Positions 1 to 64,000 of a DNA stretch of 64,000 bases are shown piece by piece. The notes below the pieces were generated by a model. That model saw only the letters and a program-made list of their open reading frames with translations. It was not told the origin of the DNA and did not search any database. The DNA comes from Spirochaetia bacterium. Lineage in GTDB: Bacteria > Spirochaetota > Spirochaetia > UBA9216. Both the position numbers and the translations under genes were made by a program. The number at the start of each line of letters is the position of its first letter. The stretch's first letter is position 1. The stretch covers positions 832,001-896,000 of the forward strand of contig OZ223269.1 in assembly GCA_965140585.1 (NCBI GenBank), written 5' to 3'.

Positions 1-321
1 GTTAAAACTGGTTCAGGGCGGGAAGCGCACACTGAATACAGAGTTTTGAAAGTGTTTAAACAATATTCCTTTGTAGCGCTCTATCCTAAAACCGGACGTA
101 CACATCAGTTGCGTGTTCACATGAAAAGTATGGGCACGCCGATATGCGGAGACCCGGTCTACTCTTCAAAAAAAGATCCTTTCGGCTTTGGACTTTCACT
201 TCATGCCTATAAACTGAGAATCAGGGTGCCGGAAAACGGTTCAGAGAAAGAATCAGTTTTCAGAGCCCCCCTGCCTGAGCGCTTTAAAATTATTCTAATG
301 GATCTTTCAAAAAGGGATTAA
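1..321 (+). CDS. RluA/RluD-family pseudouridine synthase, 3' part (5'-truncated by window)
   Basis: Frame open from base 1; motifs TGRTHQLRVHM, PICGDPVY, LHAYKL. Confidence 0.9.
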   Translation, partial: VKTGSGREAHTEYRVLKVFKQYSFVALYPKTGRTHQLRVHMKSMGTPICGDPVYSSKKDPFGFGLSLHAYKLRIRVPENGSEKESVFRAPLPERFKIILMDLSKRD

Positions 322-862
322 ACATTTTTTCAGCTTTTATTGTAGTCGGCGCACCATGACCTGGAAAAATCAGAAGATCATCTTCCATCCCGAAAACCTT
401 GTCCCTGATGTTGGATTTCAGCTGTTCCTCGGCAATCCTTGAAAGTCCGTCATCAAGACTTCCGGCATATATAACATCGCCTGTAAAAAGCATGTTTTGA
501 ATACGGAATATCATTGAGTCGGATGAATGTCCGGGAACATTGATCACATTAACAATGAAGTCATCAAGATGCAGGATATCGGAATCATTTATCTGATTGA
601 TTTCTACATCGAACGGAAGTTCCATATTACTGTAAATATCAGCATCATAGATTTTTTTAAGGGTCTTTATTCCATTAACATGCGACTTGTGATTGTGAGT
701 AACAAGAATATGTTTTATATAGAAATTATTGTTCTCTATCTGTTTTAAAAGCGGTATGTCCATTACGCCCGGATCAATGATAATCGCATTACCACCTTCG
801 GATGGTCCTAAAAGATAGGTGTTGGAGAAATTTGCAAGAACAAAATGGAAAAACAGTTTCAT
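290..862 (-). CDS. MBL-fold metallo-hydrolase (glyoxalase II-like)
   Basis: IIDPG, THNHKSH, PGHS, FTGD, PGHG motifs. Confidence 0.85.
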   Translation of the reverse strand: MKLFFHFVLANFSNTYLLGPSEGGNAIIIDPGVMDIPLLKQIENNNFYIKHILVTHNHKSHVNGIKTLKKIYDADIYSNMELPFDVEINQINDSDILHLDDFIVNVINVPGHSSDSMIFRIQNMLFTGDVIYAGSLDDGLSRIAEEQLKSNIRDKVFGMEDDLLIFPGHGAPTTIKAEKMFNPFLKDPLE

Positions 863-1455
863 GGATTATCTCCCCGGGAAAATTCTGCTTCCTCGGAATT
901 GGAATACTTAAAACTCACATTCTGACGGGTTGAGCTGATAAAGTTTACCTTCTTAAGGTTGCAGTCGTTGAAATTAACATTTTTCATTTCTGTTGAAACA
1001 AAGCAGGAATAATAGAGGTCACAGCTTTTGAAATCGGCAATATCAAAGTTCGCACCGTTAAAATTTGTATGAAGAATATCAGAACCGTTAAAAACGCAGT
1101 CAGTGAAAACAGAGCCGGCAAAAACTGAATATTTAATATCCGTATCTGCAAAGCTGCAATTGTAGAATTTACAAAAATCAAAAAAACAGAGCTTAATACT
1201 GATGTTGTCAAAGTTCATGTTTGTAAATATTGTACCGGAAAATTTACTGGTAATGATACTTTTACAGGGTATATGGAAATTTTCTATATGCCCCTTGCAT
1301 AATTTAAAGTTCATCATTTGAGCGCAATCGCTTAGCTGTGATACTGTCTGCCTTAAAAACCCTTCGGTATCATCAATATGATTAAAGCAGTATTTACTTC
1401 CTGATACCGCATATTCCTGACAATCATCTTGCAGGCATTTTTTGAATGAAAACAT
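859..1455 (-). CDS. Pentapeptide-repeat protein with N-terminal Cys/His motif
   Basis: 5-residue periodic F/L repeats (FYNCSFADTDIKYSVFAGSVFTDCVFNGSD); N-terminal C-x4-C-x10-C-x2-H. Confidence 0.85.
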   Translation of the reverse strand: MFSFKKCLQDDCQEYAVSGSKYCFNHIDDTEGFLRQTVSQLSDCAQMMNFKLCKGHIENFHIPCKSIITSKFSGTIFTNMNFDNISIKLCFFDFCKFYNCSFADTDIKYSVFAGSVFTDCVFNGSDILHTNFNGANFDIADFKSCDLYYSCFVSTEMKNVNFNDCNLKKVNFISSTRQNVSFKYSNSEEAEFSRGDNP

Positions 1456-1461
1456 CTTTAA

Positions 1462-1490
1462 ATCATATCAGCCTTTTTCAAAAAACTCAA
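1462..1490 (-). promoter_or_regulatory. Putative sigma70 promoter for the pentapeptide gene (likely leaderless)
   Basis: Minus strand TTGAGT-17nt-TATGAT with TG extension, 6 nt before the ATG at 1455. Confidence 0.5.
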
Positions 1491-1494
1491 ATAC

Positions 1495-1524
1495 TGGACA
1501 ATCAATTATTATTAAGGTTATTAT
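1495..1524 (+). promoter_or_regulatory. Putative sigma70 promoter for the Cys-rich ORF-murI-rsgA-mutS2 operon (likely leaderless)
   Basis: TGGACA-18nt-TATTAT, 5 nt before the ATG at 1530. Confidence 0.45.
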
Positions 1525-1529
1525 CAGGT

Positions 1530-1820
1530 ATGTCAGTATGTTATTTCTGCGGATATGAATTTGATTACGGTTTTAAGCCCGGTAGAAATACTGAGTGCCC
1601 CGAATGCCGGAAACCAGTGCACTGCTGTAAAAACTGCAGTTTTTACAAGCCCGGAATGAAATGGGACTGCAGTGAGAATATCAGTGAGAACGTAAAAGAT
1701 AAAGAGTCCGGCAATTTCTGTGACTATTTCGTATTTGGAAACTCAAAATCAGACGGAGCAGGAGCGCTTAAAGCTTCTGATGCCCGTAAGGGTTTTGATA
1801 ATCTTTTCGGCAATGGATAG
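1530..1820 (+). CDS. Small Cys-rich (putative Zn/Fe-binding) hypothetical protein
   Basis: Start moved to ATG 1530 because 1446 overlaps the divergent gene; 9 Cys incl. CYFC, CPEC, CCKNC, NFCDYF; overlaps murI start. Confidence 0.75.
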   Translation: MSVCYFCGYEFDYGFKPGRNTECPECRKPVHCCKNCSFYKPGMKWDCSENISENVKDKESGNFCDYFVFGNSKSDGAGALKASDARKGFDNLFGNG

Positions 1821-2607
1821 CAGACCGGTAGCATTCATTGATTCAGGAGTCGGTGGTCTGCCGTATCTGAAATGGGTCAAACAGCATCTTCCTTTGGAAA
1901 AATTTATTTATATCGCCGATAACGCGAATTTTCCCTATGGGCCGAAGCAACGTGAGGAGCTTCAGATTCTTCTCGAAACGCTTGTTCGAAAGCTTATTGA
2001 AAAACATAATCCGAAGATTATTGTAGTAGCCTGCAACACTGCCTCGGTTACCGCCCTTGCATATCTTAGAATGAAATTTGATATTCCTTTTGTCGGTACT
2101 GTACCGGCAGTAAAAACTGCAGCCCTTAAATCGGTTAATAAAAAAATAGGACTAATGGCAACCGAGCGAACCTTGAATGATGTTTATACTGAAGCACTCA
2201 TTCATGAACATGCTTCCGGCTGTGAGATTTACCGTTTTTCAGGAACAGAAATAATCGATTTTATCGAAAAGAAGCTTTATGACTCATCAGATGAGGAAAA
2301 GCAGAAAGTCCTGAGCCCTGCAATGAAGTTTTTCTCAGATAACAATACAGATAAGATAGTTCTCGGATGTACTCACTTTCTGCTTATGGAAGAGGAATTA
2401 AGAAAATATAATTCAGGAAATTTTGAAATTATTGATTCGAGGGACGGTGTCGGCAATCAGATTATTCGAGTTCTCACAAATAATAATCTATTGTCAGAAG
2501 AAAAAAGAGGCAGTGATCTTTTTATACTTACTGATAAATCGGGAACCTCAGAAAAACTGAGGAATTCTACCTGGATTCTGGAAGAGTACGGATTATGCGC
2601 GGAATAG
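1813..2607 (+). CDS. murI: Glutamate racemase
   Basis: FIDSGVGGL, FPYG, VACNTAS, LGCTHF; start moved to ATG 1813. Confidence 0.95.
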   Translation: MDSRPVAFIDSGVGGLPYLKWVKQHLPLEKFIYIADNANFPYGPKQREELQILLETLVRKLIEKHNPKIIVVACNTASVTALAYLRMKFDIPFVGTVPAVKTAALKSVNKKIGLMATERTLNDVYTEALIHEHASGCEIYRFSGTEIIDFIEKKLYDSSDEEKQKVLSPAMKFFSDNNTDKIVLGCTHFLLMEEELRKYNSGNFEIIDSRDGVGNQIIRVLTNNNLLSEEKRGSDLFILTDKSGTSEKLRNSTWILEEYGLCAE

Positions 2608-3524
2608 TTCTATACGGAATAAATAATATCTATACCGTTGAAACCGATAACGGTACCTTTGAATGCCGTTTCAAGGGGAAAAAACTGAAAGGTGCTGAAG
2701 ATGAATACAATCCCCTGGCATCCGGCGACTATGTTGAAATTGAAATAGATGAGCATCATCCCGGAAAGGCCATGATTATCTCCAGATATCCCAGAAGTAA
2801 TTCCTTCGCCAGATGGAACCGTAAACGTAACTGTATTCAGACAATAGCTGCAAATATTGATCTTGCAGTATGTATTCTTTCTCCCGAATCTCCTCCCTTC
2901 CGGCCCCGATTCTGCGACAGGGTTCTTGTCAACTGTGAACAGAATATTGAGGTCCTTATAGTTCTTAATAAAATTGATCAGTTTATATCAGAAGAGGTTG
3001 AACGCTGGCTTGAAATATGGCAGTCGCTCGGATACCGTATTCACAAGTGCAGTACAGTTACCGGAGAGGGTCTTGAAGAGCTTAAGGACATCATTTCAGA
3101 CAGAACCTCAGCCTTTGTCGGCCAGTCAGGTGTCGGTAAGTCTTCTGTTCTAAACTGCATAAATCCTGATTTCAATTTCCGTACAGGCGAGGTTTCAGAT
3201 AAATTCAATAAGGGCACTCATACAACATGCTATGCAGTGCTTGATGTATGGGAAAGAGGCAGGATAATTGATACGCCGGGTATCAAGGAAATTGATCCAG
3301 TCGGTATGGAACCTGAAAATCTGTCACATTTTTTGCCTGAATTTGTTCCATTTTTAAACGACTGTTCACACAGCCAGTGCCTGCACGATCATGAACCCGG
3401 ATGCAGAGTTAAAGAAGCCGTTAAAAACGGAGAAATAAGTGAAGAGCGATATGACAGTTATCTCAGAATCCTCGAAAATCTGAAAAAAAGAACTGAATAC
3501 AATAAATATAAAAAGGGGAAGTAA
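2595..3524 (+). CDS. rsgA: Ribosome small subunit-dependent GTPase A
   Basis: OB-fold N-terminus, NKID, GQSGVGKSS, DTPG, C-terminal CSHSQCLHDHEPGC zinc finger. Confidence 0.95.
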   Translation: MRGIVLYGINNIYTVETDNGTFECRFKGKKLKGAEDEYNPLASGDYVEIEIDEHHPGKAMIISRYPRSNSFARWNRKRNCIQTIAANIDLAVCILSPESPPFRPRFCDRVLVNCEQNIEVLIVLNKIDQFISEEVERWLEIWQSLGYRIHKCSTVTGEGLEELKDIISDRTSAFVGQSGVGKSSVLNCINPDFNFRTGEVSDKFNKGTHTTCYAVLDVWERGRIIDTPGIKEIDPVGMEPENLSHFLPEFVPFLNDCSHSQCLHDHEPGCRVKEAVKNGEISEERYDSYLRILENLKKRTEYNKYKKGK

Positions 3525-3525
3525 T

Positions 3526-5898
3526 CTGGAAAAGCATACAATTGAGCTGCTTGATTTTTACTCAGTTAAGAAAAATGTATCTGAATACGCTTTCTCTCCG
3601 GGCGGAGCGCTCCTTATACTCACACAGGAACCTGATACCGACTCAAAAGTTTTAAATTATAAAAAGGATTTTGTTTCCGACTGGAAGAAGCTCCTGAGCT
3701 CTGATCTGAAACGGCCTTCTTTTAGTTTTACAGACATATACTTTACAGATAAACTCGGCAAAAAAGGAATGGTTCTTGAAGGACAGGAACTTGCAGCCGC
3801 AGCTGATTTTATAATTTCATCCTTACGGTTGAAGAAATACTGCACATCTGTTCCTGAACAGGGAATTTCGATGTCAGGAATTCTCTCTGAAGCAGCCGAA
3901 AAAATACCGGATCTGCACCAGTGTTCAGACTCCATATTCAAAGAAATTAATCCTGATGGAACTGTTAAGGAAGATCATCCGCTTTTAAAGAGCGCCAGAG
4001 CTAAAATTGCCGCTCTTCATAAGAAGATAAGCAGAATATCATCTGATTTTATTTCTGATGATAAAGGAATATGGCAGAATACAGTTCCGTCCCAGCGCGA
4101 TGGAAGAATTGTTCTTCCTCTGAAAACTAATTATAGAGGAAGAGTTAAAGGTCTGGTTCATGAGTTTTCATCAAGCGGAGCAACTGTCTATATTGAACCT
4201 TTTGAGCTTGTAGAACTTAACAACCAGATGAGTTACGAGCAGAATCAGCTCGCGCAGAAAGTTAACAAAATATACAGGGCCTTAACAGAAAAGCTGAATG
4301 ACAGCTTTCAGGATTTTCTTTTCCTAATAGATACTGTATCCGAGATTGATTCTTATTATGCCAGAGCAGTTCACTCAATTCGAAACAGATGTGTCAGACC
4401 CGTTGAGATAGAGAGGGGAATAACTATCAATCAGGGTCGTCATCCTGCACTCGGTTCAAAGGCTGTTCCCATAACAATCTCAATAAACCCGGAAATTAAA
4501 ACTTTAATTATTACCGGTCCGAATGCCGGAGGTAAGACAGTTACGCTCAAAACCTGCGGCATTTTTATATTAATGAACCAGTTCGCACTTGAACTTCCGG
4601 CTGAAGAAGGTACTGAAATAAGCCTGTATACCGATATCATAGCCGACATCGGTGATGATCAGTCTATCGAAGAATCGCTGTCTACTTTCAGCGGACATAT
4701 GAAAAGGATTTCAGAAATCCTCAGAAAATCAGACAACCGAACCCTGGTGCTCCTTGATGAGCTTGGTTCAGGTACTGATCCGGTTCAGGGTTCCGCTATT
4801 GCCTCATCGGTCCTTGAGGAACTACTGGGACGGAATGTTACAACTGTCGTAACCACACACCATTCAGCTGTTAAAAGATTCGGGTATACCAGGAATGGTG
4901 CCGCCAATGCTAGCGTAGAGTTTGATTCTGAAACAATGAAGCCAACCTATAGAATAATTGAGGGCGTACCTGGAGAGAGTCATGCTGTTGAAATAGCTTT
5001 ATCCTGCGGTATAGACAGCCGGATCATCGATTCTGCAAAAAAACTTATAGATGATGGAGATTCCTCCGTTGAAAGTATGATAGCCGAACTTGAAAGACGT
5101 CAGAGGGAGTTCCTGGTAAGAGAAAAAGAGCAGCAGGATCGTGAATCGAAATTCAATGAAGTAAGAAAAAAGAAAGATTTGGAAATCCTTAAGCTCAGAC
5201 AGCAGAATATGATATTGAAAGAATCAGAATTCGGTGAGCTTAAAAGTTTTATTCAGCGAACAAGAAGTGATCTGGAGAACCTTGTCAGAGAACTTCGTGA
5301 AGGTGAAATAACACGTGAAAAGAATTTAAAAGTAAAAAGTTTTATTGAAAATATGAGCGGTGTACTTGAAGATGAAAAAGTCAAACTCGATTTGGAAAAA
5401 GATTCGGTAGACTATATTGAAAAGGGTTCAAGTGAAAACCGTGATTTGAATATCGAGCTATCAGAAGGTATGCAGATAATAAACAGAAAAACCAGAAAAA
5501 AGGGCATACTCATTGAAAAAAGAAAGAATGATGAATGGATAGCCTCTTTCGGTAATATTAAACTGAATGTTAAAGTTAAGGATATAGAACCCCTTGCTGC
5601 AGATAAGAAAAGCGAAAGTAAAATCAGTATTGCCAGCAGCGGTTTTGATATAAAAGCCAGCTTCGAACTTGATATTCGGGGTATGCGCGTGGATGAAGCA
5701 CGTGATGCCCTTGAACGTCAGCTTGATGGTGCAATTTTAAGCAGTCTAAATGAGTTTTCGGTGATTCATGGCCTTGGTGATGGTATTCTTCAGAAGTTCG
5801 TGCATGATTTTCTGAAAAAAAACAGAAACGTAAAAGAGTTTTTTTTCTCGGATGCTGAATCCGGAGGATTTGGAAAGACTATTGTTAAGCTGAAATAA
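3526..5898 (+). CDS. mutS2: Endonuclease MutS2 (probable CTG start at 3526)
   Basis: GPNAGGKT Walker A, SLSTFSGHM, LLDELGSGTDP, C-terminal Smr (LDIRGM, IHGLGDG). The frame is open 81 codons upstream of ATG 3769 and encodes a MutS2-like N-terminus, LEKHTIELLDFYSVK. Confidence 0.92.
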   Translation: MEKHTIELLDFYSVKKNVSEYAFSPGGALLILTQEPDTDSKVLNYKKDFVSDWKKLLSSDLKRPSFSFTDIYFTDKLGKKGMVLEGQELAAAADFIISSLRLKKYCTSVPEQGISMSGILSEAAEKIPDLHQCSDSIFKEINPDGTVKEDHPLLKSARAKIAALHKKISRISSDFISDDKGIWQNTVPSQRDGRIVLPLKTNYRGRVKGLVHEFSSSGATVYIEPFELVELNNQMSYEQNQLAQKVNKIYRALTEKLNDSFQDFLFLIDTVSEIDSYYARAVHSIRNRCVRPVEIERGITINQGRHPALGSKAVPITISINPEIKTLIITGPNAGGKTVTLKTCGIFILMNQFALELPAEEGTEISLYTDIIADIGDDQSIEESLSTFSGHMKRISEILRKSDNRTLVLLDELGSGTDPVQGSAIASSVLEELLGRNVTTVVTTHHSAVKRFGYTRNGAANASVEFDSETMKPTYRIIEGVPGESHAVEIALSCGIDSRIIDSAKKLIDDGDSSVESMIAELERRQREFLVREKEQQDRESKFNEVRKKKDLEILKLRQQNMILKESEFGELKSFIQRTRSDLENLVRELREGEITREKNLKVKSFIENMSGVLEDEKVKLDLEKDSVDYIEKGSSENRDLNIELSEGMQIINRKTRKKGILIEKRKNDEWIASFGNIKLNVKVKDIEPLAADKKSESKISIASSGFDIKASFELDIRGMRVDEARDALERQLDGAILSSLNEFSVIHGLGDGILQKFVHDFLKKNRNVKEFFFSDAESGGFGKTIVKLK

Positions 5899-5929
5899 TT
5901 TAGATATCTGTTAAAAAAATAATGTTTTA

Positions 5930-6343
5930 TTGAGGTTATACATAAACGTGGTTTATAGTCAGAAGATTAGAGAGTTTGATGACAAATTAAAAAAAATTTT
6001 CGATATTATTGACGATTATCTGGAAAACAATTACGGTAATAGATACAGATTACATCCAAACCGACCAGAACGGGGAAAAACTGCTAACAAAGCTAGTGAC
6101 GGCCTGTTTAACGTCGGCGCAAGTTTCAGCGCAGGCTACGGCAGTGTCCATGGGAGGGGATACGTTGTAGATGTCGATCTGGTAACCCTTGACTATGTTC
6201 CGGAGGAAGTGTTCCGGCGTATTGAAGGGGAAGTCGGAGATCTTTTGAGAGAAATCATTACCGAAGTTTTTCCTGAACAGGATATTCATGTTTCCAGAGA
6301 TGGAAATGTTCTCAAAATTTATGGAGATCTCATCGTAAAGTAG
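5930..6343 (+). CDS. Hypothetical protein between mutS2 and the V-ATPase operon
   Basis: 137-aa ORF filling the gap; start may be GTG 5948. Confidence 0.7.
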   Translation: MRLYINVVYSQKIREFDDKLKKIFDIIDDYLENNYGNRYRLHPNRPERGKTANKASDGLFNVGASFSAGYGSVHGRGYVVDVDLVTLDYVPEEVFRRIEGEVGDLLREIITEVFPEQDIHVSRDGNVLKIYGDLIVK

Positions 6344-6379
6344 TTCATTTATAAAATTATACTTTTCACAAAGACGGTG

Positions 6380-6408
6380 TTGCGTCTGCAGGAAAGGTTT
6401 AATAATAT
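6380..6408 (+). promoter_or_regulatory. Putative sigma70 promoter of the V-ATPase operon
   Basis: TTGCGT-17nt-TAATAT; GAGG RBS before ATG 6443. Confidence 0.45.
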
Positions 6409-6442
6409 ATAGTAATAGATTCTGATTAAATGTGAGGATTAT

Positions 6443-7048
6443 ATGGACGTTCAGCTTAAAGAACTTTTAGAAAAGATTAATAAAGAAGGCGTTCAAGACG
6501 CCGAACAGAAAGCCTCTGAGATTGTTTCCGGTGCTGAAAATAAGGCAGGAAAAATTGTTGCTGAAGCAGAAAAAAAAGCGGAAAAAATCATTGCAGATGC
6601 AAAGGCAGAGGCTGCAAAGGCTGAAGCCGGCGGAAAAGCTGCGATCACACAGGCGGGGCGCGACCTTGTTCTTAAAACAAAAACTGAAATTGAAAAACTT
6701 TTTAATTCCATCATAGAAGGCGAAATCAAGGATATATACAAGGGTAAGGTTCTTGAGGATGCTGTTGTTACCGTAGTGAAAAGCTGGTCTAAGGACAGCG
6801 CTGCTGCAGTACAGCTGGCTGAAAAAGATCTCAAGGAACTTGAATCGGGACTTAAATCGAAACTTGCTGCAGAACTGAAAGCGGGTTTTGAAATTAAACC
6901 GTTCAGCGGTATTGAATCCGGGTTCAGGGTTTCTGAAAAAGACGGTTCAGCCTACTATAATTTTACATCTGAGGGTATTGCAGAGGTATTCTCGGCACTG
7001 CTTAATCCGAAGCTTGCAGAGATCGTTAAAGAAGCTGTAAAGGAGTAA
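6443..7048 (+). CDS. ntpE: V/A-type ATP synthase subunit E
   Basis: MDVQLKELLEKINKEGV N-terminus, Ala/Glu/Lys coiled coil; first gene of the operon. Confidence 0.85.
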   Translation: MDVQLKELLEKINKEGVQDAEQKASEIVSGAENKAGKIVAEAEKKAEKIIADAKAEAAKAEAGGKAAITQAGRDLVLKTKTEIEKLFNSIIEGEIKDIYKGKVLEDAVVTVVKSWSKDSAAAVQLAEKDLKELESGLKSKLAAELKAGFEIKPFSGIESGFRVSEKDGSAYYNFTSEGIAEVFSALLNPKLAEIVKEAVKE

Positions 7049-7052
7049 TATT

Positions 7053-7607
7053 TTGGCTCAGTATTATTACACGGTAGCATCACTTCCGATGCTGTCATAT
7101 GAGCATGAACCTCCTATTGATACACAGTATTTTCTTGATTCATGCATTAACACTGTAAATGCGGAAGATTACAGAATACTTTGCAGTGCTGATTTAGTTC
7201 CGAATGATGCTGCAGAAGACAGTATTCTTATTCTCTGGACCAGCTGGGAAAAAACACTCAGAAACGAGCTTGTAAAAATGCGTTCCGCTTCAACCGGGCT
7301 CGATGCGGAGTCATATATCCGGGAAAACAATTATTCTACCGGTGCTTATGATGCAGCCAGAGAAGCCTACAATTCTGCAAATCCGCTGTTAGGAGAAGAT
7401 GTCCTGAATAAAGCCCGATGGGCATTTCTGGATAATCTGGAAGTAGGTCATTATTTCGACCTGTCCAGACTGATTATTTACTACCTCAAGCTTCAGCTGC
7501 TTCAACGCAGACAGCTACTGAAGCCTGAAGTCGGAAAAAAGAAATATTCGGAATTATATAATCAGATTACGGATAAAATACATCAATCGTACGATGGAGA
7601 ATTATAG
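7053..7607 (+). CDS. DUF2764-family V-ATPase-associated protein (subunit C-like)
   Basis: YYYTVASLP, LRNELVKMR, HYFDLSRLIIYYLKLQLL; position between E and A. Confidence 0.8.
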   Translation: MAQYYYTVASLPMLSYEHEPPIDTQYFLDSCINTVNAEDYRILCSADLVPNDAAEDSILILWTSWEKTLRNELVKMRSASTGLDAESYIRENNYSTGAYDAAREAYNSANPLLGEDVLNKARWAFLDNLEVGHYFDLSRLIIYYLKLQLLQRRQLLKPEVGKKKYSELYNQITDKIHQSYDGEL

Positions 7608-9386
7608 ATGGCAGTTAGTAACGGAAAAGTAATAGGTGTAAATGGAAACATGGTTTCCGTCGAAGTCGACGGTGTTGTTTCCATGAATGAAGTAGCGTAT
7701 ATCGAAGTTGGCGATCAACGCCTTAAAGCTGAGGTAATTCGAATAAAGGGAAGCAAAGCTGAACTCCAGGTTTTTGAAATGACCAAGGGAATAGGTATCG
7801 GTGACAATGTATCCTTCACCGAAGACATGCTTGCAGTTGAGCTTGGCCCGGGTCTGCTCGGACAGATTTATGACGGTCTTCAGAATCCGCTTCCTCAGCT
7901 TGCAGAAAAATGCGGGTTCTTCCTTGAGAGAGGCGTCTATCTTGATGCTCTCCCTAGTGAAACAAAGTGGAAATTTACTCCGAAGGTAGAAGTCGGAGCA
8001 AAGATTGAAAAGGGCGATACTATAGGTACTGTACCTGAGGGAATCTTTGAGCATAGAATCATGGTTCCATTCAACTATTTTGATACATACACAGTTACAA
8101 GTGTAGCTTCAGCAGGAGAATACACGGTAAGAGACAAAATTGCGGAAATTACCGACTCAAAGGGAAACAAATTTCAGCTGACAATGAGCTTTAACTGGCC
8201 GGTTAAGAGGCCGATTACCAATTATGTTGAAAGAATGCGACCGACAAAGCCCATGGTAACAAAACTCCGGCTGATCGATACATTCTTTCCGGTTGCGCTT
8301 GGCGGAACATACTGTATTCCAGGACCTTTTGGTGCCGGTAAAACAGTTCTGCAGCAGGTAACCAGCCGAAACGCTGATGTTGATATAGTAATCGTCGCCG
8401 CATGCGGTGAGCGTGCCGGTGAGGTTGTAGAGACACTCAAGGAATTTCCTGAACTTATTGACCCCAAAACCGGCAAGAGTCTTATGGAGAGAACTATTAT
8501 TATCTGTAATACCTCTTCAATGCCGGTTGCTGCCCGTGAAGCTTCAGTATATACGGCTGTAACACTTGCTGAGTACTACAGGCAGATGGGACTGAACGTT
8601 CTGCTTCTTGCAGACTCTACATCAAGATGGGCTCAGGCAATGCGTGAAATGTCCGGAAGACTTGAAGAGATTCCGGGTGAAGAAGCTTTCCCTGCATACC
8701 TTGAATCAACAATAGCGAGTTTCTATGAAAGAGCAGGACGTGTTATGCTTAAAGACGGTTCTGAAGGTTCTGTTACAATAGGCGGTACAGTTTCTCCTGC
8801 CGGCGGTAACTTTGAAGAGCCGGTAACCCAGGCAACCCTGAAAGTTGTAGGTGCATTCCACGGTCTTTCAAGAGAGCGTTCTGATGCCCGTAAATATCCT
8901 GCAATTCATCCTCTCGAAAGCTGGAGTAAATACAAGGGTATTCTTGACCTTGAAAAGACTGAAATTGCCCGTTCGCTTATCCTTAGAGGAAATGAAGTTG
9001 AACAGATGATGAAGGTTGTAGGTGAAGAAGGTACAAGTATTGATGACTACATCGTTTATCTCAAAGGAGACTTCCTTGATTCAGTTTACATGCAGCAGAA
9101 TTCTTTCGACCCTGTCGACAGTTCAGTCAGTGTTGAAAGACAGAATCATATCTTTGATATTCTGTTCAAGGTGCTGACTTCTACACTTTCACTCAAGGAT
9201 AAGGACGAGGCACGAACCTGGTTCTATCAGCTTAGGCAGAGATTCCTTGATTACAACGGAGCGGAGTGGGGCAATGATGAGTTCGTTCGGCTTGAGAAAG
9301 AAATAACCAGTATGATAGATGAAAAAGTTTCCGGCATTGACGAGAGACTTGTTTCAAATGCCGCAGATGATGCGGAAGAAAATTAA
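7608..9386 (+). CDS. ntpA: V/A-type ATP synthase subunit A
   Basis: GPFGAGKT, CGERAGE, DSTSRWAQAMRE, EEAFPAYL. Confidence 0.97.
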   Translation: MAVSNGKVIGVNGNMVSVEVDGVVSMNEVAYIEVGDQRLKAEVIRIKGSKAELQVFEMTKGIGIGDNVSFTEDMLAVELGPGLLGQIYDGLQNPLPQLAEKCGFFLERGVYLDALPSETKWKFTPKVEVGAKIEKGDTIGTVPEGIFEHRIMVPFNYFDTYTVTSVASAGEYTVRDKIAEITDSKGNKFQLTMSFNWPVKRPITNYVERMRPTKPMVTKLRLIDTFFPVALGGTYCIPGPFGAGKTVLQQVTSRNADVDIVIVAACGERAGEVVETLKEFPELIDPKTGKSLMERTIIICNTSSMPVAAREASVYTAVTLAEYYRQMGLNVLLLADSTSRWAQAMREMSGRLEEIPGEEAFPAYLESTIASFYERAGRVMLKDGSEGSVTIGGTVSPAGGNFEEPVTQATLKVVGAFHGLSRERSDARKYPAIHPLESWSKYKGILDLEKTEIARSLILRGNEVEQMMKVVGEEGTSIDDYIVYLKGDFLDSVYMQQNSFDPVDSSVSVERQNHIFDILFKVLTSTLSLKDKDEARTWFYQLRQRFLDYNGAEWGNDEFVRLEKEITSMIDEKVSGIDERLVSNAADDAEEN

Positions 9387-9408
9387 TTCGAGTCGGGAGT
9401 AGATTAAG

Positions 9409-10704
9409 ATGCGTAAAGTATACAGTAAAATTGAATCAATTGCCGGAAACGTTATCACTGTCAAAGCCGACGGTATTAAATACGGAGAACTGGCGGAAGT
9501 TACATCATCACATGGGAAATCACTCGCAGATGTTATCAGACTCGATGGTGATACAGTTTCACTCCAGGTTTATTCCGGAGGCCGTGGTGTATCGACCGGT
9601 GATGAAGTTCGATTTATGAGTCATCCCATGCAGGTTGCATTTTCTGATAACCTCATGGGTAGAATTTTTACAGGAAGCGGTATGCCTCGAGACAATGGTC
9701 CGGAACTTACCGAAAATCTTATCGAAATAGGCGGACCTTCTGTTAACCCGGCCAAACGAATTATTCCCAGGAATATGATTCGTACAGGTATTCCGATGAT
9801 TGATGTATTCAACACCTTGGTTGAATCACAGAAGCTCCCTATTTTTTCAATTTCAGGTGAACCCTACAATGAACTGCTTGCAAGAATTGCTATGCAGGCA
9901 GAAGTTGATATGATTATCATCGGCGGTATGGGGCTCAAATACGACGACTACCTTTTCTTCAAAGACACTCTTGAAGAAGGAGGAGCTCTAAGCAGAACAA
10001 TCTTTTTTGTACATACCGCAGCAGATCCGATTGTAGAATGTTTACTCGTTCCGGATATTTCACTTGCAGTTGCTGAAAAGTTTGCTTTGAATGGAAAGAA
10101 GGTCCTTGTTCTTCTTACCGATATGACTAACTTTGCTGATGCAATGAAAGAAATTGCTATTACACAGGAACAGGTTCCTTCCAACCGAGGTTACCCTGGA
10201 GATCTTTACAGTCAGCTGGCTTCAAGATACGAAAAAGCTGTTGACTTTGAGGGGGCCGGTTCAATCACAATCCTTGCGGTAACTACCATGCCCGGTGACG
10301 ATGTTACTCATCCTGTACCTGATAATACCGGATACATTACCGAAGGACAGTACTATCTTAAGGGTGGAAGAATTGAGCCGTTCGGTTCACTTTCAAGACT
10401 TAAGCAGCAGGTTAACGGCGATACCAGAGAAGACCACCGTGCTCTTATGGACGGTATGATTAAACTCTATGCTGCATATCTTGAATCTATGGAAAAAAAG
10501 TCTATGGGATTCAGGATGTCAGACTGGGACACCAAGCTTCTGAAATACGGTGTTATCTTTGAGAAGGAAATGATGGACCTTACGGTTAATATCCCTCTGG
10601 AAGGTGCGCTTGATAAGGGTTGGGAAATTCTTGCGGAGTGTTTTACACCTGAAGAAACAGGACTTAAAACAGATTTACTTAAGAAATTCTGGCCAAACAA
10701 ATAA
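9409..10704 (+). CDS. ntpB: V/A-type ATP synthase subunit B
   Basis: [40 protein letters not shown]. Confidence 0.97.
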
Positions 10705-10719
10705 TAACGGACGGGCTAT

Positions 10720-11322
10720 ATGGCAAAGGTAAAGCTTACCAAAAATGAGCAGAAGAAACAGAAAGATGCTCTGAAGCGATTCACCAGATATCTGCCTACA
10801 CTGCAGCTGAAAAAACAGCAGCTGCAGCTGGTTATCCGTCAGTTTGAAGCTGAGATAGAGGCTAAGCGAAAAGAGATATCTAAATACCAGGATTCACTTG
10901 AAGACTGGATTGGTGTTTTCGGTGAAGATACAGGCATCGGAGATCTTCTTCAGATAAAGGAAATAGAGAGGGAACGCGGCAATATTGCCGGTGTTGATAT
11001 CCCTGTCTTTAAAAAACTGGAATTCATGCCTGTTGAATACGATTTATTCATGATGCCGCTCTGGGTTGATAAGGGTATTATCACTATGAAAGAGCTTGCT
11101 TCTTTGAATGCTGAAATCGAAGTTCTTATAGAAGCTAAAGAGCTTCTTGATAATGAACTTCGAACAACTACTCAGAGGGTTAATCTCTTTGAAAAGGTTA
11201 AGATACCGGAGACCAAAGAGGTAATCAGAAAAATTGGTATTTACCTCGGAGACCAGCAGACGGCTGCGGTTGTACGGGGCAAGATGGCAAAAGGCAAAGT
11301 TGTAAAGGGGGCTGAAGCATGA
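10720..11322 (+). CDS. ntpD: V/A-type ATP synthase subunit D
   Basis: RYLPTLQLKKQQL, ELRTTTQRVNLFEKVKIP. Confidence 0.95.
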   Translation: MAKVKLTKNEQKKQKDALKRFTRYLPTLQLKKQQLQLVIRQFEAEIEAKRKEISKYQDSLEDWIGVFGEDTGIGDLLQIKEIERERGNIAGVDIPVFKKLEFMPVEYDLFMMPLWVDKGIITMKELASLNAEIEVLIEAKELLDNELRTTTQRVNLFEKVKIPETKEVIRKIGIYLGDQQTAAVVRGKMAKGKVVKGAEA

Positions 11323-13160
11323 TAGTTAAAATGAACAAAGTCTCCCTTGTACTGCTTGATAAATACAGAGATGAATCATTAAAGCAGCTGAGAAGGCTTG
11401 GAGTTCTCCATCTTGATGCATTGAAAGGCAATGGTGAAAAATTCGAGCATCTTTCTTCTCTGAGGGATAAACTTTCAAGTGCTCTTGTTTATGTACCTGC
11501 TGTCAGCGGAATAGAACAGCAGGCATTTAAGGGAATTATTGATTCTCTTGAGAAAGCAGATGCAATTCTTGAGAAAGTAGCCGAAAAGCAGGCTGCTTCC
11601 GAGCGGATTCTGGCTATTGTACGGGAAGTTGAAAAGATTGGTCCGCTTGGAGATTTTGATCCTTCTCTTTTGAAAACACTTGAAGAAAAAAATCTGAGAG
11701 TCACAGTTTTTAAAGCTAAAAAAACTGATGAGGCGCTCTTCACTGGCGAAAACATGTTCAGGGTTGCTGTTACTAAAAATAATCAGTTCTTTGCTGTTGT
11801 AGGTAACGTACCTGAAAATTTAAAGCCGGTTGAAACAATTGATTTTCCTGAGAAAAGTTTAACTGAACTTAATAAGGAAAAGGCTGCGCTTGGAGCTGTT
11901 ATAAATAAGCTTAATAAAGAACTGGAAGAAATGTCCTCAATGAAGATGTCTGTTTCTGAAGGTCTTAAAATTATTAATCAGGATCTTGTATATGAGAATG
12001 TAAGATCAGGAATTAATAAGGAAGAGGACCTGTCATATTTAAGCGGTTTCTGTCCTGCAGAGAACCTTGATAAGCTTAAGGCCAAAGCAGCTGAAGAAGG
12101 TTGGGGTCTGCTTATTGAAGAACCAACAGAAGAAGATGAGGTTCCAACTGAACTGAAGGTAGGAAAGTTCACTTCAATGCTGTCTCCGGTTCTTGATTTT
12201 CTTGGAATTCTTCCCGGTTACAGGGAGTACGACATCAGCTTCTTCTTCCTGTGTTTTTTCTCGATTTTTACTGCTATGCTTATCGGTGATGCCGGTTACG
12301 GCCTGATTTTTCTTGCGGTAACTGCGATTGTAATGATTGCATTCGGTTCGAAGAAAAAGCCTATACCAAAGGCGGTATTCCTTCTTCTTCTGCTCAGTGT
12401 AACGACAATTGCCTGGGGTATCGTCACGGGTACCTGGTTTGCTAGCCAGAGCATAATGGAAATCGGTCCGATTGCTGCGCTGAAACTTGATGTTTTTAAG
12501 GGCAGTGACGAAGAACAGATTGCTGTTGTAATGGGTATTAGCTTTTTTCTTGGTATTGTTCAGCTTCTTATCGGAGTGGTTCAGAACTTTAAAAAGAACT
12601 TCCCGAAAAAGAACAGTTTCGCACAGATCGGATGGTTCGCGGTACTGATAGCAGTTTACTACCTTGTACTTGTGCTTGTAGTAAGGCGTGCAGGGCTTGA
12701 TACCTACCCGAAACAGATGATATATCTGCTTCTCGGAGGAGTAGCTGTAATCTTCTTATTCGGAGGACAGGAAGAAGGTCAGAGTTTTATCAAGGGAATT
12801 ATTAATTCTCTGACAAACTTTCTGCAGCTTTTCCTTGATGTTGTGGGAACCTTTTCGGATATCATGTCCTATGTAAGGCTGTTTGCCGTTGGACTTGCAT
12901 CCGTTAAAATCGCGGAAACATTTAATCAGCTCGGGGCTGGAATGTCTGGCAGCTGGATGATAGTGTTTGGTATTTTAATTATTATAATCGGTCATACGCT
13001 TAACATAGTACTTGGTCTTATGGCTATCCTTGTACATGCAGTGCGTTTGAATATCCTGGAATATTCCGGAAAAGTCGGCGTCGAATGGTCCGGATTTAAA
13101 TACGACCCCTTTAAGGTTAGTGTCGACGAAAGTCAAAGCTATAAAGGAGAATTTATATGA
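11319..13160 (+). CDS. ntpI: V/A-type ATP synthase subunit I (a)
   Basis: PGYREYD, GDAGYG, DIMSYVRLFAVGLA with essential Arg, VHAVRLNILEY. Confidence 0.95.
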   Translation: MIVKMNKVSLVLLDKYRDESLKQLRRLGVLHLDALKGNGEKFEHLSSLRDKLSSALVYVPAVSGIEQQAFKGIIDSLEKADAILEKVAEKQAASERILAIVREVEKIGPLGDFDPSLLKTLEEKNLRVTVFKAKKTDEALFTGENMFRVAVTKNNQFFAVVGNVPENLKPVETIDFPEKSLTELNKEKAALGAVINKLNKELEEMSSMKMSVSEGLKIINQDLVYENVRSGINKEEDLSYLSGFCPAENLDKLKAKAAEEGWGLLIEEPTEEDEVPTELKVGKFTSMLSPVLDFLGILPGYREYDISFFFLCFFSIFTAMLIGDAGYGLIFLAVTAIVMIAFGSKKKPIPKAVFLLLLLSVTTIAWGIVTGTWFASQSIMEIGPIAALKLDVFKGSDEEQIAVVMGISFFLGIVQLLIGVVQNFKKNFPKKNSFAQIGWFAVLIAVYYLVLVLVVRRAGLDTYPKQMIYLLLGGVAVIFLFGGQEEGQSFIKGIINSLTNFLQLFLDVVGTFSDIMSYVRLFAVGLASVKIAETFNQLGAGMSGSWMIVFGILIIIIGHTLNIVLGLMAILVHAVRLNILEYSGKVGVEWSGFKYDPFKVSVDESQSYKGEFI

Positions 13161-13576
13161 GTTTTGGAATTATTGGTCAGGCTGCAGCACTAGGTCTTGC
13201 AGCAGTAGGTTCAGCACTTGGATGTGGTACAGCCGCACAGGGCGCGGTTGGAGCATGGAAGAAAGCACTTGCAGCAAATAAAGCACCAAGTATGCTTCTT
13301 GCAGCGTTCGTAGGTTTCCCTCTTTCTCAGACACTCTACGGATTTCTGGTAATGCTCGTAGTTGTTCCTGCAAAAACAGGCGACATGAAGCAACTTGCAA
13401 CCGGACTTTTCGGCGGACTCGCTATCGGAATGTCTGCATGGCTTCAGGGTAAAGCAGCGGCAGTAGCTTGTGATGCTCAGTCAGAAACAGGTAAGGGTAC
13501 AGCTCAGTATGTACTTGCACTTGGTATTGTTGAGTCTGTAGCTATTCTCGTACTCGCATTCCTGTTCCTTATCTAA
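13157..13576 (+). CDS. ntpK: V/A-type ATP synthase subunit K (c), 4-TM, Na+-type signature
   Basis: PLSQTLYG, SAWLQG, GIVES. Confidence 0.92.
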   Translation: MSFGIIGQAAALGLAAVGSALGCGTAAQGAVGAWKKALAANKAPSMLLAAFVGFPLSQTLYGFLVMLVVVPAKTGDMKQLATGLFGGLAIGMSAWLQGKAAAVACDAQSETGKGTAQYVLALGIVESVAILVLAFLFLI

Positions 13577-13585
13577 TGGAAGAAT

Positions 13586-13609
13586 GGGGCTGCTAAAACA
13601 GCCCCTTTT
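13586..13609 (+). terminator. Rho-independent terminator after the V-ATPase operon
   Basis: GGGGCTG-ctaaaa-CAGCCCC followed by TTTT. Confidence 0.75.
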
Positions 13610-13618
13610 ATCCCCTTA

Positions 13619-14674
13619 ATGAAAAATAAAACACGCACAATAAACGTCGGCAGGATTGCTATAGGCGGTGAGAACAGGATTAGTGTGCAGACAATGTGGA
13701 AACGAAGTCTGCATAATTTATCAGAAACGGACCTTAATGAAATTAAGAGTCTGCAGGATTTCGGATGTGACATAATCAGATTTTCCGTTCCTGATATGAA
13801 AAGCGCCGGTATTCTTAAAAAACTTAAACCTCAAATATCTATACCTGTAGTAGCTGATATACACTTTGATTATAAAATTGCTCTTGAATGTATAAATAAT
13901 GGAATTGACAAGATACGAATCAATCCGGGTAATATCGGGCCGGAATGGAAGGTTCGGGAAGTTTTAACTTCAGCTTCCGACAGCAATATTCCAATACGAG
14001 TCGGTATAAATTCCGGTTCATTGCCTGAGACGGTCTCAGGTTTAGATAATATAGCTGATGCCATGATTCAAGCCGCAGAAAAAGAAATTGAAATACTTGA
14101 AAAAATGAATTTCAGAAATGCTGTTTTTTCTCTGAAAGCATCTGATATTGAAAATACAATCATTGCTAATGAAGAATTTTCCAAAAATTGGAATTATCCT
14201 CTGCATATAGGTATTACTGAAGCCGGTCCGGGTACAGCAGGTACTGTAAAAAGTTCAATAGCTTTTTACAGACTTCTTGAAAAAGGTATTGGAGACACCA
14301 TCCGGGTTTCACTGACCGATACACCGCTTAATGAAGTAATTACAGGCCGCGAGATACTAAAAGCCTGTGGGAAGAGTAATTACGGCGTGGATATCATATC
14401 CTGTCCAAGGTGCGGTCGATCTACGTTCAACACTACTGAATTCATAAACAGTGTGTATTCTGACCTTTACCTGATTAAAAAGCCTCTGAAAATTGCTGTA
14501 ATGGGCTGTATAGTAAACGGCCCGGGTGAAGCTCTTCATGCGGACTTAGGCATCACAGGAAGTGGAAAAAAGGCAGTTATTTTTAAACATGGTAAAATTA
14601 TTAGAAAAGTTGACGAAAATAACAGTATTGAGGTGTTCCTTGAGGAACTGAAAGCACTTGATTCTGAGGTTTAG
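13619..14674 (+). CDS. ispG: (E)-4-hydroxy-3-methylbut-2-enyl-diphosphate synthase
   Basis: VADIHFDY, RINPGNIG, LHIGITEAG, SCPRCGR, VMGCIVNGPGE. Confidence 0.96.
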   Translation: MKNKTRTINVGRIAIGGENRISVQTMWKRSLHNLSETDLNEIKSLQDFGCDIIRFSVPDMKSAGILKKLKPQISIPVVADIHFDYKIALECINNGIDKIRINPGNIGPEWKVREVLTSASDSNIPIRVGINSGSLPETVSGLDNIADAMIQAAEKEIEILEKMNFRNAVFSLKASDIENTIIANEEFSKNWNYPLHIGITEAGPGTAGTVKSSIAFYRLLEKGIGDTIRVSLTDTPLNEVITGREILKACGKSNYGVDIISCPRCGRSTFNTTEFINSVYSDLYLIKKPLKIAVMGCIVNGPGEALHADLGITGSGKKAVIFKHGKIIRKVDENNSIEVFLEELKALDSEV

Positions 14675-14677
14675 TTT

Positions 14678-15616
14678 TTGAAAAAGATTTTTTCAGTCTT
14701 TTTTCTAATTTTATTGGCAACATCAATATTTGCTCAGCGTATCCCCGATCAGGAAAGAGTTGCTTTCATCGAAGAAACATACATGAATAATTTACCTGTA
14801 TGGCTGATGATGGAAAGAGGCCGTGAAGCATTTGAGCTGGGTGAATTAGGTTTAGCATCAAGAATATTCCGTGAAATAATAGACAGAGACTCACTCTCAC
14901 CTGATGCAGAAATGTGGCTTGGCTATATATATGAGCAGGAAGGTGAACCTCTACTTGCTGAAAAACAGTATCTGAAAGCACTTGAGAATAAAAATCAGCT
15001 TTATATCCTTGAGGACAGATTCACCCTGATGTACAGACTCACAGAAATCTATCGTGTTACAGGTCAGTATGGACAGTATGAAAAAATACTGATAGACATA
15101 ATTGAGAATGACGAAGGCTTCAACACAAACTTCAGGCTTTTTTATGCCATGACAGATGTACTCACTAATAGAGGTGTTGATAAGCTTTTCGAACTTTACC
15201 GGTATACGGATGGTAAATTCAACAGTGCACGTATCGGTCTGGGTATTTTTTATTATCAGACAGGACGATATTCAGAAGCTGAATTGAATTTAACAGTTCC
15301 TTTTGTATCAATTTTATCAACAGGTTTTGATTATTTATATGAGAAAAGAGGTGATTATGAATACTCTACAGTAAGAGATCATATATCATCCATGCAGGCT
15401 GATGTAATACTTACCGAATACATGCAGGAAAACAGTTTTTTCCGTTCAGCCTACTATCTGGCAGCAGCTATGTACGCAGAGGGTAATCTTGATGTTTCCA
15501 ATGAGCTATGGCAGATAATAAAAGACTTTGACAGCCCCGACAGCATTTGGTCTATCAGGTCAGCCCGACAGCTGAATTCTCCTTTCATAGAGCCTCTGAT
15601 TTCACCCCGTACTTGA
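14678..15616 (+). CDS. Exported TPR-repeat protein
   Basis: Signal peptide MKKIFSVFFLILLATSIFAQ; TPR-like helices (AEMWLGYIYEQEG). Confidence 0.75.
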   Translation: MKKIFSVFFLILLATSIFAQRIPDQERVAFIEETYMNNLPVWLMMERGREAFELGELGLASRIFREIIDRDSLSPDAEMWLGYIYEQEGEPLLAEKQYLKALENKNQLYILEDRFTLMYRLTEIYRVTGQYGQYEKILIDIIENDEGFNTNFRLFYAMTDVLTNRGVDKLFELYRYTDGKFNSARIGLGIFYYQTGRYSEAELNLTVPFVSILSTGFDYLYEKRGDYEYSTVRDHISSMQADVILTEYMQENSFFRSAYYLAAAMYAEGNLDVSNELWQIIKDFDSPDSIWSIRSARQLNSPFIEPLISPRT

Positions 15617-15641
15617 ACAGCACAGAAATTAATCGTAACTT
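15613..15641 (+). promoter_or_regulatory. Possible uvrA promoter (very short leader)
   Basis: TTGAAC-17nt-TAACTT, 9 nt before ATG 15651; no SD. Confidence 0.3.
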
Positions 15642-15650
15642 TCTCTTAGT

Positions 15651-18470
15651 ATGGACAAAATAATAATTAAAGGCGCAAGGGAACATAACCTTAAGAATAT
15701 CAGCCTTGAACTCCCAAGAGACAGTTTTATTGTAATTTCAGGATTAAGCGGCAGCGGTAAATCATCGCTTGCATTTGATACAATCTTTGCAGAAGGACAG
15801 CGGCGGTATGTAGAAAGCCTTTCTTCTTATGCCAGACAGTTCCTGGGACGTCTTGATAAACCTGACCTTGACTATATTGAGGGTCTTTCACCTGCTATTT
15901 CGATAGAGCAGAAAACCACTCACAGGAATCCCCGTTCGACTGTAGGTACTGTTACCGAAATTTATGATTACCTGAGACTCCTCTTTGCCAGAATAGGCAA
16001 GCCTCACTGCCCGGATTGCGGTCGAGAGATAAAGGAGCAGTCAGTTGATCAGATAATAGATACTGTAATGTCCTATCCTGAAAACAGCCGGATAATGCTT
16101 CTTGCACCGGTCATAAAAGGTAAGAAAGGCGAACATCAGAAGATTCTTGAGGATGCTTCAAAAGCAGGATTTGCAAGAGCCCGAATTGATGGTGTCCCTG
16201 TAAATCTTGATGAACCGATCAGTCTTGAAAAAAATAAAAAACATACAATTGAAATTATTGTTGATCGTCTGATAATAAATAATGATATCAGAAAACGTGT
16301 TGCCGAATCGGTTGAAACCTGTCTTGAAGTTGCCGACGGGCAGATACTGGTAATAAAAAAAGAAGAGAAAGAAGAACATTCAGAGTTTTTCTCTATAAAA
16401 AATTCCTGTGCTCACTGCGGAATAAGCATACCTGAGCTGGAACCAAGGTTATTTTCATTCAATAATCCTGAGGGTGCGTGTCCGGTCTGTTCCGGATTAG
16501 GAATGACACTTGAATTTGATAAAAACCTTGTCATTCCGGATATGAGCCTTTCTTTTAACGATGGCGCTGTAAAAACCCACAATCCTGAAGCAAACTGGCA
16601 TAGAAGCTGGTTTGAAGCACTTTCCAGTCATTATAAATTCAGTCTTGATACACCATTTGATAAACTGCCTAAAAAAATAGTAGATATAATACTTTATGGA
16701 ACAAAAGATAAGATTGACGTCAGCTATGTAAACAGTAAAAAAACTGGCAAGTTTGAATACACAACCAATTTTAACGGTATTCTAGCGGAATTGAAAAGAA
16801 GATATCTTGAATCTTCAAGCAGCTACATAAAAGAATGGCTGGAAGGTTTTATGAGCCAGAATGAATGTACCGCCTGCGACGGAAAGCGCTTAAGAAAAGA
16901 AAGTCTTGGTGTCCTGATTAATGGTAAGAATATAAATGAAGTAACATGTCTGACGGTCGGCGACGCTCAGAATTTTTTTGAGAATCTTAATCTGACGGAA
17001 ACTGAGGCAAAAATCTCCAACCAGATTCTCAAAGAGATCAATTCAAGGCTCGGATTTATGATAAGCGTAGGGTTGGATTATCTTGACCTGGAAAGAAAGG
17101 CTTCTACACTGTCAGGAGGTGAGGCTCAGAGAATAAGACTTGCTACACAGATTGGTTCTTCTCTTGTAGGGGTTCTTTATATCCTTGATGAACCCACAAT
17201 TGGTCTTCACCAGAGGGACAATCAGCGGCTTATAGATACTCTTAAGCATCTGCGCGATATAGGCAACACCCTTGTTGTTGTCGAACACGATGAACAAACT
17301 CTTAAAACAGCCGACTATATTGTCGACCTCGGGCCCGGAGCCGGTGTTCATGGCGGTTATATAACTGCTCAGGGAACTTACGATGAGGTTGTAGGGAATG
17401 AAAGCAGCCTTACGGGTCAGTATCTGTCAGGGAAAATCAAAATTGATGTGCCTGAAAAAAGAAGGGAAGGAAACGGCAATTCTATAAAGATTTCTGGTGC
17501 TGCTGAGCATAATTTAAAAAATGTAAACGCAGATTTTCCTCTTGGGAAATTTATTGTTATAACCGGAGTATCAGGCAGCGGGAAATCGACTCTTCTTGGT
17601 GATATTCTTTATCCTGCTATCAACAATAAAATAAACAGGTCAAATATCGCCTGCGGTAAACATAAGTCTGTGGAAGGCCTTGAGCATATTGATAAAATCA
17701 TAAACATAGATCAGAGTCCTATTGGAAGAACTCCCAGATCAAATCCGGCAACTTACGTTGGATTATTCACCCCGGTAAGAGAACTCTTTTCAAATCTGCC
17801 TGAATCCAAGGCCAGGGGATATAAACCGGGAAGATTCTCATTTAACGTCAAAGGCGGCCGCTGTGAGCACTGTCAGGGCGACGGTACAAAGAAAATTGAA
17901 ATGCACTTCCTTCCTGATGTATATGTAACCTGTGATGTTTGCGGAGGAAAGCGGTTTAACCGTGAAACACTTGATATCAGATATAAAGGTAAGAACATCT
18001 ATGAAGTTCTAGAGATGACTGTAGAAGAAAGTCTGGAGTTTTTTGATAAAATACCCAAGATAAAAAACAAACTTCAGACTCTCAGCGATGTCGGACTTGA
18101 ATATATAAAGCTGGGACAGTCAGCTTTAACCCTCTCAGGAGGAGAGGCTCAGAGAGTCAAGCTCGCACTTGAGCTCTCAAAGCGAAGTACCGGAAAAACA
18201 TTTTATATCCTGGATGAACCTACTACAGGACTGCATTTCGCGGATGTAAAAAAACTTCTTGAAGTGCTGCAGCTCCTGGTTGAAAAAGGTAATACTATCG
18301 TTCTTATCGAACATAACCTTGATGTTATTAAGCAGGCTGATCACATTATAGACCTGGGGCCGGAAGGAGGAGTTCGCGGCGGAACTATTGTTGCCTCGGG
18401 AACCCCGGAGGAAGTGGCGGAGTGTAAAGAATCTTACACGGGCTATTATCTTAAGGATGTTTTAACCTGA
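15651..18470 (+). CDS. uvrA: Excinuclease ABC subunit A
   Basis: Two ABC ATPase modules ([26 protein letters not shown] twice) and Zn fingers. Confidence 0.98.
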
Positions 18471-21400
18471 ATAACAGAAAGTTGGTTTTTTCAGTATTTT
18501 TCTTTATTCTCTTTTCAGGATGGCAGATTTACAGTCAGGAAGTCATAGCTGCTGATGAGATTCCTTCAACTGAATCCTCATCTGAGATTGATGAAACACC
18601 TGATTCAGTTATTTCAGATGAACTCAGCCTCTACGATAGAACGCTTTATTATGACATTTCTACAGCAGATTATTACGAACTTAAACACTGGTGTGAAAGA
18701 TTGGGGCTTGATTCAACAGGCACCATAAATGAACTTCGGAAAAAACTTTACACCTATTATAATGTTAATAATTCCCTGCCGCCTCAAGCTAATCAGACAA
18801 GCGGTAAGGGGAATATAATCACAATTGAAAAAGCAGATAATCTGGATTATTTCACCATAGATCCTGTAGATGAAAATTATGTAAAAATCAGCGGTGATGT
18901 TTTTCTTAAGATGAAAGATGAAGAAACCGGTGAGATCCACATCATCAAGGCAGATACTATTCTATTTAATTTTAAAGAAAATTTTCTGAGTGCTGTTGGG
19001 AATATCGATTACCAGCTTGAAGGAAGCGATAAAACAGAACATTTTACTGGAAATGCAATTACTTTCAATGTTGAGAATTGGGAAGGTTTATTTGACAAGG
19101 GTGTATCGCAGGAAGACAAAGAAATTGAAGATTCCAGCGTTAAATTTTACTTTAAGGGTGATTTGATAAATAAAACAGCTGAGAATTATGTAATTCTTAG
19201 AAAAGGAGAAATTACCTCATGCAGTTCAGATGACCCTCACTATAAAATAAAAGCTGATAAGATCTGGCTGCTCAGCGGCGATGAATGGGCAATATATAAC
19301 GGGGTTCTATATGTCGGCCGTATTCCAATACTCTACATTCCGGGTCTTATAAAAACCGGAGATGAAATATTTTTTAATCCTGTTTTCGGTTATAAAGACA
19401 GTTATGGATATTTTTTGCAGACCACAACCTATCTGATTGGTAAGAAGGAAGATGATCAGACTTCATTTTCATTTCTGCAGAGTGATGAAGAAAGCGGCTA
19501 TCAGAAACTTAACGGTATATTTCTTACAGATGATCCTGAACCTGGTGAATTTTCCAAAAAAATTCAGGATTATGGAAATAACGGCAATAATTATTTAAAA
19601 ATTCTATTTGACTATTACTCAGTATATGGCTACTTTGCCGCACTAGATGGAGATCTCAGCGAGCTCGGGTTTCTTGATAATATTTCAATATATACATCCC
19701 TTGCAGGTAAGCGTGTAACTGATAACGGGAGCTATCTTTTTAAAGATGACGAAGGCCTTTATTCTCCTGTCTGGCTTTCTTCTTATTTCTATAAAACCAA
19801 TCTGCCGTTCAGATATGCTTTTGATTTATCGACAAGTTTAAGTCTTGGGAAATTTAATCTTCAACTTGATCTGCCTTTTTATTCTGATGAAGATATTCTA
19901 AGTGATTACTCAACACGGTCTGAAACACTCGATCTTGCTGACTTTGTCGGATTAGAAACTTCAGCTGAGGAGACAAATAGTTCTACAACTGTATCTTATT
20001 ACAAGTGGGGCTTACAGACCTCTTTCAGTCCGGATTTGAAAATTCTTTCACCTTATTTAAAATCATTAAGTATCAGTGACCTTGATGCTTACATCAACTG
20101 GGTCTCTTCTGATTTCCCAGATGACTGGGAAGATGATACTGTTAATAATTTCTATTATCCAGACAGTATAATTTTCCCTTCAGTGAGTGCCAGTATATCA
20201 GGTTCTATTCTGCCTTTTAAAAGCAGTTCTGTAAGTGAAACTGAAACAGCAGATGAAGGAAATGAAACCGTAGATATTAGTTTAAGATCGCCCTGGCAGA
20301 ATGATTCTGAAAATGAAAATGGTGAAAAAAGTATTACTGATGAGCCTGAAAGCAGACTTCCCAAGATGCAGAATGATATTGATTTCGATTTTGATAATTC
20401 AAATCTTAGCGGTTCGTTCATGGATAATAGTCTAAGTTATACAATAAGTCCGTCTTTTACAAATAAAAGTCAGTATTATGATGAGGAATGGGATACTCCT
20501 GAAGATATAGATGATGCAGTTGAGTACAGCTATCAGAGTATGAGTCTTAGTTCAAGTTTGAAATATACCGGTGATTTTTTTTACGATAAAATAAAAATTA
20601 TAAATAATGTAAATTTCAGCGGAAAATATAATCAGCATTATAATATGGACTTGCTGGATGAAGATACTGCAGATAATTATCTGCAGGAAGATAAAGAATC
20701 AACAAATTTAAATATTAAAGATGTTTTTACCTTGAAATATTATCCTTCAGTCAATGAAGATTATTTTTCCGGAACTAATTTGAGCTATAATCTGTCAACT
20801 GTTATCTACGATTACAGCTATGAATCGGATGATGAGCTTTTTGTAACTGATACTTTTCAATGGGATACAGATCATATCAGTGCACAAACGCTTCAGATGT
20901 ATTTTCCCCTTGAAATAGGTGCTTACAGCCATAATCTGACACTTAAAACTACACTTCCTCCGGTTGATTTTGATTCGAGCGCCAATTTTAAGATGTCTTT
21001 CGGGCCGTCAAATACAACACTTGATACAGCTTTAAGTCTTGAAGATGATGAATTTGTTTATGAGCCGTTAACAGTTCTTGAAAAAATTACTTTTTTTGAT
21101 AATACCTATTTAAGCAACAGCTTTAATTATAATTACGAAGAATCTTTTTTTGAAACCAACACTTCAGCAGGTCAGCTTAATCTTTTTGACGGTAATTTAA
21201 ATCTATATACAAATCTTGTATATGATTTTGAAAATGATGAGCCAGTAAATCTTTCAGCTAAATTGAAACTATGGGATTTTACAGCTGAATATAAAATGAC
21301 TAATACTTATCCGGAATATTTTAATTCGGAAAGCGGCTGGGTTGATGAGGATGAAGAAGCGTTTATACCCTCAAGTTTTACTGCAGCTTATGAAACCAGT

Positions 21401-21904
21401 TATTCAACCGGACTGTTCTGGAAAAATAGGGCTGAATTTACAGTCGATATTGACAGCAGTCTTGATTTTAATTTAATTGAATACACGGAATCACAATTTT
21501 TATTTTCTTTTGCATTAACAGTGGATATTTTTGAGTTTATGAATCTTACATTTTCCACAAACAGTCAGAATCTGGCTGTTTTCAGATATATTCCCTCTCT
21601 TGCAGAGGAAACAGGTGTCAGCACCCTTAATATTTTCAATGATTTATACAAATCATTCAATTTTTTCGATGTTAATGATCGTCGCGAGTCATATTTCAAC
21701 CTGAAGAACATAAATATTACTCTGACCCATGATCTTCATGACTGGGATCTTAATCTTACATACAGCGGTTCTCCGTATATTGATGACAGCGGCAGCGAGT
21801 ACCAGTATGATTGGGGGACTGAGATCACCATCAGTATGAAATGGAAGGGTATTCCTGAAATAAAATCAGATATCAGTATTGATAACGGTGAAATAAGTTT
21901 TTAA
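18467..21904 (+). CDS. lptD: LptD-like outer-membrane assembly protein (possible CTG start 18467; TTG 18482 alternative)
   Basis: Signal peptide; OstA/LptD-type [31 protein letters not shown]; C-terminal beta-strand region THDLHDWDL; follows uvrA as in other spirochaetes. Confidence 0.8.
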
Positions 21905-21905
21905 C

Positions 21906-21935
21906 TTGACTCATCGCGTCGTGATTAGCTACACT
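21906..21935 (+). promoter_or_regulatory. Putative sigma70 promoter of the phoH operon
   Basis: TTGACT-18nt-TACACT, then AAGGAG RBS before TTG 21954. Confidence 0.5.
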
Positions 21936-21953
21936 TGTCCATAAGGAGAAGAC

Positions 21954-22904
21954 TTGAACAGCAATCTTACAATTGTCCTTGAAGACCATGGAGTTCTATC
22001 TGAACTTTGCGGAGCCAATGATGAAAATTTAAAAGCTATAGAGGCACTGCTTGGTGCTGAAGTTCGTTATAAAGGAAACGAAATAAGACTTGATTCCGAT
22101 GAGCCTGCTAAACAGGATGCGTTCAGACAGCTTATTGATTCCTTAAGAAACTGTATTAAAAGCGGTCGTATGGTAGATCCTCGTCTTGTTTCTGAAGTAT
22201 ATGAAACGCTTACAAATGATACTGCAGATGAACGCGAACTCTTTGCAAATAAAATGATAAATGTCCCCGGGGGGAAAAAAATCTTCCCTAGAAATTCACA
22301 TCAGGCTGCCTATATCCAGAATATTGAAAAAAATGAAGTTGTTTTCGGTATTGGACCGGCAGGAACAGGAAAAACATATCTTGCAGTGGCGTCGGCTCTA
22401 AGCGATGTCCTTTCTAAAAAGAAGCGGCGCATAATAATAACCAGACCAGTGGTTGAGGCGGGTGAAAGTCTAGGTTTTCTTCCAGGTGATCTTACTCAGA
22501 AGCTCAGTCCATACCTGAAACCTATTTATGACGCAATGGATTCTTTTCTTCCCTATGATGTTATAACAAGAATGGAAGAGAACCGTCTTATAGAGATTGC
22601 ACCGCTTGCCTATATGAGAGGACGAAGTCTTACAGACAGCTTTATAATCCTTGATGAAGCTCAAAATACCACTAAAACACAGATGAAAATGTTCCTGACT
22701 CGAATCGGGGAGGGATCCCAGGCTGTTATTACCGGTGATGTTACGCAGACTGACCTTCCTAAAGGCATGGAATCAGGTTTGATTCATGCATCGTCAATTC
22801 TAAAAGATATAGAAGGTATCTCGTTTAACTATTTCGATACAAAAGATGTAGTCAGAAAGAAAATAGTCAGACAGATAATACAGGCGTATGAAAAACACGG
22901 ATAA
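21954..22904 (+). CDS. phoH: PhoH-family ATPase (YbeZ-like)
   Basis: GPAGTGKTYLA, RPVVEAGESLGFLPG, YMRGRSL, DEAQN. Confidence 0.95.
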   Translation: MNSNLTIVLEDHGVLSELCGANDENLKAIEALLGAEVRYKGNEIRLDSDEPAKQDAFRQLIDSLRNCIKSGRMVDPRLVSEVYETLTNDTADERELFANKMINVPGGKKIFPRNSHQAAYIQNIEKNEVVFGIGPAGTGKTYLAVASALSDVLSKKKRRIIITRPVVEAGESLGFLPGDLTQKLSPYLKPIYDAMDSFLPYDVITRMEENRLIEIAPLAYMRGRSLTDSFIILDEAQNTTKTQMKMFLTRIGEGSQAVITGDVTQTDLPKGMESGLIHASSILKDIEGISFNYFDTKDVVRKKIVRQIIQAYEKHG

Positions 22905-25113
22905 AAACAGATTAAAATCTCATCATTTTTTCAGAAATTTTTCAGGAATATTTTCAGATAAAATACTCGCTTTGGCAGTACTGGCTCTTATAATTATTTA
23001 TTACTTATCAGTAGTTCTGATAGCAAATAACGGCATACTAACCGCCGGGGTAAAGCTATCTGATTACGAACTGGGCAAGGTAGCTGAGCGTGATCTGATT
23101 GTAGATCGTGATTTGGAGTATATAGACAGCAAGGCTACTGAACTTAAACGTCAGGCGGAAGCTCTGCTTGTTGAGCCTGTTTTCACTGTTTCAGACAGTA
23201 TTACTGAGCGTGTGATGACGACTTTCGATTCAATGGTTAATTTGTATCTTAGCTTTTACTCACAGGGAAAATCACCGGAAGAAGTTTTTCTGGAAATCCA
23301 GTCAGAACTTCCCGGATACCTTGATGAAAAAACAGTAACCGACCTATATCTAATTAAAGAACCTGACAGTTTTCTGAATGCTATCAGAAGTGTATTAGAG
23401 CAAATGATGGTTACCGGTATTACCAGTATTCCTGATAATTTTAAAAACAGCACTGACTCAATTGAAGTCCTGCGATGGCGTGATGGAGAAAAGGAAAGGG
23501 AAATCATTTTTCAGAACGATGCCGTCACCATCCAGACAATTCCCAAAGCTGTAGAGATGATACTCATAGATACCAACTTCACAGAAATGCAGACAAAAAC
23601 CTCAGTAGAGCTGGTTTTAAGGGCTATAGAGGAAAATTCATTCTACGATTCAGAACTTACCGAGAAAAACAGAGCCCGGGCCAGAGATCAGGTTGACCCT
23701 GTTATCAAAAAAATGGTGAAGGGAGAGGTCATAGTTAAGAAAGGTTTTATAATTACCGAGGAAAATATGATTAAGGTTGAGGCGTTAGGATCTTTTTCTG
23801 AAAAGGTCAATGTCACTGTTTTTTTCGGCCGATTTTTATACCTGCTGTTTTTATTCATTATATCTGTTAAGCTGCTTCAGCCGCCGATTTTATTGAAAAC
23901 ACCTATTCGCAACATGCTGTTTCTTATGCTTATACTGTTTGCAGTATATTCAGTAACTTCTTCACTGGTAATAAGATATCTAAATCTTCAGGAAGGAATG
24001 ATATTCGCAGCATTCGTGCCTACTGCACTCGTAACGATACTGATTTCAATAATGATTAATACTAGGGTCGGTATCATAAGTTCAATTATTCTGAGTCTTT
24101 CTATTTTAATCATGCCGGGAAACCAAATTTATAATTTTATATTCACTTTTCTTTCCGGCGCTTTCGGCAGTCTCATTGTTTATGGTGCAGAAAATAGAAT
24201 AACTCTCGTAAAAGCCGGATTATTTGTATCTCTTCTGAATACTTCAGTAATAATAATTATCGGACTTCTGCAGAGTATGGAGGCCTCATGGTACCTCAAT
24301 GCGGTACTTGTATCTGTAGTTAACGGCTTCCTGTGCGGTGTTTTCACACTTGGGCTGCTGCCCATACTTGAACATATGCTTAACGCTCCCACACCATTCA
24401 GACTTATGGAACTTTCTGATTTAAATACTCCATTGTTTAAGCGTATGCTTATTCTTGCGCCAGGTACCTACAGTCATAGTGTGAGTGTCGCTAATCTTGC
24501 TGAAACTGCAGCAAAAGAGATTGGTGCAAATGCACTTCTGGCACGTGTAGGGGCTTATTATCATGATATTGGAAAGATCGATCAGGCTGAATATTTTATC
24601 GAGAATCAGAAAGAAGGCAATAAGCATGATGATCTTAAGGCAACTCTATCAACGGCTGTTATTAAAAGTCATGTTAAAATCGGTTTTGAAAAAGCCAAGG
24701 AGCTTGGACTTCCCGATGCTGTGATGGAAATAATCTCACAGCATCACGGCAGCGGTCAAATCAGCTATTTTTATATGAAAGCGCTGAAAGAACAGAAAAT
24801 GGATCAGAAACTGTCGCCGGAAGATTTTGCATACAACGGTACTCCTCCTGTGAGCCGTGAAGCTGCAGTTGTAATGCTGGCTGATACTGTAGAAGCTGCT
24901 ACCCGTACACTTAAAAACCCCACGATGGCCAAACTTGAAAGATTTGTATGGGAACTGATTATGGAGAAGGTTAGTCACGGTCAGATGAAAAATACAGCCC
25001 TGACTTTTAAAGATCTTGAAACTGTTAAAAATTCATTTGTTCAAATATTAGGCGGAAGCTTTCATACAAGAATTGAGTATCCCAACCAGAAAGAAAAGAG
25101 CGAAAATGAATAA
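22888..25113 (+). CDS. 7TM-HD phosphohydrolase (PgpH-like, putative c-di-AMP phosphodiesterase)
   Basis: Extracytoplasmic domain, multiple TMs, APGTYSHS, YYHDIGK, QHHG, MLADTVEAA. Confidence 0.88.
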   Translation: MKNTDKNRLKSHHFFRNFSGIFSDKILALAVLALIIIYYLSVVLIANNGILTAGVKLSDYELGKVAERDLIVDRDLEYIDSKATELKRQAEALLVEPVFTVSDSITERVMTTFDSMVNLYLSFYSQGKSPEEVFLEIQSELPGYLDEKTVTDLYLIKEPDSFLNAIRSVLEQMMVTGITSIPDNFKNSTDSIEVLRWRDGEKEREIIFQNDAVTIQTIPKAVEMILIDTNFTEMQTKTSVELVLRAIEENSFYDSELTEKNRARARDQVDPVIKKMVKGEVIVKKGFIITEENMIKVEALGSFSEKVNVTVFFGRFLYLLFLFIISVKLLQPPILLKTPIRNMLFLMLILFAVYSVTSSLVIRYLNLQEGMIFAAFVPTALVTILISIMINTRVGIISSIILSLSILIMPGNQIYNFIFTFLSGAFGSLIVYGAENRITLVKAGLFVSLLNTSVIIIIGLLQSMEASWYLNAVLVSVVNGFLCGVFTLGLLPILEHMLNAPTPFRLMELSDLNTPLFKRMLILAPGTYSHSVSVANLAETAAKEIGANALLARVGAYYHDIGKIDQAEYFIENQKEGNKHDDLKATLSTAVIKSHVKIGFEKAKELGLPDAVMEIISQHHGSGQISYFYMKALKEQKMDQKLSPEDFAYNGTPPVSREAAVVMLADTVEAATRTLKNPTMAKLERFVWELIMEKVSHGQMKNTALTFKDLETVKNSFVQILGGSFHTRIEYPNQKEKSENE

Positions 25114-25576
25114 AATTGATTTAATAGTTGAAGATATTAGTTTAGAATACAGTCAGGAGAAAATAATTGCTTATATGCAGGCTGTTTGTAAGCAGATAGG
25201 AGCTGATAATAAAGAGTTTTCACTTCTTATTTGTAATGATGAGTATATTAAAAAGCTTAATAAAACATACCGCAGCAAAGATGAACCGACAGATATATTA
25301 AGCTTCTGTACCGAAGATGAAGAGCCCTGGGATTTTGTGAACGACCCTGAAGAAGCTGATGAAACTATCTACTGGGGAGATCTTGTACTGTCTGTCGACA
25401 GTCTTAAAACGAACGCAGAGTACTTTAAGGTTGTACAGCAGGAAGAATTTAAAAGACTGCTTATTCATGGTATTCTTCATCTTAGCGGAATGGATCACAA
25501 AACAAATGACGCAAATGAGGAAATGCTGATATATCAGGAAAAAATATTACAGGAGTTTGGAGAATTTAAATTTTGA
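25106..25576 (+). CDS. ybeY: rRNA maturation endoribonuclease YbeY
   Basis: LNKTYRSKDEPTDILSF, HGILHLSGMDH; start moved to ATG 25106. Confidence 0.95.
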   Translation: MNKIDLIVEDISLEYSQEKIIAYMQAVCKQIGADNKEFSLLICNDEYIKKLNKTYRSKDEPTDILSFCTEDEEPWDFVNDPEEADETIYWGDLVLSVDSLKTNAEYFKVVQQEEFKRLLIHGILHLSGMDHKTNDANEEMLIYQEKILQEFGEFKF

Positions 25577-26355
25577 AAAAGAAAGGTTTTTGGGAAAAGC
25601 TCACCAGCCGTACCCAGGATGAGGATGAAGAAAGTTTTCAACATCTTAATTCAACTGAAAAGGATATGATAAGGGGGGTTGTTGAACTTGCTGAAACCTC
25701 TGTTAAAGAGGTTATGGTTCCCAGAATTGATGTTGTTTTTATTTCAAAAGACATCAGCATCAATGAAGCAGTTCAAACGCTCCTTGAATGCGGTCATTCA
25801 AGAGTCCCTGTTTACGATGACACCATAGATCATATCGCCGGAATCCTATATGCCAAAGATCTGCTTAAATATTTTATAGCCGATAAGAACAGTTTTGAGG
25901 CCATAAAGATTGAACAGATTATGCGCAAGCCCTATTTTGTCCCTGAAAGTAAGAAACTCGATTCGCTATTACGGGAGTTCAAAAGGCGGAAGGTGCATAT
26001 TGCTGTCAGTGTTGATGAATACGGCGGTGTATCCGGTATAGTCTGCATGGAAGACATCATTGAAGAAATTGTCGGAGATATACAGGACGAATTTGATAAT
26101 GAAGATGATGAAATAATGCAGATTGGAGAAGGTGTATATCTTTGTGATGCAAGAATTAATCTTGAGGACCTTAATGAACATATAGGTACGGAACTGTCTG
26201 ATGAGGAATTTGATACCCTCGGAGGATTTGTTTTTGATCTTTTCGGTAAAATCCCTGTCAGATATGAAAAGGTTTCAGTTGATAATCTCGATTTTGTTAT
26301 TCAGGAAGTAGACGGCCATAAGATCAGTACTATAAAGATTATTAAAAAGGAATAA
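25573..26355 (+). CDS. corC: CBS/CorC-domain protein (HlyC/CorC family)
   Basis: EVMVPRID, GHSRVPVY, VDEYGG, EDIIEEIVGDIQDE, DTLGGFV. Confidence 0.9.
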   Translation: MKKKGFWEKLTSRTQDEDEESFQHLNSTEKDMIRGVVELAETSVKEVMVPRIDVVFISKDISINEAVQTLLECGHSRVPVYDDTIDHIAGILYAKDLLKYFIADKNSFEAIKIEQIMRKPYFVPESKKLDSLLREFKRRKVHIAVSVDEYGGVSGIVCMEDIIEEIVGDIQDEFDNEDDEIMQIGEGVYLCDARINLEDLNEHIGTELSDEEFDTLGGFVFDLFGKIPVRYEKVSVDNLDFVIQEVDGHKISTIKIIKKE

Positions 26356-26357
26356 AA

Positions 26358-28349
26358 GTGAAAAGGTTTTTAATAGTAATTCTGCTCATTATTACCTGCA
26401 TGCAGATCTATGCACAGTCCAGAAGTGCTGTAGAGCTGTTTAGTGACGGGAATTATCAGGAGTCAGCAGGAGACTATTACAAAGCCATAGAACTGTATAA
26501 AACCTCGCTATCACGCAATAATAACTATCTCGAGCCTGTAATAGGGTTGGCCAGGGCATACTATTTTCTAAACGAATATGAAGAAGCTCTGGTGTATATT
26601 GAAAAAGCCGAAAGGCTTGATAAAAACAATACTGAGGTTATGAATCTTAAAGCACGGCTTTTTCTTTCCACAGGTGATTTTAATAATGCCGAAATGCTGT
26701 TCAGTAAAATTCTGGAAATAGAGGAAAACAATATAGATGCAGGTTTCGGTCTTGCTGAAATAGATATCGCATCAGGTCGAATAACAAAAGCTGCTGAACG
26801 TTTTGAAGAAGCTATTGCAGTATCTCCGGAAAGCAGGAAAGCACTCCTTGCAATGGTACTGATAAGCGATCGGAACGGTGATACAGAAAAGGCTGAATAT
26901 TATCTCACTCAGGCGCTTCAGTATTATTCCGGAAATCCTTATGTCCGGTATACGGCAGCTGAACATTATTACAATGAGGGTAACCTCGATGAATCTCTTT
27001 TTCACTTAAAAACAGCTTTATTTCTAAAAAAGGATTTTACTGAAGCTTCACTGCTGCTTAGCCGTCTTTATATGGATCAGCATAAATATGATGAAGTTAT
27101 AAGTGTAATAAACAACATTATATCCAAAAATGATAACGAAGTGCTTCTATGGTACATGCTTGGTCGTGCCTATGAGAATTCAGGTGATACTTCTAAATCT
27201 ATTTTATGCTATTCGAGAGCGTTTAACATAAAACCAGATGAAGATTTGTCCAGAATTGCGCTTGAAAATGAGATAATCAGAAATACACAGATTGATGATA
27301 ATGTTCGTATTAAATATTCAAACTATCATGTTGAACTCGGCAGAAAATATGAAGAAAGAAATATGATTGATAAGGCTGAATATGAATACAGAAGAGCCCT
27401 GCTTATCTATCCGGATTCTTATGAAGCAAGACTCCTGTCTGCCGGAATTTATAAACGTGTTGGTTATGATGAAAGATATATCTCAATTTTAACTGAATTA
27501 TCAGCGATTCGTACAGATGATATAAATTTAAAAGATGAAATAGAAATACAGAAAAGCCTTATGGATGAAACGCTGTCTGAAAAATGGAGAATAAATCAGT
27601 TCACGGAACCCAAGTTGAAGAATAAAATCGCGGTTTTCTACGCTGAAGATTCAATGACTCATATTCAGGGAGAACAGATCCTTTCCGAATACATTAATTA
27701 CCTTCTTACCGGTTATGAAAACATCGAAATAACTGCAACCGGATTCAGCGGTGATTATGCAGAATGTTTCAGACTTTCACGGGAAAATAATGCTGATTAT
27801 TTTATAATTTTCGATATTTATGAAACAGAAAGAGTTGTCTCACTCCAAAGCAGGGTCTATCTCGCAGATACCGGCGGGGAACTTGAAAGACTTGAAGCTG
27901 TAAGAACAGGAAATCAAATGCTCCATGAAGCATCGTCAGCTATTGTTGAGGAAATACACTCAAGACTTCCTGTTTACGGAAGCATTATAAACAGGAAATT
28001 TGACCAGGTTGTTATTAATCTAGGTCATCGTGACGGCATAAGTTCAGGTACAGAGCTAATGATCATAAAAAAGGGAATGATACAAAAGAACAAAAGTGAT
28101 TTTTCTCTTTCATACGCTTCTGAAGACCTTCTCGGAAGCATCAAAATCAGCTCTTCTGATGAACTTGTATCGGAAGGCGACGTTTCAGTGTCCCAGTTTT
28201 TTGACATGATTAACCCCGGAGATTATGTTATTCCGGTTATTCCCGCCTCTGAAGATGGAAATGCCGGCGAACCACAGCTTCCGGGAACACCGGATGCACA
28301 ATTGTTCATTCCGGATGATCTTTTCCGTTCAATAAACAATATCAGGTAA
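26358..28349 (+). CDS. Exported TPR-repeat protein with C-terminal alpha/beta and beta domains
   Basis: Signal peptide; many TPRs; C-terminal VVINLGHRDGI motif. Confidence 0.8.
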   Translation: MKRFLIVILLIITCMQIYAQSRSAVELFSDGNYQESAGDYYKAIELYKTSLSRNNNYLEPVIGLARAYYFLNEYEEALVYIEKAERLDKNNTEVMNLKARLFLSTGDFNNAEMLFSKILEIEENNIDAGFGLAEIDIASGRITKAAERFEEAIAVSPESRKALLAMVLISDRNGDTEKAEYYLTQALQYYSGNPYVRYTAAEHYYNEGNLDESLFHLKTALFLKKDFTEASLLLSRLYMDQHKYDEVISVINNIISKNDNEVLLWYMLGRAYENSGDTSKSILCYSRAFNIKPDEDLSRIALENEIIRNTQIDDNVRIKYSNYHVELGRKYEERNMIDKAEYEYRRALLIYPDSYEARLLSAGIYKRVGYDERYISILTELSAIRTDDINLKDEIEIQKSLMDETLSEKWRINQFTEPKLKNKIAVFYAEDSMTHIQGEQILSEYINYLLTGYENIEITATGFSGDYAECFRLSRENNADYFIIFDIYETERVVSLQSRVYLADTGGELERLEAVRTGNQMLHEASSAIVEEIHSRLPVYGSIINRKFDQVVINLGHRDGISSGTELMIIKKGMIQKNKSDFSLSYASEDLLGSIKISSSDELVSEGDVSVSQFFDMINPGDYVIPVIPASEDGNAGEPQLPGTPDAQLFIPDDLFRSINNIR

Positions 28350-29432
<1,083 letters not shown>

Positions 29433-29450
29433 ATAAGAGGAGCTGATTGT

Positions 29451-30632
29451 ATGGGTCTCAAAACTGTAAAAGATATTGACCTTAAAAATAAAAGAGTATT
29501 AATCAGGGTGGACTTTAACGTCCCCCTGAAAAATGGTGTTATTACGGATGATACCAGAATTGTAGCCGCATTGCCGACTATTAAATACATTCTTGAACAG
29601 CCAGGTGCCAGCCTTATAGTTATGAGCCACTGTGGAAGACCGGGCGGTGAGAAGAATCCAGAGTTCAGTCTTAAACCTGCAGCTGACAGGCTTGCTGAAC
29701 TTCTTGGTAAATCGGTTATTATGGCGCCGGATGTTATAGGCTCTGAAGTTGAAAAGATGGCCTCCGAGCTCAAGAGCGGTGATGTTCTTGTTCTTGAAAA
29801 TACCCGATACTACAAGGAAGAAACTAAAAATGATCCGGGTTTTGCAGAAAAAATAGCAAAACTGGGCGATGTGTATGTTAATGATGCCTTCGGGGCTGCC
29901 CACAGAGCCCATGCCTCTACTGAGGGCGTTAGTAAGTATCTTCCGGCAGTAGCAGGGTTTCTAATTGAGAAAGAATGTAAATTCTTTGATAATATCCTTG
30001 AAAATCCGAAAAAACCCTTTGTAGCCATAATCGGCGGAGCAAAGGTTTCCTCAAAAATCGGAGTGCTTGAATCTCTTCTTGAAAAGGCCGACAGTCTCAT
30101 TATCGGAGGCGGAATGGCATATACCTTTCTCTATGCTCAGGGATACAGTATAGGAAAATCTCTTTTCGAAGAAGATTACCTTGATACTGCAAAGACTCTT
30201 CTTACCAAAGCAGCAGAGAAAAACGTAGAAATTATACTTCCTGAAGATCATGTAGCTGCAAAAGAATTCAGTGAAACCGCAGAGGCTGTATATATTGACG
30301 GCCTGGACATACCGGCAGATATGCTGGGTATGGACATCGGGGCTAAAACACTTGCAAAGGTTAAAGATCGTATTCTTAACGCTCAGTCGATTGTATGGAA
30401 TGGTCCGATGGGTGTGTTTGAATTCGATGCATTCTCCAAGGGTACTCTTGAGGTTGCACAGTATGTTGCAGACTGTAAGGGAACTACAGTTGTCGGTGGC
30501 GGAGATTCAGTTGCTGCTGTGAACAAATTCGGATTTGCAGATAAGATTGATCACGTATCTACAGGCGGCGGAGCCTCACTTGAATTCCTCGAAGGTAAAG
30601 TCCTTCCCGGAATAGATGCTCTTCGCAGTTAA
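29451..30632 (+). CDS. pgk: Phosphoglycerate kinase
   Basis: [38 protein letters not shown]. Confidence 0.98.
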
Positions 30633-30653
30633 TCAGTAAAGGGGAGTAAAGTT

Positions 30654-31406
30654 ATGAGAAAATCATTCATTGCAGGAAACTGGAAAATGAATAAAACACC
30701 GTCTGAGGCAGCTAAGCTTGCAGAGGAATTAAAAGCAGGACTTGGAAACTGCGGCCATAAAATTCTGGTTGCTCCAAGTTTTGTCTGTATGCCTGCTGTA
30801 GCTGAAGTTGTTAAGGGCAGTAATATTATGCTCGGCGCACAGAATATGTCTGATGAGGTAGAAGGTGCTTTTACAGGGGAAACTTCTGTAAAAATGCTCA
30901 AGGAACTTGGAGTTGAGGCCGTAATACTCGGACACTCCGAAAGACGGCATATTTATGGTGAAACCGACGAATTTATTAATAAAAAAGTAAAACTTGCTAT
31001 AGCTGAAGGTCTTGAGGTAATTCTCTGTGTCGGCGAAACACTTGATGAAAGAGAAGCCGGCAAAGCTGAAGAGGTTGTTAAATCTCAGACTGAAAAAGGT
31101 CTTAAAGACGTTTCTGAAAAAGAGCTTGAAAAAGTTACTATTGCATATGAACCTGTTTGGGCTATCGGAACTGGTAAAACCGCCACTCCCGATGATGCAG
31201 AACAGATTCATAAGGTAACCAGGGATACAGTGAAAGCGCTTTATTCAGAAAAAGCTGCTGAAGAGATGATTATTCAGTACGGCGGCTCAGTTAAACCAGA
31301 TAATGCTGCCCAGCTTATGGGTATGCCCGATATTGACGGTGCGCTTGTCGGCGGAGCATCTTTAAAAGCAGATTTGTTTTTACCTATAGCCTTATACGAC
31401 AAATAA
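30654..31406 (+). CDS. tpiA: Triosephosphate isomerase
   Basis: AGNWKMN, GHSERR, AYEPVWAIGTG, YGGSVK, LVGGASL. Confidence 0.98.
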   Translation: MRKSFIAGNWKMNKTPSEAAKLAEELKAGLGNCGHKILVAPSFVCMPAVAEVVKGSNIMLGAQNMSDEVEGAFTGETSVKMLKELGVEAVILGHSERRHIYGETDEFINKKVKLAIAEGLEVILCVGETLDEREAGKAEEVVKSQTEKGLKDVSEKELEKVTIAYEPVWAIGTGKTATPDDAEQIHKVTRDTVKALYSEKAAEEMIIQYGGSVKPDNAAQLMGMPDIDGALVGGASLKADLFLPIALYDK

Positions 31407-31417
31407 GTATATAATAA

Positions 31418-31448
31418 AGCCTCTCTCAAAAAGAGAGGCTATAATTTT
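31418..31448 (+). terminator. Hairpin / weak terminator between tpiA and secG
   Basis: AGCCTCTCT-caaaa-AGAGAGGCT 9-bp stem followed by ATAATTTT. Confidence 0.6.
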
Positions 31449-31466
31449 ATTATCGGAGATATCTTA

Positions 31467-31787
31467 ATGGGTGCGATTGGAGTCATACTGCTGGTTTTAT
31501 TCAGCATAAGCGCAGTTCTTTTAATTATCATAGTCCTTCTGCAGGATGAGCAGGGTGAAGGTCTTGGCGGAATATTCGGAGGCGGAAGTTCTTCAGCCTT
31601 TGGAAGCAGATCCGGAAATATTTTAACAAAGTTTACATCAGTACTTGGAGCAATTTTTATTATTTGCGCATTCTCACTAGCGTGGTTTAACAGATCTGTT
31701 GATGACAGTGACGTTTTAAAGGCGGCAAGAGAGAATATGCAGAATACTGAAGATGCAGGCGACTGGTGGGACGTACCTACCGAATAA
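31467..31787 (+). CDS. secG: Preprotein translocase subunit SecG
   Basis: Two TMs, VLLQDEQGEGLGGIFGGG, FGSRSGNILTK; after tpiA. Confidence 0.92.
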   Translation: MGAIGVILLVLFSISAVLLIIIVLLQDEQGEGLGGIFGGGSSSAFGSRSGNILTKFTSVLGAIFIICAFSLAWFNRSVDDSDVLKAARENMQNTEDAGDWWDVPTE

Positions 31788-31805
31788 TTTTTAACGGAAG
31801 TAACC

Positions 31806-32882
31806 GTGAATCATAGAAAAATATTTATACTTTTATCCCTTTTACTTACAGGCGGAATAGTTTTTGGACAGTTGGTTATTGATAAACCGGCTGCATCTGT
31901 AAATTTGTCAAAGCCTGAAATGATATCAGTCAAACAGCTGGAAGCACAGGTCAATATGCTGAATCAGCTCCGGGTCCGTTCAGGACTTCCTGCTGTTTCT
32001 GTAAAAAAATCTGACAAGCTTGAAGTTCTTGATAAAATGATTTCAGAGATGCTTATTTCACAGGCTGCTGAAGACAGCGGATTAAAAGCCGAAGAGAATG
32101 AGATTAATGAAACCATTCAGACACAGAAAACTCAGCTTGAACAGCAGAATAACGCTAAAATTTCAGATCAGCAGTTTAAAAGCATGATCGAATCACAGAC
32201 CGGTTATTCATGGGATAAATACAAAAGGCAGATAGCTGAGCAGATCGTTCTGCAGAAATACATTGCCAGGGAAAAACAGGAAGAAATCAATGCTTCAATG
32301 ACTCTTCCTAGTTCAGATGATATTGAGAAATTATATAACTCTGAAATAAGTTCTTTCGTTCAAAGTAAAACAGTAAGATACAGCCAGGTTTATATAAGCA
32401 CCTTAAACTTATCAGGAAGTGAACTTGAAGCAGCAGAAAAAAAAGCTAATGATGCATACCGGAAATATGTAAACGGCACTGCGACATTTGAAAAAATAGT
32501 TAATGACTACACAGAAGATCAGACTTCCAAATATAAGAATGGGGATACCGGTTACATTACTTTGAATGATCCTAATGCCAGAGCATATCTTGGCAGCGGA
32601 TTTATGGATGCCTTGTTCAGTACTCCTTTGGGTGAAGTCAAAGGTGTTATTAAATCAAATATTGGATTCCATATTATCAAAATAACTGAGTACTATAAGG
32701 AAAGACTTCTAGGTCTTGATGATCCCATGCATCCCTCAACTAAGAAGACGGTAAGGGATTATATAGCTGAAAAATATATTGCATCAATGCAGAATGCCGC
32801 CTTGAACAAAGCCCTTGAAGGCCTTGTTGAAGAGCTGAAAAAGAAAGCAGAAATTACAATATATGAGGAAAATATAAACTGA
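31806..32882 (+). CDS. SurA/PrsA-like parvulin peptidyl-prolyl isomerase
   Basis: Signal peptide, SurA-N-like helices, NGDTGYI..KSNIGFHIIK. Confidence 0.82.
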   Translation: MNHRKIFILLSLLLTGGIVFGQLVIDKPAASVNLSKPEMISVKQLEAQVNMLNQLRVRSGLPAVSVKKSDKLEVLDKMISEMLISQAAEDSGLKAEENEINETIQTQKTQLEQQNNAKISDQQFKSMIESQTGYSWDKYKRQIAEQIVLQKYIAREKQEEINASMTLPSSDDIEKLYNSEISSFVQSKTVRYSQVYISTLNLSGSELEAAEKKANDAYRKYVNGTATFEKIVNDYTEDQTSKYKNGDTGYITLNDPNARAYLGSGFMDALFSTPLGEVKGVIKSNIGFHIIKITEYYKERLLGLDDPMHPSTKKTVRDYIAEKYIASMQNAALNKALEGLVEELKKKAEITIYEENIN

Positions 32883-33298
32883 TGGGAACCCGCAGAAAAG
32901 GACGGGTAATAGCTTTTCAATCAATCTTCAGCTGGCAGTTGTCTGAGACGGATCCTGCCGGACTGATAGAGTTTGAATGGCTTGATATGGAAAAGAATGA
33001 AAGGAATCAGGCAGCAATTGATTTCGCCCGTCTATTAATTTCCGGAACAATTGAAAATATCGAAAGTGTCGATAACAAGATCAAAGAGCATCTTGTTAAC
33101 TGGGATTTTAACCGTCTATCGAAAGTTGATCTGGCCATACTCAGAATCAGTGTTTACAGCCTGCTTTACCGAAAAGAAATTCCATCTTCGGTAACTATTG
33201 ATGAAGCAGTTGACATTGCCAAACAGTACGGCAGTGATGAATCTTATAAGTTTGTAAACGGAGTTCTGGACAGTATCAATAAAGAGAATGAAGACTGA
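32882..33298 (+). CDS. nusB: Transcription antitermination factor NusB
   Basis: RRKGR, WDFNRLSKVDLAILR, DEAVDIAKQYG, FVNGVLD. Confidence 0.96.
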   Translation: MGTRRKGRVIAFQSIFSWQLSETDPAGLIEFEWLDMEKNERNQAAIDFARLLISGTIENIESVDNKIKEHLVNWDFNRLSKVDLAILRISVYSLLYRKEIPSSVTIDEAVDIAKQYGSDESYKFVNGVLDSINKENED

Positions 33299-34928
33299 AA
33301 AGTTATTATATGTTATTCTTGCGGCTCTTGTTTTAACTGCTTCAGTACTGGCAGTTATCGTAGTAATTGAATTAAAATCAAATGCAGAGAATGATATAAC
33401 TAATTTAATTAAAGAGGTCGACCTTAATCTGGCTTCAGGTTTTTATTCTGAAGCACAGAATCTTCTTCTCGATTATTCCGGGCAGGTAAAAACTTCAAAA
33501 CAAGGTTTGAGTGCATTAAAAAGAGCAGATGTAATTTACCGGAATACTTCTGATCTTAATTTTTATAAGAAACTTGCTGCAAACTTAAATAATAAATTTC
33601 CCAATAACATAGATATTAAGGCTGTTCTTGCCTTTATAGATACTAAATTAAATTATGAAAAAAGCATCCCTGAACAGTATCTTCAAGACCTCAAATATTC
33701 CGGATTTTATGAACTTTACTTGATTGCTAATTTAGACAATCCGGAAAATCTGAATGATAAAAAACTAAAGAAGAAACTTACTCAATGGCAGAATTTGCTT
33801 CTGTATTCAGAAATAGAAGAAATTTCTGATGAAGATTTGGCTGATTCCGGTCTTTTGAAGTATGACAGAAAAATCCAGCTTGATATTGCTTTGCTCAAGG
33901 CACAATCAGGCGATTTTCAATCCGCCGCATCTTATCTATATGATATTGAAGAAACATATTTCACAGAAGTAAGAACTTTTCTTGCATACGATATGGGAGA
34001 TTTTAATAAAGCAGCCGCCCTGATTAACGAGATGAAAAGTGATGATCCGTTTTACTCTTCAGATAAAATGCAGCTGTTTAAAGCAGATATTTACATGCAA
34101 TCAGGAATGAAGGATAAGGCATCAGCTATTTATCGTCAGATAATAGATAGTTCGCCCGATTATTCGGCAGTACCGTATTATAATCTCTATAAAATGAATA
34201 AATCAGGAACCGGTTTTGAGTATATGAAACAGGGACTTAAATACTTTCCTGATGATAAGCAGCTTCTTGTTGAAGCTCTGAAATCACCTGAATACAAAGG
34301 AAATGTAACTGAGGTATCCGAAATTACAGCACAGCTGATGGCCTTGTATTCTAACGATCCTGAAATACAGCTTATGTATCTTATTAACAGCTATAGAGGC
34401 CGAGCAGTAGAATTTATTACAGGTAATTTATGGAATATATATAATATTGATAAGGGTAATGAAAAAGTCTTTATTTATTTTTATAATTTTTTAATGAAAA
34501 TAAGAAACTTCACAGAAGCATCAGTCCTTGTTGATTCGTTCTCTAAAAATTACCGCCCATCCTCAGAGAATGTATACCTCAATTATAAAGCTGTTCTGGA
34601 TATATTGACCGGTGATTATTCAGGTGCTTATTCGATTGTTGATAATATCAGCAGCCGCGATGCTTTAAGTATGTATAATAGGGCGGTTATACAAGCCTTA
34701 AACGGAGATAATTCCGCTGCGATTGAAAATTTAAAATATGCCTCAACTTTAAAGAATTTGGATAAAGATAATCTTATTAAAATTTACTTTAAAACAGCTG
34801 AAACATATTATAATCTTAATGAAACAGAGAATGCTTTGAAGCAGCTCGACTATATCGAAAAACTTGATAGAAGCTACCTGAAAGCGGATCTGTTAAAAAA
34901 TAAAATAGAGACGGAATATTATGATTAG
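33288..34928 (+). CDS. Membrane-anchored TPR-like hypothetical protein
   Basis: N-terminal TM, helical repeats. Confidence 0.7.
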   Translation: MKTEKLLYVILAALVLTASVLAVIVVIELKSNAENDITNLIKEVDLNLASGFYSEAQNLLLDYSGQVKTSKQGLSALKRADVIYRNTSDLNFYKKLAANLNNKFPNNIDIKAVLAFIDTKLNYEKSIPEQYLQDLKYSGFYELYLIANLDNPENLNDKKLKKKLTQWQNLLLYSEIEEISDEDLADSGLLKYDRKIQLDIALLKAQSGDFQSAASYLYDIEETYFTEVRTFLAYDMGDFNKAAALINEMKSDDPFYSSDKMQLFKADIYMQSGMKDKASAIYRQIIDSSPDYSAVPYYNLYKMNKSGTGFEYMKQGLKYFPDDKQLLVEALKSPEYKGNVTEVSEITAQLMALYSNDPEIQLMYLINSYRGRAVEFITGNLWNIYNIDKGNEKVFIYFYNFLMKIRNFTEASVLVDSFSKNYRPSSENVYLNYKAVLDILTGDYSGAYSIVDNISSRDALSMYNRAVIQALNGDNSAAIENLKYASTLKNLDKDNLIKIYFKTAETYYNLNETENALKQLDYIEKLDRSYLKADLLKNKIETEYYD

Positions 34929-35670
34929 ATTAAAGAATGATGAACAGATAAACAGGATTAGAGAGTCCTGTAAAATGCTTGCAGAGGTATATAAAATTAT
35001 ACAGGAAGCCGTTGTTGATGGTATTACAACCAAAGAAATAGACAGTCTCTGTTACAGTGAAATCACTAAAAGAGGTGCAATCCCCGCATTTTTAAATTAT
35101 CAGGGTTTTCCTGCTTCAATCTGTATAAGTGTAAATGAAGAAGTGATTCATGGAATTCCCGGTAAACGAAGACTGAAAAAAGGTGATGTAGTAAGTCTTG
35201 ATCTTGGAATAGATCTTAAAGGCTTCATATCTGATGCAGCAATAACTCTCCCGGTCGGAAATGTGACTCCTGATGCGGAAAAACTTATGGAAACCACACG
35301 TAATGCGCTTTATAAGGGGATTGATGCCTGCAAAGCCGGTGGAAGAATAAAAGATATTTCCGGTGCTGTTTTCAATGTAGCTAAAAATCAGGGATACGGT
35401 GTTGTACGTGAATTTTGCGGACATGGTGTTGGCCTGGGACTGCATGAATCACCGCAGATTCCTAATTATGTGCATCCGGGACCAAATCCTAGAATTAAAA
35501 AAGGAATGGTACTCGCTATTGAACCGATGATTAATCTCGGCGGAGATGAAATAGAAATACTCGAGGATGAATGGACTGTAATTACATCAGATCATAGTAT
35601 TTCAGCTCATTTTGAACATACTGTTGCAGTATTCGAAGATCATACAGAAATACTTACTATTGCAGATTAA
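34921..35670 (+). CDS. map: Type I methionine aminopeptidase
   Basis: CISVNEEVIHGIP, GHGVGLGLHE, AIEPM, SAHFEHT. Confidence 0.97.
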   Translation: MIRLKNDEQINRIRESCKMLAEVYKIIQEAVVDGITTKEIDSLCYSEITKRGAIPAFLNYQGFPASICISVNEEVIHGIPGKRRLKKGDVVSLDLGIDLKGFISDAAITLPVGNVTPDAEKLMETTRNALYKGIDACKAGGRIKDISGAVFNVAKNQGYGVVREFCGHGVGLGLHESPQIPNYVHPGPNPRIKKGMVLAIEPMINLGGDEIEILEDEWTVITSDHSISAHFEHTVAVFEDHTEILTIAD

Positions 35671-35682
35671 AACGGAGTTTAA

Positions 35683-37140
35683 ATGTCCGCAAATAAATAT
35701 AAGAGCAAAATTTTAACACTGATATTCGTGTTTATCGCTGTATTCGCCGGTACAGTTGCTGGCAATTATTTATCTGGCAGAAGTTTTTTTAAACCTGCTG
35801 AGGTTAAAGCTTCAAAAACAGATTTGATCGATATGCAGTATACCTTCAGGGCCGTATCTGAAAAAGTGCTTCCCGTTGTAGTGGAAATAACTACAACTGA
35901 AGTGATTCAGCAGGAAATGCCGGAAGGCTATACCTGGCCTTTTAATTTTATTGAACCCGATGATGACACCGGTGATGAAGCCCCGAGGATTGAAGAATTT
36001 GAATCTGAAGGTCTGGGGTCCGGAGTTATTGTCGGCCGCGATGTAAATACATATTACGTTTTAACCAATAATCATGTGATCGGGCAGGCAGACAGTATTT
36101 CTGTAAAACTATACAAAGGTGAAAGCTATACGGCCGAAATTGTTGGTCGCGATGAAAGAAAAGATCTTGCAATGGTTTCTTTTGTTAATGAGAATGACCT
36201 TGATGTGGCTGTCCTGGGCGATTCTGATGAACTTAGAGTTGGAGACTGGGTACTTGCAGTTGGTAATCCTCTTGGCTATGAATCGACTGTAACTGCCGGT
36301 ATTGTAAGTGCCATCGGCAGAAACGGACCTTCTGATAATATCAGTGATTTTATTCAGACAGATGCTTCAATTAACCAGGGAAACTCCGGCGGAGCTCTAG
36401 TAAATCTTGATGGTGAGGTCGTCGGTATCAATACCTGGATTGCTACTCCGAATGGTGTGAGTATTGGTCTAGGATTCGCAATACCTGTTGATAATGTTAA
36501 AAACGCTGTAGATGACTTTATTGAATCAGGTGAAGTCAAATATGGATGGCTTGGTGTAAGTATAACAAATCCGGATGAGCAGACAGCAAAAGATCTCAAA
36601 ATTGAAGGTCAAACAGGGGCACTCATATATAATCTTTATGAAGACAGCCCTGCCGACAAGGCCGGATTGCTTCCGGGTGATTTTATAATAGCACTTGATA
36701 ATACTGAAATTCATGATTATATGCAGTTCACAAGGCTGGTGGGTGATGTTCGTGCAGGGGCAAAGATTGATATCAAATTGATCAGACAAGGGAAAACAAT
36801 TAAAATTCCGGTTACTATCGGGAATAGGGCTGACCGTGCCGAATTGACGTCTTTATATGGTAAAATCTGGCCGGGACTTTCAGGCCGGACACTTGATGAA
36901 GCTCTTAAAAAAGAAGCAGGTCTTGCTGAGTCTTTACATGGAGTAATTATTGCCGTAGAACCTAAAACTCGGGCAGCCGAATCGGGGCTCAAGGATTATG
37001 ACATAATCACTGAAATTGGCGGCGTGAAAATTAATAATATGATGGATTTTTTCACTGCTCTTAACGATAAAAAGAACAGCAGCTATTTAATAAAAGTTCT
37101 AAGAAACAGTAAGCAGGTCGAAATAGAACTTATACGCTAG
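35683..37140 (+). CDS. htrA: Do/DegP (HtrA) serine protease with two PDZ domains
   Basis: GSGVI, TNNHV, QTDASINQGNSGGAL, GWLGV. Confidence 0.93.
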   Translation: MSANKYKSKILTLIFVFIAVFAGTVAGNYLSGRSFFKPAEVKASKTDLIDMQYTFRAVSEKVLPVVVEITTTEVIQQEMPEGYTWPFNFIEPDDDTGDEAPRIEEFESEGLGSGVIVGRDVNTYYVLTNNHVIGQADSISVKLYKGESYTAEIVGRDERKDLAMVSFVNENDLDVAVLGDSDELRVGDWVLAVGNPLGYESTVTAGIVSAIGRNGPSDNISDFIQTDASINQGNSGGALVNLDGEVVGINTWIATPNGVSIGLGFAIPVDNVKNAVDDFIESGEVKYGWLGVSITNPDEQTAKDLKIEGQTGALIYNLYEDSPADKAGLLPGDFIIALDNTEIHDYMQFTRLVGDVRAGAKIDIKLIRQGKTIKIPVTIGNRADRAELTSLYGKIWPGLSGRTLDEALKKEAGLAESLHGVIIAVEPKTRAAESGLKDYDIITEIGGVKINNMMDFFTALNDKKNSSYLIKVLRNSKQVEIELIR

Positions 37141-37143
37141 AGG

Positions 37144-37758
37144 ATGGGGATTATGTCCAAAAACTTTCTTGAATACAACATGGTTAGAAATAACGCAATA
37201 AAACTCGCACATAGAATTCATAAAGATGGATTTATTCCTGATGTTATATATGTTTCACTGAGAGGTGGAGCATATATAGGAAATCTGATCAGCGAGTATT
37301 TTAAAGTTGTACGAGCCGACAGTCCTGTTCTATATGCTGCTGTTGTTGCACGTTCATATACTGATATACACAATCATGATGAAGTTCGAATTGACGGGTG
37401 GACTTACAACCCTGAATATTTAAGACAGGGAGATAAAATTCTGTTGGTTGATGACATCTATGATTCAGGAAAAACAATTAACTTTCTTGCAGATAAAATA
37501 CTACAGAGAGGCGTGCCGCGCAAAGACCTTAAAATTGCTGTTCATGATTATAAATTTTTTGAATACAAACCTGAACAGAATGAATTTCAGCCTGATTATT
37601 ACTGCAGGAAGCATGTAATTAAAAAACCTGATGAAGATCTGTGGATACATTATATGAGTCATGAACTGATCGGGCTTAAACATGAAGAACTCGAAAAGTA
37701 TTATTTTAACAACGATGAAGAGCTTAGAGAGGCACTGGATATTTTTGAAAAAAAATAA
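37144..37758 (+). CDS. Type I phosphoribosyltransferase
   Basis: SLRGG, PRPP-binding ILLVDDIYDSGKT. Confidence 0.88.
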   Translation: MGIMSKNFLEYNMVRNNAIKLAHRIHKDGFIPDVIYVSLRGGAYIGNLISEYFKVVRADSPVLYAAVVARSYTDIHNHDEVRIDGWTYNPEYLRQGDKILLVDDIYDSGKTINFLADKILQRGVPRKDLKIAVHDYKFFEYKPEQNEFQPDYYCRKHVIKKPDEDLWIHYMSHELIGLKHEELEKYYFNNDEELREALDIFEKK

Positions 37759-40700
37759 ATCGGCTATTTTAGCACTGTTATATTTTTTAATCCCCCTGCT
37801 TATTTATGCACAGGCATCAGACGCATTGTCTATTGAGCCTGAACCCGGGATCTATAATCAGAATATTATAATCAGATTGAACACAGAGAGTGTTGAAGAT
37901 GTTCTGTACGGCTTTGATAACGGTGAAGAGACTGAATTCCTTCCTTTTCCCGGAGGTGTTATTCTATCAGCATTACCCGGTGAAGAACGTGATTACCGGA
38001 TAGTTTTAAATTATGATAATAAAACACTTACCTTTGATTATAAAATTGACAGGAAAGTGCCGGGTAAACCTGAAATTAGAGTCGAGAATGATTTTGAAAC
38101 AGGACAAAAGAAAATTTATTTTAAAAGTGAAGCCGGATGTGAAACATTTTACGGATTCGATAATATAAAAAATCCCGATCCGGTAAAAGTTGAAGGCGAT
38201 TATGTCACAGCCTCTGATTCAACGATTGTTTATGCTTTCACACTGGATAGTGCAGGAAATTCCAGCGATTATTCCATATTTAAAATTGATGAAGACACCA
38301 TTCGCAGAAAAGTTAATCTGATTGATATAAAAAGTCCTGTGGAAGGTGAATTTGCAAATACTCAGCTGCTTTTTATTGATAAAACAGGTTTTGACTGGAT
38401 TAAATATACTCTTAATATGAATGATCCTGTTGAAGACGGCATCGAATACTATATGCCTGTAGAAATAAGGCGCTATGGTAATATTACTCTTAAAGTAGCA
38501 GGAAAACTTCAGGGCTCTGAAAAAATACTTTATGACGAAGTAAACTACAGGGTTACAACAAGGGCTCCTCTTAAAAATATACCTGAAAGCGGTATATATT
38601 CATCCGCAATAAGAATATTGAATGAGTTTGAAACTTATAAGTACTGTATTGAAGAAAGAAGCCCGGATGAAAAAGATCTGGATTTCAACCATGAACTTTT
38701 ATTGAATCCAGTTGCCGGCGGTGTTAAATATTCAACTCTCAGACTTCGGAATGTAAACGATGCCGAGCAGAGTGAATTCAGGTATTTTTATATTTTTGAT
38801 GATCGTAAACCTGCAAATCCGATTATTCAGCTTAATCAGAACCTTCCGTTTAGCAATAAAGTTGAAGTATCGATGTTCGGTCCGGATTACTCAAATATCT
38901 ATTATACCCTTGACGGTTCCAATCCCGGTTCGGGGTCAACTGAATATACTAAACCTTTTACACTGTCTGCACCTGAAAACCGAAATGCCGGTTCTTTTAT
39001 CCTGAAATCGAGAACTATTTCACTGAATGGAAAATCAAGCAGGATAATCTCAAATATTATTACTTATGACTCTCAAAAACCGGAAATTCCAGTTATTGAT
39101 ATTATCCACGATGAACAGTCGAACACATATAAATTACTTGCAGAAACAGAGCCTGGCGCACAGCTTAAATACAGGATTTCTTCTAAAAATGATCTCTCTG
39201 AAATCAGTTATGATCCGGCAGTTCCTTCTGATTTCATCCTGGATGTGCCTGAAGGTTACGAGAGCGATTTTTATATTCAGTTTATACAGATAGATGAAGC
39301 AGGAAACAGGTCTGATGAGACTGAAGTATATAAAATACATGCTGACCGCAAGCCTCCTGCCAAGCCTGAACTGTTAATTGCTGATGATATAATTACTATT
39401 GATGCGGAGACCGCTGAAACATTCTATAGTTTTGAAGTGTACAGGGAAGGACTTCTGATAAGTAAAGATTCCGCACGGTATGAAGGTCCCTTCAATGTCC
39501 CTGACTTGCCCGGAAATAATTCAGTTCTTAAATTTAATATTGAATCCTTTGATTCCTTCGGGAATAAAAGCGAGCTCTCTTATTTATACATACCTGAAAC
39601 AAGTATCATACCCGGTGAACCTCTTTTTAGCAGAAATGAGACAAATCAGAATATTTACAGCGGCGATTATGTAGAGTTTAAAGTTTTCCCTCAAAATCTT
39701 AACGATGAATTATATTATTATCTTACATTGACGGATGAGGAAGGAAAAACTGCGACATCCGGACCTGTAAAAACTGCTAATAATATTAGAATTGAAGGTG
39801 AGCCTAATACTCTGCTCGAATATTATCTTGAAGTTTTTTCAAAAAATAAAAATACAGGTAAAACTTCAGATTTTAAAACATTCAGTTTTGTTATTGATAA
39901 TAAAAGTCCTGAAATTCCAGAACTTATCGGTATAAAAAATGGAATGACAGTGAATTATCAAGTAATGCTCAATCCGCTGATTGATGATAACTCAACAGTA
40001 TTTATGTCTTTCAGAGAAGGGCAAGAGATACCGGACAGCCCTTTTGATGAGAATTCTTTTATTTTTAATAAACCCGTTGTTTTCGATGTTGATGCCGGAG
40101 GAGAAAAGACATTTAATATTGTCATAGGAGCTGAAGATGCTGCAGGTAACCGAAGCATCAATGACGAGTTGTTCAGTTTTACAATCGATAAAAAGGTTCC
40201 GGATAATAGCTCAATACTGACTGAATCAATATACGACTTTACTGATTCATTTGTGATTTCTGCATATAATCCGGACGGCTCAAGGAAATATTATTATGAA
40301 ATAACCGAGAGTCCGGAAATTCCTGTTGAACCGGGTATAGGTTCAAAATTCTTTACAGATAATCTTATTGTAAACGGGGAACCTGGCATTGAAAAAAATC
40401 TTTATGTCAAAATAAAAACGGCAGACTCTGCCGGTAATCTCAGCAGTAATACAAAGTTTTTAAGTTTTAATATTGATCAAAAAAAACCACTTAATGACAT
40501 CTCACCATTTATTGAATTCAACCGCAGTAAGTCACGTATTCTGTTGGGATGGAATAACGGAACAGATTCTTTGAAATTCAGAATACCTGAATTATCTGCA
40601 GAGTTTACAGATTTTATATACCCAAAAACATTTAAATTCGATAAGGATCTTGAAAGTATTCATATTGAGTATTTGAAAACCGATTCTGGCGGGAATTCCA

Positions 40701-42826
40701 GCGACATTCGAAGTCAGAATATATTTCTGCCTTTTAATAACGAGGGTGTGATCGTAAATGGAATTGAAAATAATGCTTCATATAACAGTGATGTTAATGC
40801 AAGGCGTGCAGTAGACGGAGCGTTCATACGTTACGAAATTTCTACTGAAGATTTCAACGTGCCTGAAGTTACAGTTTTCAGTCCGGAAATGCCTGATAAA
40901 CTTATTTTTAGTGCTGCTGATGGTGAAACTATTAATTATTCAGTTAAATTTAAAGAATTTCAGAATAAAGATGATATAACCGGCGGAAAACAGCAAACAG
41001 TTCGATTCAGTATTGATAAGAAATCGCCGCTTCCTCCTGGACTTTCTGGAATTGTAGATGGTGAATATTATTTAGATGATCAGACAGTCAGTTTTGAATC
41101 CAATGAGAGAAAAATATTTTACTCAATTACTGATATAAACTCTTCTTCTGAAGAATTCAGTCTGTTTACTAAACCTATACGTATTGCTTCTGAATCCGGA
41201 ACATATGCAACCTATATGATTATGGCCTTTAGTGAAGACAGTGCCGGTAATAGATCAAATACAGCAGTATGGTCAATCACAATTGATAAAGAGATTATCT
41301 ATGTATCTCCGGACGGTAAAGACTATGCCAGCGGTACCAGGAGTAATCCTTTTAAAACTTTAAACAGGGCAGTTGAACAGCTTAAAAACTCTGACAGAAA
41401 AACTATATTCCTTGCTGAAGGTAAATATACTCTTAATTCTTCAGTAATTATCGATGAAAATATTTCAATATACGGTGGTTTTAAAAGTAATAACTGGTTT
41501 GAACAAAAAGGCACAAGCCTCATTGAGACAGGTGATGTATTTATCGGTTCCAATCCTCTGTTTTATGTTTACGGCGGTACTTTAAATTTAAGAAAAATCA
41601 GAACTGAAAATATTGAGCAGTTAACTGATTCTGTCTTTTTTCTAAATAAGGGAACATTGAATTTTACCGACTGTGAATTTAAAACTACTTCAGTTAAACT
41701 GTCATCTTTTATAAGACAGTTCTACGGTGAAGTTAACATTATAAACTCCTCAATAACAGCACCTGCACAGAAGGACAGTATAATTGATTCATCAGACGGA
41801 TTACTGAAAATTGTAAACAGCAGTATAAGCGGTGGAAGTGATAGTAATAATTTTGATATTATAAAGATCAATAACACTGGAAATTTTGTATTAAGTTCTT
41901 CAAAAATTACTGCAGAGAGCGGTAAAAACCTGAATTGTATAAAATCTTATTCCAGTTTTATTAATCTGCGTTCTGCAGAATTTAATATTCTCTCTTCAGA
42001 TGTCTCTGCTTCGGTAATCAATGCGGAAAATTCTAATTTAACAGCAACATACATTAAAGTAAAAAGCCAGCCAGAAGTACGACTATTCAATATAGTTGAA
42101 GCAGTTGACTCAAGTATTGAACTTATTGCCTCAACTATTGTAACCGACGCAGGAAACAGTATTGTAGGATTTAAATTGACAGGCGGGCAGTCAAAGTTTA
42201 ACAGAAATACTTTAAAAACCGGAAACAGTGTATCTGATTTTGTGTATCTTTTTAATTTAAATCAGGGAAGACATCGTTTTGAAACCAATATATTTGACAT
42301 TGGCGATACTGATAATGTTTTAGCCTTTAAAAATATTGAATCGGAAATTGAAGTTTTCAATAATACTTTTGTTCTAAACTCTTTTGATGCTGAAATACTG
42401 TTTGATGAGTCTGTTAACAGTAATATAAAATATATCAATAATATTTTTGATATAGAACAGCCGGAGAGTTCCGGTATTTTTATAAATAATTTTAGTGATA
42501 ATCATTTCTCGATAAAAAATAACTGCTTTAACGGTTGGTCAGTGTTTACTTCCGGTTTAAATCCAGCTGTAAATCTTATCGAACTGGACCTTCTGGACGG
42601 ATCATTCTCAAGCGGAAATATTTCCGGAAATATAAGTACAGATATAATTTTCAATGAAGATGGAAAATATCGGCTTAATCCGGAATCACCATGTATTGAT
42701 TCCGGTTATAATCTGGAAAATCTTCTAAATAACAAAACTGATATTGATGGTGAATCAAGACCTAACAGGGTACTTGGATTAAACCCGGTATATGATATCG
42801 GTGCTGATGAATATTACGATTATTAA
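37745..42826 (+). CDS. Large exported protein: Ig/Fn3-like repeats, chitobiase/hexosaminidase-C-like module, DUF1565/beta-helix, choice-of-anchor-Q-like C-terminus
   Basis: TTG 37745 gives a signal peptide (KKNKSAILALLYFLIPLLIYAQA); about 7 D-x-x-GN-x-S repeats; IYYTLDGSNP; IYVSPDGKD..GTRSNPFKT; SPCIDSG..DIDGESRP..YDIGADEY. Confidence 0.8.
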   Translation: MKKNKSAILALLYFLIPLLIYAQASDALSIEPEPGIYNQNIIIRLNTESVEDVLYGFDNGEETEFLPFPGGVILSALPGEERDYRIVLNYDNKTLTFDYKIDRKVPGKPEIRVENDFETGQKKIYFKSEAGCETFYGFDNIKNPDPVKVEGDYVTASDSTIVYAFTLDSAGNSSDYSIFKIDEDTIRRKVNLIDIKSPVEGEFANTQLLFIDKTGFDWIKYTLNMNDPVEDGIEYYMPVEIRRYGNITLKVAGKLQGSEKILYDEVNYRVTTRAPLKNIPESGIYSSAIRILNEFETYKYCIEERSPDEKDLDFNHELLLNPVAGGVKYSTLRLRNVNDAEQSEFRYFYIFDDRKPANPIIQLNQNLPFSNKVEVSMFGPDYSNIYYTLDGSNPGSGSTEYTKPFTLSAPENRNAGSFILKSRTISLNGKSSRIISNIITYDSQKPEIPVIDIIHDEQSNTYKLLAETEPGAQLKYRISSKNDLSEISYDPAVPSDFILDVPEGYESDFYIQFIQIDEAGNRSDETEVYKIHADRKPPAKPELLIADDIITIDAETAETFYSFEVYREGLLISKDSARYEGPFNVPDLPGNNSVLKFNIESFDSFGNKSELSYLYIPETSIIPGEPLFSRNETNQNIYSGDYVEFKVFPQNLNDELYYYLTLTDEEGKTATSGPVKTANNIRIEGEPNTLLEYYLEVFSKNKNTGKTSDFKTFSFVIDNKSPEIPELIGIKNGMTVNYQVMLNPLIDDNSTVFMSFREGQEIPDSPFDENSFIFNKPVVFDVDAGGEKTFNIVIGAEDAAGNRSINDELFSFTIDKKVPDNSSILTESIYDFTDSFVISAYNPDGSRKYYYEITESPEIPVEPGIGSKFFTDNLIVNGEPGIEKNLYVKIKTADSAGNLSSNTKFLSFNIDQKKPLNDISPFIEFNRSKSRILLGWNNGTDSLKFRIPELSAEFTDFIYPKTFKFDKDLESIHIEYLKTDSGGNSSDIRSQNIFLPFNNEGVIVNGIENNASYNSDVNARRAVDGAFIRYEISTEDFNVPEVTVFSPEMPDKLIFSAADGETINYSVKFKEFQNKDDITGGKQQTVRFSIDKKSPLPPGLSGIVDGEYYLDDQTVSFESNERKIFYSITDINSSSEEFSLFTKPIRIASESGTYATYMIMAFSEDSAGNRSNTAVWSITIDKEIIYVSPDGKDYASGTRSNPFKTLNRAVEQLKNSDRKTIFLAEGKYTLNSSVIIDENISIYGGFKSNNWFEQKGTSLIETGDVFIGSNPLFYVYGGTLNLRKIRTENIEQLTDSVFFLNKGTLNFTDCEFKTTSVKLSSFIRQFYGEVNIINSSITAPAQKDSIIDSSDGLLKIVNSSISGGSDSNNFDIIKINNTGNFVLSSSKITAESGKNLNCIKSYSSFINLRSAEFNILSSDVSASVINAENSNLTATYIKVKSQPEVRLFNIVEAVDSSIELIASTIVTDAGNSIVGFKLTGGQSKFNRNTLKTGNSVSDFVYLFNLNQGRHRFETNIFDIGDTDNVLAFKNIESEIEVFNNTFVLNSFDAEILFDESVNSNIKYINNIFDIEQPESSGIFINNFSDNHFSIKNNCFNGWSVFTSGLNPAVNLIELDLLDGSFSSGNISGNISTDIIFNEDGKYRLNPESPCIDSGYNLENLLNNKTDIDGESRPNRVLGLNPVYDIGADEYYDY

Positions 42827-42830
42827 TAAA

Positions 42831-42878
42831 AAAAGTCATATCTGAAAAACCTGAATTGGTAATCAAGATATGACTTTT
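42831..42878. terminator. Inverted repeat between convergent genes (probable bidirectional terminator)
   Basis: AAAAGTCATATCT-22nt-AGATATGACTTTT. Confidence 0.6.
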
Positions 42879-42921
42879 CTAAAAAGCTGAATGTGCAAAA
42901 GGACGTTTTTAATAATCTATA

Positions 42922-44232
42922 TTATTCAACCGCCCAGAGCCGGGTGCTGTCTGAACTTTCATAGTTAAACCACAGTCCGCTACTGTAGCCCATTGCAAAC
43001 AGATAGTCGTAGTCTGAATCGTAATAAAAATCCAAAATTACTGCACTGGAAAGATCTATTGAACTGTAATGAGTTACCGTACAGAACAATGATGTTGAAT
43101 CCTCAGGTGAGAAAATTTCAGCAGTAGAACTCATTGTGCCTTCAGATTCAATTTGAAGTTCATAGTATCCTTCATTGGTACCGAATAAGAGAACCTTATT
43201 CGTCCCAAAGGTAACAAGTTCAATATCATAAAGATCCAGGTCCAGCGGATCAGGATAGGAATCTGCTGATGAGCTGTAAATATCTGTGTTATATACATCA
43301 GACCACGAACTTCCGTCATACCTTAAAATATACCCTTCTTTGAAAGTAAGATAGATATAATCAGACGAGCCGTTATTGTAGCAGACCAGACCACCGTATC
43401 CACTATTGAGAAGAAAATCTGAGATCTTTTCATCATCGGAACCTGCATCTGTATCATCGAAAACAGTTGTGTCAGATATTTCGGTAAGTGAACCTGATGC
43501 TCCGGTGTACAGTCGTATACCGGAAATCAGCCAGAATGTTGTACCATCGCTTTCAACATCAATATCAAACGTACCGCCGTTAGTTATATCAGTCAGCTCC
43601 TCAGTCAACGTCATACCAGCAGTTATATCAAGAGTAGCAGCGTTGTATGAATAAACATTATAGACAGAGGTGCTATAGCCGCCAAGGGTTACATTAGGGG
43701 TTATTGTGTAAATAAATAAGGTCTGGTTGGGAGTTGTATCAACAACCTCGATATTCACTACATATTCACCTGCAGATGTATTAAGCTGGTTTATGACAAC
43801 TTCAGTCCATATGGACGTAGAGTCAGCTGAAAGTGCAGATGCATCGCAGCTGTAAAGATGATGCTCTGTAGTGTCGGTGTCATAATAGACTGCAAAAATT
43901 TTACCGTTTAACAGAATTGCTTCATAGGTAATATAATTTGAGTTTTCAGTTGCAGTAGATCCCGGAGGTTTGGCAAAGTTCCAGACAACATTGCTTGATT
44001 CAATATTATCAGTTTTTTTGAAATATAAATTCCCGGCTGCAGCAAAGTATGTTTCTTCAGTTCCGGTTCCGAATTTTCCCATTGAACGTACAGTGAGTGC
44101 GTCATCAAGAGAGCCGTTAGCAATTTCTATCTCTTCTTCAAGACTGTAAAACATACCTGTCGGATTATCTGGACAGGAATAAATCAGAAGAATTGCAGAA
44201 ATCATTGTAAATATGGTTAAAAATCTTTTCAT
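42922..44232 (-). CDS. Acidic beta-rich lipoprotein (possible beta-propeller, TP0136-like)
   Basis: Lipoprotein signal ..AILLIYS-C; beta-strand-rich; N-terminus TGMFYSLEEEI resembles TP0136-type lipoproteins as I recall them. Confidence 0.7.
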   Translation of the reverse strand: MKRFLTIFTMISAILLIYSCPDNPTGMFYSLEEEIEIANGSLDDALTVRSMGKFGTGTEETYFAAAGNLYFKKTDNIESSNVVWNFAKPPGSTATENSNYITYEAILLNGKIFAVYYDTDTTEHHLYSCDASALSADSTSIWTEVVINQLNTSAGEYVVNIEVVDTTPNQTLFIYTITPNVTLGGYSTSVYNVYSYNAATLDITAGMTLTEELTDITNGGTFDIDVESDGTTFWLISGIRLYTGASGSLTEISDTTVFDDTDAGSDDEKISDFLLNSGYGGLVCYNNGSSDYIYLTFKEGYILRYDGSSWSDVYNTDIYSSSADSYPDPLDLDLYDIELVTFGTNKVLLFGTNEGYYELQIESEGTMSSTAEIFSPEDSTSLFCTVTHYSSIDLSSAVILDFYYDSDYDYLFAMGYSSGLWFNYESSDSTRLWAVE

Positions 44233-44241
44233 AAATATTCC

Positions 44242-44874
44242 TTAGAAGTGATACGACCCGGAAATTCCAAGTTCAAGAAAATTAGCGATACGACTCTGGT
44301 CCTTAAATTCATCTGAATAATATATTTCCGGAATAAACCAGTACTCGGCATTCAATCCAATTGCCCATTCCTCATTGATATTCCATAGGGCTCCGATTCC
44401 GGGTTTAATCACCGGAGTCATAGTGAAATAATCACCAAGTGTATTAAATGACATGCCAATATTCAAATGTATGGGCACCTCTATGGGGTAGAACATGAAA
44501 TAATAGGCTGCAGTAAAAGAAATTGGAACCATTGTTAGAACTCTATTCGGGGTTGCGGCAAACATACCGCTTAATTCTCCGCCGAGCATTAGATTATCCA
44601 TGACAAAAGCACCGAACTCAAGACTGCCGGTAAGTCCTATCGAAGTTTCACCGATATCCGGATTTATTGCACTTGTTCCTTCAGCAGCGAAGGGGGCAAT
44701 TGTGAATAGGGGAAAAATTGCACCGGCATTTATATTAAAAACCTGTTCACCGGTTGAATAAGCTGATTTTCCAATATAATCATCAGTAACTTCCTCTTCG
44801 GATGTTTGAGCTGTAAGTGGAAAAACCGTAATAATCATAGCAGTAAGTAAGATTGGAAATAATTTTTTTTTCAA
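44242..44874 (-). CDS. Small outer-membrane beta-barrel (OmpW/OprG-like, TP0733 family)
   Basis: Signal peptide, about 8 amphipathic strands, C-terminal beta-signal GISGSYHF. Confidence 0.8.
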   Translation of the reverse strand: MKKKLFPILLTAMIITVFPLTAQTSEEEVTDDYIGKSAYSTGEQVFNINAGAIFPLFTIAPFAAEGTSAINPDIGETSIGLTGSLEFGAFVMDNLMLGGELSGMFAATPNRVLTMVPISFTAAYYFMFYPIEVPIHLNIGMSFNTLGDYFTMTPVIKPGIGALWNINEEWAIGLNAEYWFIPEIYYSDEFKDQSRIANFLELGISGSYHF

Positions 44875-44905
44875 AGTATATCCTCAATAGATAATAATCA
44901 TCGAA

Positions 44906-44934
44906 ATAGTATCACCACAAATGTCTTTTTTCAA
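44906..44934 (-). promoter_or_regulatory. Putative sigma70 promoter for the OMP-lipoprotein operon
   Basis: Minus strand TTGAAA-17nt-TACTAT with TG extension; GAGG RBS. Confidence 0.6.
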
Positions 44935-44992
44935 GGATATGTTGAAACTATGACTGTTTGTATGGTAAAAGTTTTACATACGGAGGTCTACC

Positions 44993-45682
44993 ATGGCATT
45001 AAACATAGTTGCGGATATTGATGATAAAGTATCAATTAACAATGTACTTATCAGCGTATCTGATAAAACAGGACTGGAGGACCTTGTAAGGGGACTTATA
45101 GACATCAATCCGGTAGTTAAGATATATTCGACAGGCGGAACTTACAGTAAAATAGCCGATCTTCTGGGTGATGAAGCTGTAAATAATCTTGTTTCAGTGA
45201 GTGATTACACTGGTCAGCCTGAAATGCAGGGTGGTTTAGTCAAAACCCTTGATTTCAAAATTTATCTGGGACTGCTCAGTGAAACATATAATGAAGCTCA
45301 TAAAGCTGATCTTGCAAGAACAGGTGCGGTTGCGTTTGATATGGTTGTAGTAAATCTTTATCCCTTCAGTGAAACTGTTAAAAAAGAAGGTATAACAGCG
45401 GAGAATGCCAGGACTAACATTGATATAGGCGGTCCATGTATGCTGAGAGCTTCTGCAAAAAACTATCTAAGAGTAGCTTCTGTCTGCAACCCTGCTGATT
45501 ATGAAAATATTATCAGTGAAATGAAATCAAATGACGGTAAATTATCATTGGAATTCCGTTTAGAACTTGCAAAAAAAACTTTCAGTCATACTGCGGAATA
45601 TGACAATCAGATAAGCAGTTTTCTTTTGAGTAAAACTTATGATTCAATCGAATCTGTATACAGTTTCAAGGGAGGCAGATAA
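44993..45682 (+). CDS. purH: IMP cyclohydrolase (stand-alone PurH N-terminal, MGS-like domain)
   Basis: LISVSDKTGL, STGGT, TGQPEMQGGLVKTL, VVNLYPF, IDIGGP. Confidence 0.9.
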   Translation: MALNIVADIDDKVSINNVLISVSDKTGLEDLVRGLIDINPVVKIYSTGGTYSKIADLLGDEAVNNLVSVSDYTGQPEMQGGLVKTLDFKIYLGLLSETYNEAHKADLARTGAVAFDMVVVNLYPFSETVKKEGITAENARTNIDIGGPCMLRASAKNYLRVASVCNPADYENIISEMKSNDGKLSLEFRLELAKKTFSHTAEYDNQISSFLLSKTYDSIESVYSFKGGR

Positions 45683-46935
45683 TGGCTAAGGAAAAACTTT
45701 CATCAATCTACAAAAGAATCAGGAAAGATTTATTTCCTGATAATATGGAAATCAGTTTTTATAATAATGATGCAGACCGCCAGTCACTTAAATATGAAAA
45801 GGTTTACTGGGACATAGACGGCGATAAGCAGGGGCTGAGATACGGAGAGAATCCTGATCAGGAGGCTGCTCTTTATCGTCTTGTAAACGGAAACCTTGTT
45901 CTTGGCGAAGTAAGTTCAATAATGCCTGGAAAATATCTTGCATCCGATATCGAGCTTCTTCAGTCTGGAAAACATCCTGGTAAAACTAATATCACCGATG
46001 CAGACAACTCCCTTAACATTCTTAGATATTTCAATGATTACCCTGTTACTGTTATTGTAAAACATAATAATCCATGCGGTGTAGCCAGAGGTAAAACTCT
46101 TGCCGAATCGTACCATAAGGCTCTTATGGCAGACCGTATAGCTGCCTTCGGCGGTGCTGTAGCTGTAAATAAACCGCTTGATATGGAAACAGCAAAACTG
46201 ATTACCGAGAGTTACCTTGAAGTTGTTGTAGCTCCTGAATTTGAAGATGGTACACTTGAGTTGCTTGCTGCAAAGAAAAATCTTAGAGTAATGAAAATCG
46301 GTAATATGTCAAAACTGCATGATTTTGTAGGTGAACAGTTTGTAGATTTTAAATCACTGATTGACGGCGGACTTGTTGCGCAGTGGTCTTTTGTTCCCAA
46401 GGCTGAAAAGGAAACTCTTCTTCCTGCTGAAACTGTTTACAGGGATAAAGAATACAAGGTTCTTAGAGAGCCTACATCGCAGGAACTGGACGATATGCTT
46501 TTCGGGTGGCTTATCGAGAGCGGGATAACAAGTAATTCTGTAATCTATGTCAAAGACGGAGTTACAGTTGGTATCGGGACAGGTGAACAGGATAGAGTAG
46601 GTGTTGCCGAAATAGCACGGGATAAAGCATACAGGAAATTTGCAGATAGAATATGTTTTGAAAAACACGGACAGCCGCTTGCGGTAATGACAGATAAAGA
46701 TATTTTAGATGCAGTTCAGTCTGAAACTGCTGAGAAAAAAGGCGGACTGCCGGGAAGTGCGATGATTTCAGATGCTTTCTTTCCTTTCAGAGACGGAATA
46801 GAGGTCGGCCTGAAGGAAGGCATCAGCTCTGTCATTCAGCCCGGAGGCTCATTAAGAGATTTCGAGAGTATTGAAGCCTGTAATGAATATAATGCGGCTA
46901 TGGTATTTACCGGACAGCGGAGTTTCAAGCATTGA
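45682..46935 (+). CDS. purH: AICAR transformylase (stand-alone PurH C-terminal domain)
   Basis: LRYGENPDQ, VKHNNPCG, AFGGAVA, SDAFFPFRDG, IQPGGSLRD, FTGQRSFKH. Confidence 0.92.
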   Translation: MAKEKLSSIYKRIRKDLFPDNMEISFYNNDADRQSLKYEKVYWDIDGDKQGLRYGENPDQEAALYRLVNGNLVLGEVSSIMPGKYLASDIELLQSGKHPGKTNITDADNSLNILRYFNDYPVTVIVKHNNPCGVARGKTLAESYHKALMADRIAAFGGAVAVNKPLDMETAKLITESYLEVVVAPEFEDGTLELLAAKKNLRVMKIGNMSKLHDFVGEQFVDFKSLIDGGLVAQWSFVPKAEKETLLPAETVYRDKEYKVLREPTSQELDDMLFGWLIESGITSNSVIYVKDGVTVGIGTGEQDRVGVAEIARDKAYRKFADRICFEKHGQPLAVMTDKDILDAVQSETAEKKGGLPGSAMISDAFFPFRDGIEVGLKEGISSVIQPGGSLRDFESIEACNEYNAAMVFTGQRSFKH

Positions 46936-48923
46936 TTTTTGCTAAGTTAAAAGATCTCATTAGTTTAAAGAATATTTTAATACTGATTTTACTCATTACG
47001 CTAGTTATTACACTATCTGTCATGAATACAAGACTGCATAAACTCAGTCATGAGCTTAGCAGCCGCAATGATGCATTTATGGCTGAGATTTCCGAAGACC
47101 GGGAAACGTTGAATTATTTATCCAATGTCAGCGGTATGCTTGTTTCGGATTTGACAAGTACACGTGAAGCTAACGGTCTGCCGGTTAGAGTTTATCCGGA
47201 TAGAATCTCAGAAATTTCCGGTACTGTATCTGAAGGTTCGGCTTCTAATGAGTTTCTGCTGGCCATCGATGCCTTTTTTAATGCTGAAAACAACTATAAG
47301 CTGTCGGTTCAGCTAGGAAAAATTATTACTGATACTGACTTTAATAATTCATTAAGTAATGAAGGCATAAGTCTGCGGAAGACCGGAAATGATACCGGTG
47401 GATTCTTTAAAAATGGCTTTCAGATTGCTGAAATTAGAGCAGGAACTGAAGTCTATACAATCAGCGACTTTGAAGACAGAAGGCTTGATATCACATCAGC
47501 ATCAAGAGAGGCTGTATCTTTTATCAGAGAAGCGGCTGTCAAATATGAAAAAAGATTGCTTGTACAGGCCGAGATGGCAGCTATCCTTTCAGAATCGTCG
47601 GTTTCAGATATCATAGTTCAATTCTGCAGAGAACACGGCATTAGAATATCAATTAACGATGAAAAAGATACGGTTTTGGTTTTTTCTAACAAAAATAACT
47701 CAAATACTCTGCGTGCAGAACTTACACCCGTGACAGACGAGCCGGGTTTTCTTATTAACAGCAGGTATTATTCTGAGGACTTAGATATATCAAAAAGCAT
47801 CCTGAGCGAATTGCAGAGGCTTGATCTTCGTTCAGCTGAAGAAGTTCTGATTCAGAATGCACGAAAAAAAATTGAAGATTTGCAGAATGATTCACTTTTT
47901 CAAAGTTATCTCGAATCCCTTGAATTAACACTTAACTTCACTCCCAGAGAAGACAATGATTACTATTATTATGATCTGCTAAAAGAAGACGGCAACAAAC
48001 TCGGTTCTTTTTCAGTTTTAAAAAAGCTCGGTGAGATATACCTTGTAGATGCGGATGAAGTTCCAATTTCATCCCTGAAAACCGTAAGTATCAAATCGGA
48101 GCTTAAGGCAGAATCAAAAAAAAACTTTATAATCCCTGAAAATATAAGCAGTGTAAATGATATATACTCCAGCCGGGATTCAATAACATGTCTTTTAGTT
48201 GGTATGCATGAGAAAAATACCGATACAATGATTGTTGTACATGCTGATAAAAGCAGCGGAAAAGCCTATCTTATCGGAATACCCAGAGACCTTTACTGGA
48301 AGGGCCGGAGGGTGAACAGTATTTACCAGTATTACGGCCCCGTGCAGTTAAAAAAAGAATTATCAACAATTACAGGGCTCGACATATCTAAGTATGTAAT
48401 AGTTGATATGTATGCTTTTATAGATATTGTAAACATTCTAGGCGGCATTGATATAACTCTAAATGAAGATCTTATCGATCCTACTTACCGGATACGTGAG
48501 AACGGTGAATGGTCAACTCTGAATTATAAAGCCGGCGATTATAGTCTGAATGGAGTCGAAGCTCTGAGGGTTGCAAGATCAAGACACGGATCCAACGATT
48601 TTAACCGTTCAGAAAGACAGCAGATGATAATTGAAGGAGCTATAAATAAATTTCAGCAGCTTCGGGTTACTGATGCAGCAAAGGTTTACAGTCTTATAAA
48701 CGCTTTTTTCGATTATGTTGATACCGATTTCAGTCCCGTTGAGTTTCTGAGTCTCTACAGCAATTTTGGTGATTCTCAACTGGCTGGCAAGCATGTTTTA
48801 AGTTTTGATAATATCCTGTATGATACATACAGCTCCGAAGGAGCCTGGATACTGCTGCCTGAGAATGATGACTGGAATGTCATAAGGTGGTATGTCAGAA
48901 AGATCATACAGGGAGAAATATAG
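46932..48923 (+). CDS. LCP (LytR-CpsA-Psr) family protein with long N-terminal extension
   Basis: N-terminal TM; C-terminal TDTMIVVH, IPRDLY, LNGVEALRVARSRH, DFNRSERQQ. Confidence 0.85.
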   Translation: MIFAKLKDLISLKNILILILLITLVITLSVMNTRLHKLSHELSSRNDAFMAEISEDRETLNYLSNVSGMLVSDLTSTREANGLPVRVYPDRISEISGTVSEGSASNEFLLAIDAFFNAENNYKLSVQLGKIITDTDFNNSLSNEGISLRKTGNDTGGFFKNGFQIAEIRAGTEVYTISDFEDRRLDITSASREAVSFIREAAVKYEKRLLVQAEMAAILSESSVSDIIVQFCREHGIRISINDEKDTVLVFSNKNNSNTLRAELTPVTDEPGFLINSRYYSEDLDISKSILSELQRLDLRSAEEVLIQNARKKIEDLQNDSLFQSYLESLELTLNFTPREDNDYYYYDLLKEDGNKLGSFSVLKKLGEIYLVDADEVPISSLKTVSIKSELKAESKKNFIIPENISSVNDIYSSRDSITCLLVGMHEKNTDTMIVVHADKSSGKAYLIGIPRDLYWKGRRVNSIYQYYGPVQLKKELSTITGLDISKYVIVDMYAFIDIVNILGGIDITLNEDLIDPTYRIRENGEWSTLNYKAGDYSLNGVEALRVARSRHGSNDFNRSERQQMIIEGAINKFQQLRVTDAAKVYSLINAFFDYVDTDFSPVEFLSLYSNFGDSQLAGKHVLSFDNILYDTYSSEGAWILLPENDDWNVIRWYVRKIIQGEI

Positions 48924-48924
48924 C

Positions 48925-50226
48925 TTGTCCCGAAAATTTTTTATTGAGACATACGGCTGTCAGATGAATACAGCCGAAAGCGAAGCTTTAAAAAATGAAC
49001 TTAAAAGCAATGGCTGGACTGAAGCTGAAAATGATAAAGATGCTCAGCTGATAGTTATAAATACATGTTCAGTAAGGCAGTCGGCTGAAAACCGTATCTG
49101 GGGTCGGCTTGGATACTTTAAAAGCCTTTCGGAACAGCATGAATTCAGGCTTGTTGTCATCGGCTGCATGGCTGAGAGGCTGAAAGATGAATTAAAGAAG
49201 AAATTCCCGGTAGTCAGTGACGTTATAGATAATGAACATAAAAACAAGGCTGCCAGAATTCTCTCAGGAACTGATGAAAAAATTTCAGACCTCTCAGATG
49301 ACTACAGTTTCTTTGAAAAGTATGGTAAAGTAAGTTCAACACATGCAATGGTTCCAGTGATGAACGGATGTGATAACTTCTGTTCCTACTGTATTGTTCC
49401 TTATGTACGCGGCCGTGAGACATCACGAAATGATGATGAGATAATTAAAGAAATTTTACAGCTGACCGCAGAAGGTGTAAGTGAAATAACTTTGTTAGGT
49501 CAGAATGTGAATTCGTTCAGATATAAAAAGAATGACCTTGTTATAAATTTTTCATCTTTAATCAGGCGTCTCCTCAGAGAAACTGATGTAAAATGGCTTC
49601 GTTTTACCAGTTCAAATCCGCAGGACTTCACCGACGAACTGATTGATCTTTACTCTTCCGAGGAACGCCTCTGCAAGTATCTGCATCTTCCTGCGCAACA
49701 TGGATCTGATAATGTTTTAAAAAAGATGAACAGAAAATATACTGTAGAGGAATACCGTACAATTATTAAAAAACTGCGATCCAGAATTTCTGATTTGTCC
49801 CTCAGTACAGATATTATGGTCGGCTTTCCTGGCGAAACTGAAGAAGATTTCAATAATCTGAAAGATTTTATGAAGGAAATGTGTTTTGAGGATGCCTTCA
49901 CATATTACTATAATCCGCGTGAAGGTACTGCTGCATATAAAATGAATGATGATGTTCCCCAGGATATTAAATCACAAAGACTAAGTGAAATTATAGAGAT
50001 TCACAGAAATCTTTCTGCAGAACTGAAATTAAAAAGGATAGGGCAGAAAACAACGGCAGTAGTTGAATCAATATCGAAAAAAGATAACAAGAAGCTACTT
50101 GGACGCACCGATAAAAATAGTATGATTGTATTTCCGGGAGGAGTTGACTTATTGAACAGATATGTTAACTTAAGCATTGACGGATTGAAAGGAAGTACAT
50201 ATACCGGAGGTTTAATAGATGTTTAA
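48925..50226 (+). CDS. miaB: tRNA-2-methylthio-N6-dimethylallyladenosine synthase
   Basis: TYGCQMN, NTCSVR, GCMAE, GCDNFCSYC, HLPAQHG, TRAM-like end; TTG 48925 follows a GGGAG RBS. Confidence 0.93.
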   Translation: MSRKFFIETYGCQMNTAESEALKNELKSNGWTEAENDKDAQLIVINTCSVRQSAENRIWGRLGYFKSLSEQHEFRLVVIGCMAERLKDELKKKFPVVSDVIDNEHKNKAARILSGTDEKISDLSDDYSFFEKYGKVSSTHAMVPVMNGCDNFCSYCIVPYVRGRETSRNDDEIIKEILQLTAEGVSEITLLGQNVNSFRYKKNDLVINFSSLIRRLLRETDVKWLRFTSSNPQDFTDELIDLYSSEERLCKYLHLPAQHGSDNVLKKMNRKYTVEEYRTIIKKLRSRISDLSLSTDIMVGFPGETEEDFNNLKDFMKEMCFEDAFTYYYNPREGTAAYKMNDDVPQDIKSQRLSEIIEIHRNLSAELKLKRIGQKTTAVVESISKKDNKKLLGRTDKNSMIVFPGGVDLLNRYVNLSIDGLKGSTYTGGLIDV

Positions 50227-50509
50227 ACTGGTGTTTTTTCTTGTCGGACTTGGTATCGCACTTATTATCTCTGCACTGAATCTTGGAAATATGTCTGACA
50301 TATCGCTTGGTTTTGTGAAATTTACTGATGTGCCTGTTTTTTTAAGTATTTTTACCGCATTTCTTGCAGGAGCTGTATTTACACTTCCGTTTGCATTTCA
50401 TGTGAGTATGAAGCATAGAAAAGAGGTAAGCAAAAAAAAGAAAAAAGTTGAATATATAGAAGATGAAATTATCCCGGAACCAGTTAACCCTGTTGAAAAA
50501 GAATTATAA
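50219..50509 (+). CDS. LapA/DUF1049-like small membrane protein
   Basis: Two TMs, ISLGF..VPVFLSIFTAFLAG, basic tail. Confidence 0.7.
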   Translation: MFKLVFFLVGLGIALIISALNLGNMSDISLGFVKFTDVPVFLSIFTAFLAGAVFTLPFAFHVSMKHRKEVSKKKKKVEYIEDEIIPEPVNPVEKEL

Positions 50510-51455
50510 ATTATCTCTGATATTTTTTATTTTTCTCTTTTTTGCATTCAATATCTATCCTGATGATACTCTGAAAGTAAGTGAAGCTCAGGTTGATGAG
50601 GTTCTTTCAGGCCTTTTTGAGAACAGCGCAAATCTAAGTGAAACTGAACTTTATCAAAAATATCTTGAAGCTGGTTATATCAGCGAAAGTTCAGGAAATC
50701 TCACAAAGGCGGCTTCTTATTTTGAACAGGCTTCTCTGGCTGTTAGTGGAAATAAAGACTATGAAGCCCTTTATAAAAGTGCGGTATTAAATACTGAAAT
50801 AGCCGATTATCCTAAATCTGAATCACAGCTTAAAATCATCATGAATTTTACAGATAATCTAAATCTTGTTCAAAAGTGTAGAACATTGTTATCAAGGATT
50901 TATTTTCTGAAAGGTGAAGATTCAGATTCAATAGATTTAATTGAGGACGTATTTTCCAGAGACCACATCCCATTTGAAGCCGTTTTCTGGCTTGAAGAGC
51001 TCTCAAAAGCGGCAGATAGCAATCTTGATAAGATTAATGGAATAATCAGCAGAAATAAAGATAAAATTGCAGGCATAGCCGAACTTGTTAATTTTTCAGA
51101 TTTTCCAAGTCCTGAAAGGCTGCTTGGATTTTTCAGACAAAATTCTGAAGAAGAGTTTATAACTGTTTCAAACCAGACAGAGAAAGAAGAAGATTTAATT
51201 GAATCTGATAACGAATCTGCTGTTGATAATAAAGCTACAATTTCAATTCAGCTCGGCTCATTCAGCGTTAAAAAGAATGCGGATGAACTGCTTAAAAAAC
51301 TGGCTGCTGAAGGTTATAATGTAAAACTGTCTAAAAAAACAGTAAACAGCAGAATATATCATGTCGTACTGATGCCGGATATCCCTGCAGATAAACTGCA
51401 GGATATGATAATTAGATTAAAAGAAAACGGGTATGAGGCTTATCCGGTTTATTGA
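50493..51455 (+). CDS. SPOR-domain protein with TPR-like N-terminus
   Basis: Signal-like N-terminus from TTG 50493; C-terminal IQLGSFSVKKNA SPOR motif. Confidence 0.85.
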   Translation: MKKNYKLSLIFFIFLFFAFNIYPDDTLKVSEAQVDEVLSGLFENSANLSETELYQKYLEAGYISESSGNLTKAASYFEQASLAVSGNKDYEALYKSAVLNTEIADYPKSESQLKIIMNFTDNLNLVQKCRTLLSRIYFLKGEDSDSIDLIEDVFSRDHIPFEAVFWLEELSKAADSNLDKINGIISRNKDKIAGIAELVNFSDFPSPERLLGFFRQNSEEEFITVSNQTEKEEDLIESDNESAVDNKATISIQLGSFSVKKNADELLKKLAAEGYNVKLSKKTVNSRIYHVVLMPDIPADKLQDMIIRLKENGYEAYPVY

Positions 51456-52997
51456 TTAGTCATTCTCGGATGACATATCCAGAGTTTCAGTCTGTGTAAA
51501 GCGGTAATATTCGGTATCAGAAGGTTTGAAGCCATATATGCTTAACTCTCCCGGCACCATAACAAGTGTACGCTCGATAATTCTGTTTTTATTTTCTTCT
51601 GAAAAATCAATAGAAAAGGCTCTTGTATCAACTTCAATACCTGAATTATCAACAATTTTCAAACTTAAAACAGGCGTATCTGCTGAGTAAACCGCGTATC
51701 CGCCGGAAATCTCTTCAAAGCTGTTTTTCATGTGGAAGGATGTTCCGTAAAATTCGATGATATCTCCGGCATCACTTATATACTGCCCATTAAGCTCCGG
51801 TAATTCTATTGCCTCTGAAGCCTTTCGGAGGGTCTTGATGGTATCAAATTTTTCACGTTCTCCCATACGGTAGTAATTATCTGTCCAGACATCATTAGGT
51901 GAAATAACCCTGGTCTGATTGTCAATATCCTTGACTGTTAAACGTATCTCATCAAGGTTAACAATCCGGACATAAACTTCAATTTCTATATAATTTATTA
52001 TTTCATTCTGAGCACGTATATACAGAAGATTACTCAATACCTTGTACGAATTAGTCCATTTAAAGTTTTCCTGTATTCGGTCACTGTAAAATGTAATAGT
52101 CTCGGCTTTCGGGTCCATAAATACAATTATACTATTGTTTCCAGAGGACGAATTTTCGGTAAACCACGGTCCGTTTATATAACCGTAGAAATTTTCATCC
52201 GGGCCGCTGTAAATGTCTGCAAGCTGTTTTTCTTCTATGGTTGTATACTCAAGTTCTTCTTCTTTAAGCTTAATATATTTTTTCAGCGGGAAATCCCAGA
52301 AATAAATAGACTGAATAAGATTTATTTTTCCGTCGTTGCCTGATTTTTCAGTGGATGCAGAAATTGTATAGCTAACACCGTCTTTCTGGCCTGATTCGTA
52401 AGCCATGCTGCGTTTAACCGGAATAATCTCAATTGCTCCTGGCTGTTTAAGACTGAAAATAGAAGAATAATTAAGTCCGCTGCCACTGCTCTCATTATTT
52501 TTCCAAAATACATCGAGCGTTGTGTTTCCTTCTGAATCCCTTCCTGAACATACAATCTGATTTGAATGATCTCCGATTAAATCCTCCAGATAAACATGGA
52601 ATGACCTTCCGCTTGTTGCGGATGTAGTACCTTCCCAGGCTCTGACATAATCACCTTTGACATTATCATAATCTGCTACAGCTATATAAATTTCAAGCGC
52701 CGGATTCTGCCGGTTTTTAAGTACAATAATCTGCTCATCCGATGTATCAAGATCCAGATTGAGGTTAATAGTACTTAAAACAGTTTCATCGCCTTTGATA
52801 ACAATATTTGGTTTTGTTTCCTGAATACTGAAGCTGTCTTCATACTTATCATCATCTGAAATATTATCTTCATCAGGGGCAGGGGTAAGTTGAGTAACAC
52901 TTTCGGGTCTTTCGTAAACCTCGGAAGCTCTGTTACAGGAATATAAAGTGCTTAAAAGCATTATTACTAAAAAAACCAGTATATTTTTCTTTATCAT
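51456..52997 (-). CDS. Pallilysin (TP0751)-related adhesin-like lipoprotein
   Basis: Lipoprotein signal LSTLYS-C; NLDLDTSDEQI, EDLIGDH motifs; position between SPOR and VWA genes as recalled for Treponema. Confidence 0.7.
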   Translation of the reverse strand: MIKKNILVFLVIMLLSTLYSCNRASEVYERPESVTQLTPAPDEDNISDDDKYEDSFSIQETKPNIVIKGDETVLSTINLNLDLDTSDEQIIVLKNRQNPALEIYIAVADYDNVKGDYVRAWEGTTSATSGRSFHVYLEDLIGDHSNQIVCSGRDSEGNTTLDVFWKNNESSGSGLNYSSIFSLKQPGAIEIIPVKRSMAYESGQKDGVSYTISASTEKSGNDGKINLIQSIYFWDFPLKKYIKLKEEELEYTTIEEKQLADIYSGPDENFYGYINGPWFTENSSSGNNSIIVFMDPKAETITFYSDRIQENFKWTNSYKVLSNLLYIRAQNEIINYIEIEVYVRIVNLDEIRLTVKDIDNQTRVISPNDVWTDNYYRMGEREKFDTIKTLRKASEAIELPELNGQYISDAGDIIEFYGTSFHMKNSFEEISGGYAVYSADTPVLSLKIVDNSGIEVDTRAFSIDFSEENKNRIIERTLVMVPGELSIYGFKPSDTEYYRFTQTETLDMSSEND

Positions 52998-53001
52998 AGA
53001 T

Positions 53002-53994
53002 TCACACGAAGTATTTTCTAAGCATTTCTAACACTTTTTTGCGTATCTCTTCAAGTGGGAATTTACTCTTGAATCCTGCTGCTGTTTTATGACCGCCTCC
53101 TCCGAAAACCTGTGCAATAAAAGCAACATCAATATTACCTTTGGAACGAAGCGAACATCTGAGAATCCCCTCAAGATTTTCTTTAAAAAATATTGAAACC
53201 TTGATAGCCTCACTTTTTAAAGGCAGGTTTATCAGGGAGTCGGCCTCTTCATACATGGCACCGCTTTTAATAATGTCATCTTTGAGCATTGTTTGTATAG
53301 CAACATTGTGATCATAAAAGAACTCAAGAGTTGATAAAACTCTTGACTGAAGCATCAACGATGATATCGAATTGCTTTCATATAATTTTGAATATATGAA
53401 ATTAGGGTTAACCCCAAGACTTACACATCTTTCAGCAATAGAAAATGTTTTGGCTGTGGTTTTAGGATAGATAAAAGAACCTGTGTCATACACGATTCCC
53501 AGATAAAGTGCCTGTGCCATTGCAAGTGTAAGTTTCAGGTTCATGGCTTCAAAAAGCTCAAAAAGCATCTCGCATGTGGAAGAGGCTTCATTTTCAATAT
53601 GATTGGCTGATAAAACAGCATCACCGCCTTCATGATGATCAAAAATGAAAAAATCCTTAACTTTCGTGAGGATACAATCCTTTACAGCTCCGATATTATT
53701 AATATCGTTTGTATCAAGAATAATTAGAACCCAGTCTTTTATATCTTCAGGAAGAACGGCCTCATTGTTAAGAAGCTGAACTTCATCATCTGTATCGAGA
53801 AATCGGTATTTTTCTCCCATTGGATCGGCATTGAATATGATTGTTTGTTTACCTAAAGACCTGAGCGCATGACTGGCAGCTATTTCACTGCCTATTGCAT
53901 CTCCGTCTGGAGTTTCATGAGCGGTTAGTATAAATTTACTGTTGCTTTCGATAAAATCAATTATTGCCTGAAATCTCATTGCGTCTTTTTTCAT
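53002..53994 (-). CDS. nrnA: DHH/DHHA1 phosphoesterase (NrnA/Pde2-like)
   Basis: HETPDGDAIGS, FDHH, YDTGSF, CSLRS, GGGGHKTAAG. Confidence 0.9.
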   Translation of the reverse strand: MKKDAMRFQAIIDFIESNSKFILTAHETPDGDAIGSEIAASHALRSLGKQTIIFNADPMGEKYRFLDTDDEVQLLNNEAVLPEDIKDWVLIILDTNDINNIGAVKDCILTKVKDFFIFDHHEGGDAVLSANHIENEASSTCEMLFELFEAMNLKLTLAMAQALYLGIVYDTGSFIYPKTTAKTFSIAERCVSLGVNPNFIYSKLYESNSISSLMLQSRVLSTLEFFYDHNVAIQTMLKDDIIKSGAMYEEADSLINLPLKSEAIKVSIFFKENLEGILRCSLRSKGNIDVAFIAQVFGGGGHKTAAGFKSKFPLEEIRKKVLEMLRKYFV

Positions 53995-55120
53995 CCTTTT
54001 CAGCCGAAGCCCTGATGATATAATTTCTTATAATAATAAATGCTGCTACTGCTGCAGCAATAACTGCCAGAATTATTATAATTATAAGAAATTTTGAAGA
54101 AGTTTTGCTTCCATCTGCGGAATTATTTTGAATATTTTCACTGCTTTCCGTTGAAAATTTACCATTGTTTACTTCAATCTGATAATCAAAGACGGCAGGA
54201 ATAAATGGAGTATCACCAGAAAAGTTGAAGAGAAAAGAACCTGAATGTCTTCCGGGGGATAGTTCACTTGATAATTTAAGCGGTATTTTAACCTCTACAG
54301 AGGTTTCAGCTGGAATTTTTATTTCATAGGGTTCATCAAGAACTTCGTAGTTACTGCCCCGTTCCTGGTACAGTATTCTGCTGATCACCACAGTACGTTC
54401 ATCGCTGTATCCGTCACTCTCCAGACTGATATATATACTGTCATCTGAGACAGTAAAACCGGATGAAAGAATCCGTCCCAGGGTATCTTCTGCCGGAGTG
54501 GTTTCCGGAACATTACTGTTAAAATCAATTTCTTCATATGTGGTTAACAGCTCCTTTGAAAGCTCTTCAACAGCTGATTCACTGCCAACACCAAGAAGGA
54601 TGATTTTCCAGCCTTTTTTCTGAATAGTTTTTGTGTTTTCGAGAAAGTTATGATTAAAAGATCCGTCGGGGGAGTAGTATGGACTGTTTTCAGGAGCTTC
54701 CTGCTTTCCGTCTGTCAATAAAATAAGGTATTGTCTGCTGTTTTCAGTTTTATAAGCAGAAAGAGAATTTTCAAGGCTGTCCAAAGCATTCCCTATATCT
54801 GTAAAACGGCCGTCAGCTTTAAGGTTATGTAGATCATTTGATATCTGTTCAAGCCCCTTGAAGGTAAGTGTTTTATTAAAAACAACATCAGCCTTGCCAT
54901 AGAATTCAATTACAGTGAGATGGTCTCCCTCAATAAGAAAATTATCAATGAAATTTTCTATAATATACGCACTGACATCTTTAATTTTTTCAACCATCGA
55001 CTTGCTTTTATCAACAACAAGAAACATATCAATATTCTCAGTCCTTTTATCAGCATAGAGTGAGGCAGTGAGACCAGAAAATATTAATATAAAAAGAAAG
55101 AACTTGTATTTTTTAATCAT
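53957..55120 (-). CDS. VWA-domain membrane protein (TP0750-like)
   Basis: Signal peptide, MIDAS VDKSKSM, FTDIGNAL, LLTDG; C-terminal TM. Confidence 0.88.
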   Translation of the reverse strand: MIKKYKFFLFILIFSGLTASLYADKRTENIDMFLVVDKSKSMVEKIKDVSAYIIENFIDNFLIEGDHLTVIEFYGKADVVFNKTLTFKGLEQISNDLHNLKADGRFTDIGNALDSLENSLSAYKTENSRQYLILLTDGKQEAPENSPYYSPDGSFNHNFLENTKTIQKKGWKIILLGVGSESAVEELSKELLTTYEEIDFNSNVPETTPAEDTLGRILSSGFTVSDDSIYISLESDGYSDERTVVISRILYQERGSNYEVLDEPYEIKIPAETSVEVKIPLKLSSELSPGRHSGSFLFNFSGDTPFIPAVFDYQIEVNNGKFSTESSENIQNNSADGSKTSSKFLIIIIILAVIAAAVAAFIIIRNYIIRASAEKDEKRRNEISGNN

Positions 55121-55187
55121 AATAACATTTACCCTTCGGCTTTATAGTAACATGTTGTTTTTTTATAAAAAAGCATTAAAACTTATT

Positions 55188-55201
55188 AAAAAAAAAAAAA
55201 A
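55188..55201 (+). repeat. A14 homopolymer in the divergent VWA/cfpA promoter region
   Basis: 14 consecutive A. Confidence 0.9.
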
Positions 55202-55206
55202 CGTAC

Positions 55207-55236
55207 TTTACATATCAGTAATCTTATTGATAATCT
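55207..55236 (+). promoter_or_regulatory. Putative cfpA promoter
   Basis: TTTACA-18nt-TAATCT with TG extension; AAGGAG RBS before ATG 55268. Confidence 0.45.
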
Positions 55237-55267
55237 GTATAGATATAAGAGAATTAAGGAGAGTAAA

Positions 55268-57331
55268 ATGGGAAGCATAGATCTACCTAAAAGTCCAATG
55301 GTATTCCATCCTGAAAAGAGGAGTGCGGTGGGCTCCAGGAACTCTCTCGCTCAGGAAAGCAGGGACCAGCAGGCAGAAGTAGAAAGACTGCTCGAAGAAG
55401 AAGTAGATAAAGTCGTTAACCATATCAATGCCAAACTACCTGAAGACGTCCTCTCTAAATTGGATGTCATGGGTGGCTTAAAAGAGAAAGTTTATAACTA
55501 TTTCAACCAGAACTACCAGAATATGTTCAACCGTTACATAGTTACAACTGAAGATGAAATGGTTAAAAAGGTAAGAAACTTCATTGATAAAGAAGAAATG
55601 AAAGTTCTTACCAGGTACACCCCCAAAGAAATAGCAGCGCTGCTTGAAGAAGTAGGCGGTATGGACAGATTCAATACCGGTGAAATTGAGAAATCAATTG
55701 TTAATATGTATGGTCACCTTCAGGGGCATATACAGAGAGGTATGAATGATCTTGAAAACCTTACCAACTCACTCCTTAGACAGAAAACCGACGTTGGTGC
55801 TTTCATAAGAGGCGAGAATGCTTATTCGGTAGTTAAATGTTCATTCAAGGACAGTATCGAGAAACCAAAGACTGTATGCAACGTAAAGCTTTCAGTTAAC
55901 ATACTCGATTCCGAGCTTATAAGTCCTATTTTTCACTATCAGGCTACAGTTGAGTACTTAATCAAAGACCTTGTTTCAAAGCAGATTATTGATGCAATTG
56001 ACAAGGAAATTGAGAATCTTAAGGATGAAAGACTTGATAAGGGTCTTGAAGAACTTAATGACAGTGAAATCATCTTTCAGAAGATGGGTCGTGTAGAAAA
56101 TCATACCGCTGATGAAGTAAACAATGCAAAATCAAACAGGTATAAGTACATTGCCAAGAACATCATGGAAAAGGTTGAAGGCCTTAGAGCTGAGATTGAT
56201 CCTAATGAGTTCGATCCTCTGAACATCCGTGAAAATCTTAAGAAAATCATGGATATAGAAAATATCAGAAACAGAGGCTACAACACAGCAGTTAATTCAA
56301 TTACAAGTATTCTTGATACTTCAAAAATGGGTTATCAGTATATCGAGAACCTCAAAAATGCAAGAGAACTTGTGATTAGAGAGTATGAAGATACAGATGC
56401 AGCAATTCTTCCTGATGAAAGATATAACATCCGTCTCAAATACTACGACAATGCCCAGCTTATCGAAGAAAGAAAAGCTTATGATGTTCAGGTAAAATCT
56501 TTCGAGGTTGAAGTTGAACATGTATGGGATGTTCTTGAAATGGTTTACAGCGACGGTAAGAGATTCAAAGGTGTTGTTGATTTTAAAGATCTTTCCGACA
56601 GATACAAGAATAAAATAAAGAAGAACATCAAGGCAAAAACCGGTGATCCTCTCTACGAAGACATTGAAAAGAGCTGGGATGAAATATCTTTTGTAAGCGC
56701 AGCTGAAACTGAAGTTGAAAAAATGAACAGAACCTATGTTCTGGAAAAAGATAAACTTAAGAAAAAGCTTATTCTTATGAGAGACAAACTTCAGGATATG
56801 TACAGCTATAAGTACCCGATTCAGAGACGAGTACTTGAAGACAGACTTACTTTTCTCGAAGCTGAGTTCAATAAATTTGATTATCTTATCAATCCTTATC
56901 ATATTCAGCCAGGACTTCTTCTTGATGTTGATATTACTTCAATTAAAAGAAAGAAAGCTACTTTGGACGGTATGGCAAATGTTCTTAATGAATTCCTTCA
57001 TGGTGTTTCCAAAGGGTTCCAGGATGCGGCATTTGCAGCGTTCTCAAGAAGACGTTCTACTGTAAGAGAAGATATTGATATGAGTTTTGCTTCTGATCTT
57101 GCTGAAGATGATATGCTTAAGCAGAAATCTTTAGGTGAATCATATCTTGATATGCTTAATTCACCGGATGACAGTCCTGCACTGGCCGACACTACAATCA
57201 AAACAAAGCCTAAGGCTCCTGCTAAAAAGGCTGCACCGAAAACTAAAGCCAAGTCTAAGGGTGTTGTTGACAACGACAAGACTAAAACAAGGCGGGGCAG
57301 ACCAAGAAGATCAAATCTGGATACAATCTAA
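55268..57331 (+). CDS. cfpA: Cytoplasmic filament protein CfpA
   Basis: N-terminus [47 protein letters not shown] and FSRRRSTVR, typical of treponemal CfpA; coiled-coil rich. Confidence 0.93.
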
Positions 57332-57332
57332 C

Positions 57333-57370
57333 AAAAAATGCAGCCCCTCAATTTTTGAGGGGCATTTTTT
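57333..57370 (+). terminator. Rho-independent terminator after cfpA
   Basis: GCCCCTCAA-ttt-TTGAGGGGC followed by ATTTTTT. Confidence 0.8.
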
Positions 57371-57384
57371 ACCGAGGGAACATA

Positions 57385-58407
57385 ATGAACGATACTTTAC
57401 GCGTCTATGATCATCTGTCTGACAGGAATGGTTTTAATAATGCATTAATTCATTTTCAGTCTGTAATGGGTATTATCGGCGATTTTGAAGATGGATACAA
57501 TCTGGCTGATATATTGAATGATCTTGTGAATGAGAAGGAAATTAAGCAGGATCAGATGCCGTCGATAGTGAGTGCACTTCTCGTTGATAAATATTCCTAC
57601 AACTTTAAATCCGGTAATTTTATAAACAGTTTAATTGATTTTGAATATATCGCTTCTTCATTGGAGAAGCTTAAATCCTATGATTTACTGATTTCTTATA
57701 TCCACCCGGAGCTTGGATATAATGTGATAAATCCTAAGAATCCTGATAGCTGGAAAAATGTCTCAGAGTTTAGAAAAAATGAATATTTCACAGTGTATGC
57801 CGGCAAATTCACTGATGACATGACCAACTCTAAAGAGGCTGAAATGTTAATTCAGAAGGTTTTTGACCTTTTTGAGGGCAAAAAACTTAAACTTCCTGAA
57901 AATCTATTAAAAGGTAAGTATAAGTTTAAGACTCTTTCAGAGGAACCGGAGAAGAAGGCTGCACCGAAGAAAGTAGCCAAGAATCCGGTTAAAAAGACTT
58001 CAGCTTCCCAAAAAGCCGAAACATCATATCAGGATGAAGAACATGAAGAGGTCGCAGCCAGCGGACCTGTGAATACTTCAAAAATGACACCTTTATATTC
58101 AGTTCCGGTAACCAATGAACTCTTTCATAATGGTAATGTCGAAGCCTGGAAAAGGATAATTCAAAGTTTTAAAGTTAAAAACCCAGACCTCGAAGTATAT
58201 ATATTTTATGATGGTGAAAGAATTCAGAATATTGCATCATTGTTTAAATGGGGTAAAGTTAAACATGGAAGTGCTATTCTGTTTGCTGTAGCAGGTGAAA
58301 ATATTCAGGATGTTGCAAAACTTCAGAAATATTTAAAACAGGGAGCGAGCCCTCAGTTTGAAGCCTTCTTAAGGTTTCCGGTTAATACTGTTTTAAATCT
58401 CTTCTAA
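57385..58407 (+). CDS. Hypothetical protein with K/A/P-rich linker and C-terminal HPr-like domain
   Basis: Start moved to ATG 57385 (GAGGG RBS); C-terminal VPVTNELFHNG..EVYIFYDGERI..GKVKHGSAILFAVAGE resembles HPr. Confidence 0.75.
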   Translation: MNDTLRVYDHLSDRNGFNNALIHFQSVMGIIGDFEDGYNLADILNDLVNEKEIKQDQMPSIVSALLVDKYSYNFKSGNFINSLIDFEYIASSLEKLKSYDLLISYIHPELGYNVINPKNPDSWKNVSEFRKNEYFTVYAGKFTDDMTNSKEAEMLIQKVFDLFEGKKLKLPENLLKGKYKFKTLSEEPEKKAAPKKVAKNPVKKTSASQKAETSYQDEEHEEVAASGPVNTSKMTPLYSVPVTNELFHNGNVEAWKRIIQSFKVKNPDLEVYIFYDGERIQNIASLFKWGKVKHGSAILFAVAGENIQDVAKLQKYLKQGASPQFEAFLRFPVNTVLNLF

Positions 58408-58423
58408 TAATAAGGGTTATTTC

Positions 58424-61060
58424 ATGGATATCAAATCGAATATATATTTTATCAGTAAGAATAAATCATCAAAAAACGCACCTGATCAGAATAAGATAGG
58501 AATCAGAGGGCAGCAGACTTATGACCTCATTTCTATGGGAATGCCTGTAGTTCCCGGTGTAATACTCGGAACAGAAATAACTTCAAATCTTGATGATGTT
58601 GATGCAGTTATTGATGCTCTTAATCCCTTTTTTAATGATTATACAAAAGAAAGCGGTAAAACCTTCAATAGTGATAAAAATCCGATGCTTCTTAAACTGG
58701 TTATCAGTTCAAATCTTGCTATAGCAAGGTATCCTGTCCTTCATAATTTCGGACTTGCGGATAACACGTTTGAAGGCTTCAGTGAGTTTGTAGGTAAAGA
58801 TTTCGCATATCAGGAAATTCTTTTTATGCTCAACGGTATTTACGCTATTGAAGAAAGAATTGCTGAACTTAATGAAGATACTAAACTTGCTAATAAATAT
58901 CATCAGTACATAAAGGAAACCGGACGTTTTCTTAGTAAGAACATGAAGGCTGATGAATGTAAGAAATATCTTGAACAGAAAAAGAAAGAACTTCCTGAAG
59001 AGCTTTTCAGTACCGCCAGGACTCAGCTTGCAGCAGTTTTAAAACGTATAAGCTACTTGATTAAACTGGAAGACAGTGAAAATACCGGTGTTGCAGTTCT
59101 TATTCAGCCTATGGTTTACGGAAACTATGGTAAAGACAGCTATTCAGGATATTTCACTACAAGAAATACAATTACCGGGAATGGTGTTCTCGAAGGTGAA
59201 TATTTTACAAATAAATTTAATTCACCGGAATCAAGCGGAAAATCGATCAAAAATATTGATAAAAAATACCTTAAACAGTTTGAAGATATAGCCTTAAAAC
59301 TTGAAACTACATATCTTGATATCAGGAAAATTGGTTTTACTATTGAAAACGGAAGACTGTCGCTAATAAATCAAAATCCGATCAGTGAAAAATCAACCAG
59401 GGCTGATATTCAGCTTCTTCTGGACCTTAAAAATAAAAAACTTATAAATGATACTCAGGTTATTAATGCAATAAAACCTTCTGAACTAAATGAGCTTCTG
59501 CACCCGGTTATAGATCTTGATTCGGTAAAATCCATGCCGAAGGTAGAAGGCGGTATTTCTGGTGCTCCCGGCGCCGCAGTCGGAAGGGTCTTCTTTTCTA
59601 CTGAGGGACTTATTGAAGAGTATAAAACTTCAAGAATGAATGATATTGATGACAGATTGATTTTGTGTCTTACATCCAGTTTTGCAGAAGATGTAAAGGC
59701 AATAGAAATTGCTACCGGCGTACTTTCTTCCGAAGGCGGCTATTCGGCTCATGCTTCAGTAGTTGCAAGACAGTACGGTAAAGTATCGCTTGTTAATCCT
59801 GATATTAAAATTAGCGGTAAAAAGGCGACAATAGGCGGCAAGACTATTAAAGAAGGTGATTTCATAACTCTCAATGTTCCTGAATTTGATACCCCCTCAA
59901 TCGTATGGGGTAAAGCTCAGCTTATAAAACCGGATCCTGCCAAGAACGGTCTGATAGATTTCCTTAAAATTGTGAAAGAAAATATAAAAGGATTTGATAT
60001 CCGCGCAAACTGTGATAAGGCTGCAGATGCAAAACTTGCTCTTGCATTCGGTGCGGACGGAATCGGGTTATGCAGAACAGAGCATATGTTTTTCGATGAA
60101 AAACGTATCAATGTGTTTCGTGAAATGATTTTTGCCGAGACCTCTGAAGAGAGAGCAAAAGTTCTTAAAAAACTTAAACAGATGCAGAAGAAGGACTTTC
60201 AGGATCTGTTTAAGGTAATGAACGGAAAGGAAATTAATATCCGCCTTCTTGATGCACCTCTGCATGAATTTCTACCCCATAATACTGCTGAGGTAAAAGC
60301 ATTTCTCGATTACCTTAAAACTTCCGGGACGAAAATTACTGAAAAACAGCTTAGGGAAAAATCAGAAAATTTAAAAGAATTCAATCCCATGCTTGGTCAC
60401 AGAGGATGCAGAATAGCAATCAGTTATCCGGAAATTTATCAGATGCAGATCGAATCAATCTTTGAGGCTGCTTACGCTGTTAAATCAAAAGGTGTAGATG
60501 TAAAACCTGAAATAATGATACCGCTGATTATGAATGAAACTGAGCTTAAAATGATTCTTTACGGAAAAAAAATCGAGGGTTCTCATTATAAAGGGCTTGT
60601 TGAAATAGAGCAGAACGTACGTGAACGGCTGAAAGTAAAACCGGTTGATTATAAAGTCGGAACAATGATTGAACTTCCTGCAGCGGCTCTGTCTGCTGAT
60701 AATATTGCAAGATATGCACAATTTTTCTCTTTCGGCACCAATGATCTTACACAGACAACATTAGGTCTCTCAAGAGATGATTTTACTTCATTTATGCCTG
60801 ACTATACACTTTACGATATTATGAGCGGTAATCCTTTCAGGACACTGGAACGGCCTGTAAAAGAACTTATTGCTACCGCCGTTCAGCGGGGAACTATAAC
60901 AAGGCCTGACCTTAAGAAGGGACTTTGCGGAGAACATGGAGCAGCACCCGAGAATATTGAGTTCTGTATTGAAAACGGACTTGATTATGTATCATGTTCA
61001 ACCTATTCAGTACCTATTGCTGCTCTTGCAACGGCTCAGGCGCTGCTTAAGACGAATTAG
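58424..61060 (+). CDS. PPDK-like PEP-utilising protein with degenerate nucleotide-binding domain
   Basis: GGYSAHASVVAR phospho-His domain; GIGLCRTEHMF, EFNPMLGHRGCR, FSFGTNDLTQ, GLCGEHG intact; ATP-grasp motifs altered. Confidence 0.9.
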   Translation: MDIKSNIYFISKNKSSKNAPDQNKIGIRGQQTYDLISMGMPVVPGVILGTEITSNLDDVDAVIDALNPFFNDYTKESGKTFNSDKNPMLLKLVISSNLAIARYPVLHNFGLADNTFEGFSEFVGKDFAYQEILFMLNGIYAIEERIAELNEDTKLANKYHQYIKETGRFLSKNMKADECKKYLEQKKKELPEELFSTARTQLAAVLKRISYLIKLEDSENTGVAVLIQPMVYGNYGKDSYSGYFTTRNTITGNGVLEGEYFTNKFNSPESSGKSIKNIDKKYLKQFEDIALKLETTYLDIRKIGFTIENGRLSLINQNPISEKSTRADIQLLLDLKNKKLINDTQVINAIKPSELNELLHPVIDLDSVKSMPKVEGGISGAPGAAVGRVFFSTEGLIEEYKTSRMNDIDDRLILCLTSSFAEDVKAIEIATGVLSSEGGYSAHASVVARQYGKVSLVNPDIKISGKKATIGGKTIKEGDFITLNVPEFDTPSIVWGKAQLIKPDPAKNGLIDFLKIVKENIKGFDIRANCDKAADAKLALAFGADGIGLCRTEHMFFDEKRINVFREMIFAETSEERAKVLKKLKQMQKKDFQDLFKVMNGKEINIRLLDAPLHEFLPHNTAEVKAFLDYLKTSGTKITEKQLREKSENLKEFNPMLGHRGCRIAISYPEIYQMQIESIFEAAYAVKSKGVDVKPEIMIPLIMNETELKMILYGKKIEGSHYKGLVEIEQNVRERLKVKPVDYKVGTMIELPAAALSADNIARYAQFFSFGTNDLTQTTLGLSRDDFTSFMPDYTLYDIMSGNPFRTLERPVKELIATAVQRGTITRPDLKKGLCGEHGAAPENIEFCIENGLDYVSCSTYSVPIAALATAQALLKTN

Positions 61061-61080
61061 AAGCATAAATATACAGAAAT

Positions 61081-61119
61081 AAAAAAGGGGCATCTTTTAA
61101 ATAAGAAAGCCCCTTTTTT
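61081..61119. terminator. Bidirectional terminator between convergent genes
   Basis: AAAAAAGGGGC...GCCCCTTTTTT flanked by A and T runs. Confidence 0.8.
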
Positions 61120-61137
61120 ATTTAGATAAATAAGGTT

Positions 61138-61686
61138 TTAGAAAGTACCGAAATTCTTTACGCCTTCAATCACCATCTTGGCAGCCTGTTCTGAATCTCT
61201 TTTGGGTACCTGACATTCTCTGTTAAAGGTCTGTACAAAGAAAAACTCCAATGTTTCGAAAACTTCCGGTTGATGATAAAAACATAAAGCAAAATTGATA
61301 CCGGTTGGTTTAAGAATAGTAAATGATGAATAAGTTATAATTGGCTTTTTAGGAACCATAATTTTATACTGGTTCTTTGAATTATGAATGTTAAGCTCAT
61401 TAAATCTGAACGGAATAGATTTACCGTATTCCCTGGAAACCGGTTCGATATATTTCTTGGGATACATTGAAGGTTCAACCAGTATGTACAGTTTACTTCC
61501 GTCAGTCTGAAATGTAAGACCTTCACCGCTTAAACTGATATTTTTAACTCCTGCATAGGCTACGACTTCATAAATTGCATATGGGGAATTGTTACTGAAA
61601 AATGAAGAAACAATATAACCGCCGTCCTGCGGAAGTTTACCTTCATTGTATGCCTGAAATAAATCGAGTGCTTTTACGTTACCCAT
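61138..61686 (-). CDS. Hypothetical cytoplasmic protein
   Basis: 182-aa ORF with AGGAGG RBS and own promoter. Confidence 0.8.
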   Translation of the reverse strand: MGNVKALDLFQAYNEGKLPQDGGYIVSSFFSNNSPYAIYEVVAYAGVKNISLSGEGLTFQTDGSKLYILVEPSMYPKKYIEPVSREYGKSIPFRFNELNIHNSKNQYKIMVPKKPIITYSSFTILKPTGINFALCFYHQPEVFETLEFFFVQTFNRECQVPKRDSEQAAKMVIEGVKNFGTF

Positions 61687-61703
61687 GCCATCCTCCTGTA
61701 ATT

Positions 61704-61732
61704 ATTATAGAATGAACAACTTTATTACGCAA
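61704..61732 (-). promoter_or_regulatory. Strong sigma70 promoter overlapped by a 9-bp inverted repeat
   Basis: Minus strand TTGCGT-17nt-TATAAT; AACTTTATT-acgc-AATAAAGTT at 61718-61739. Confidence 0.7.
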
Positions 61733-61738
61733 TAAAGT

Positions 61739-63631
61739 TTATCTTTTTTTCATTTCCTCTGCTTTACTGAAATACATTTTGGAATAATCTTTAAGACCTT
61801 TTTCACGGTAGATTATTCCCATATTACGAAACAGCCGCCAGTCACGATGACCGCTGTATAAACATTTCTGAAAAATGGTTAATGCCTCTTCAGGTTTTCC
61901 CAGCCTGTACAATGAAACTCCATATGTCAGGAATAGATCTGTTCCCGGCTTTGGCAGGTAATCTATTGCCGCTGCAAGCAGAAGACCTGCCTGAACTTCA
62001 TTTCCAGATCTTCGATAGCAGTAGACAAGGTTTTTCAGTATATTTTCATCATCAGGAAAAGTTTGTAGTATTCTGCGATAGAGTATTGCGGCTTCTCTGT
62101 AGTTTTTACACATTCTATTGCAGTATGCAAGCTGCCTGATTATTTTAACATTTGTACTCTGTTCAGCTGAAATAATTTCCAGTTCAGTTATAGCCTGTTT
62201 GAAATTTACATTCTTGATATAGATATGTACAAGCTTTTCTCTAATCTGCTGATCCGATCGGTAAACCCGAAGGTAATCACTAAGAATTTTAGCAGTATTA
62301 TTATCAAAGCTGTTATGATGAATGAGTAAAAGGCCGTCCCAGGCTTCTTTGTGATCAGGTTTGGCCGCTACAGCTTTTTTAAAAAGTTTTTCAGCTTTTC
62401 CGGGATCTTTTCCCTGTTTTAAATAGTATTCACCCAGGACAGTACAGTACCAGTGATCAGGATTTTTCTTGATTCTCTGCTCGATAGCAAACTTCCATTC
62501 AGATTCCGGTTCTTTTAAATAATAACTGCACAAGGGCTTATAATATTCAGCAAATTCGTCTGACGGATTTATTTTCAGGATCGCAGTAATTTCTTTCTTC
62601 ATATTACTGTAATCTCTTAACAGCCATAGCGAAGCAGCCCGTCCCTGCATAGCACCTGAGGACTTTCTGTTTATTTCAAGAGCCCTTGTGAAATGATTAT
62701 AAGCTATCTCAATATTTCCGGATTTAAGCATACAGTCGCCGGCAAGCAGATGCATATTTTCGGTTATACCTTTTTTAAGGGATTTGATGGCAAAATGAAA
62801 AGCAGATTTATACTCATTTCTTTTGTAATAGGATACTGCTAATATATCTTCAAGATTACTGATATTACTGATAAAGTTGTTCTTCTCAGCAGGAGTCATA
62901 AAAGAACTTAAAACATGATCACCTTCCTCAATTTGCCCGCTAAGAAAAAGAGCCTCTGCCAGCAGGCTTTTTATTTCATTATCATCAGGGGCGTATTCTG
63001 AGGCCATCTGTAAAAAATCCGCAGCTTCATCCGCTTTTCCGCTGTCTTTCAGAATGATTCCTGTATAAAGAAGGGTAGAAAGGTTTGAGTTGTCAGAATC
63101 ATTCAGAAAGAGAAATCCTGATAGGGCATAGTCGAAATCCTCTTTTCTGAAGGCATCAACTGAAGCAATAAAAACCGCATTTACGTACATCGTATAAATT
63201 GATCTGTCAACGGGATCCAGATTAACAGCCTGTTCAAGATATCTTAGTGCTGTTCTGAATTTTCCCCGTCTTACAAGGGAATATCCGTAATAGGCATAGG
63301 CGGGAGCGAAACCGTTGTTGTACTGTATTGATTCGGCAAAACAAATTGAAGCCTGTACAAAATTATCTAAAGCAATATAGGTTCTTCCGAGATAAAAATA
63401 TCCGGCTCCTGATTCTGGTACTTTATCTATATAAAATTTATAGGCAGTAACAGCGGCTTCAAGATTACCAAGGGCATGGTTTGCCCTTCCTGTATATAGA
63501 AAGGCTTCCGGGAGGCTGTCAGTCAGAACCAGCACCTCTTTCAGTTTTTTCAGTGCTGTCTGATAATTCCGGCTGCGGCCGTCTTCTATTGCCTCAGCAA
63601 GAAGTTTTTCAGGACTTTTGGTTTTTATCAT
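61739..63631 (-). CDS. Cytoplasmic TPR-repeat protein
   Basis: More than 10 TPR-like repeats (AFLYTGRANHALG, GYFYLGRTYIALD, AYAYYGYSLVRRG); no signal peptide. Confidence 0.85.
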   Translation of the reverse strand: MIKTKSPEKLLAEAIEDGRSRNYQTALKKLKEVLVLTDSLPEAFLYTGRANHALGNLEAAVTAYKFYIDKVPESGAGYFYLGRTYIALDNFVQASICFAESIQYNNGFAPAYAYYGYSLVRRGKFRTALRYLEQAVNLDPVDRSIYTMYVNAVFIASVDAFRKEDFDYALSGFLFLNDSDNSNLSTLLYTGIILKDSGKADEAADFLQMASEYAPDDNEIKSLLAEALFLSGQIEEGDHVLSSFMTPAEKNNFISNISNLEDILAVSYYKRNEYKSAFHFAIKSLKKGITENMHLLAGDCMLKSGNIEIAYNHFTRALEINRKSSGAMQGRAASLWLLRDYSNMKKEITAILKINPSDEFAEYYKPLCSYYLKEPESEWKFAIEQRIKKNPDHWYCTVLGEYYLKQGKDPGKAEKLFKKAVAAKPDHKEAWDGLLLIHHNSFDNNTAKILSDYLRVYRSDQQIREKLVHIYIKNVNFKQAITELEIISAEQSTNVKIIRQLAYCNRMCKNYREAAILYRRILQTFPDDENILKNLVYCYRRSGNEVQAGLLLAAAIDYLPKPGTDLFLTYGVSLYRLGKPEEALTIFQKCLYSGHRDWRLFRNMGIIYREKGLKDYSKMYFSKAEEMKKR

Positions 63632-63668
63632 AGATATAGAATATTATCATATTTAAACCCGGTATGTA

Positions 63669-63697
63669 TTCACATTTTAAAAGTTTTCTGGTATCTT
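63669..63697 (+). promoter_or_regulatory. Putative purB promoter (likely leaderless)
   Basis: TTCACA-17nt-TATCTT with TG extension, 5 nt before ATG 63703; no SD. Confidence 0.5.
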
Positions 63698-63702
63698 CTC
63701 GT

Positions 63703-64000
63703 ATGGAAGACAGAAACATTTTTAAGAACATATCACCGCTAGATCACCGATATTATTTAGCAAACCGAAAGAATTTTGATGCCCTGGCAGAATATATAAG
63801 CGAAGAAGCCAGTATCATGTACTGCATCAAAGCCGAGTGTGCACTTCTTAAGAGCCACATGAGCCTTCAGAGCCCCGTTTATGACAGTTTCTTCGAGACC
63901 GTTGACCGAATAGCAGAAGAAATAACTCCTGATGAAGTATACGCTGAAGAAGAAAAAACACAGCATAACATCAGAGCTCTTGTTAATGTAATGAAAGCCA
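63703..64000 (+). CDS. purB: Adenylosuccinate lyase, 5' part (truncated by window; absent from the ORF track)
   Basis: Hand translation MEDRNIFKNISPLDHRY..EYISEEA..EEEKTQHNIRALVN matches the PurB ISPLDxRY and ExxTxHD-type motifs. Confidence 0.85.
   Translation, partial: MEDRNIFKNISPLDHRYYLANRKNFDALAEYISEEASIMYCIKAECALLKSHMSLQSPVYDSFFETVDRIAEEITPDEVYAEEEKTQHNIRALVNVMKA

What the first reader, a model, noticed from the sequence alone, without database searches (positions are those of the whole stretch)
55268..61060. Candidate PPDK-derived Enzyme-I/HPr-like phosphorelay encoded with the cytoplasmic filament gene cfpA
Seen: three co-oriented genes, cfpA, a 340-aa hypothetical and an 878-aa PPDK homologue; the last two are 16 nt apart. 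The PPDK homologue keeps the PEP/pyruvate barrel and the phospho-His but has lost the ATP-grasp catalytic residues. The hypothetical ends in an HPr-like domain with a His at the His15-equivalent position. Established: PTS Enzyme I is homologous to the PEP-binding and phospho-His domains of PPDK and passes phosphate PEP -> His(EI) -> His15(HPr). CfpA forms spirochaete cytoplasmic filaments linked to cell division and chromosome segregation. A cfpA-hypothetical-'ppdK' order is recalled from T. pallidum (TP0748-0747-0746), where the last gene is annotated as a metabolic enzyme. Inference: the pair is not gluconeogenic but a dedicated PEP-sensing His phosphorelay. PPDK would be repurposed as EI, with the dead ATP-grasp domain as a docking or sensor module, and the relay would couple the PEP:pyruvate ratio to filament assembly or nucleoid handling. 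I am not aware of this being described.
Basis: partly seen in the sequence, partly recalled or inferred. Interest (0 to 1): 0.92.

Follow-up and report, generated by a model that had tools for sequence, protein, structure and literature searches.

The report
Filament-linked PPDK paralogue, nucleotide site re-tooled
Next to the spirochaete cytoplasmic-filament gene cfpA sits a conserved gene pair: a protein of unknown function and a copy of the enzyme pyruvate phosphate dikinase that keeps its PEP and phospho-histidine sites but has replaced its ATP-binding residues, so it is probably not the glycolytic enzyme it is annotated as, in the syphilis spirochaete's relatives too.

Summary
The three genes are real and lie as described: cfpA (55268-57331), a 340-aa TP_0747-family protein (57385-58407) and an 878-aa PPDK paralogue (58424-61060), the last two 16 nt apart.

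The paralogue keeps the phospho-His motif and all PEP/pyruvate-site motifs. The nucleotide, Mg and PPi motifs of its N-terminal domain are replaced throughout a deep spirochaete clade. That domain is still under strong purifying selection (dN/dS 0.02), so it is re-tooled rather than dead.

The genome also holds a canonical PPDK. A 1.1-Mb Treponema-family genome, G102, holds only the divergent copy.

The three genes co-occur in 104 of the 108 sampled genomes (of 301) that have any of them. They co-occur even where they are unlinked.

The HPr idea is not supported by sequence. Pfam and PDB profiles gave no HPr hit, and the profile-profile comparison gave P = 0.086, with 10 of 120 shuffles scoring as high. 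The invariant His248 is real.

Best reading: a PEP-charged phospho-His protein that works with the TP_0747-family protein and the CfpA filament, with an unknown acceptor. It is a new variant of the PEP-utilising enzyme family and of moderate to high interest.

The parts
55268..57331 (+). cfpA, cytoplasmic filament protein A (687 aa). It has a basic Lys/Ala/Pro-rich C-terminal tail ending in an RRGRPRR (AT-hook-like) motif.
   Evidence: NF040882 scores 1187.9 bits against a cut-off of 500. Translation. GRP[KR] lies in the last 45 residues of 51 of 76 CfpA ORFs from related loci.
57343..57363 (+). Terminator-like hairpin (9-bp stem, 6 G-C pairs, then ATTTTTT). It lies 12 nt after the cfpA stop codon and before the next gene's ribosome-binding site.
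   Evidence: This is a pattern match only: 5 such sites were found in the region against 4.2 expected by chance.
57385..58407 (+). TP_0747-family protein (340 aa). It has a variable N-domain (about residues 1-175, Pfam PF27497 TP_0747_N), a basic disordered linker (about 176-231) and an ultra-conserved C-domain (232-340).
   Evidence: family; alignment; linker net-positive in 59 of 74 members, length 19-150; dN/dS 0.09, 0.11 and 0.012 for the three parts.
58078..58404 (+). C-terminal domain of the TP_0747-family protein. It carries the invariant block NELFHNGNVEAWK (His248 = 58126-58128), LFKWGKVK, GAS and a terminal LF.
   Evidence: 39 of 109 columns are invariant in 44 sequences. No HPr similarity was found.
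58424..61060 (+). PPDK paralogue (878 aa). Its parts are a re-tooled ATP-grasp-derived N-domain (residues 1-340, 58424-59443), a swivelling His domain with linkers (341-520; His443 = 59750-59752) and a PEP/pyruvate barrel (521-878).

Best explanation
This is a spirochaete-specific three-gene module. cfpA comes first and probably has its own, possibly leaky, terminator. A tightly coupled pair follows: a TP_0747-family protein and a PPDK paralogue.

The paralogue keeps everything needed to take phosphate from PEP onto its swivelling His443. Its ATP-grasp-derived N-domain has exchanged the residues that bind ATP, Mg and PPi in true PPDKs for a new, conserved set (R28, K91, V93, S95, H107, F265, R301, K323). 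It therefore most likely no longer makes or uses ATP.

Instead it is charged by PEP. It then either passes the phosphate to an acceptor other than AMP/PPi or changes conformation according to the PEP:pyruvate ratio. It does this together with the TP_0747-family protein and the CfpA filament.

Shown here: the gene content, the residue pattern, purifying selection, co-occurrence and synteny.

Inferred: PEP autophosphorylation, the existence and identity of an acceptor, and physical association with the filament.
For: 1. Catalytic pattern.
- Among 14 canonical and 46 divergent spirochaete sequences, 73 of the 118 N-domain columns that are invariant in canonical PPDKs are changed in the divergent clade. 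The figure is 16 of 33 for the His domain plus linkers and 10 of 98 for the PEP domain.
- The K22 equivalent becomes R in 45 of 46 sequences and the R92 equivalent becomes V in 45 of 46.
- The SMPGMMDT loop is lost, with a 1-residue deletion.
- The D321 equivalent is variable. The E323 equivalent is R, G or K (28, 7 and 7 of 46). The LQTRNGKRT motif is changed.
- GG..HA.VVAR, GLCRTEHMF, RLLD.PLHEF, GTMIE.P, FGTNDLTQ and CGEHG are all kept.

2. The N-domain is not decaying. Against the closest relative (one pair, window against L108), dN/dS is 0.020 for the N-domain, 0.010 for the His domain and 0.009 for the PEP domain.

3. It is a paralogue.
- The same genome holds a canonical PPDK (1340.5 bits) and a pyruvate kinase.
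- Canonical and divergent sequences fall on opposite sides of a branch with support 1.0.
- NCBI sources name some members 'putative PEP-binding protein'.

4. Linkage.
- The order cfpA, TP_0747-like, paralogue is found in 30 of 30 loci examined.
- In a sample of 301 genomes of the phylum, 108 have at least one of the three genes and 104 have all three. The four exceptions are draft genomes of 80, 82, 93 and 97% completeness.
- In one family (f44, for example G076 and G146) the three genes lie on different contigs yet are all kept. In another (f20) cfpA is elsewhere but the pair stays adjacent.

5. Published hints in T. denticola. TDE0842-0844 are repressed together (PMC3914990, Table 5 passage). 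TDE0844 is band 1 of the sedimenting envelope fraction, in which CfpA is band 3 (PMC3931704, Table 2 passage).

6. The objection that the T. pallidum-like genome needs this enzyme is weakened. G102 has no pyruvate kinase and no canonical PPDK, but it has a GTP-type PEPCK and an oxaloacetate decarboxylase beta subunit. These give a PEP to oxaloacetate to pyruvate route.
Against: - No experiment or model here shows autophosphorylation, binding or transfer.
- Part of the ATP-grasp core is retained (QPMVYGN, TRN..TG, and G26/G29). K22 to R is conservative, and the new K91 lies two residues before the lost R92 on the same strand. An unusual nucleotide or phosphate site therefore cannot be excluded.
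- The literature treats TP0746 as the glycolytic enzyme (PMC10013896 and PMC8525777, passages read).
- Co-occurrence among relatives is not independent evidence. It partly reflects one ancestral gain followed by block losses.
- cfpA seems to have its own terminator, so the pair may be a separate transcription unit.
- Co-fractionation in an envelope pellet is indirect evidence.
- Which residues are catalytic in C. symbiosum PPDK is mostly recalled. Only Arg95 and Glu324 were checked in a paper.
Confidence: 0.5

Rival explanations
1. The paralogue acts like Enzyme I, and the C-terminal domain of the TP_0747-family protein is an HPr-like carrier. Phosphate flows from PEP to His443 to His248 and then regulates the filament or the nucleoid.
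For: - The pair is 16 nt apart and co-occurs across the phylum.
- The C-domain is as conserved as CfpA itself. His248 is invariant inside a 13-residue invariant block, and a second His (His294) is conserved in at least 90% of sequences.
- The best local profile alignment to HPr is collinear (77 columns) and places His248 on His15.
Against: - That alignment is not significant: probability 0.66%, P 0.086, and 10 of 120 column-shuffled HPr profiles score as high.
- Pfam PTS-HPr matches 0 of 74 family members at E up to 5.
- A six-frame HPr search of the genome finds only the two canonical HPr genes.
- PDB profile searches list no HPr among 11 and 6 weak hits.
- HPr's Arg17 is absent: the motif reads HNGN.
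- Canonical HPr is present in 61 of 61 sampled spirochaete genomes whether or not they have cfpA.
- In 58 loci the C-domain's distances follow CfpA (r 0.70, partial 0.43). They do not follow the paralogue's N-domain or His domain (partial -0.02 and 0.10, exploratory).
Confidence: 0.15
2. It is a working pyruvate, phosphate dikinase with an atypical nucleotide site. On this view it is a second metabolic isoenzyme, and the only one in reduced genomes such as G102, and its place beside cfpA is historical accident.
For: - The three-domain architecture is full-length and collinear.
- The ATP-grasp core strands are retained, and there may be compensating basic residues (R28, K91, R301, K323).
- G102, G159 and G210 (each 99% complete) have only this copy, and G102 has no pyruvate kinase.
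- The literature assumes this function (PMC10013896, passages read).
Against: - R92, the Gly-rich loop and both acidic Mg ligands (D321, E323) are lost in the whole clade.
- It scores below the curated equivalog cut-off (638.5 against 843.45) and below the Pfam PPDK_N cut-off.
- It co-occurs with cfpA rather than with glycolytic need. Most carriers also have a canonical PPDK.
- A PEPCK plus oxaloacetate decarboxylase bypass exists in G102.
Confidence: 0.17
3. It is a structural pseudoenzyme. The paralogue and the TP_0747-family protein would be scaffold or anchoring parts of the filament apparatus, with no phosphotransfer at all.
For: TDE0844 is a major band in the sedimenting envelope fraction together with CfpA (PMC3931704, Table 2 passage). 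The N-domain is remodelled.
Against: Every catalytic motif of the PEP barrel and the phospho-His motif is invariant or nearly so in 47 sequences. These two domains are more conserved within the divergent clade than within canonical PPDKs (60-64% against 53-54%, and 65-69% against 61%). That pattern is hard to explain without catalysis.
Confidence: 0.08

Closest known systems
Pyruvate, phosphate dikinase (EC 2.7.9.1; C. symbiosum 1DIK/1KBL; TIGR01828)
   Same: It has the same three-domain order and aligns over the full length (E 1.6e-139). The catalytic His motif and all PEP/pyruvate-site motifs are kept.
   Different: The nucleotide/Mg/PPi-site residues are replaced clade-wide, and the score is below the curated cut-off. 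It is always paired with a TP_0747-family gene and co-occurs with cfpA.
PTS Enzyme I / EI-Ntr (TIGR01417)
   Same: The PEP-binding barrel and the phospho-His domain are homologous. Enzyme I uses PEP to charge a His that then serves regulation or transport. This is the closest analogy for how the paralogue may work.
   Different: Only the barrel matches (residues 651-864; 98.3 bits against a cut-off of 341.7). No match to Enzyme I's N-terminal part was seen, and an ATP-grasp-derived domain stands there instead. The genome has four separate EI-like genes and two HPr genes.
VadK (Rv1127c) of Mycobacterium tuberculosis
   Same: It is a PPDK descendant that left central metabolism and became an autophosphorylating regulatory histidine kinase (PMC13400623, abstract read). 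This is a precedent for re-use of PPDK in regulation.
   Different: From recall, not checked here: VadK keeps the ATP side and lacks the PEP barrel. The spirochaete protein is the mirror image, keeping the PEP side and changing the ATP side. The two lineages are unrelated.
Rifampin phosphotransferase and other swivel-His enzymes
   Same: The family re-uses a phosphate-carrying His swivel domain between two substrate domains, one of which can be exchanged (PMC4844700, abstract in the search listing).
   Different: There the ATP-grasp domain is kept and the PEP domain is replaced by a drug-binding domain. Here the PEP domain is kept.
HPr (PF00381)
   Same: The size is similar (about 85-109 residues), and one invariant His lies early in the domain.
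   Different: There is no significant sequence or profile similarity, and the His-Ala-Arg-Pro motif is missing. The fold is untested.

Membership tests
Pyruvate, phosphate dikinase (TIGR01828 equivalog) | Three-domain architecture: ATP-grasp N-domain, central His domain, C-terminal PEP barrel, collinear over the full length | tested here: met
   Residues 17-876 align to 10-871 of 2DIK. TIGR01828 matches positions 11-864 of 865.
Pyruvate, phosphate dikinase (TIGR01828 equivalog) | Score above the curated equivalog cut-off | tested here: not met
   638.5 bits against 843.45. The orthologue in G102 scores 608.5, and the canonical paralogue in the same genome scores 1340.5.
Pyruvate, phosphate dikinase (TIGR01828 equivalog) | Nucleotide/Mg/PPi-site residues (C. 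symbiosum K22, R92, Gly-rich loop, D321, E323, Q335, R337; the list is recalled, and R92 and E323 were checked in PMC5507339) | tested here: not met
   K becomes R in 45 of 46, R becomes V in 45 of 46, the loop is lost, D321 is variable, and E323 is R, G or K.
Pyruvate, phosphate dikinase (TIGR01828 equivalog) | Catalytic His and PEP/pyruvate-site residues (His455, R561, R617, E745, N768, D769, C831; the list is recalled) | tested here: met
   The motifs are invariant or nearly invariant in 47 sequences.
Pyruvate, phosphate dikinase (TIGR01828 equivalog) | ATP + Pi + pyruvate <-> AMP + PPi + PEP activity | not testable with these tools
   This needs an enzyme assay.
PTS Enzyme I (TIGR01417) | Full-length match, including the N-terminal part that binds HPr, above the cut-off | tested here: not met
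   Only residues 651-864 match model positions 348-530 of 565, at 98.3 bits against 341.7.
HPr (PF00381) | Match to the HPr model or profile | tested here: not met
   0 of 74 family members match at E up to 5. The six-frame search finds only 2 canonical HPr genes in the genome. hhalign gives P 0.086, and 10 of 120 shuffles score as high.
HPr (PF00381) | Active-site His followed by the conserved Arg (His15-x-Arg17-Pro; motif seen in the 31 HPr sequences) | tested here: not met
   The His is invariant, but the motif is F-H-N-G-N in 44 of 44 sequences.
HPr (PF00381) | Open-faced beta-sandwich fold | not testable with these tools
CfpA (NF040882) | Score above the equivalog cut-off | tested here: met
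   1187.9 bits against 500, covering positions 1-605 of 605.
TP_0747 family (Pfam PF27497, TP_0747_N) | Carries the family's N-terminal domain | tested here: met
   PF27497 is precomputed on the window's own protein and on all 120 listed homologues. The Atlas names the family. The local Pfam copy lacks this model.

The most novel reading that the evidence does not exclude
Spirochaetes that build CfpA filaments carry a dedicated PEP-charged phospho-His device descended from PPDK. It reports the PEP:pyruvate state to the cytoplasmic filament through the TP_0747-family protein, either by phosphotransfer (possibly to its invariant His248) or by a phosphorylation-driven swivel. A corollary follows for the T. 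pallidum-like reduced genome: it has neither a true PPDK nor a pyruvate kinase. Its PEP would then reach pyruvate through PEPCK plus oxaloacetate decarboxylase or through this device, which would change the accepted energy budget of its glycolysis.
Probability: 0.25. Interest if true: 0.85.

Novelty: new variant of a known kind. Interest (0 to 1): 0.62.

Why it matters
CfpA filaments are a spirochaete-specific cytoskeleton whose regulation is unknown. Two invariably associated partner genes, one with a readable chemistry (PEP to His), would make that question directly testable.

The finding also questions a standing annotation. The gene called ppdK in T. pallidum and T. denticola (TP0746, TDE0844) belongs to this divergent clade. 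Metabolic reconstructions that credit it with ATP formation from AMP and PPi rest on residues the protein does not have.

Searches with TP0746, TP0747, TDE0843/TDE0844 and 'pyruvate phosphate dikinase + Treponema + ATP-grasp' found no paper in the held library that describes this.

Tried and rejected
- **ESM Atlas.** It returned only the protein's own family and one unnamed 0.84 lead, with no structure.
- **Complex prediction.** The full paralogue was tested against the C-domain. The verdict was 'no answer' (ipSAE 0.02 and 0.13; the mark is 0.32). This counts neither for nor against binding.
- **HPr tests.** All came back negative or insignificant. Weak PDB hits (an RxLR effector repeat, folliculin, an MBD domain) are taken as chance.
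- **A CfpA::TP_0747_N 'fusion' (P0350).** It looked like a Rosetta-stone link. It is a single gene model from a mussel genome assembly, most likely two bacterial genes merged by a eukaryotic gene caller, so it was rejected.
- **Search for longer fused forms.** It found none, which is weak evidence.
- **RNA runs.** No RNA holder was listed, and read laying was not used.
- **The search of earlier findings.** It was closed.
- **Papers.** PMC94976 (the Izard 2001 cfpA mutant paper) is not held. The main text of the T. pallidum interactome paper PMC2386257 names none of TP0746-0748. Its supplementary tables, and those of the T. denticola transcriptome papers, could bear on binding and co-transcription but were closed. 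The last paper search was badly framed and gave nothing useful.
- **PEP + Pi to PPi idea.** I considered that the enzyme makes PPi from PEP and Pi for a PPi-dependent phosphofructokinase. Nothing here tests this, and it does not explain the tie to cfpA.
- **Mirror-tree comparison.** It is exploratory. The pairs are not independent, and the two slowest-evolving parts (CfpA and the C-domain) may correlate for that reason alone.

Full report
**What is there**

Between 55268 and 61060 lie three co-oriented ORFs.

- The first is CfpA (NF040882, 1187.9 bits against a cut-off of 500).
- The second is a 340-aa protein starting at ATG 57385, with GAGGGA 6-7 nt upstream. The alternative TTG start at 57355 lies inside a terminator-like hairpin (57343-57363, 9-bp stem followed by a T-run) that sits 12 nt after the cfpA stop.
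- The third starts 16 nt after the second and encodes 878 aa.

No terminator-like site separates genes two and three. A convergent gene follows at 61138. On the sequence, therefore, cfpA looks like a unit with its own terminator, which may be leaky, and the other two genes look like a bicistronic pair.

**The PPDK homologue**

It aligns end to end with C. symbiosum PPDK (E 1.6e-139). It nevertheless scores 638.5 bits against the curated TIGR01828 cut-off of 843.45. Pfam finds the PEP domain (230.8 bits) and the mobile His domain, but only a sub-threshold N-domain (23.1 against 27).

I aligned 14 canonical spirochaete PPDKs with 46 members of the divergent clade: 16 from genomes spread over the phylum, plus a random 30 of the 119 close homologues.

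| Domain | Columns invariant in canonical PPDKs | Changed in the divergent clade |
|---|---|---|
| N-domain | 118 | 73 |
| His domain plus linkers | 33 | 16 |
| PEP domain | 98 | 10 |

The changes fall on the motifs that form the nucleotide/Mg/PPi site:

- GGKGANL becomes G-x-RG (K to R in 45 of 46).
- VSVRSGA becomes K-x-V-x-S-P (R to V in 45 of 46).
- The SMPGMMDT loop is gone, with a one-residue deletion.
- MQDMEFT becomes I-R-x-I-[RK]-F-T. The D321 equivalent is variable and the E323 equivalent is R, G or K.
- LQTRNGKRT is altered.

Which of these residues are catalytic in C. symbiosum is mainly my recollection. PMC5507339 (passages read) confirms that the Flaveria equivalents of R92 and E323 bind ATP directly.

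In contrast, the phospho-His motif and the PEP-site motifs are invariant or nearly so in 47 sequences.

The N-domain is not decaying. It has its own near-invariant residues (R28, K91, V93, S95, H107, F265, R301, K323). Against the closest relative, L108 (one pair only), dN/dS is 0.020 for the N-domain, 0.010 for the His domain and 0.009 for the PEP domain. 'Re-tooled' describes it better than 'dead'.

**It is a paralogue, and in some genomes the only copy**

The window's genome also holds a canonical PPDK (1340.5 bits), four EI-like genes, two HPr genes and a pyruvate kinase. In a tree, the 14 canonical sequences form a clade with support 1.0 and all 46 divergent ones lie on the other side.

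G102 is a 1.1-Mb genome of the Treponema family. Its gene lengths agree with those published for TP0746 and TP0748 (PMC3373638, passages read). It has only the divergent copy (608.5 bits), no canonical PPDK and no pyruvate kinase. The literature takes that gene to be the glycolytic enzyme that makes ATP from PEP, AMP and PPi (PMC10013896, passages read).

G102 does have a GTP-type PEP carboxykinase and an oxaloacetate decarboxylase beta subunit. A route from PEP to pyruvate therefore exists without PPDK.

**The middle protein**

It belongs to a family of at least 3210 database proteins that carry Pfam PF27497, named TP_0747_N. A pattern scan of one genome per species confirmed 570 relatives, and all of the best 80 come from Spirochaetota records.

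It has three parts:

- a fast-evolving N-domain;
- a disordered linker of 19-150 residues, net-positive in 59 of 74 members;
- a C-domain of 109 residues with 39 invariant columns in 44 diverse sequences, including the 13-residue block NELFHNGNVEAWK with His248.

This C-domain is as conserved as CfpA itself: mean distance 0.255 against 0.23 over 58 loci.

**Is the C-domain HPr-like?**

- Pfam's HPr model matches 0 of 74 members at E up to 5.
- A six-frame search of the genome finds only the two true HPr genes.
- Profile searches of PDB sequences list no HPr among 11 and 6 weak hits.
- I built a profile of 31 spirochaete HPr sequences. The best local profile-profile alignment is collinear and does put His248 on His15. 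It scores 13.8, with probability 0.66% and P 0.086, and 10 of 120 column-shuffled HPr profiles score as high.
- The residues after the His are N-G-N, not A-R-P.

**Link to cfpA**

The order cfpA, TP_0747-like, paralogue holds in 30 of 30 loci from genomes across the phylum. In 8 of them the best single match to the paralogue starts at residue 195, because those lineages carry an insertion in the N-domain.

Counts in one sample of 301 genomes:

| Feature | Genomes (of 301) |
|---|---|
| CfpA | 107 |
| Middle protein (strong match, after dropping three hits with E about 1e-4) | 106 |
| Divergent N-domain (best E at most 2.4e-30; canonical N-domains score 5e-27 or weaker) | 106 |
| All three | 104 |
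| Any of the three | 108 |

The four exceptions are drafts of 80-97% completeness.

Within one family (f2), one genus has the set in 9 of 9 genomes and another in 0 of 12, so the genes are lost together. In family f44 the three genes lie on different contigs, yet all are kept. In f20 cfpA is elsewhere but the pair stays adjacent.

Related genomes are not independent observations, so I give no statistic.

Two published observations in T. denticola fit the link. TDE0842-0844 are repressed together in co-culture (PMC3914990, Table 5 passage). TDE0844 is the top band of the sedimenting envelope fraction, in which CfpA is also a major band (PMC3931704, Table 2 passage).

**Which partner does the C-domain follow?**

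In 58 of 81 loci with all three genes complete, I compared distance matrices. The C-domain's distances follow CfpA (r 0.70, partial 0.43). They do not follow the paralogue's N-domain or His domain (partial -0.02 and 0.10). This is exploratory, and both parts evolve slowly, which may explain the correlation. It points towards the C-domain facing the filament rather than the enzyme.

**Reading**

The best-supported account is a PEP-charged phospho-His protein derived from PPDK. It has given up nucleotide chemistry and serves the CfpA system together with the TP_0747-family protein. Whether it transfers phosphate (to His248, to CfpA, to a small molecule) or acts as a phosphorylation-driven switch is open.

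A PPDK descendant turned regulatory histidine kinase has just been described in M. tuberculosis (VadK; PMC13400623, abstract read). Re-use of this scaffold for regulation therefore has a precedent. The spirochaete protein would be a new variant that keeps the PEP side instead of the ATP side.

I found no paper in the held library that describes it.

Noticed in passing
window 51456-55120 (- strand): Three genes run divergently from cfpA: one with a pallilysin beta-barrel domain (51456-52997), a DHH/DHHA1 phosphoesterase (53002-53994) and a VWA-domain protein (53957-55120). From recall, pallilysin (TP0751) and a VWA protein (TP0750) also neighbour cfpA in T. pallidum, so the synteny may extend beyond the three genes studied.
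   Followed up: no
window about 57200-57331 (CfpA C-terminal tail): The CfpA tail is Lys/Ala/Pro-rich and ends in RRGRPRR, an AT-hook-like motif. GRP[KR] lies in the last 45 residues of 51 of 76 CfpA ORFs from related loci. Together with the basic linker of the TP_0747-family protein, this hints at DNA or nucleoid contact.
   Followed up: partly
G000:C9:384514-385475: A second pyruvate-kinase match in the window's genome is split into two adjacent frames (model positions 3-225 and 223-328). It may be a frameshifted or broken copy.
   Followed up: no
loci L032, L033, L035-L037, L039, L043, L045, L062: In some lineages (families f11, f25, f33) the paralogue is about 965-972 aa, with an insertion of roughly 90 residues inside the N-domain.
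   Followed up: no
P0350: An 841-aa 'protein' joins CfpA to a TP_0747 N-domain. It comes from a freshwater-mussel genome assembly. This is probably a spirochaete contig in a eukaryotic assembly, with two bacterial genes merged by the gene caller.
   Followed up: yes
G078:C2:27588-30800 (L061): One genome carries by far the most divergent paralogue (27% identity in the N-domain, with altered G-R-L-G and H-G-H-F motifs). It also carries the most divergent TP_0747 C-domain (52% identity). The two may have drifted together.
   Followed up: no
G000, contigs C2, C6, C7, C9: The genome has four EI-like genes (open frames of 574, 604, 744 and 767 aa) and two HPr genes. Canonical HPr was found in 61 of 61 sampled genomes of the phylum.
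   Followed up: no

Follow-up and report, generated by a model that had tools for sequence, protein, structure and literature searches.

A predicted tandem HPr-fold protein encoded between the cytoplasmic filament gene cfpA and a PPDK-like gene in spirochaetes

Filaments built of CfpA (cytoplasmic filament protein A) are characteristic of treponemes and related bacteria, and a search of the full-text literature, with older subscription papers on cfpA lying outside its scope, identified no partner protein of CfpA. The locus described here raises the question of what a conserved protein of 340 residues, encoded between cfpA and a gene for a PPDK-like protein, might do for either neighbour. The window analyzed is a 64,000-nucleotide stretch of a Spirochaetia bacterium contig (OZ223269.1). 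On its plus strand, cfpA occupies 55268..57331, and its product covers all of the NCBIfam profile NF040882 (cfpA_ASD; positions 1-605 of 605) with 1187.9 bits against a cut-off of 500, which places it in the CfpA family. The gene for the 340-residue protein follows at 57385..58407 (+), and 16 nt further downstream lies the PPDK-like gene (58424..61060, +), recognized with Pfam and TIGR01828. A consensus scan found a terminator-like hairpin followed by a T-run between cfpA and the middle gene (57343..57373, +), with the hairpin proper at 57343-57363 and a 9-bp stem that includes six G-C pairs. The open reading frame could start at TTG 57355 or at ATG 57385; the latter is favoured because the hairpin overlaps the TTG codon and because an identical database protein of the same length (P0002) starts at the ATG. 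The peptide on which the initial annotation was based is the exact translation of 58093-58344 (+), inside this frame (57355/57385-58407). The closest public contig, a Spirochaetia MAG, is 91-100% identical across the three genes.

A search of a 5.8-billion-protein set returned 3216 homologues of the 340-residue protein at E<=0.001. All 120 of the homologues listed, the identical P0002 among them, bear the label PF27497.1 and have 322-379 residues, and wherever a source is named, it is a Spirochaetes MAG and the protein is hypothetical. The whole protein gave chance-level rows only (E 0.044 and above) against PDB sequences and nothing meaningful against NCBIfam and a local copy of Pfam that lacks the PF27497 model. 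In the full-text literature searched, which again does not extend to the older subscription papers on cfpA, the protein, its fold and PF27497 are described nowhere. An alignment of 23 homologues shows a moderately conserved N-terminal portion of about 180 residues, an unalignable linker and an almost invariant stretch comprising the last 108 residues or so. With the C-terminal domain alone as query, 125 proteins were found at E<=0.001 among 1.84 billion cluster representatives, including stand-alone homologues of 108-147 residues with 31-38% identity. These stand-alone forms come from contigs of high GC content, where they adjoin an AICARFT-only PurH-like gene (seven loci) and a UbiE-type methyltransferase gene (three of four tested), and as their neighbours point neither to filaments nor to PEP, this context was set aside as a functional clue.

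The association of the 340-residue protein with CfpA was assessed in a phylum sample of 151 genomes, with neighbour counts made from printed coordinates. The gene is present in 61 of them and CfpA in 60, all 60 being among the 61, and the remaining 90 have neither; in the one genome with the gene and without CfpA (G048), the gene lies about 60 nt from a contig end. Directly upstream and on the same strand, cfpA is found in 47 of the 61 genomes; it is located elsewhere in 11 (six of family f14, four of family f41, and G010), and three cases at contig ends were left uncounted. The PPDK-like gene is the immediate downstream neighbour in 55 of these 61 genomes, and in the four f41 genomes it sits on a separate contig; as for the other two, one (G140) was uncounted and one (G105, 80% complete) has no PPDK-like gene at E<=1e-50. 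Where cfpA lies elsewhere, the 340-residue protein gene is still found 20-45 nt upstream of the PPDK-like gene in all five loci fetched (four of the six f14 genomes, and G010). In the four f41 genomes all three genes are dispersed, which counts against their being read as a module. Among the 80 closest public loci, chosen by peptide patterns that include the histidine discussed below, the order VWA gene (minus strand), cfpA, 340-residue protein gene and PPDK-like gene is widely kept: the PPDK-like gene is directly downstream in 79 (the other being a contig end), cfpA is upstream in 77 (two being contig ends, and one locus, L100, having none within 7 kb) and the VWA gene is present in 59. The same order of the three genes is seen in seven deeply divergent metagenome loci, where CfpA is approximately 40%, the 340-residue protein 28-34% and the PPDK-like protein 23-36% identical. 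Co-occurrence with CfpA is thus near-perfect, linkage to the PPDK paralogue is even tighter, and no other gene accompanies cfpA as consistently across genomes. In T. denticola the genes TDE0842-0844, encoding CfpA, a conserved hypothetical protein and PPDK, are listed as co-repressed in co-culture (PMC3914990, Table 5).

The downstream neighbour is a divergent member of the PPDK family. It has a strong Pfam match to PEP-utilizers_C (2.6e-68), a PPDK_N score of 23.1 bits, below the cut-off of 27, and a TIGR01828 score of 638.5 bits against a cut-off of 843.45, and so falls short of assignment as a PPDK equivalog. Genomes with the 340-residue protein gene have two PPDK-type genes and genomes without it have the canonical type only, the one exception being a partial paralogue-like fragment in a genome without the gene (G075). 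The adjacent copy is 38-55% identical to the PPDK-like protein of the window, while the second copy, at 35-40% identity, is like the only copy of genomes that lack the 340-residue protein gene; the canonical PPDK of the window's own genome is at G000:C4:362733-365375. When 22 paralogues were aligned with 14 canonical spirochaete PPDKs, the N-domain had 129 canonical-invariant columns, of which 12 were kept and 69 lost in at least 90% of the paralogues, compared with 67 kept and 10 lost of 102 in the PEP/pyruvate domain. In all 22 paralogues, replacement or deletion has removed the motifs GGKG, SVRSGA..SMPGMM, NAQGEDVVAGIRTP and MQD.EFT...LQ.R, while the GG.(S/A)(A/S)H motif and the cysteine of VSC are kept, corresponding to His443 (codon 59750-59752) and Cys858 in the window's protein. 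Arg92, Asp321, Glu323 and Arg337 are nucleotide or Mg ligands of C. symbiosum PPDK; in the alignment to that enzyme, the numbering of which was fixed with His455 and with the Ala that the 2dik chain has at position 337, the PPDK-like protein has Val, Lys, Gly and Pro, respectively, at these positions. As the nucleotide-site motifs are lost and the catalytic histidine and PEP domain motifs are kept, the enzyme looks able to exchange phosphate with PEP/pyruvate and not with AMP/PPi, a reading of the sequence to which the alignment of so divergent an N-domain adds risk. One genome of 1.1 Mb has the PPDK-like gene only, and should PPDK activity be required by this organism, its paralogue may remain functional in spite of the lost motifs.

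What kind of protein, then, is encoded between two such neighbours? The initial annotation had proposed a hidden, divergent HPr-like domain at the C-terminus, joined by a disordered linker to the N-terminal part, with a histidine at the position of His15 of HPr, and had suggested that the two folded parts be modelled separately. The full-length AF2 model (23 sequences) has a pLDDT of 74, and both folded parts are confident. The N-terminal region (residues 14-69; 57424..57591, +) is predicted to form three helices, assigned by DSSP to residues 14-35, 40-49 and 55-69 with pLDDT 69-92, and no fold match to it was present among the matches listed. It is followed by a first predicted HPr-like fold (residues 72-166; 57598..57882, +), which bears the family motif Y.HPELG..INPKN. 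The linker (approximately residues 181-232; 57925..58080, +), rich in charged residues, Ala and Pro, has a pLDDT below 50 at residues 185-230 and varies in length and composition among the 23 homologues, as expected if it is disordered. The second predicted HPr-like fold (residues 233-340; 58081..58404, +) contains the segment 58093-58344. A separate model of this C-terminal domain, made with 43 sequences including stand-alone forms, has a pLDDT of 93.7 and a pTM of 0.87, and its DSSP elements, in domain numbering, are E6-9, H17-33, E38-43, E46-48, H53-56, E65-71, H78-88 and H91-96. The predicted order is that of HPr, beta-alpha-beta-beta-alpha-beta-alpha, with a short extra helix. The histidine, His248 when numbered from ATG 57385 (codon 58126..58128, +), is domain residue 16 and immediately precedes the helix at 17-33; in HPr, His15 caps helix A, residues 16-27. 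In a Foldseek search of the PDB with the C-terminal domain model, ranks 1-31 were all HPr or Crh (E 0.065-0.38, probability up to 0.99, TM 0.41-0.63 on the target), with no row at E<=0.001. According to these models, the protein would hold two HPr-like folds behind an N-terminal helical bundle, with a disordered linker between the folds, so that the proposed domain is upheld, and in fact predicted twice, by structure, although its sequence gives evidence at chance level only; the interpretation put on it in the initial annotation is partly supported.

That sequence evidence is quickly told. PF00381 has no match at E<=10 in the C-terminal domain, which cannot be assigned to the family by HMM, and none in any of the 43 members of the domain alignment (A2). 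Against a profile of 31 spirochaete HPr sequences, hhalign aligned the C-terminal domain with a local P of 0.1 when it was represented by 23 sequences, and with a score of 14.7, P 0.047 and a probability of 1.1% when represented by 43. Among 34 decoy profiles taken from the alignment of PPDKs, the highest score was 14.2. The score being insignificant and the best decoy nearly equal, the resemblance of the C-terminal domain to HPr in sequence ranks, as evidence, no higher than chance. For the N-domain, P was 0.032-0.036 with a score of 15.6, which three of the 34 decoys reached. The alignment by eye to the HPr consensus offered in the initial annotation is reproducible, in that hhalign finds the same register, pairs His248 with His15 and stays collinear to the last helix, but at P 0.047-0.1 it does not rise above decoy level, and sequence homology to PF00381/HPr is absent as evidence. 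An internal duplication was also considered, and is unsupported, as the N- and C-terminal domains align by hhalign with P 0.092 in a non-equivalent register. The replacement of Arg17 and Pro18 that had been suggested is plain: the motif is H-N-G-N where HPr has H-A-R-P, and it is invariant in 60 of 60 genomes. In the low-confidence hhalign register Asn282 stands at the Ser46 position, and Ser285 follows three residues further on.

In the very highly conserved C-terminal domain, invariant residues occupy 26 of the 108 positions and cluster at residues 242-255 (V..NE.FHNGNVEAW) and 286-293 (LF.WGKVK). In HPr, their counterparts are presumably the active-centre loop together with the beginning of helix A, and the region of helix B, the face that HPr offers to Enzyme I and other partners. 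His248, the only invariant histidine of the domain, sits at the site equivalent to His15, where the initial annotation had placed it by eye. It is kept in all 60 other sampled genomes, a sample found by HMM and independent of any peptide pattern, and in all seven of the deeply divergent loci with the order cfpA, 340-residue protein gene and PPDK-like gene. The block around it, proposed earlier as NELFHNG, is likewise invariant in 60 of 60 apart from its Leu, but the conservation does not extend to the whole family: the histidine is present in none of the 20 readable stand-alone forms, which do retain N251, E253, A254 and W255, and it is lacking in 10 of 11 stand-alone representatives and in four of 26 long-form representatives (P0198, P0208, P0212 and P0245).

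The explanation that we prefer, with middling confidence, is that the 340-residue protein is a spirochaete-specific HPr-fold adaptor of a three-gene module consisting of cfpA, its own gene and the PPDK-like gene. The loop of His248, the start of helix 1 and the helix-2 region of the C-terminal domain would make up the same face that HPr turns to its partners, and through this conserved, histidine-bearing face the domain would attach to the PPDK-like protein, which is related to Enzyme I. Binding of the CfpA filament would fall to the N-terminal half, which would thereby tie to it the pair formed with the PPDK-like protein. Against an adaptor, TDE0843 is not named among the 16 major envelope proteins given for T. 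denticola in PMC3931704. A complex prediction for the PPDK-like protein (878 aa, alignment A4) and the C-terminal domain (108 aa, A2) gave scores of 0.00 and 0.03, where the mark is 0.32, and counts neither way.

Docking could go together with chemistry. The PPDK-like protein is probably still charged by PEP on its own histidine and appears to have no nucleotide site to which the phosphate could be passed, which makes His248 a candidate acceptor. In a relay like that of Enzyme I and HPr, the PPDK-like protein would take phosphate from PEP onto His443 and pass it to His248, a transfer step that we advance tentatively and hold less likely than not. The absence of His248 from four of the 26 long-form representatives counts against a relay, and PPDK is not known to have the helical subdomain by which Enzyme I binds HPr. 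Nor is a private phospho-donor required, since a true Enzyme I is encoded in 147 of the 151 genomes, that of the window included. The more extended version, in which the PPDK-like protein is an Enzyme-I-type PEP:protein phosphotransferase derived from PPDK that charges His248 of a filament-tethered domain, and in which the relay reports the PEP/pyruvate state to the cytoskeleton and thus to chromosome segregation and division, is to our minds rather doubtful. Loss of CfpA in T. denticola is reported to disturb chromosome structure and cell division (PMC3398590).

The main rival, a serious possibility if still one that we hold below even, is that the protein is a purely structural accessory of the filament, which bridges, spaces or anchors the CfpA ribbon or parks the abundant PPDK-like protein there. 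His248 would then be a contact residue or helix cap that is never phosphorylated, and the HPr-like folds would serve as protein-binding modules of a generic kind. A title by Izard et al. from 2004 reportedly speaks of 'novel bridging and anchoring components', which fits such a role. So does the company of CfpA in 60 of 61 genomes, and the extreme conservation of whole surface motifs, in which the histidine is one of 26 invariant positions and does not stand alone. Arg17, an aid to the phosphohistidine chemistry of HPr, is missing, and the histidine itself is dispensable in stand-alone homologues and in the four long forms mentioned above. In addition, both CfpA and the PPDK-like protein rank among the major proteins of the T. 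denticola envelope fraction, with TDE0844 (PPDK) in band 1 and TDE0842 (CfpA) in band 3 according to Table 2 of PMC3931704, a paper that attributes the presence of CfpA there to anchoring of the filaments to the inner membrane. A structural role leaves two observations unexplained, however. Modules that have been broken up keep the 340-residue protein gene with the PPDK-like gene and not with cfpA, and the histidine, lost where there is no PPDK-like neighbour, is found in all module-type sequences that were sampled, at overall identities as low as 28-34%.

It is improbable that the likeness to HPr is nothing but a common two-layer alpha/beta arrangement, reached by convergence or by model bias and functionally meaningless, in which case the domain would represent a new fold family. 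Against this, a structural comparison by a second program placed HPr at the top four of 48,161 chains, and in a second look 30 different HPr/Crh entries took ranks 1-30, above all other proteins, with collinear whole-chain coverage (78-84 of 83-89 residues). Foldseek agrees independently. The first HPr-like domain (residues 72-166), when searched by its predicted structure, likewise gives HPr, and the sole invariant histidine of the C-terminal domain falls at the His15-equivalent site. A feature search of the ESM Atlas ranked a cluster named 'HPr domain-containing protein' third, its score of 0.80 being below the level at which the tool treats a hit as more than a lead.

That the C-terminal domain is a true if very divergent PTS HPr, charged by ordinary Enzyme I and reporting the state of the PTS to the filament, is very improbable in spite of its predicted HPr-like fold, its well-placed histidine and the near-universal Enzyme I, for it has no PF00381 signal, a six-frame PF00381 scan of its own genome found two true HPr genes elsewhere (one about 1.6 kb from an Enzyme I gene on the same strand) and none at this gene, the active centre H-A-R-P is replaced by H-N-G-N, and no linkage to PTS genes was seen in the 80 closest loci.

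That the second of the two predicted HPr-like folds keeps a histidine at the phosphorylation position points to a possible connection, so far undescribed, of central metabolism with the cytoskeleton. If the PPDK-like protein binds or phosphorylates the C-terminal domain, the two would represent a second, independent origin of a pair of the Enzyme I/HPr type, and a bacterial cytoskeleton would receive input directly from metabolism. The glycolytic role assumed for the treponeme 'PPDK' would then need to be re-examined, also in the small-genome lineage that has the paralogue only, and should the relay be real, the gene annotated as PPDK in treponemes would not be an ordinary glycolytic PPDK. Even if its role is only structural, the 340-residue protein would be a first candidate accessory of the cytoplasmic filaments.

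Among known systems, the PPDK-like protein is closest to canonical PPDK (TIGR01828; C. symbiosum 1DIK/2DIK), with which it shares three domains, a length of about 875 residues, an end-to-end alignment, and the catalytic His, Cys and GTNDLTQ motifs, and from which it differs in its score below the equivalog cut-off, its replaced nucleotide-site motifs and the presence of a separate canonical copy in the same genome. With Enzyme I (PtsI) it has in common the PEP-binding domain (TIGR01417, 98.3 bits, residues 651-864) and the retained catalytic histidine. It is unlike Enzyme I in its descent from PPDK, evident in the TIGR01828 score; where Enzyme I has its helical HPr-binding subdomain, the PPDK-like protein presumably has a degenerate ATP-grasp domain. 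Crh of B. subtilis and other HPr-fold proteins without His15 act by binding only; Crh is a clear member of PF00381 regulated at Ser46, whereas the 340-residue protein keeps its histidine and has no evident Ser46 site. Compared with HPr itself (PtsH, PF00381), the protein has no detectable sequence homology, Arg17 and Pro18 are replaced and a Ser46 site is not evident; the predicted fold occurs twice, in one protein that also has a helical bundle and a disordered linker, and the linkage of the gene is to a cytoskeletal gene and not to sugar permeases. What it shares with HPr is a predicted domain of about 85 residues in the order beta-alpha-beta-beta-alpha-beta-alpha, with a histidine directly before helix 1, and a gene located directly upstream of that for a PEP-utilising phosphohistidine enzyme, so that the order ptsH-ptsI is mirrored by the 340-residue protein gene followed by the PPDK-like gene.

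On sequence grounds, the gene at window positions 58424-61060, which standard annotation would read as pyruvate phosphate dikinase (PPDK), belongs to a distinct PPDK paralogue group. Members of this group do not reach the TIGR01828 cut-off, and sequence comparison shows that the canonical nucleotide-domain motifs are gone. The PEP-domain motifs survive, as do Cys858 and the catalytic residue His443. The window's genome carries a second, canonical PPDK, separate from the paralogue, at G000:C4:362733-365375. In G102, a 1.1-Mb genome of the same class, cfpA, the middle gene (encoding the tandem HPr-fold protein) and the PPDK-like paralogue lie together at C1:810752-816533; no canonical second PPDK was found there at E<=1e-50, and the Enzyme I match is weak (2.6e-80). 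If the paralogue is unable to use nucleotides, the PPDK step assumed for the metabolism of the G102 organism needs re-examination.

The PPDK-like open frame spans 965-972 aa in seven of the sampled genomes (G018, G032, G044, G056, G104, G119 and G126, of families f5, f19 and f27), where the tblastn match starts only at query residue 134-173, so that the N-terminal region in these genomes is extended and has diverged still further.

Between cfpA and the middle gene, at window positions 57343-57373, lies a strong hairpin of terminator type, its 9-bp stem containing 6 G-C pairs and followed by a T-run; there is none in the 16 nt separating the middle gene from the PPDK-like gene. This arrangement suggests that cfpA is partly uncoupled in transcription and that the two downstream genes are coupled. 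Divergently transcribed from cfpA is a gene for a membrane-anchored von Willebrand factor A (VWA) protein (window positions 53957-55120, minus strand; VWA_2, 9.9e-13; C-terminal hydrophobic segment), a candidate that could anchor the filament. Of the 80 closest loci, 59 carry a homologue at the equivalent position, and many of the misses fall at contig ends. Genome G005 encodes three full-length CfpA paralogues (C97:23675-25486, C69:22694-24508 and C102:30441-32243), all exceeding the NF040882 cut-off, and its middle gene adjoins only the C97 copy. A single locus among the 80 (L100:7001-10654) has the middle and PPDK-like genes with cfpA absent within 7 kb upstream.

Seven metagenome contigs (L146-L152; GC 0.43-0.50) represent a deeply divergent lineage, with CfpA identity of about 40% and an unchanged gene order of cfpA, middle gene and PPDK-like gene. 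In their middle protein the N-terminal HPELG/INPKN motifs are largely replaced and the C-terminal block TNE(L/F)FHYGNVEAW is retained; the N-domain of their PPDK-like gene shows further deletions. Homologues of the C-terminal domain also occur as stand-alone proteins of 110-130 aa, lacking the His, on other metagenome contigs (L124-L145; GC 0.49-0.73). These forms are flanked by an AICARFT-only PurH-like gene on one side and a UbiE/COQ5-type methyltransferase gene on the other, and the nearest Atlas cluster is mostly from Myxococcota.

What the first reader, a model, noticed from the sequence alone, without database searches (positions are those of the whole stretch)
58424..61060. Pseudo-PPDK: ATP-grasp domain catalytically dead, PEP half intact
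Compared with canonical PPDK (C. symbiosum numbering): GGKGANL (K22) is GIRGQQT; SVRSGA (R92) is LVISSN; SMPGMMDT is absent; AQGEDVVAG is NKFNSPESSG; DIEFTIE (D321/E323) is KIGFTIE; LQTR (Q335/R337) is NQNP. Retained: His443 in GGYSAH (codon 59750), GIGLCRTEH, IRLLD, NPMLGHRG, GTNDLTQ and Cys835 in LCGEH (codon 60926). The regulatory Thr of GGMTSH is Ser. MIELPAAAL matches the Enzyme-I-type E-x-P-A/S-AA rather than the PPDK E-x-P-R-AA. It should therefore catalyse only PEP <-> phospho-His exchange, so an automatic 'pyruvate phosphate dikinase' label is probably wrong.
Basis: partly seen in the sequence, partly recalled or inferred. Interest (0 to 1): 0.78.

Follow-up and report, generated by a model that had tools for sequence, protein, structure and literature searches.

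The report
Repurposed dikinase in filament gene cassette
A spirochaete gene usually labelled as the glycolytic enzyme pyruvate phosphate dikinase is an old, well-conserved sister copy that keeps its PEP-handling half, has a remodelled ATP-handling half, and almost always sits beside the cytoplasmic-filament gene cfpA and a small HPr-like protein, so it probably passes phosphate from PEP to a protein rather than making ATP; the syphilis spirochaete has only this copy.

Summary
ORF 58424-61060 (878 aa) is a full-length PPDK homologue with intact His and PEP domains. Its ATP-grasp half lacks the canonical motifs and scores below the PPDK family cut-offs. The genome also has a canonical ppdK elsewhere.

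"Dead" is too simple. The gene belongs to an old, monophyletic Spirochaetota clade (59 of 151 genomes). Its N-domain has its own invariant residues and is under strong purifying selection (dN/dS 0.02), so it is repurposed, not decaying.

New context: it is the third gene of a conserved cassette, cfpA (cytoplasmic filament protein) -> c2 (TP_0747 family) -> PPDK-like. The cassette and cfpA co-occur almost perfectly. AlphaFold models of c2 show two HPr-like domains at moderate support (Z about 7-8). A family-invariant His lies within one residue of HPr's phospho-His site. No sequence-level HPr similarity was found.

Best reading: an Enzyme-I-like, PEP-driven phosphotransferase tied to the filament system, not a dikinase.

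T. pallidum TP0746, taken in the literature as a glycolytic PPDK, belongs to this clade. I found no canonical PPDK or pyruvate kinase in that genome, which keeps the rival "altered but working nucleotide enzyme" alive. Biochemistry is needed.

The parts
55268..57331 (+). cfpA, cytoplasmic filament protein A (687 aa). It has a Lys/Pro/Ala-rich C-terminal tail ending in an RGRP-type motif.
   Evidence: NCBIfam NF040882 cfpA_ASD scores 1187.9 bits against a cut-off of 500. cfpA lies directly upstream of c2 in 18 of 20 diverse loci and in 74 of 75 testable named loci.
57343..57363 (+). Terminator-like hairpin between cfpA and c2 (9-bp stem with 6 G-C pairs, followed by a T-run). Probably an attenuator that lowers expression of the two downstream genes relative to cfpA.
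   Evidence: Consensus scan and sequence. The hairpin overlaps the TTG at 57355 that the mechanical ORF list gave as the c2 start. Function is inferred, not shown.
57385..58407 (+). c2, a TP_0747-family protein (340 aa from the ATG at 57385, with a GAGGGA ribosome-binding site upstream). It has an N-terminal helical part (residues 1-70), HPr-like domain 1 (residues 72-167, nt 57598-57885), a disordered Lys/Pro/Ala linker (residues 185-231), and HPr-like domain 2 (residues 234-324, nt 58084-58356).
   Evidence: No match in the local Pfam or NCBIfam libraries. Precomputed Pfam PF27497, 'TP_0747_N'. AlphaFold models. HPr is the top structural match for both domains. Found directly upstream of the PPDK-like gene in 19 of 20 loci; the PPDK-like gene is directly downstream of c2 in 79 of 79 testable loci.
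58126..58128 (+). Codon of c2 His248 (motif NELFH248NGNVEAW), the candidate phospho-acceptor at the N-terminus of helix 1 of HPr-like domain 2.
   Evidence: Translation. Invariant in 20 of 20, 44 of 44 and 120 of 120 sequences. Structural alignment offsets place it within one residue of HPr His15. Its role is inferred.
58424..59458 (+). PPDK-like protein, N-domain (residues 1-345): derived from the ATP-grasp domain and remodelled.
   Evidence: Pfam PPDK_N is below its cut-off. Only 16 of 102 canonical-invariant positions are retained. Clade-specific invariants include R28, K91, V93, Y103-P104, F265, E308, Q317 and K323. dN/dS is 0.020.
59459..59938 (+). PPDK-like protein, linker and phospho-histidine swivel domain (residues 346-505). 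The catalytic His443 codon is at 59750-59752, in the motif GGYSAHASVVAR.
   Evidence: Pfam PEP-utilizers scores 28.7 bits against a cut-off of 23.1. His443 is invariant in 115 of 115. Codon checked. dN/dS is 0.008.
59939..61060 (+). PPDK-like protein, PEP/pyruvate-binding TIM-barrel domain (residues 506-878, plus the stop codon). The Cys835 codon is at 60926-60928. A clade-specific conserved insertion lies at about residues 712-724.
   Evidence: Pfam PEP-utilizers_C, E = 2.6e-68. RTEH, RLLD, NPMLGHRG, E750, N773-D774 and C835 are invariant in 115 of 115. 79 of 108 canonical-invariant positions are retained. dN/dS is 0.009.

Best explanation
The gene is not a pyruvate phosphate dikinase. It is a member of an ancient, vertically inherited Spirochaetota paralogue clade of PPDK, the TP0746/TDE0844 family.

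Proposed mechanism:
1. The C-terminal TIM-barrel domain binds PEP and phosphorylates His443 on the swivel domain, releasing pyruvate. This step is inferred with good support from intact, strongly constrained catalytic residues.
2. The N-terminal domain keeps the ATP-grasp-derived fold but has exchanged the residues that bind ATP phosphates, Pi/PPi and Mg. It no longer performs the AMP + PPi <-> ATP + Pi step. It is a conserved, repurposed docking or ligand site. This step is inferred.
3. The protein works with the two genes it is always encoded with: the cytoplasmic filament protein CfpA, and c2 (TP_0747 family), which is translated from the same tight bicistronic unit.
4. The favoured specific mechanism resembles PTS Enzyme I with HPr. 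His443~P passes its phosphoryl group to the invariant His248 of the second HPr-like domain of c2. That couples the PEP/pyruvate state of the cell to the filament system, which in T. denticola is linked to cell division and chromosome structure. This is the least certain step. It rests on a predicted fold and on position only.
For: Homology and architecture:
- Full-length match to solved PPDKs, E = 1.6e-139.
- Pfam PEP-utilizers_C at 230.8 bits and the mobile His domain over its cut-off.

Not canonical:
- TIGR01828 scores 638.5 bits against a cut-off of 843.45. PPDK_N scores 23.1 against 27.
- A canonical ppdK at 1340.5 bits lies elsewhere in the same genome.
- The clade is monophyletic (SH-aLRT 100) and its internal topology mirrors that of the canonical copies.
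- N-half scores across 151 genomes are bimodal: 59 genomes at 199 bits or more, canonical copies at 113 bits or less.

PEP half active:
- All PEP-site and His motifs are invariant in 115 of 115.
- Mean pairwise identity of the His and PEP domains within the clade (60.1% and 62.9%) equals or exceeds that of canonical PPDKs from the same 18 genomes (57.4% and 60.7%).
- dN/dS is 0.008-0.009.

N-domain remodelled but constrained:
- K22 becomes R and R92 becomes V in 115 of 115. The PGMMD loop and AQGEDVVAG are replaced, with a 4-residue deletion, in 115 of 115. The E323 equivalent is R in 95, G in 17 and H in 3.
- 16 of 102 canonical-invariant positions are kept, against 79 of 108 in the PEP domain.
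- 55 positions are at least 98% conserved within the clade. dN/dS is 0.020.

Cassette:
- cfpA identified at 1187.9 bits.
- c2 lies directly upstream in 19 of 20 diverse loci, and cfpA upstream of c2 in 18 of 20.
- In 80 further named loci, the PPDK-like gene is downstream of c2 in 79 of 79 testable and cfpA is upstream in 74 of 75 testable.
- Phyletic co-occurrence in 151 genomes: both genes in 58, PPDK-like only in 1, cfpA only in 2 (one of which has a very divergent copy inside the cassette), neither in 90.
- There is a 16-nt gap between c2 and the PPDK-like gene.
- T. denticola TDE0842 (cfpA), TDE0843 and TDE0844 are repressed together (PMC3914990, passages).

HPr-like partner:
- Full-length c2 model (pLDDT 77). 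Residues 72-167 match HPr at Z 7.5-8.1 with rmsd 2.0-2.4 over 79-81 of 83-85 residues. Residues 234-324 match HPr at Z 7.0-7.2.
- In a Foldseek-independent search of 48,161 chains, the top 4 are HPr.
- Domain-only model (pLDDT 89.3, pTM 0.84). Foldseek ranks 1-10 are all HPr, with probability 0.80-0.99. VIA's top 4 of 48,161 are HPr at Z 7.2-6.5.
- His248 is invariant in 120 of 120 and sits immediately before helix 1.
- The E-x-P-A-A motif, lacking the PPDK Arg, matches this genome's own Enzyme I paralogues.
Against: - No biochemical data exist for any clade member in the literature I could search.
- The HPr likeness is at fold level only. Foldseek E-values are 0.03-0.3 and never reach 0.001. 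Z values of 7-8 are what the tool calls 'middling', and the margin over the next fold (the aIF2-alpha C-domain at 6.1) is only about 1 Z.
- Profile-profile comparison of both c2 domains with 30 spirochaete HPr sequences is not significant (probability 0.6% and 6.6%). Pfam PTS-HPr does not match c2.
- The residues after His248 (N-G-N) differ from the A/S-R-P that follows the phospho-His in the spirochaete HPr sequences (output). Alignment offsets put His248 at HPr position 14 or 15.
- The protein lacks Enzyme I's helical HPr-binding subdomain. The homology is to PPDK throughout.
- The genome of T. pallidum type (G102) keeps this copy as its only PPDK homologue and has no pyruvate kinase. That would be easiest to explain if the protein still made ATP.
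- K22 to R is conservative, and elements around the adenine region (Q-x-M-V-[FY]-G-N, T/S-R) are shared with canonical PPDK.
- In rifampin phosphotransferase the Mg-ligand Glu could be mutated without loss of activity (PMC4844700).
Confidence: 0.45

Rival explanations
1. It is still a nucleotide-dependent PEP-utilising enzyme whose ATP-grasp site has been rebuilt rather than lost. For example, a PPDK with unusual phosphate ligands, or an enzyme that passes His~P to ADP, AMP or another nucleotide, giving a net pyruvate-kinase-like reaction. The link with cfpA would then be local energy supply, or just conserved gene order.
For: - The N-domain is under strong purifying selection (dN/dS 0.020).
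- Its most conserved stretches coincide with the former nucleotide-cleft motifs.
- K22 to R is conservative. Q-x-M-V-[FY]-G-N and T/S-R are shared with canonical PPDK. Q335 may be retained as the invariant Q317.
- Most clade members carry Arg or Lys at the E323 position, which could stand in for a metal.
- RPH E297A (the Mg ligand) stays active (PMC4844700).
- G102, of T. pallidum type, has no canonical PPDK and no pyruvate kinase. The T. pallidum literature assumes TP0746 makes pyruvate and ATP (PMC10013896).
Against: - R92 to V, loss of the PGMMD loop, loss of AQGEDVVAG and a 4-residue deletion are universal (115 of 115).
- Only 16% of canonical-invariant N-domain positions survive.
- The R337/E323 equivalents vary within the clade (R/K/S/N/I and R/K/G/H), which is odd for catalytic phosphate ligands.
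- 54 of the 59 genomes with the clade also keep a full canonical PPDK. Four of the other five are incomplete assemblies or hold canonical fragments at contig ends. Only G102 truly lacks one.
- The gene tracks cfpA, not glycolysis.
- G102 has a PEPCK (544 bits) and an oxaloacetate decarboxylase beta-subunit (504 bits) as a bypass from PEP to pyruvate.
Confidence: 0.25
2. It is a PEP-sensing regulator or phosphotransferase whose target is not c2-His248. The phosphoryl group, or simply the phospho-state of His443, acts on CfpA itself, on the canonical HPr/PTS-Ntr proteins, or on a small molecule bound in the remodelled N-domain. In this reading c2 is an adaptor to the filament, not a carrier.
For: - The same cassette and co-occurrence evidence applies.
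- An intact PEP-to-His half.
- c2's first HPr-like domain has no conserved His at the active position, so HPr-like folds here can be non-catalytic.
- There is no sequence-level HPr signature.
- Precedent: a PPDK-derived regulatory kinase that binds metabolic enzymes (VadK, PMC13400623, abstract).
- The genome carries real HPr and EI genes.
Against: - His248 and its surrounding motif are the most conserved feature of c2 (120 of 120), and it sits at the HPr active-site position within one residue.
- The tight c2/PPDK-like bicistron is kept even where cfpA is elsewhere (locus L020).
Confidence: 0.2
3. It is a non-catalytic pseudoenzyme: a structural or bridging component of the cytoplasmic filament ribbon that only uses the PPDK scaffold.
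For: - Strict linkage with cfpA.
- Unidentified 'bridging and anchoring components' of treponemal filaments are mentioned in a title that I saw only in a reference list (PMC3398590).
- Loss of the nucleotide-site residues.
Against: - Every catalytic residue of the PEP site and the phospho-His is invariant in 115 of 115.
- These domains are as constrained as in real PPDKs. A pure scaffold would not need that.
Confidence: 0.05

Closest known systems
Pyruvate, phosphate dikinase (PPDK; NCBIfam TIGR01828; e.g. C. symbiosum 1DIK/1KBL)
   Same: Homologous over the full length (E = 1.6e-139). Same three-domain order. Same catalytic His and PEP-site residues. The PEP domain is 49.5% identical on average to the canonical copy of the same genome.
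   Different: A separate monophyletic clade. Below the family cut-off. N-domain 23% identical to the genome's own canonical copy. K22, R92, the PGMMD loop, AQGEDVVAG, D321 and E323 are replaced. The regulatory Thr is Ser or Ala, and the Arg of E-x-P-R-A-A is Ala or Val. Encoded with cfpA and c2 instead of standing alone.
PTS Enzyme I with HPr (TIGR01417; PF00381)
   Same: The proposed logic is the same: PEP -> His on a swivel domain -> His at the N-terminus of helix 1 of a small beta-alpha-beta-beta-alpha-beta-alpha carrier. The PEP domain is homologous (98.3 bits). It has the E-x-P-A-A form of the motif. The carrier candidate has HPr as its best structural match.
   Different: Not a member: 98.3 bits against a cut-off of 341.7. 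It has an ATP-grasp-derived N-domain instead of EI's helical HPr-binding subdomain. c2 has two HPr-like domains plus a helical N-terminus and a disordered linker, with no detectable sequence similarity to HPr. No sugar permeases are involved; the genomic partner is a cytoskeletal filament protein.
VadK (Rv1127c) of M. tuberculosis, a PPDK-derived regulatory histidine kinase
   Same: A PPDK descendant that left central metabolism for a regulatory role and interacts with other proteins (PMC13400623, abstract only).
   Different: The abstract says VadK autophosphorylates and acts as a histidine kinase. From recall, it keeps the ATP-grasp and His domains and lacks the PEP domain. The present clade is the mirror image: it keeps the PEP and His domains and remodels the ATP-grasp domain.
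Rifampin phosphotransferase and PEP synthase (other swivel-His enzymes)
   Same: A swivelling phospho-His shuttles between two remote sites. One substrate domain can be exchanged in evolution (PMC4844700, passages).
   Different: Those enzymes keep a working ATP-grasp site (K22 is essential in RPH) and change or keep the other end. Here the ATP-grasp end is the one that changed.

Membership tests
PPDK (NCBIfam TIGR01828 equivalog) | Whole-protein score over the curated cut-off (843.45 bits) | tested here: not met
   638.5 bits. The canonical paralogue in the same genome scores 1340.5.
PPDK (NCBIfam TIGR01828 equivalog) | Three-domain architecture: N-terminal nucleotide domain, swivel His domain, PEP/pyruvate TIM barrel | tested here: met
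   End-to-end alignment with solved PPDKs (residues 17-876). Pfam domains.
PPDK (NCBIfam TIGR01828 equivalog) | Catalytic His and PEP-site residues (RTEH, RLLD, NPMLGHRG, E-x-P, GTNDL, CGEH) | tested here: met
   All present here, and invariant in 115 of 115 clade members.
PPDK (NCBIfam TIGR01828 equivalog) | ATP/Pi-site residues of the ATP-grasp domain (K22, R92, G101 loop, D321, E323, Q335, R337). The roles are recalled from Ye et al. 2001, which is not held. K22's role is cited in PMC4844700. | tested here: not met
   K22 becomes R. R92 becomes V. The loop is replaced. D321 becomes K. E323 becomes G. R337 becomes P or N, depending on register. Q335 is either retained as Q317 or becomes N.
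PPDK (NCBIfam TIGR01828 equivalog) | Catalyses ATP + pyruvate + Pi <-> AMP + PEP + PPi | not testable with these tools
   No assay of any clade member was found in searches.
PTS Enzyme I (TIGR01417) | Score over the cut-off (341.7 bits), and an N-terminal HPr-binding helical subdomain | tested here: not met
   98.3 bits, matching only the PEP domain (residues 651-864). The N-terminal half is homologous to the PPDK ATP-grasp domain.
HPr (Pfam PF00381), for the neighbour c2 | Sequence-profile match | tested here: not met
   No Pfam hit at E <= 0.1. hhalign against 30 spirochaete HPr sequences gives probability 0.6% (C-domain) and 6.6% (N-domain).
HPr (Pfam PF00381), for the neighbour c2 | Open-faced beta-alpha-beta-beta-alpha-beta-alpha sandwich fold | tested here: inconclusive
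   On predicted models, HPr is the best match for both domains by two methods. But Z is 6.5-8.1, the margin over the next fold is about 1 Z, and Foldseek E-values are 0.03 or worse.
HPr (Pfam PF00381), for the neighbour c2 | Phosphorylatable His at the N-terminus of helix 1 (His15) | tested here: inconclusive
   His248 is invariant (120 of 120) and directly precedes helix 1. Alignment offsets place it at HPr position 14 or 15. Phosphorylation was not tested.
CfpA (NCBIfam NF040882), for the upstream gene | Score over the cut-off (500 bits) | tested here: met
   1187.9 bits, covering profile positions 1-605.
TP_0747_N (Pfam PF27497), for c2 | Pfam assignment | tested here: met
   Precomputed PF27497.1 on the window's own protein and on all 120 listed relatives. 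The name comes from the Atlas row. The model is not in the local library, so I could not score it myself.

The most novel reading that the evidence does not exclude
Spirochaetes possess a previously unrecognised PTS-like phosphorelay built from a PPDK paralogue instead of Enzyme I. The proposed chain is PEP -> His443 of the TP0746-family protein -> His248 of a tandem-HPr-like TP_0747-family protein -> the CfpA cytoplasmic filament. This would let the PEP/pyruvate ratio control filament assembly, cell division or nucleoid organisation. As a corollary, the syphilis spirochaete has no true PPDK, and the ATP-yielding last step assumed in its glycolysis does not exist in that form.
Probability: 0.3. 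Interest if true: 0.85.

Novelty: new variant of a known kind. Interest (0 to 1): 0.72.

Why it matters
- **Annotation.** At least hundreds of spirochaete genomes carry this gene labelled 'pyruvate, phosphate dikinase'. The label probably misstates its function.
- **Pathogen metabolism.** The T. pallidum copy (TP0746) is the only PPDK homologue I found in that genome, which also showed no pyruvate kinase. Current accounts take it as the PEP + AMP + PPi -> pyruvate + ATP step (PMC10013896). If it is not a dikinase, the energy budget of the syphilis agent and the source of its pyruvate need re-reading. A PEPCK / oxaloacetate-decarboxylase bypass is present.
- **Cell biology.** The treponemal cytoplasmic filament has had no known regulators or partners. 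Here are two strictly linked candidate partners with a testable chemistry.
- **Enzyme evolution.** It would be the mirror image of VadK and RPH: a swivel-His enzyme that kept the PEP end and rebuilt the ATP end. That would parallel the logic of Enzyme I.

Tried and rejected
- **Complex prediction.** I submitted PPDK-like residues 1-505 with full-length c2. The result was no verdict: scores 0.01 and 0.00 against a mark of 0.32. It is not evidence either way.
- **Sequence-level HPr homology of c2.** Pfam and NCBIfam found nothing. hhalign against 30 HPr sequences was not significant. No Foldseek E-value reached 0.001.
- **Decaying pseudogene or relaxed relic.** Rejected. The frame is intact, dN/dS is 0.020 for the N-domain, and 55 N-domain positions are at least 98% conserved.
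- **Recent horizontal acquisition.** Rejected. The clade's topology mirrors that of the canonical copy (this is the quick IQ-TREE search, as the careful search did not finish).
- **T. pallidum must use it as a PPDK because there is no other route to pyruvate.** Weakened. PEPCK_GTP and OAD_beta are present in G102.
- **Residue list for the PPDK nucleotide site.** PMC5371819 gave none in its text. Ye et al. 2001 and Izard et al. 1999 are not held.
- **PF27497** is not in the local Pfam library.
- **Earlier scan notes.** Nothing by place or by sequence.
- **Literature searches** 24, 27, 62, 67, 73, 77, 101 and 102 found no paper that calls this clade non-canonical or TP0747 HPr-like. The library lacks most subscription journals, so this does not prove that nothing is in print.
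- **Not looked at.** The supplementary expression tables of PMC3914990 and PMC8525777, which may show co-expression of TP0746-0748 / TDE0842-0844, were not opened. No RNA-seq reads were laid on the window.

Full report
**1. The observation**

The ORF 58424..61060 (+) encodes 878 aa. It aligns end to end with solved PPDKs: C. symbiosum 1DIK/2DIK at E = 1.6e-139, over residues 17-876.

Pfam splits it into three parts:
- a strong PEP-utilizers_C domain (230.8 bits);
- a mobile His domain just over its cut-off (28.7 bits against 23.1);
- a PPDK_N match below its cut-off (23.1 bits against 27).

NCBIfam's PPDK equivalog TIGR01828 scores 638.5 bits against a cut-off of 843.45.

Four points need correcting:
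- R92 aligns to V93, not I94.
- K22 becomes Arg, which is a conservative change.
- In the HMMER alignment Q335 is actually kept as Q317. MAFFT shifts that stretch by one residue.
- The changes are not private to this gene.

**2. A second, canonical ppdK exists**

The same genome (G000, 4.85 Mb, 98.5% complete) has a canonical PPDK on contig C4 at 1340.5 bits, with every classical motif. The two proteins are 39% identical overall.

**3. An old, conserved clade, not a decaying copy**

Searching 5.8 billion proteins with the N-terminal 400 residues gave 1124 hits at E <= 0.001 among the 7999 candidates scored. The 120 best are all about 880-aa proteins from Spirochaet* sources. They are labelled 'pyruvate, phosphate dikinase' or 'putative PEP-binding protein', at 43-67% identity in this half.

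I aligned the window protein with its 114 listed relatives of at least 850 aa (115 sequences) and with the canonical paralogue. Five shorter partial hits were dropped. In this alignment the clade has its own fixed residues at the former ATP-site motifs:
- G-[IL]-R-G: R in 115 of 115
- K-x-V for S-V-R: 115 of 115
- Y-P for M-D
- F for the Q of AQGED: 115 of 115
- a 4-residue deletion: 115 of 115
- the E323 equivalent: R in 95, G in 17, H in 3

55 N-domain positions are at least 98% identical.

Across 151 Spirochaetota genomes the N-half query gives a bimodal result. 59 genomes have a clade member (at least 199 bits). One, G078, has an intermediate copy (145 bits). Canonical N-domains score 113 bits or less. 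112 of the 151 genomes have a canonical PPDK over the cut-off.

In a tree of 20 clade and 19 canonical sequences, each group is monophyletic (SH-aLRT 100). The clade's internal branching mirrors that of the canonical copies. This was the quick search only; the careful search did not finish.

In 18 genomes that hold both copies, mean pairwise identity is as follows:

| Domain | Clade | Canonical |
|---|---|---|
| N-domain | 41.9% | 62.3% |
| His domain | 60.1% | 57.4% |
| PEP domain | 62.9% | 60.7% |

Of the positions invariant in canonical PPDKs, the clade keeps 16 of 102 (N-domain), 15 of 38 (His domain) and 79 of 108 (PEP domain).

Against a very close relative (L083, 98.3% identical protein, dS about 0.6-0.7), dN/dS is 0.020 for the N-domain, 0.008 for the His domain and 0.009 for the PEP domain.

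So the PEP-to-His half is as constrained as in a real enzyme. The N-domain is remodelled but clearly functional.

**4.

The gene upstream of the upstream gene is cfpA, the spirochaete cytoplasmic filament protein (NF040882, 1187.9 bits against a cut-off of 500). Between cfpA and the PPDK-like gene lies c2 (57385..58407). It has no match in the local Pfam or NCBIfam libraries. It belongs to a family of 3216 'hypothetical' proteins carrying the recent Pfam accession PF27497, 'TP_0747_N'.

Cassette conservation:
- In 20 loci taken from 20 diverse genomes, c2 is directly upstream of the PPDK-like gene in 19, and cfpA is upstream of c2 in 18.
- In 80 further, named loci retrieved with c2 as bait, the PPDK-like gene follows c2 in 79 of 79 testable cases and cfpA precedes it in 74 of 75. 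These 80 are the closest relatives, so they are not independent of each other.
- Over the 151 sampled genomes, cfpA and the PPDK-like gene co-occur in 58 and are both missing in 90.
- The three exceptions are G048 (PPDK-like only), G105 (cfpA only; 80% complete) and G078 (cfpA with a very divergent PPDK-like copy in the cassette).

Local gene structure: a terminator-like hairpin (57343-57363) separates cfpA from c2, and c2 and the PPDK-like gene are 16 nt apart.

In T. denticola, TDE0842 (cfpA), TDE0843 (hypothetical) and TDE0844 ('pyruvate phosphate dikinase, putative') are reported as repressed together (PMC3914990, passages read). cfpA mutants of T. denticola show filamentation and chromosome condensation (PMC3398590, passages).

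**5. c2 looks like a tandem HPr**

An AlphaFold model of c2 (20-sequence alignment, mean pLDDT 77) has two confident alpha/beta domains joined by a disordered Lys/Pro/Ala linker.
- Foldseek against 350,542 PDB chains lists HPr structures throughout its top 50, at probability up to 0.99, but E-values are only 0.05-0.25.
- VIA-align on those hits gives residues 72-167 against HPr at Z 7.5-8.1 (rmsd 2.0-2.4 over 79-81 of 83-85 residues), and residues 234-324 against HPr at Z 7.0-7.2.
- A Foldseek-independent scan of 48,161 representative chains puts four HPr chains on top (Z 8.0-6.5).

A separate model of the C-terminal domain alone (44 sequences, pLDDT 89.3, pTM 0.84) gives the same answer.
- Foldseek ranks 1-10 are all HPr.
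- VIA's top 4 of 48,161 are HPr (Z 7.2-6.5, 78-81 of 84-88 residues). The next fold is the aIF2-alpha C-domain at 6.1.

The domain's order of elements (strand, helix, strand, strand, helix, strand, helix) is that of HPr. The family-invariant His248, in the motif NELFHNGNVEAW, immediately precedes helix 1. It is invariant in 20 of 20, 44 of 44 and 120 of 120 sequences. Alignment offsets put it at HPr position 14 or 15.

Against this:
- Z values of 7-8 are 'middling' by the tool's own calibration.
- The margin over other two-layer sandwiches is about 1 Z.
- Profile-profile comparison with 30 spirochaete HPr sequences is not significant (probability 0.6% and 6.6%).
- The first HPr-like domain has no conserved His at the equivalent place.

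I therefore rate 'HPr-like fold' as moderately supported and 'phospho-carrier' as an inference.

**6. Mechanism proposed**

Well supported from sequence: PEP binding and His443 phosphorylation are retained.

Inferred:
- The remodelled N-domain no longer carries out the AMP/PPi step. It serves as a docking or ligand site.
- His443~P is passed to c2 His248, by analogy with Enzyme I and HPr.
- The output bears on CfpA filaments.

The motif E-x-P-A-A, shared with this genome's own Enzyme I paralogues and lacking the PPDK Arg, fits this picture but is weak evidence.

**7. The T. pallidum connection and the main rival**

One sampled genome, G102, is a single contig of 1,139,633 bp, 99% complete. It has the cassette (cfpA 678 aa, c2 344 aa, PPDK-like 901-aa open frame). 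It has no canonical PPDK and no pyruvate kinase. Its Enzyme I match is only fragmentary.

The published T. pallidum Nichols variants in TP0746 (nt 810772 = A869T; nt 811414 = P655S; PMC10013896, passages) fall on exactly codons 869 and 655 of the G102 open frame. So TP0746 is a member of this clade, with c2 = TP_0747 and cfpA = TP0748 (TPANIC_0748 in PMC8525777).

That paper states that TP0746 'most likely' converts PEP, AMP and PPi to pyruvate and ATP.

Retention of only this copy in a minimal genome is the best argument for the rival, that the protein is still a nucleotide-dependent enzyme with a rebuilt site. The following also support the rival:
- the conservative K22R change;
- the shared Q-x-M-V-[FY]-G-N and T/S-R elements;
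- the finding that the Mg-ligand Glu is dispensable in rifampin phosphotransferase, although K22 is essential there (PMC4844700, passages).

Against the rival:
- the universal R92V change, with loss of the loop and of AQGEDVVAG;
- variability of the E323/R337 equivalents inside the clade;
- coexistence with a full canonical PPDK in 54 of the 59 clade-bearing genomes. G102 lacks one. G017 is 73% complete and G148 is 85% complete. G010 and G140 hold canonical fragments;
- strict linkage to cfpA;
- a PEPCK plus oxaloacetate-decarboxylase bypass in G102 (PEPCK_ATP not found).

**8. Comparison with what is known, and novelty**

The protein is a homologue of PPDK but fails its defining score and its nucleotide-site residues. 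It resembles Enzyme I in logic but is not a member. The closest precedent for a PPDK that left metabolism is VadK of M. tuberculosis (PMC13400623, abstract), which I recall as the opposite truncation.

Eight literature searches found no paper that describes this clade as non-canonical, links it functionally to cfpA, or calls TP0747 HPr-like. The library lacks most subscription journals.

Recalled and not seen:
- the mutational roles of K22, R92, D321, E323, Q335 and R337 (Ye et al. 2001, J Biol Chem 276:37630), cited only via the reference list of PMC4844700;
- a report that Enzyme I is a pseudogene in T. pallidum (Gonzalez et al. 2005).

**9. Verdict**

'Not a dikinase, PEP half intact, label wrong' is likely. 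'Dead' is not the right word.
- The finding becomes more interesting with its context: a conserved cfpA / TP_0747 / TP0746 cassette that may encode a PPDK-derived, PTS-like relay, with direct consequences for how T. pallidum metabolism is read.
- All mechanistic steps beyond sequence conservation await biochemistry.

Noticed in passing
window 51456..52997 (-), 53002..53994 (-), 53957..55120 (-): Three genes lie divergently upstream of cfpA: a pallilysin-beta-barrel-domain protein (513 aa), a DHH/DHHA1 phosphoesterase (330 aa) and a VWA-domain protein (387 aa). The VWA and pallilysin-like genes are also next to cfpA in the treponemal loci L014-L016 (clusters c8 and c5). So the neighbourhood recalled as T. 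pallidum TP0750/TP0751 appears to be conserved in this non-treponemal spirochaete.
   Followed up: partly
window 57100..57331 (C-terminus of cfpA) and 57940..58075 (c2 linker): CfpA here extends about 80 residues beyond the 605-position family model. The extension is a Lys/Pro/Ala-rich tail ending in an R-G-R-P, AT-hook-like motif. The c2 linker has the same Lys/Pro/Ala-rich composition. Both could be DNA- or polyanion-binding tails, which would fit the chromosome-condensation phenotype of cfpA mutants.
   Followed up: no
window 60557..60595 (PPDK-like residues about 712-724): A clade-specific, conserved insertion in the PEP domain (G714, K715, E718, G719 and G724 are invariant in 19 diverse clade members). 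It is absent from canonical PPDKs and could be a new interaction loop.
   Followed up: no
G044, G056, G104, G018, G119, G032, G126 (families f8, f22, f30): A variant of the PPDK-like protein of about 965-972 aa. Its match to the N-domain query is split into two pieces that meet at about query residues 140-215, which suggests an insertion of about 90 residues in the helical part of the N-domain (L031).
   Followed up: no
L033 (G078:C2:20000-33564): A very divergent PPDK-like copy sits in an otherwise normal cfpA-c2 cassette. It has G-R-L-G instead of G-I-R-G, is 29% identical in the N-half, and has a terminal branch length of 1.75. This may be a lineage where the N-domain is changing again or being lost.
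   Followed up: partly
G000:C6:735580-736686 and G000:C7:691287-691481: The genome has a third protein with a good PPDK_N domain (998-aa open frame, 125 bits). It is a candidate PEP-synthase-like or phosphotransferase-like enzyme. There is also an 85-aa open frame matching only the end of PPDK_N.
   Followed up: no
G000:C9:384514-385475: A second pyruvate kinase homologue is split over two adjacent frames (234-aa and 264-aa open frames). This is a possible frameshift or pseudogene. An intact copy lies at C6:133281-134243.
   Followed up: no
loci L019, L021, L024-L027, L029: In one large sub-lineage, two further genes are conserved directly upstream of cfpA on the same strand: c4 (about 250-290 aa; 6 loci) and c3 (about 360-400 aa; 7 loci). 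They may belong to an extended filament operon.
   Followed up: no
G102:C1:625304-627259: The Enzyme I homologue of the T. pallidum-type genome matches the family model well only in its C-terminal half (267.9 bits for positions 259-565). The N-terminal part is weak and fragmentary (41 and 32.5 bits), although the frame is open.
   Followed up: no
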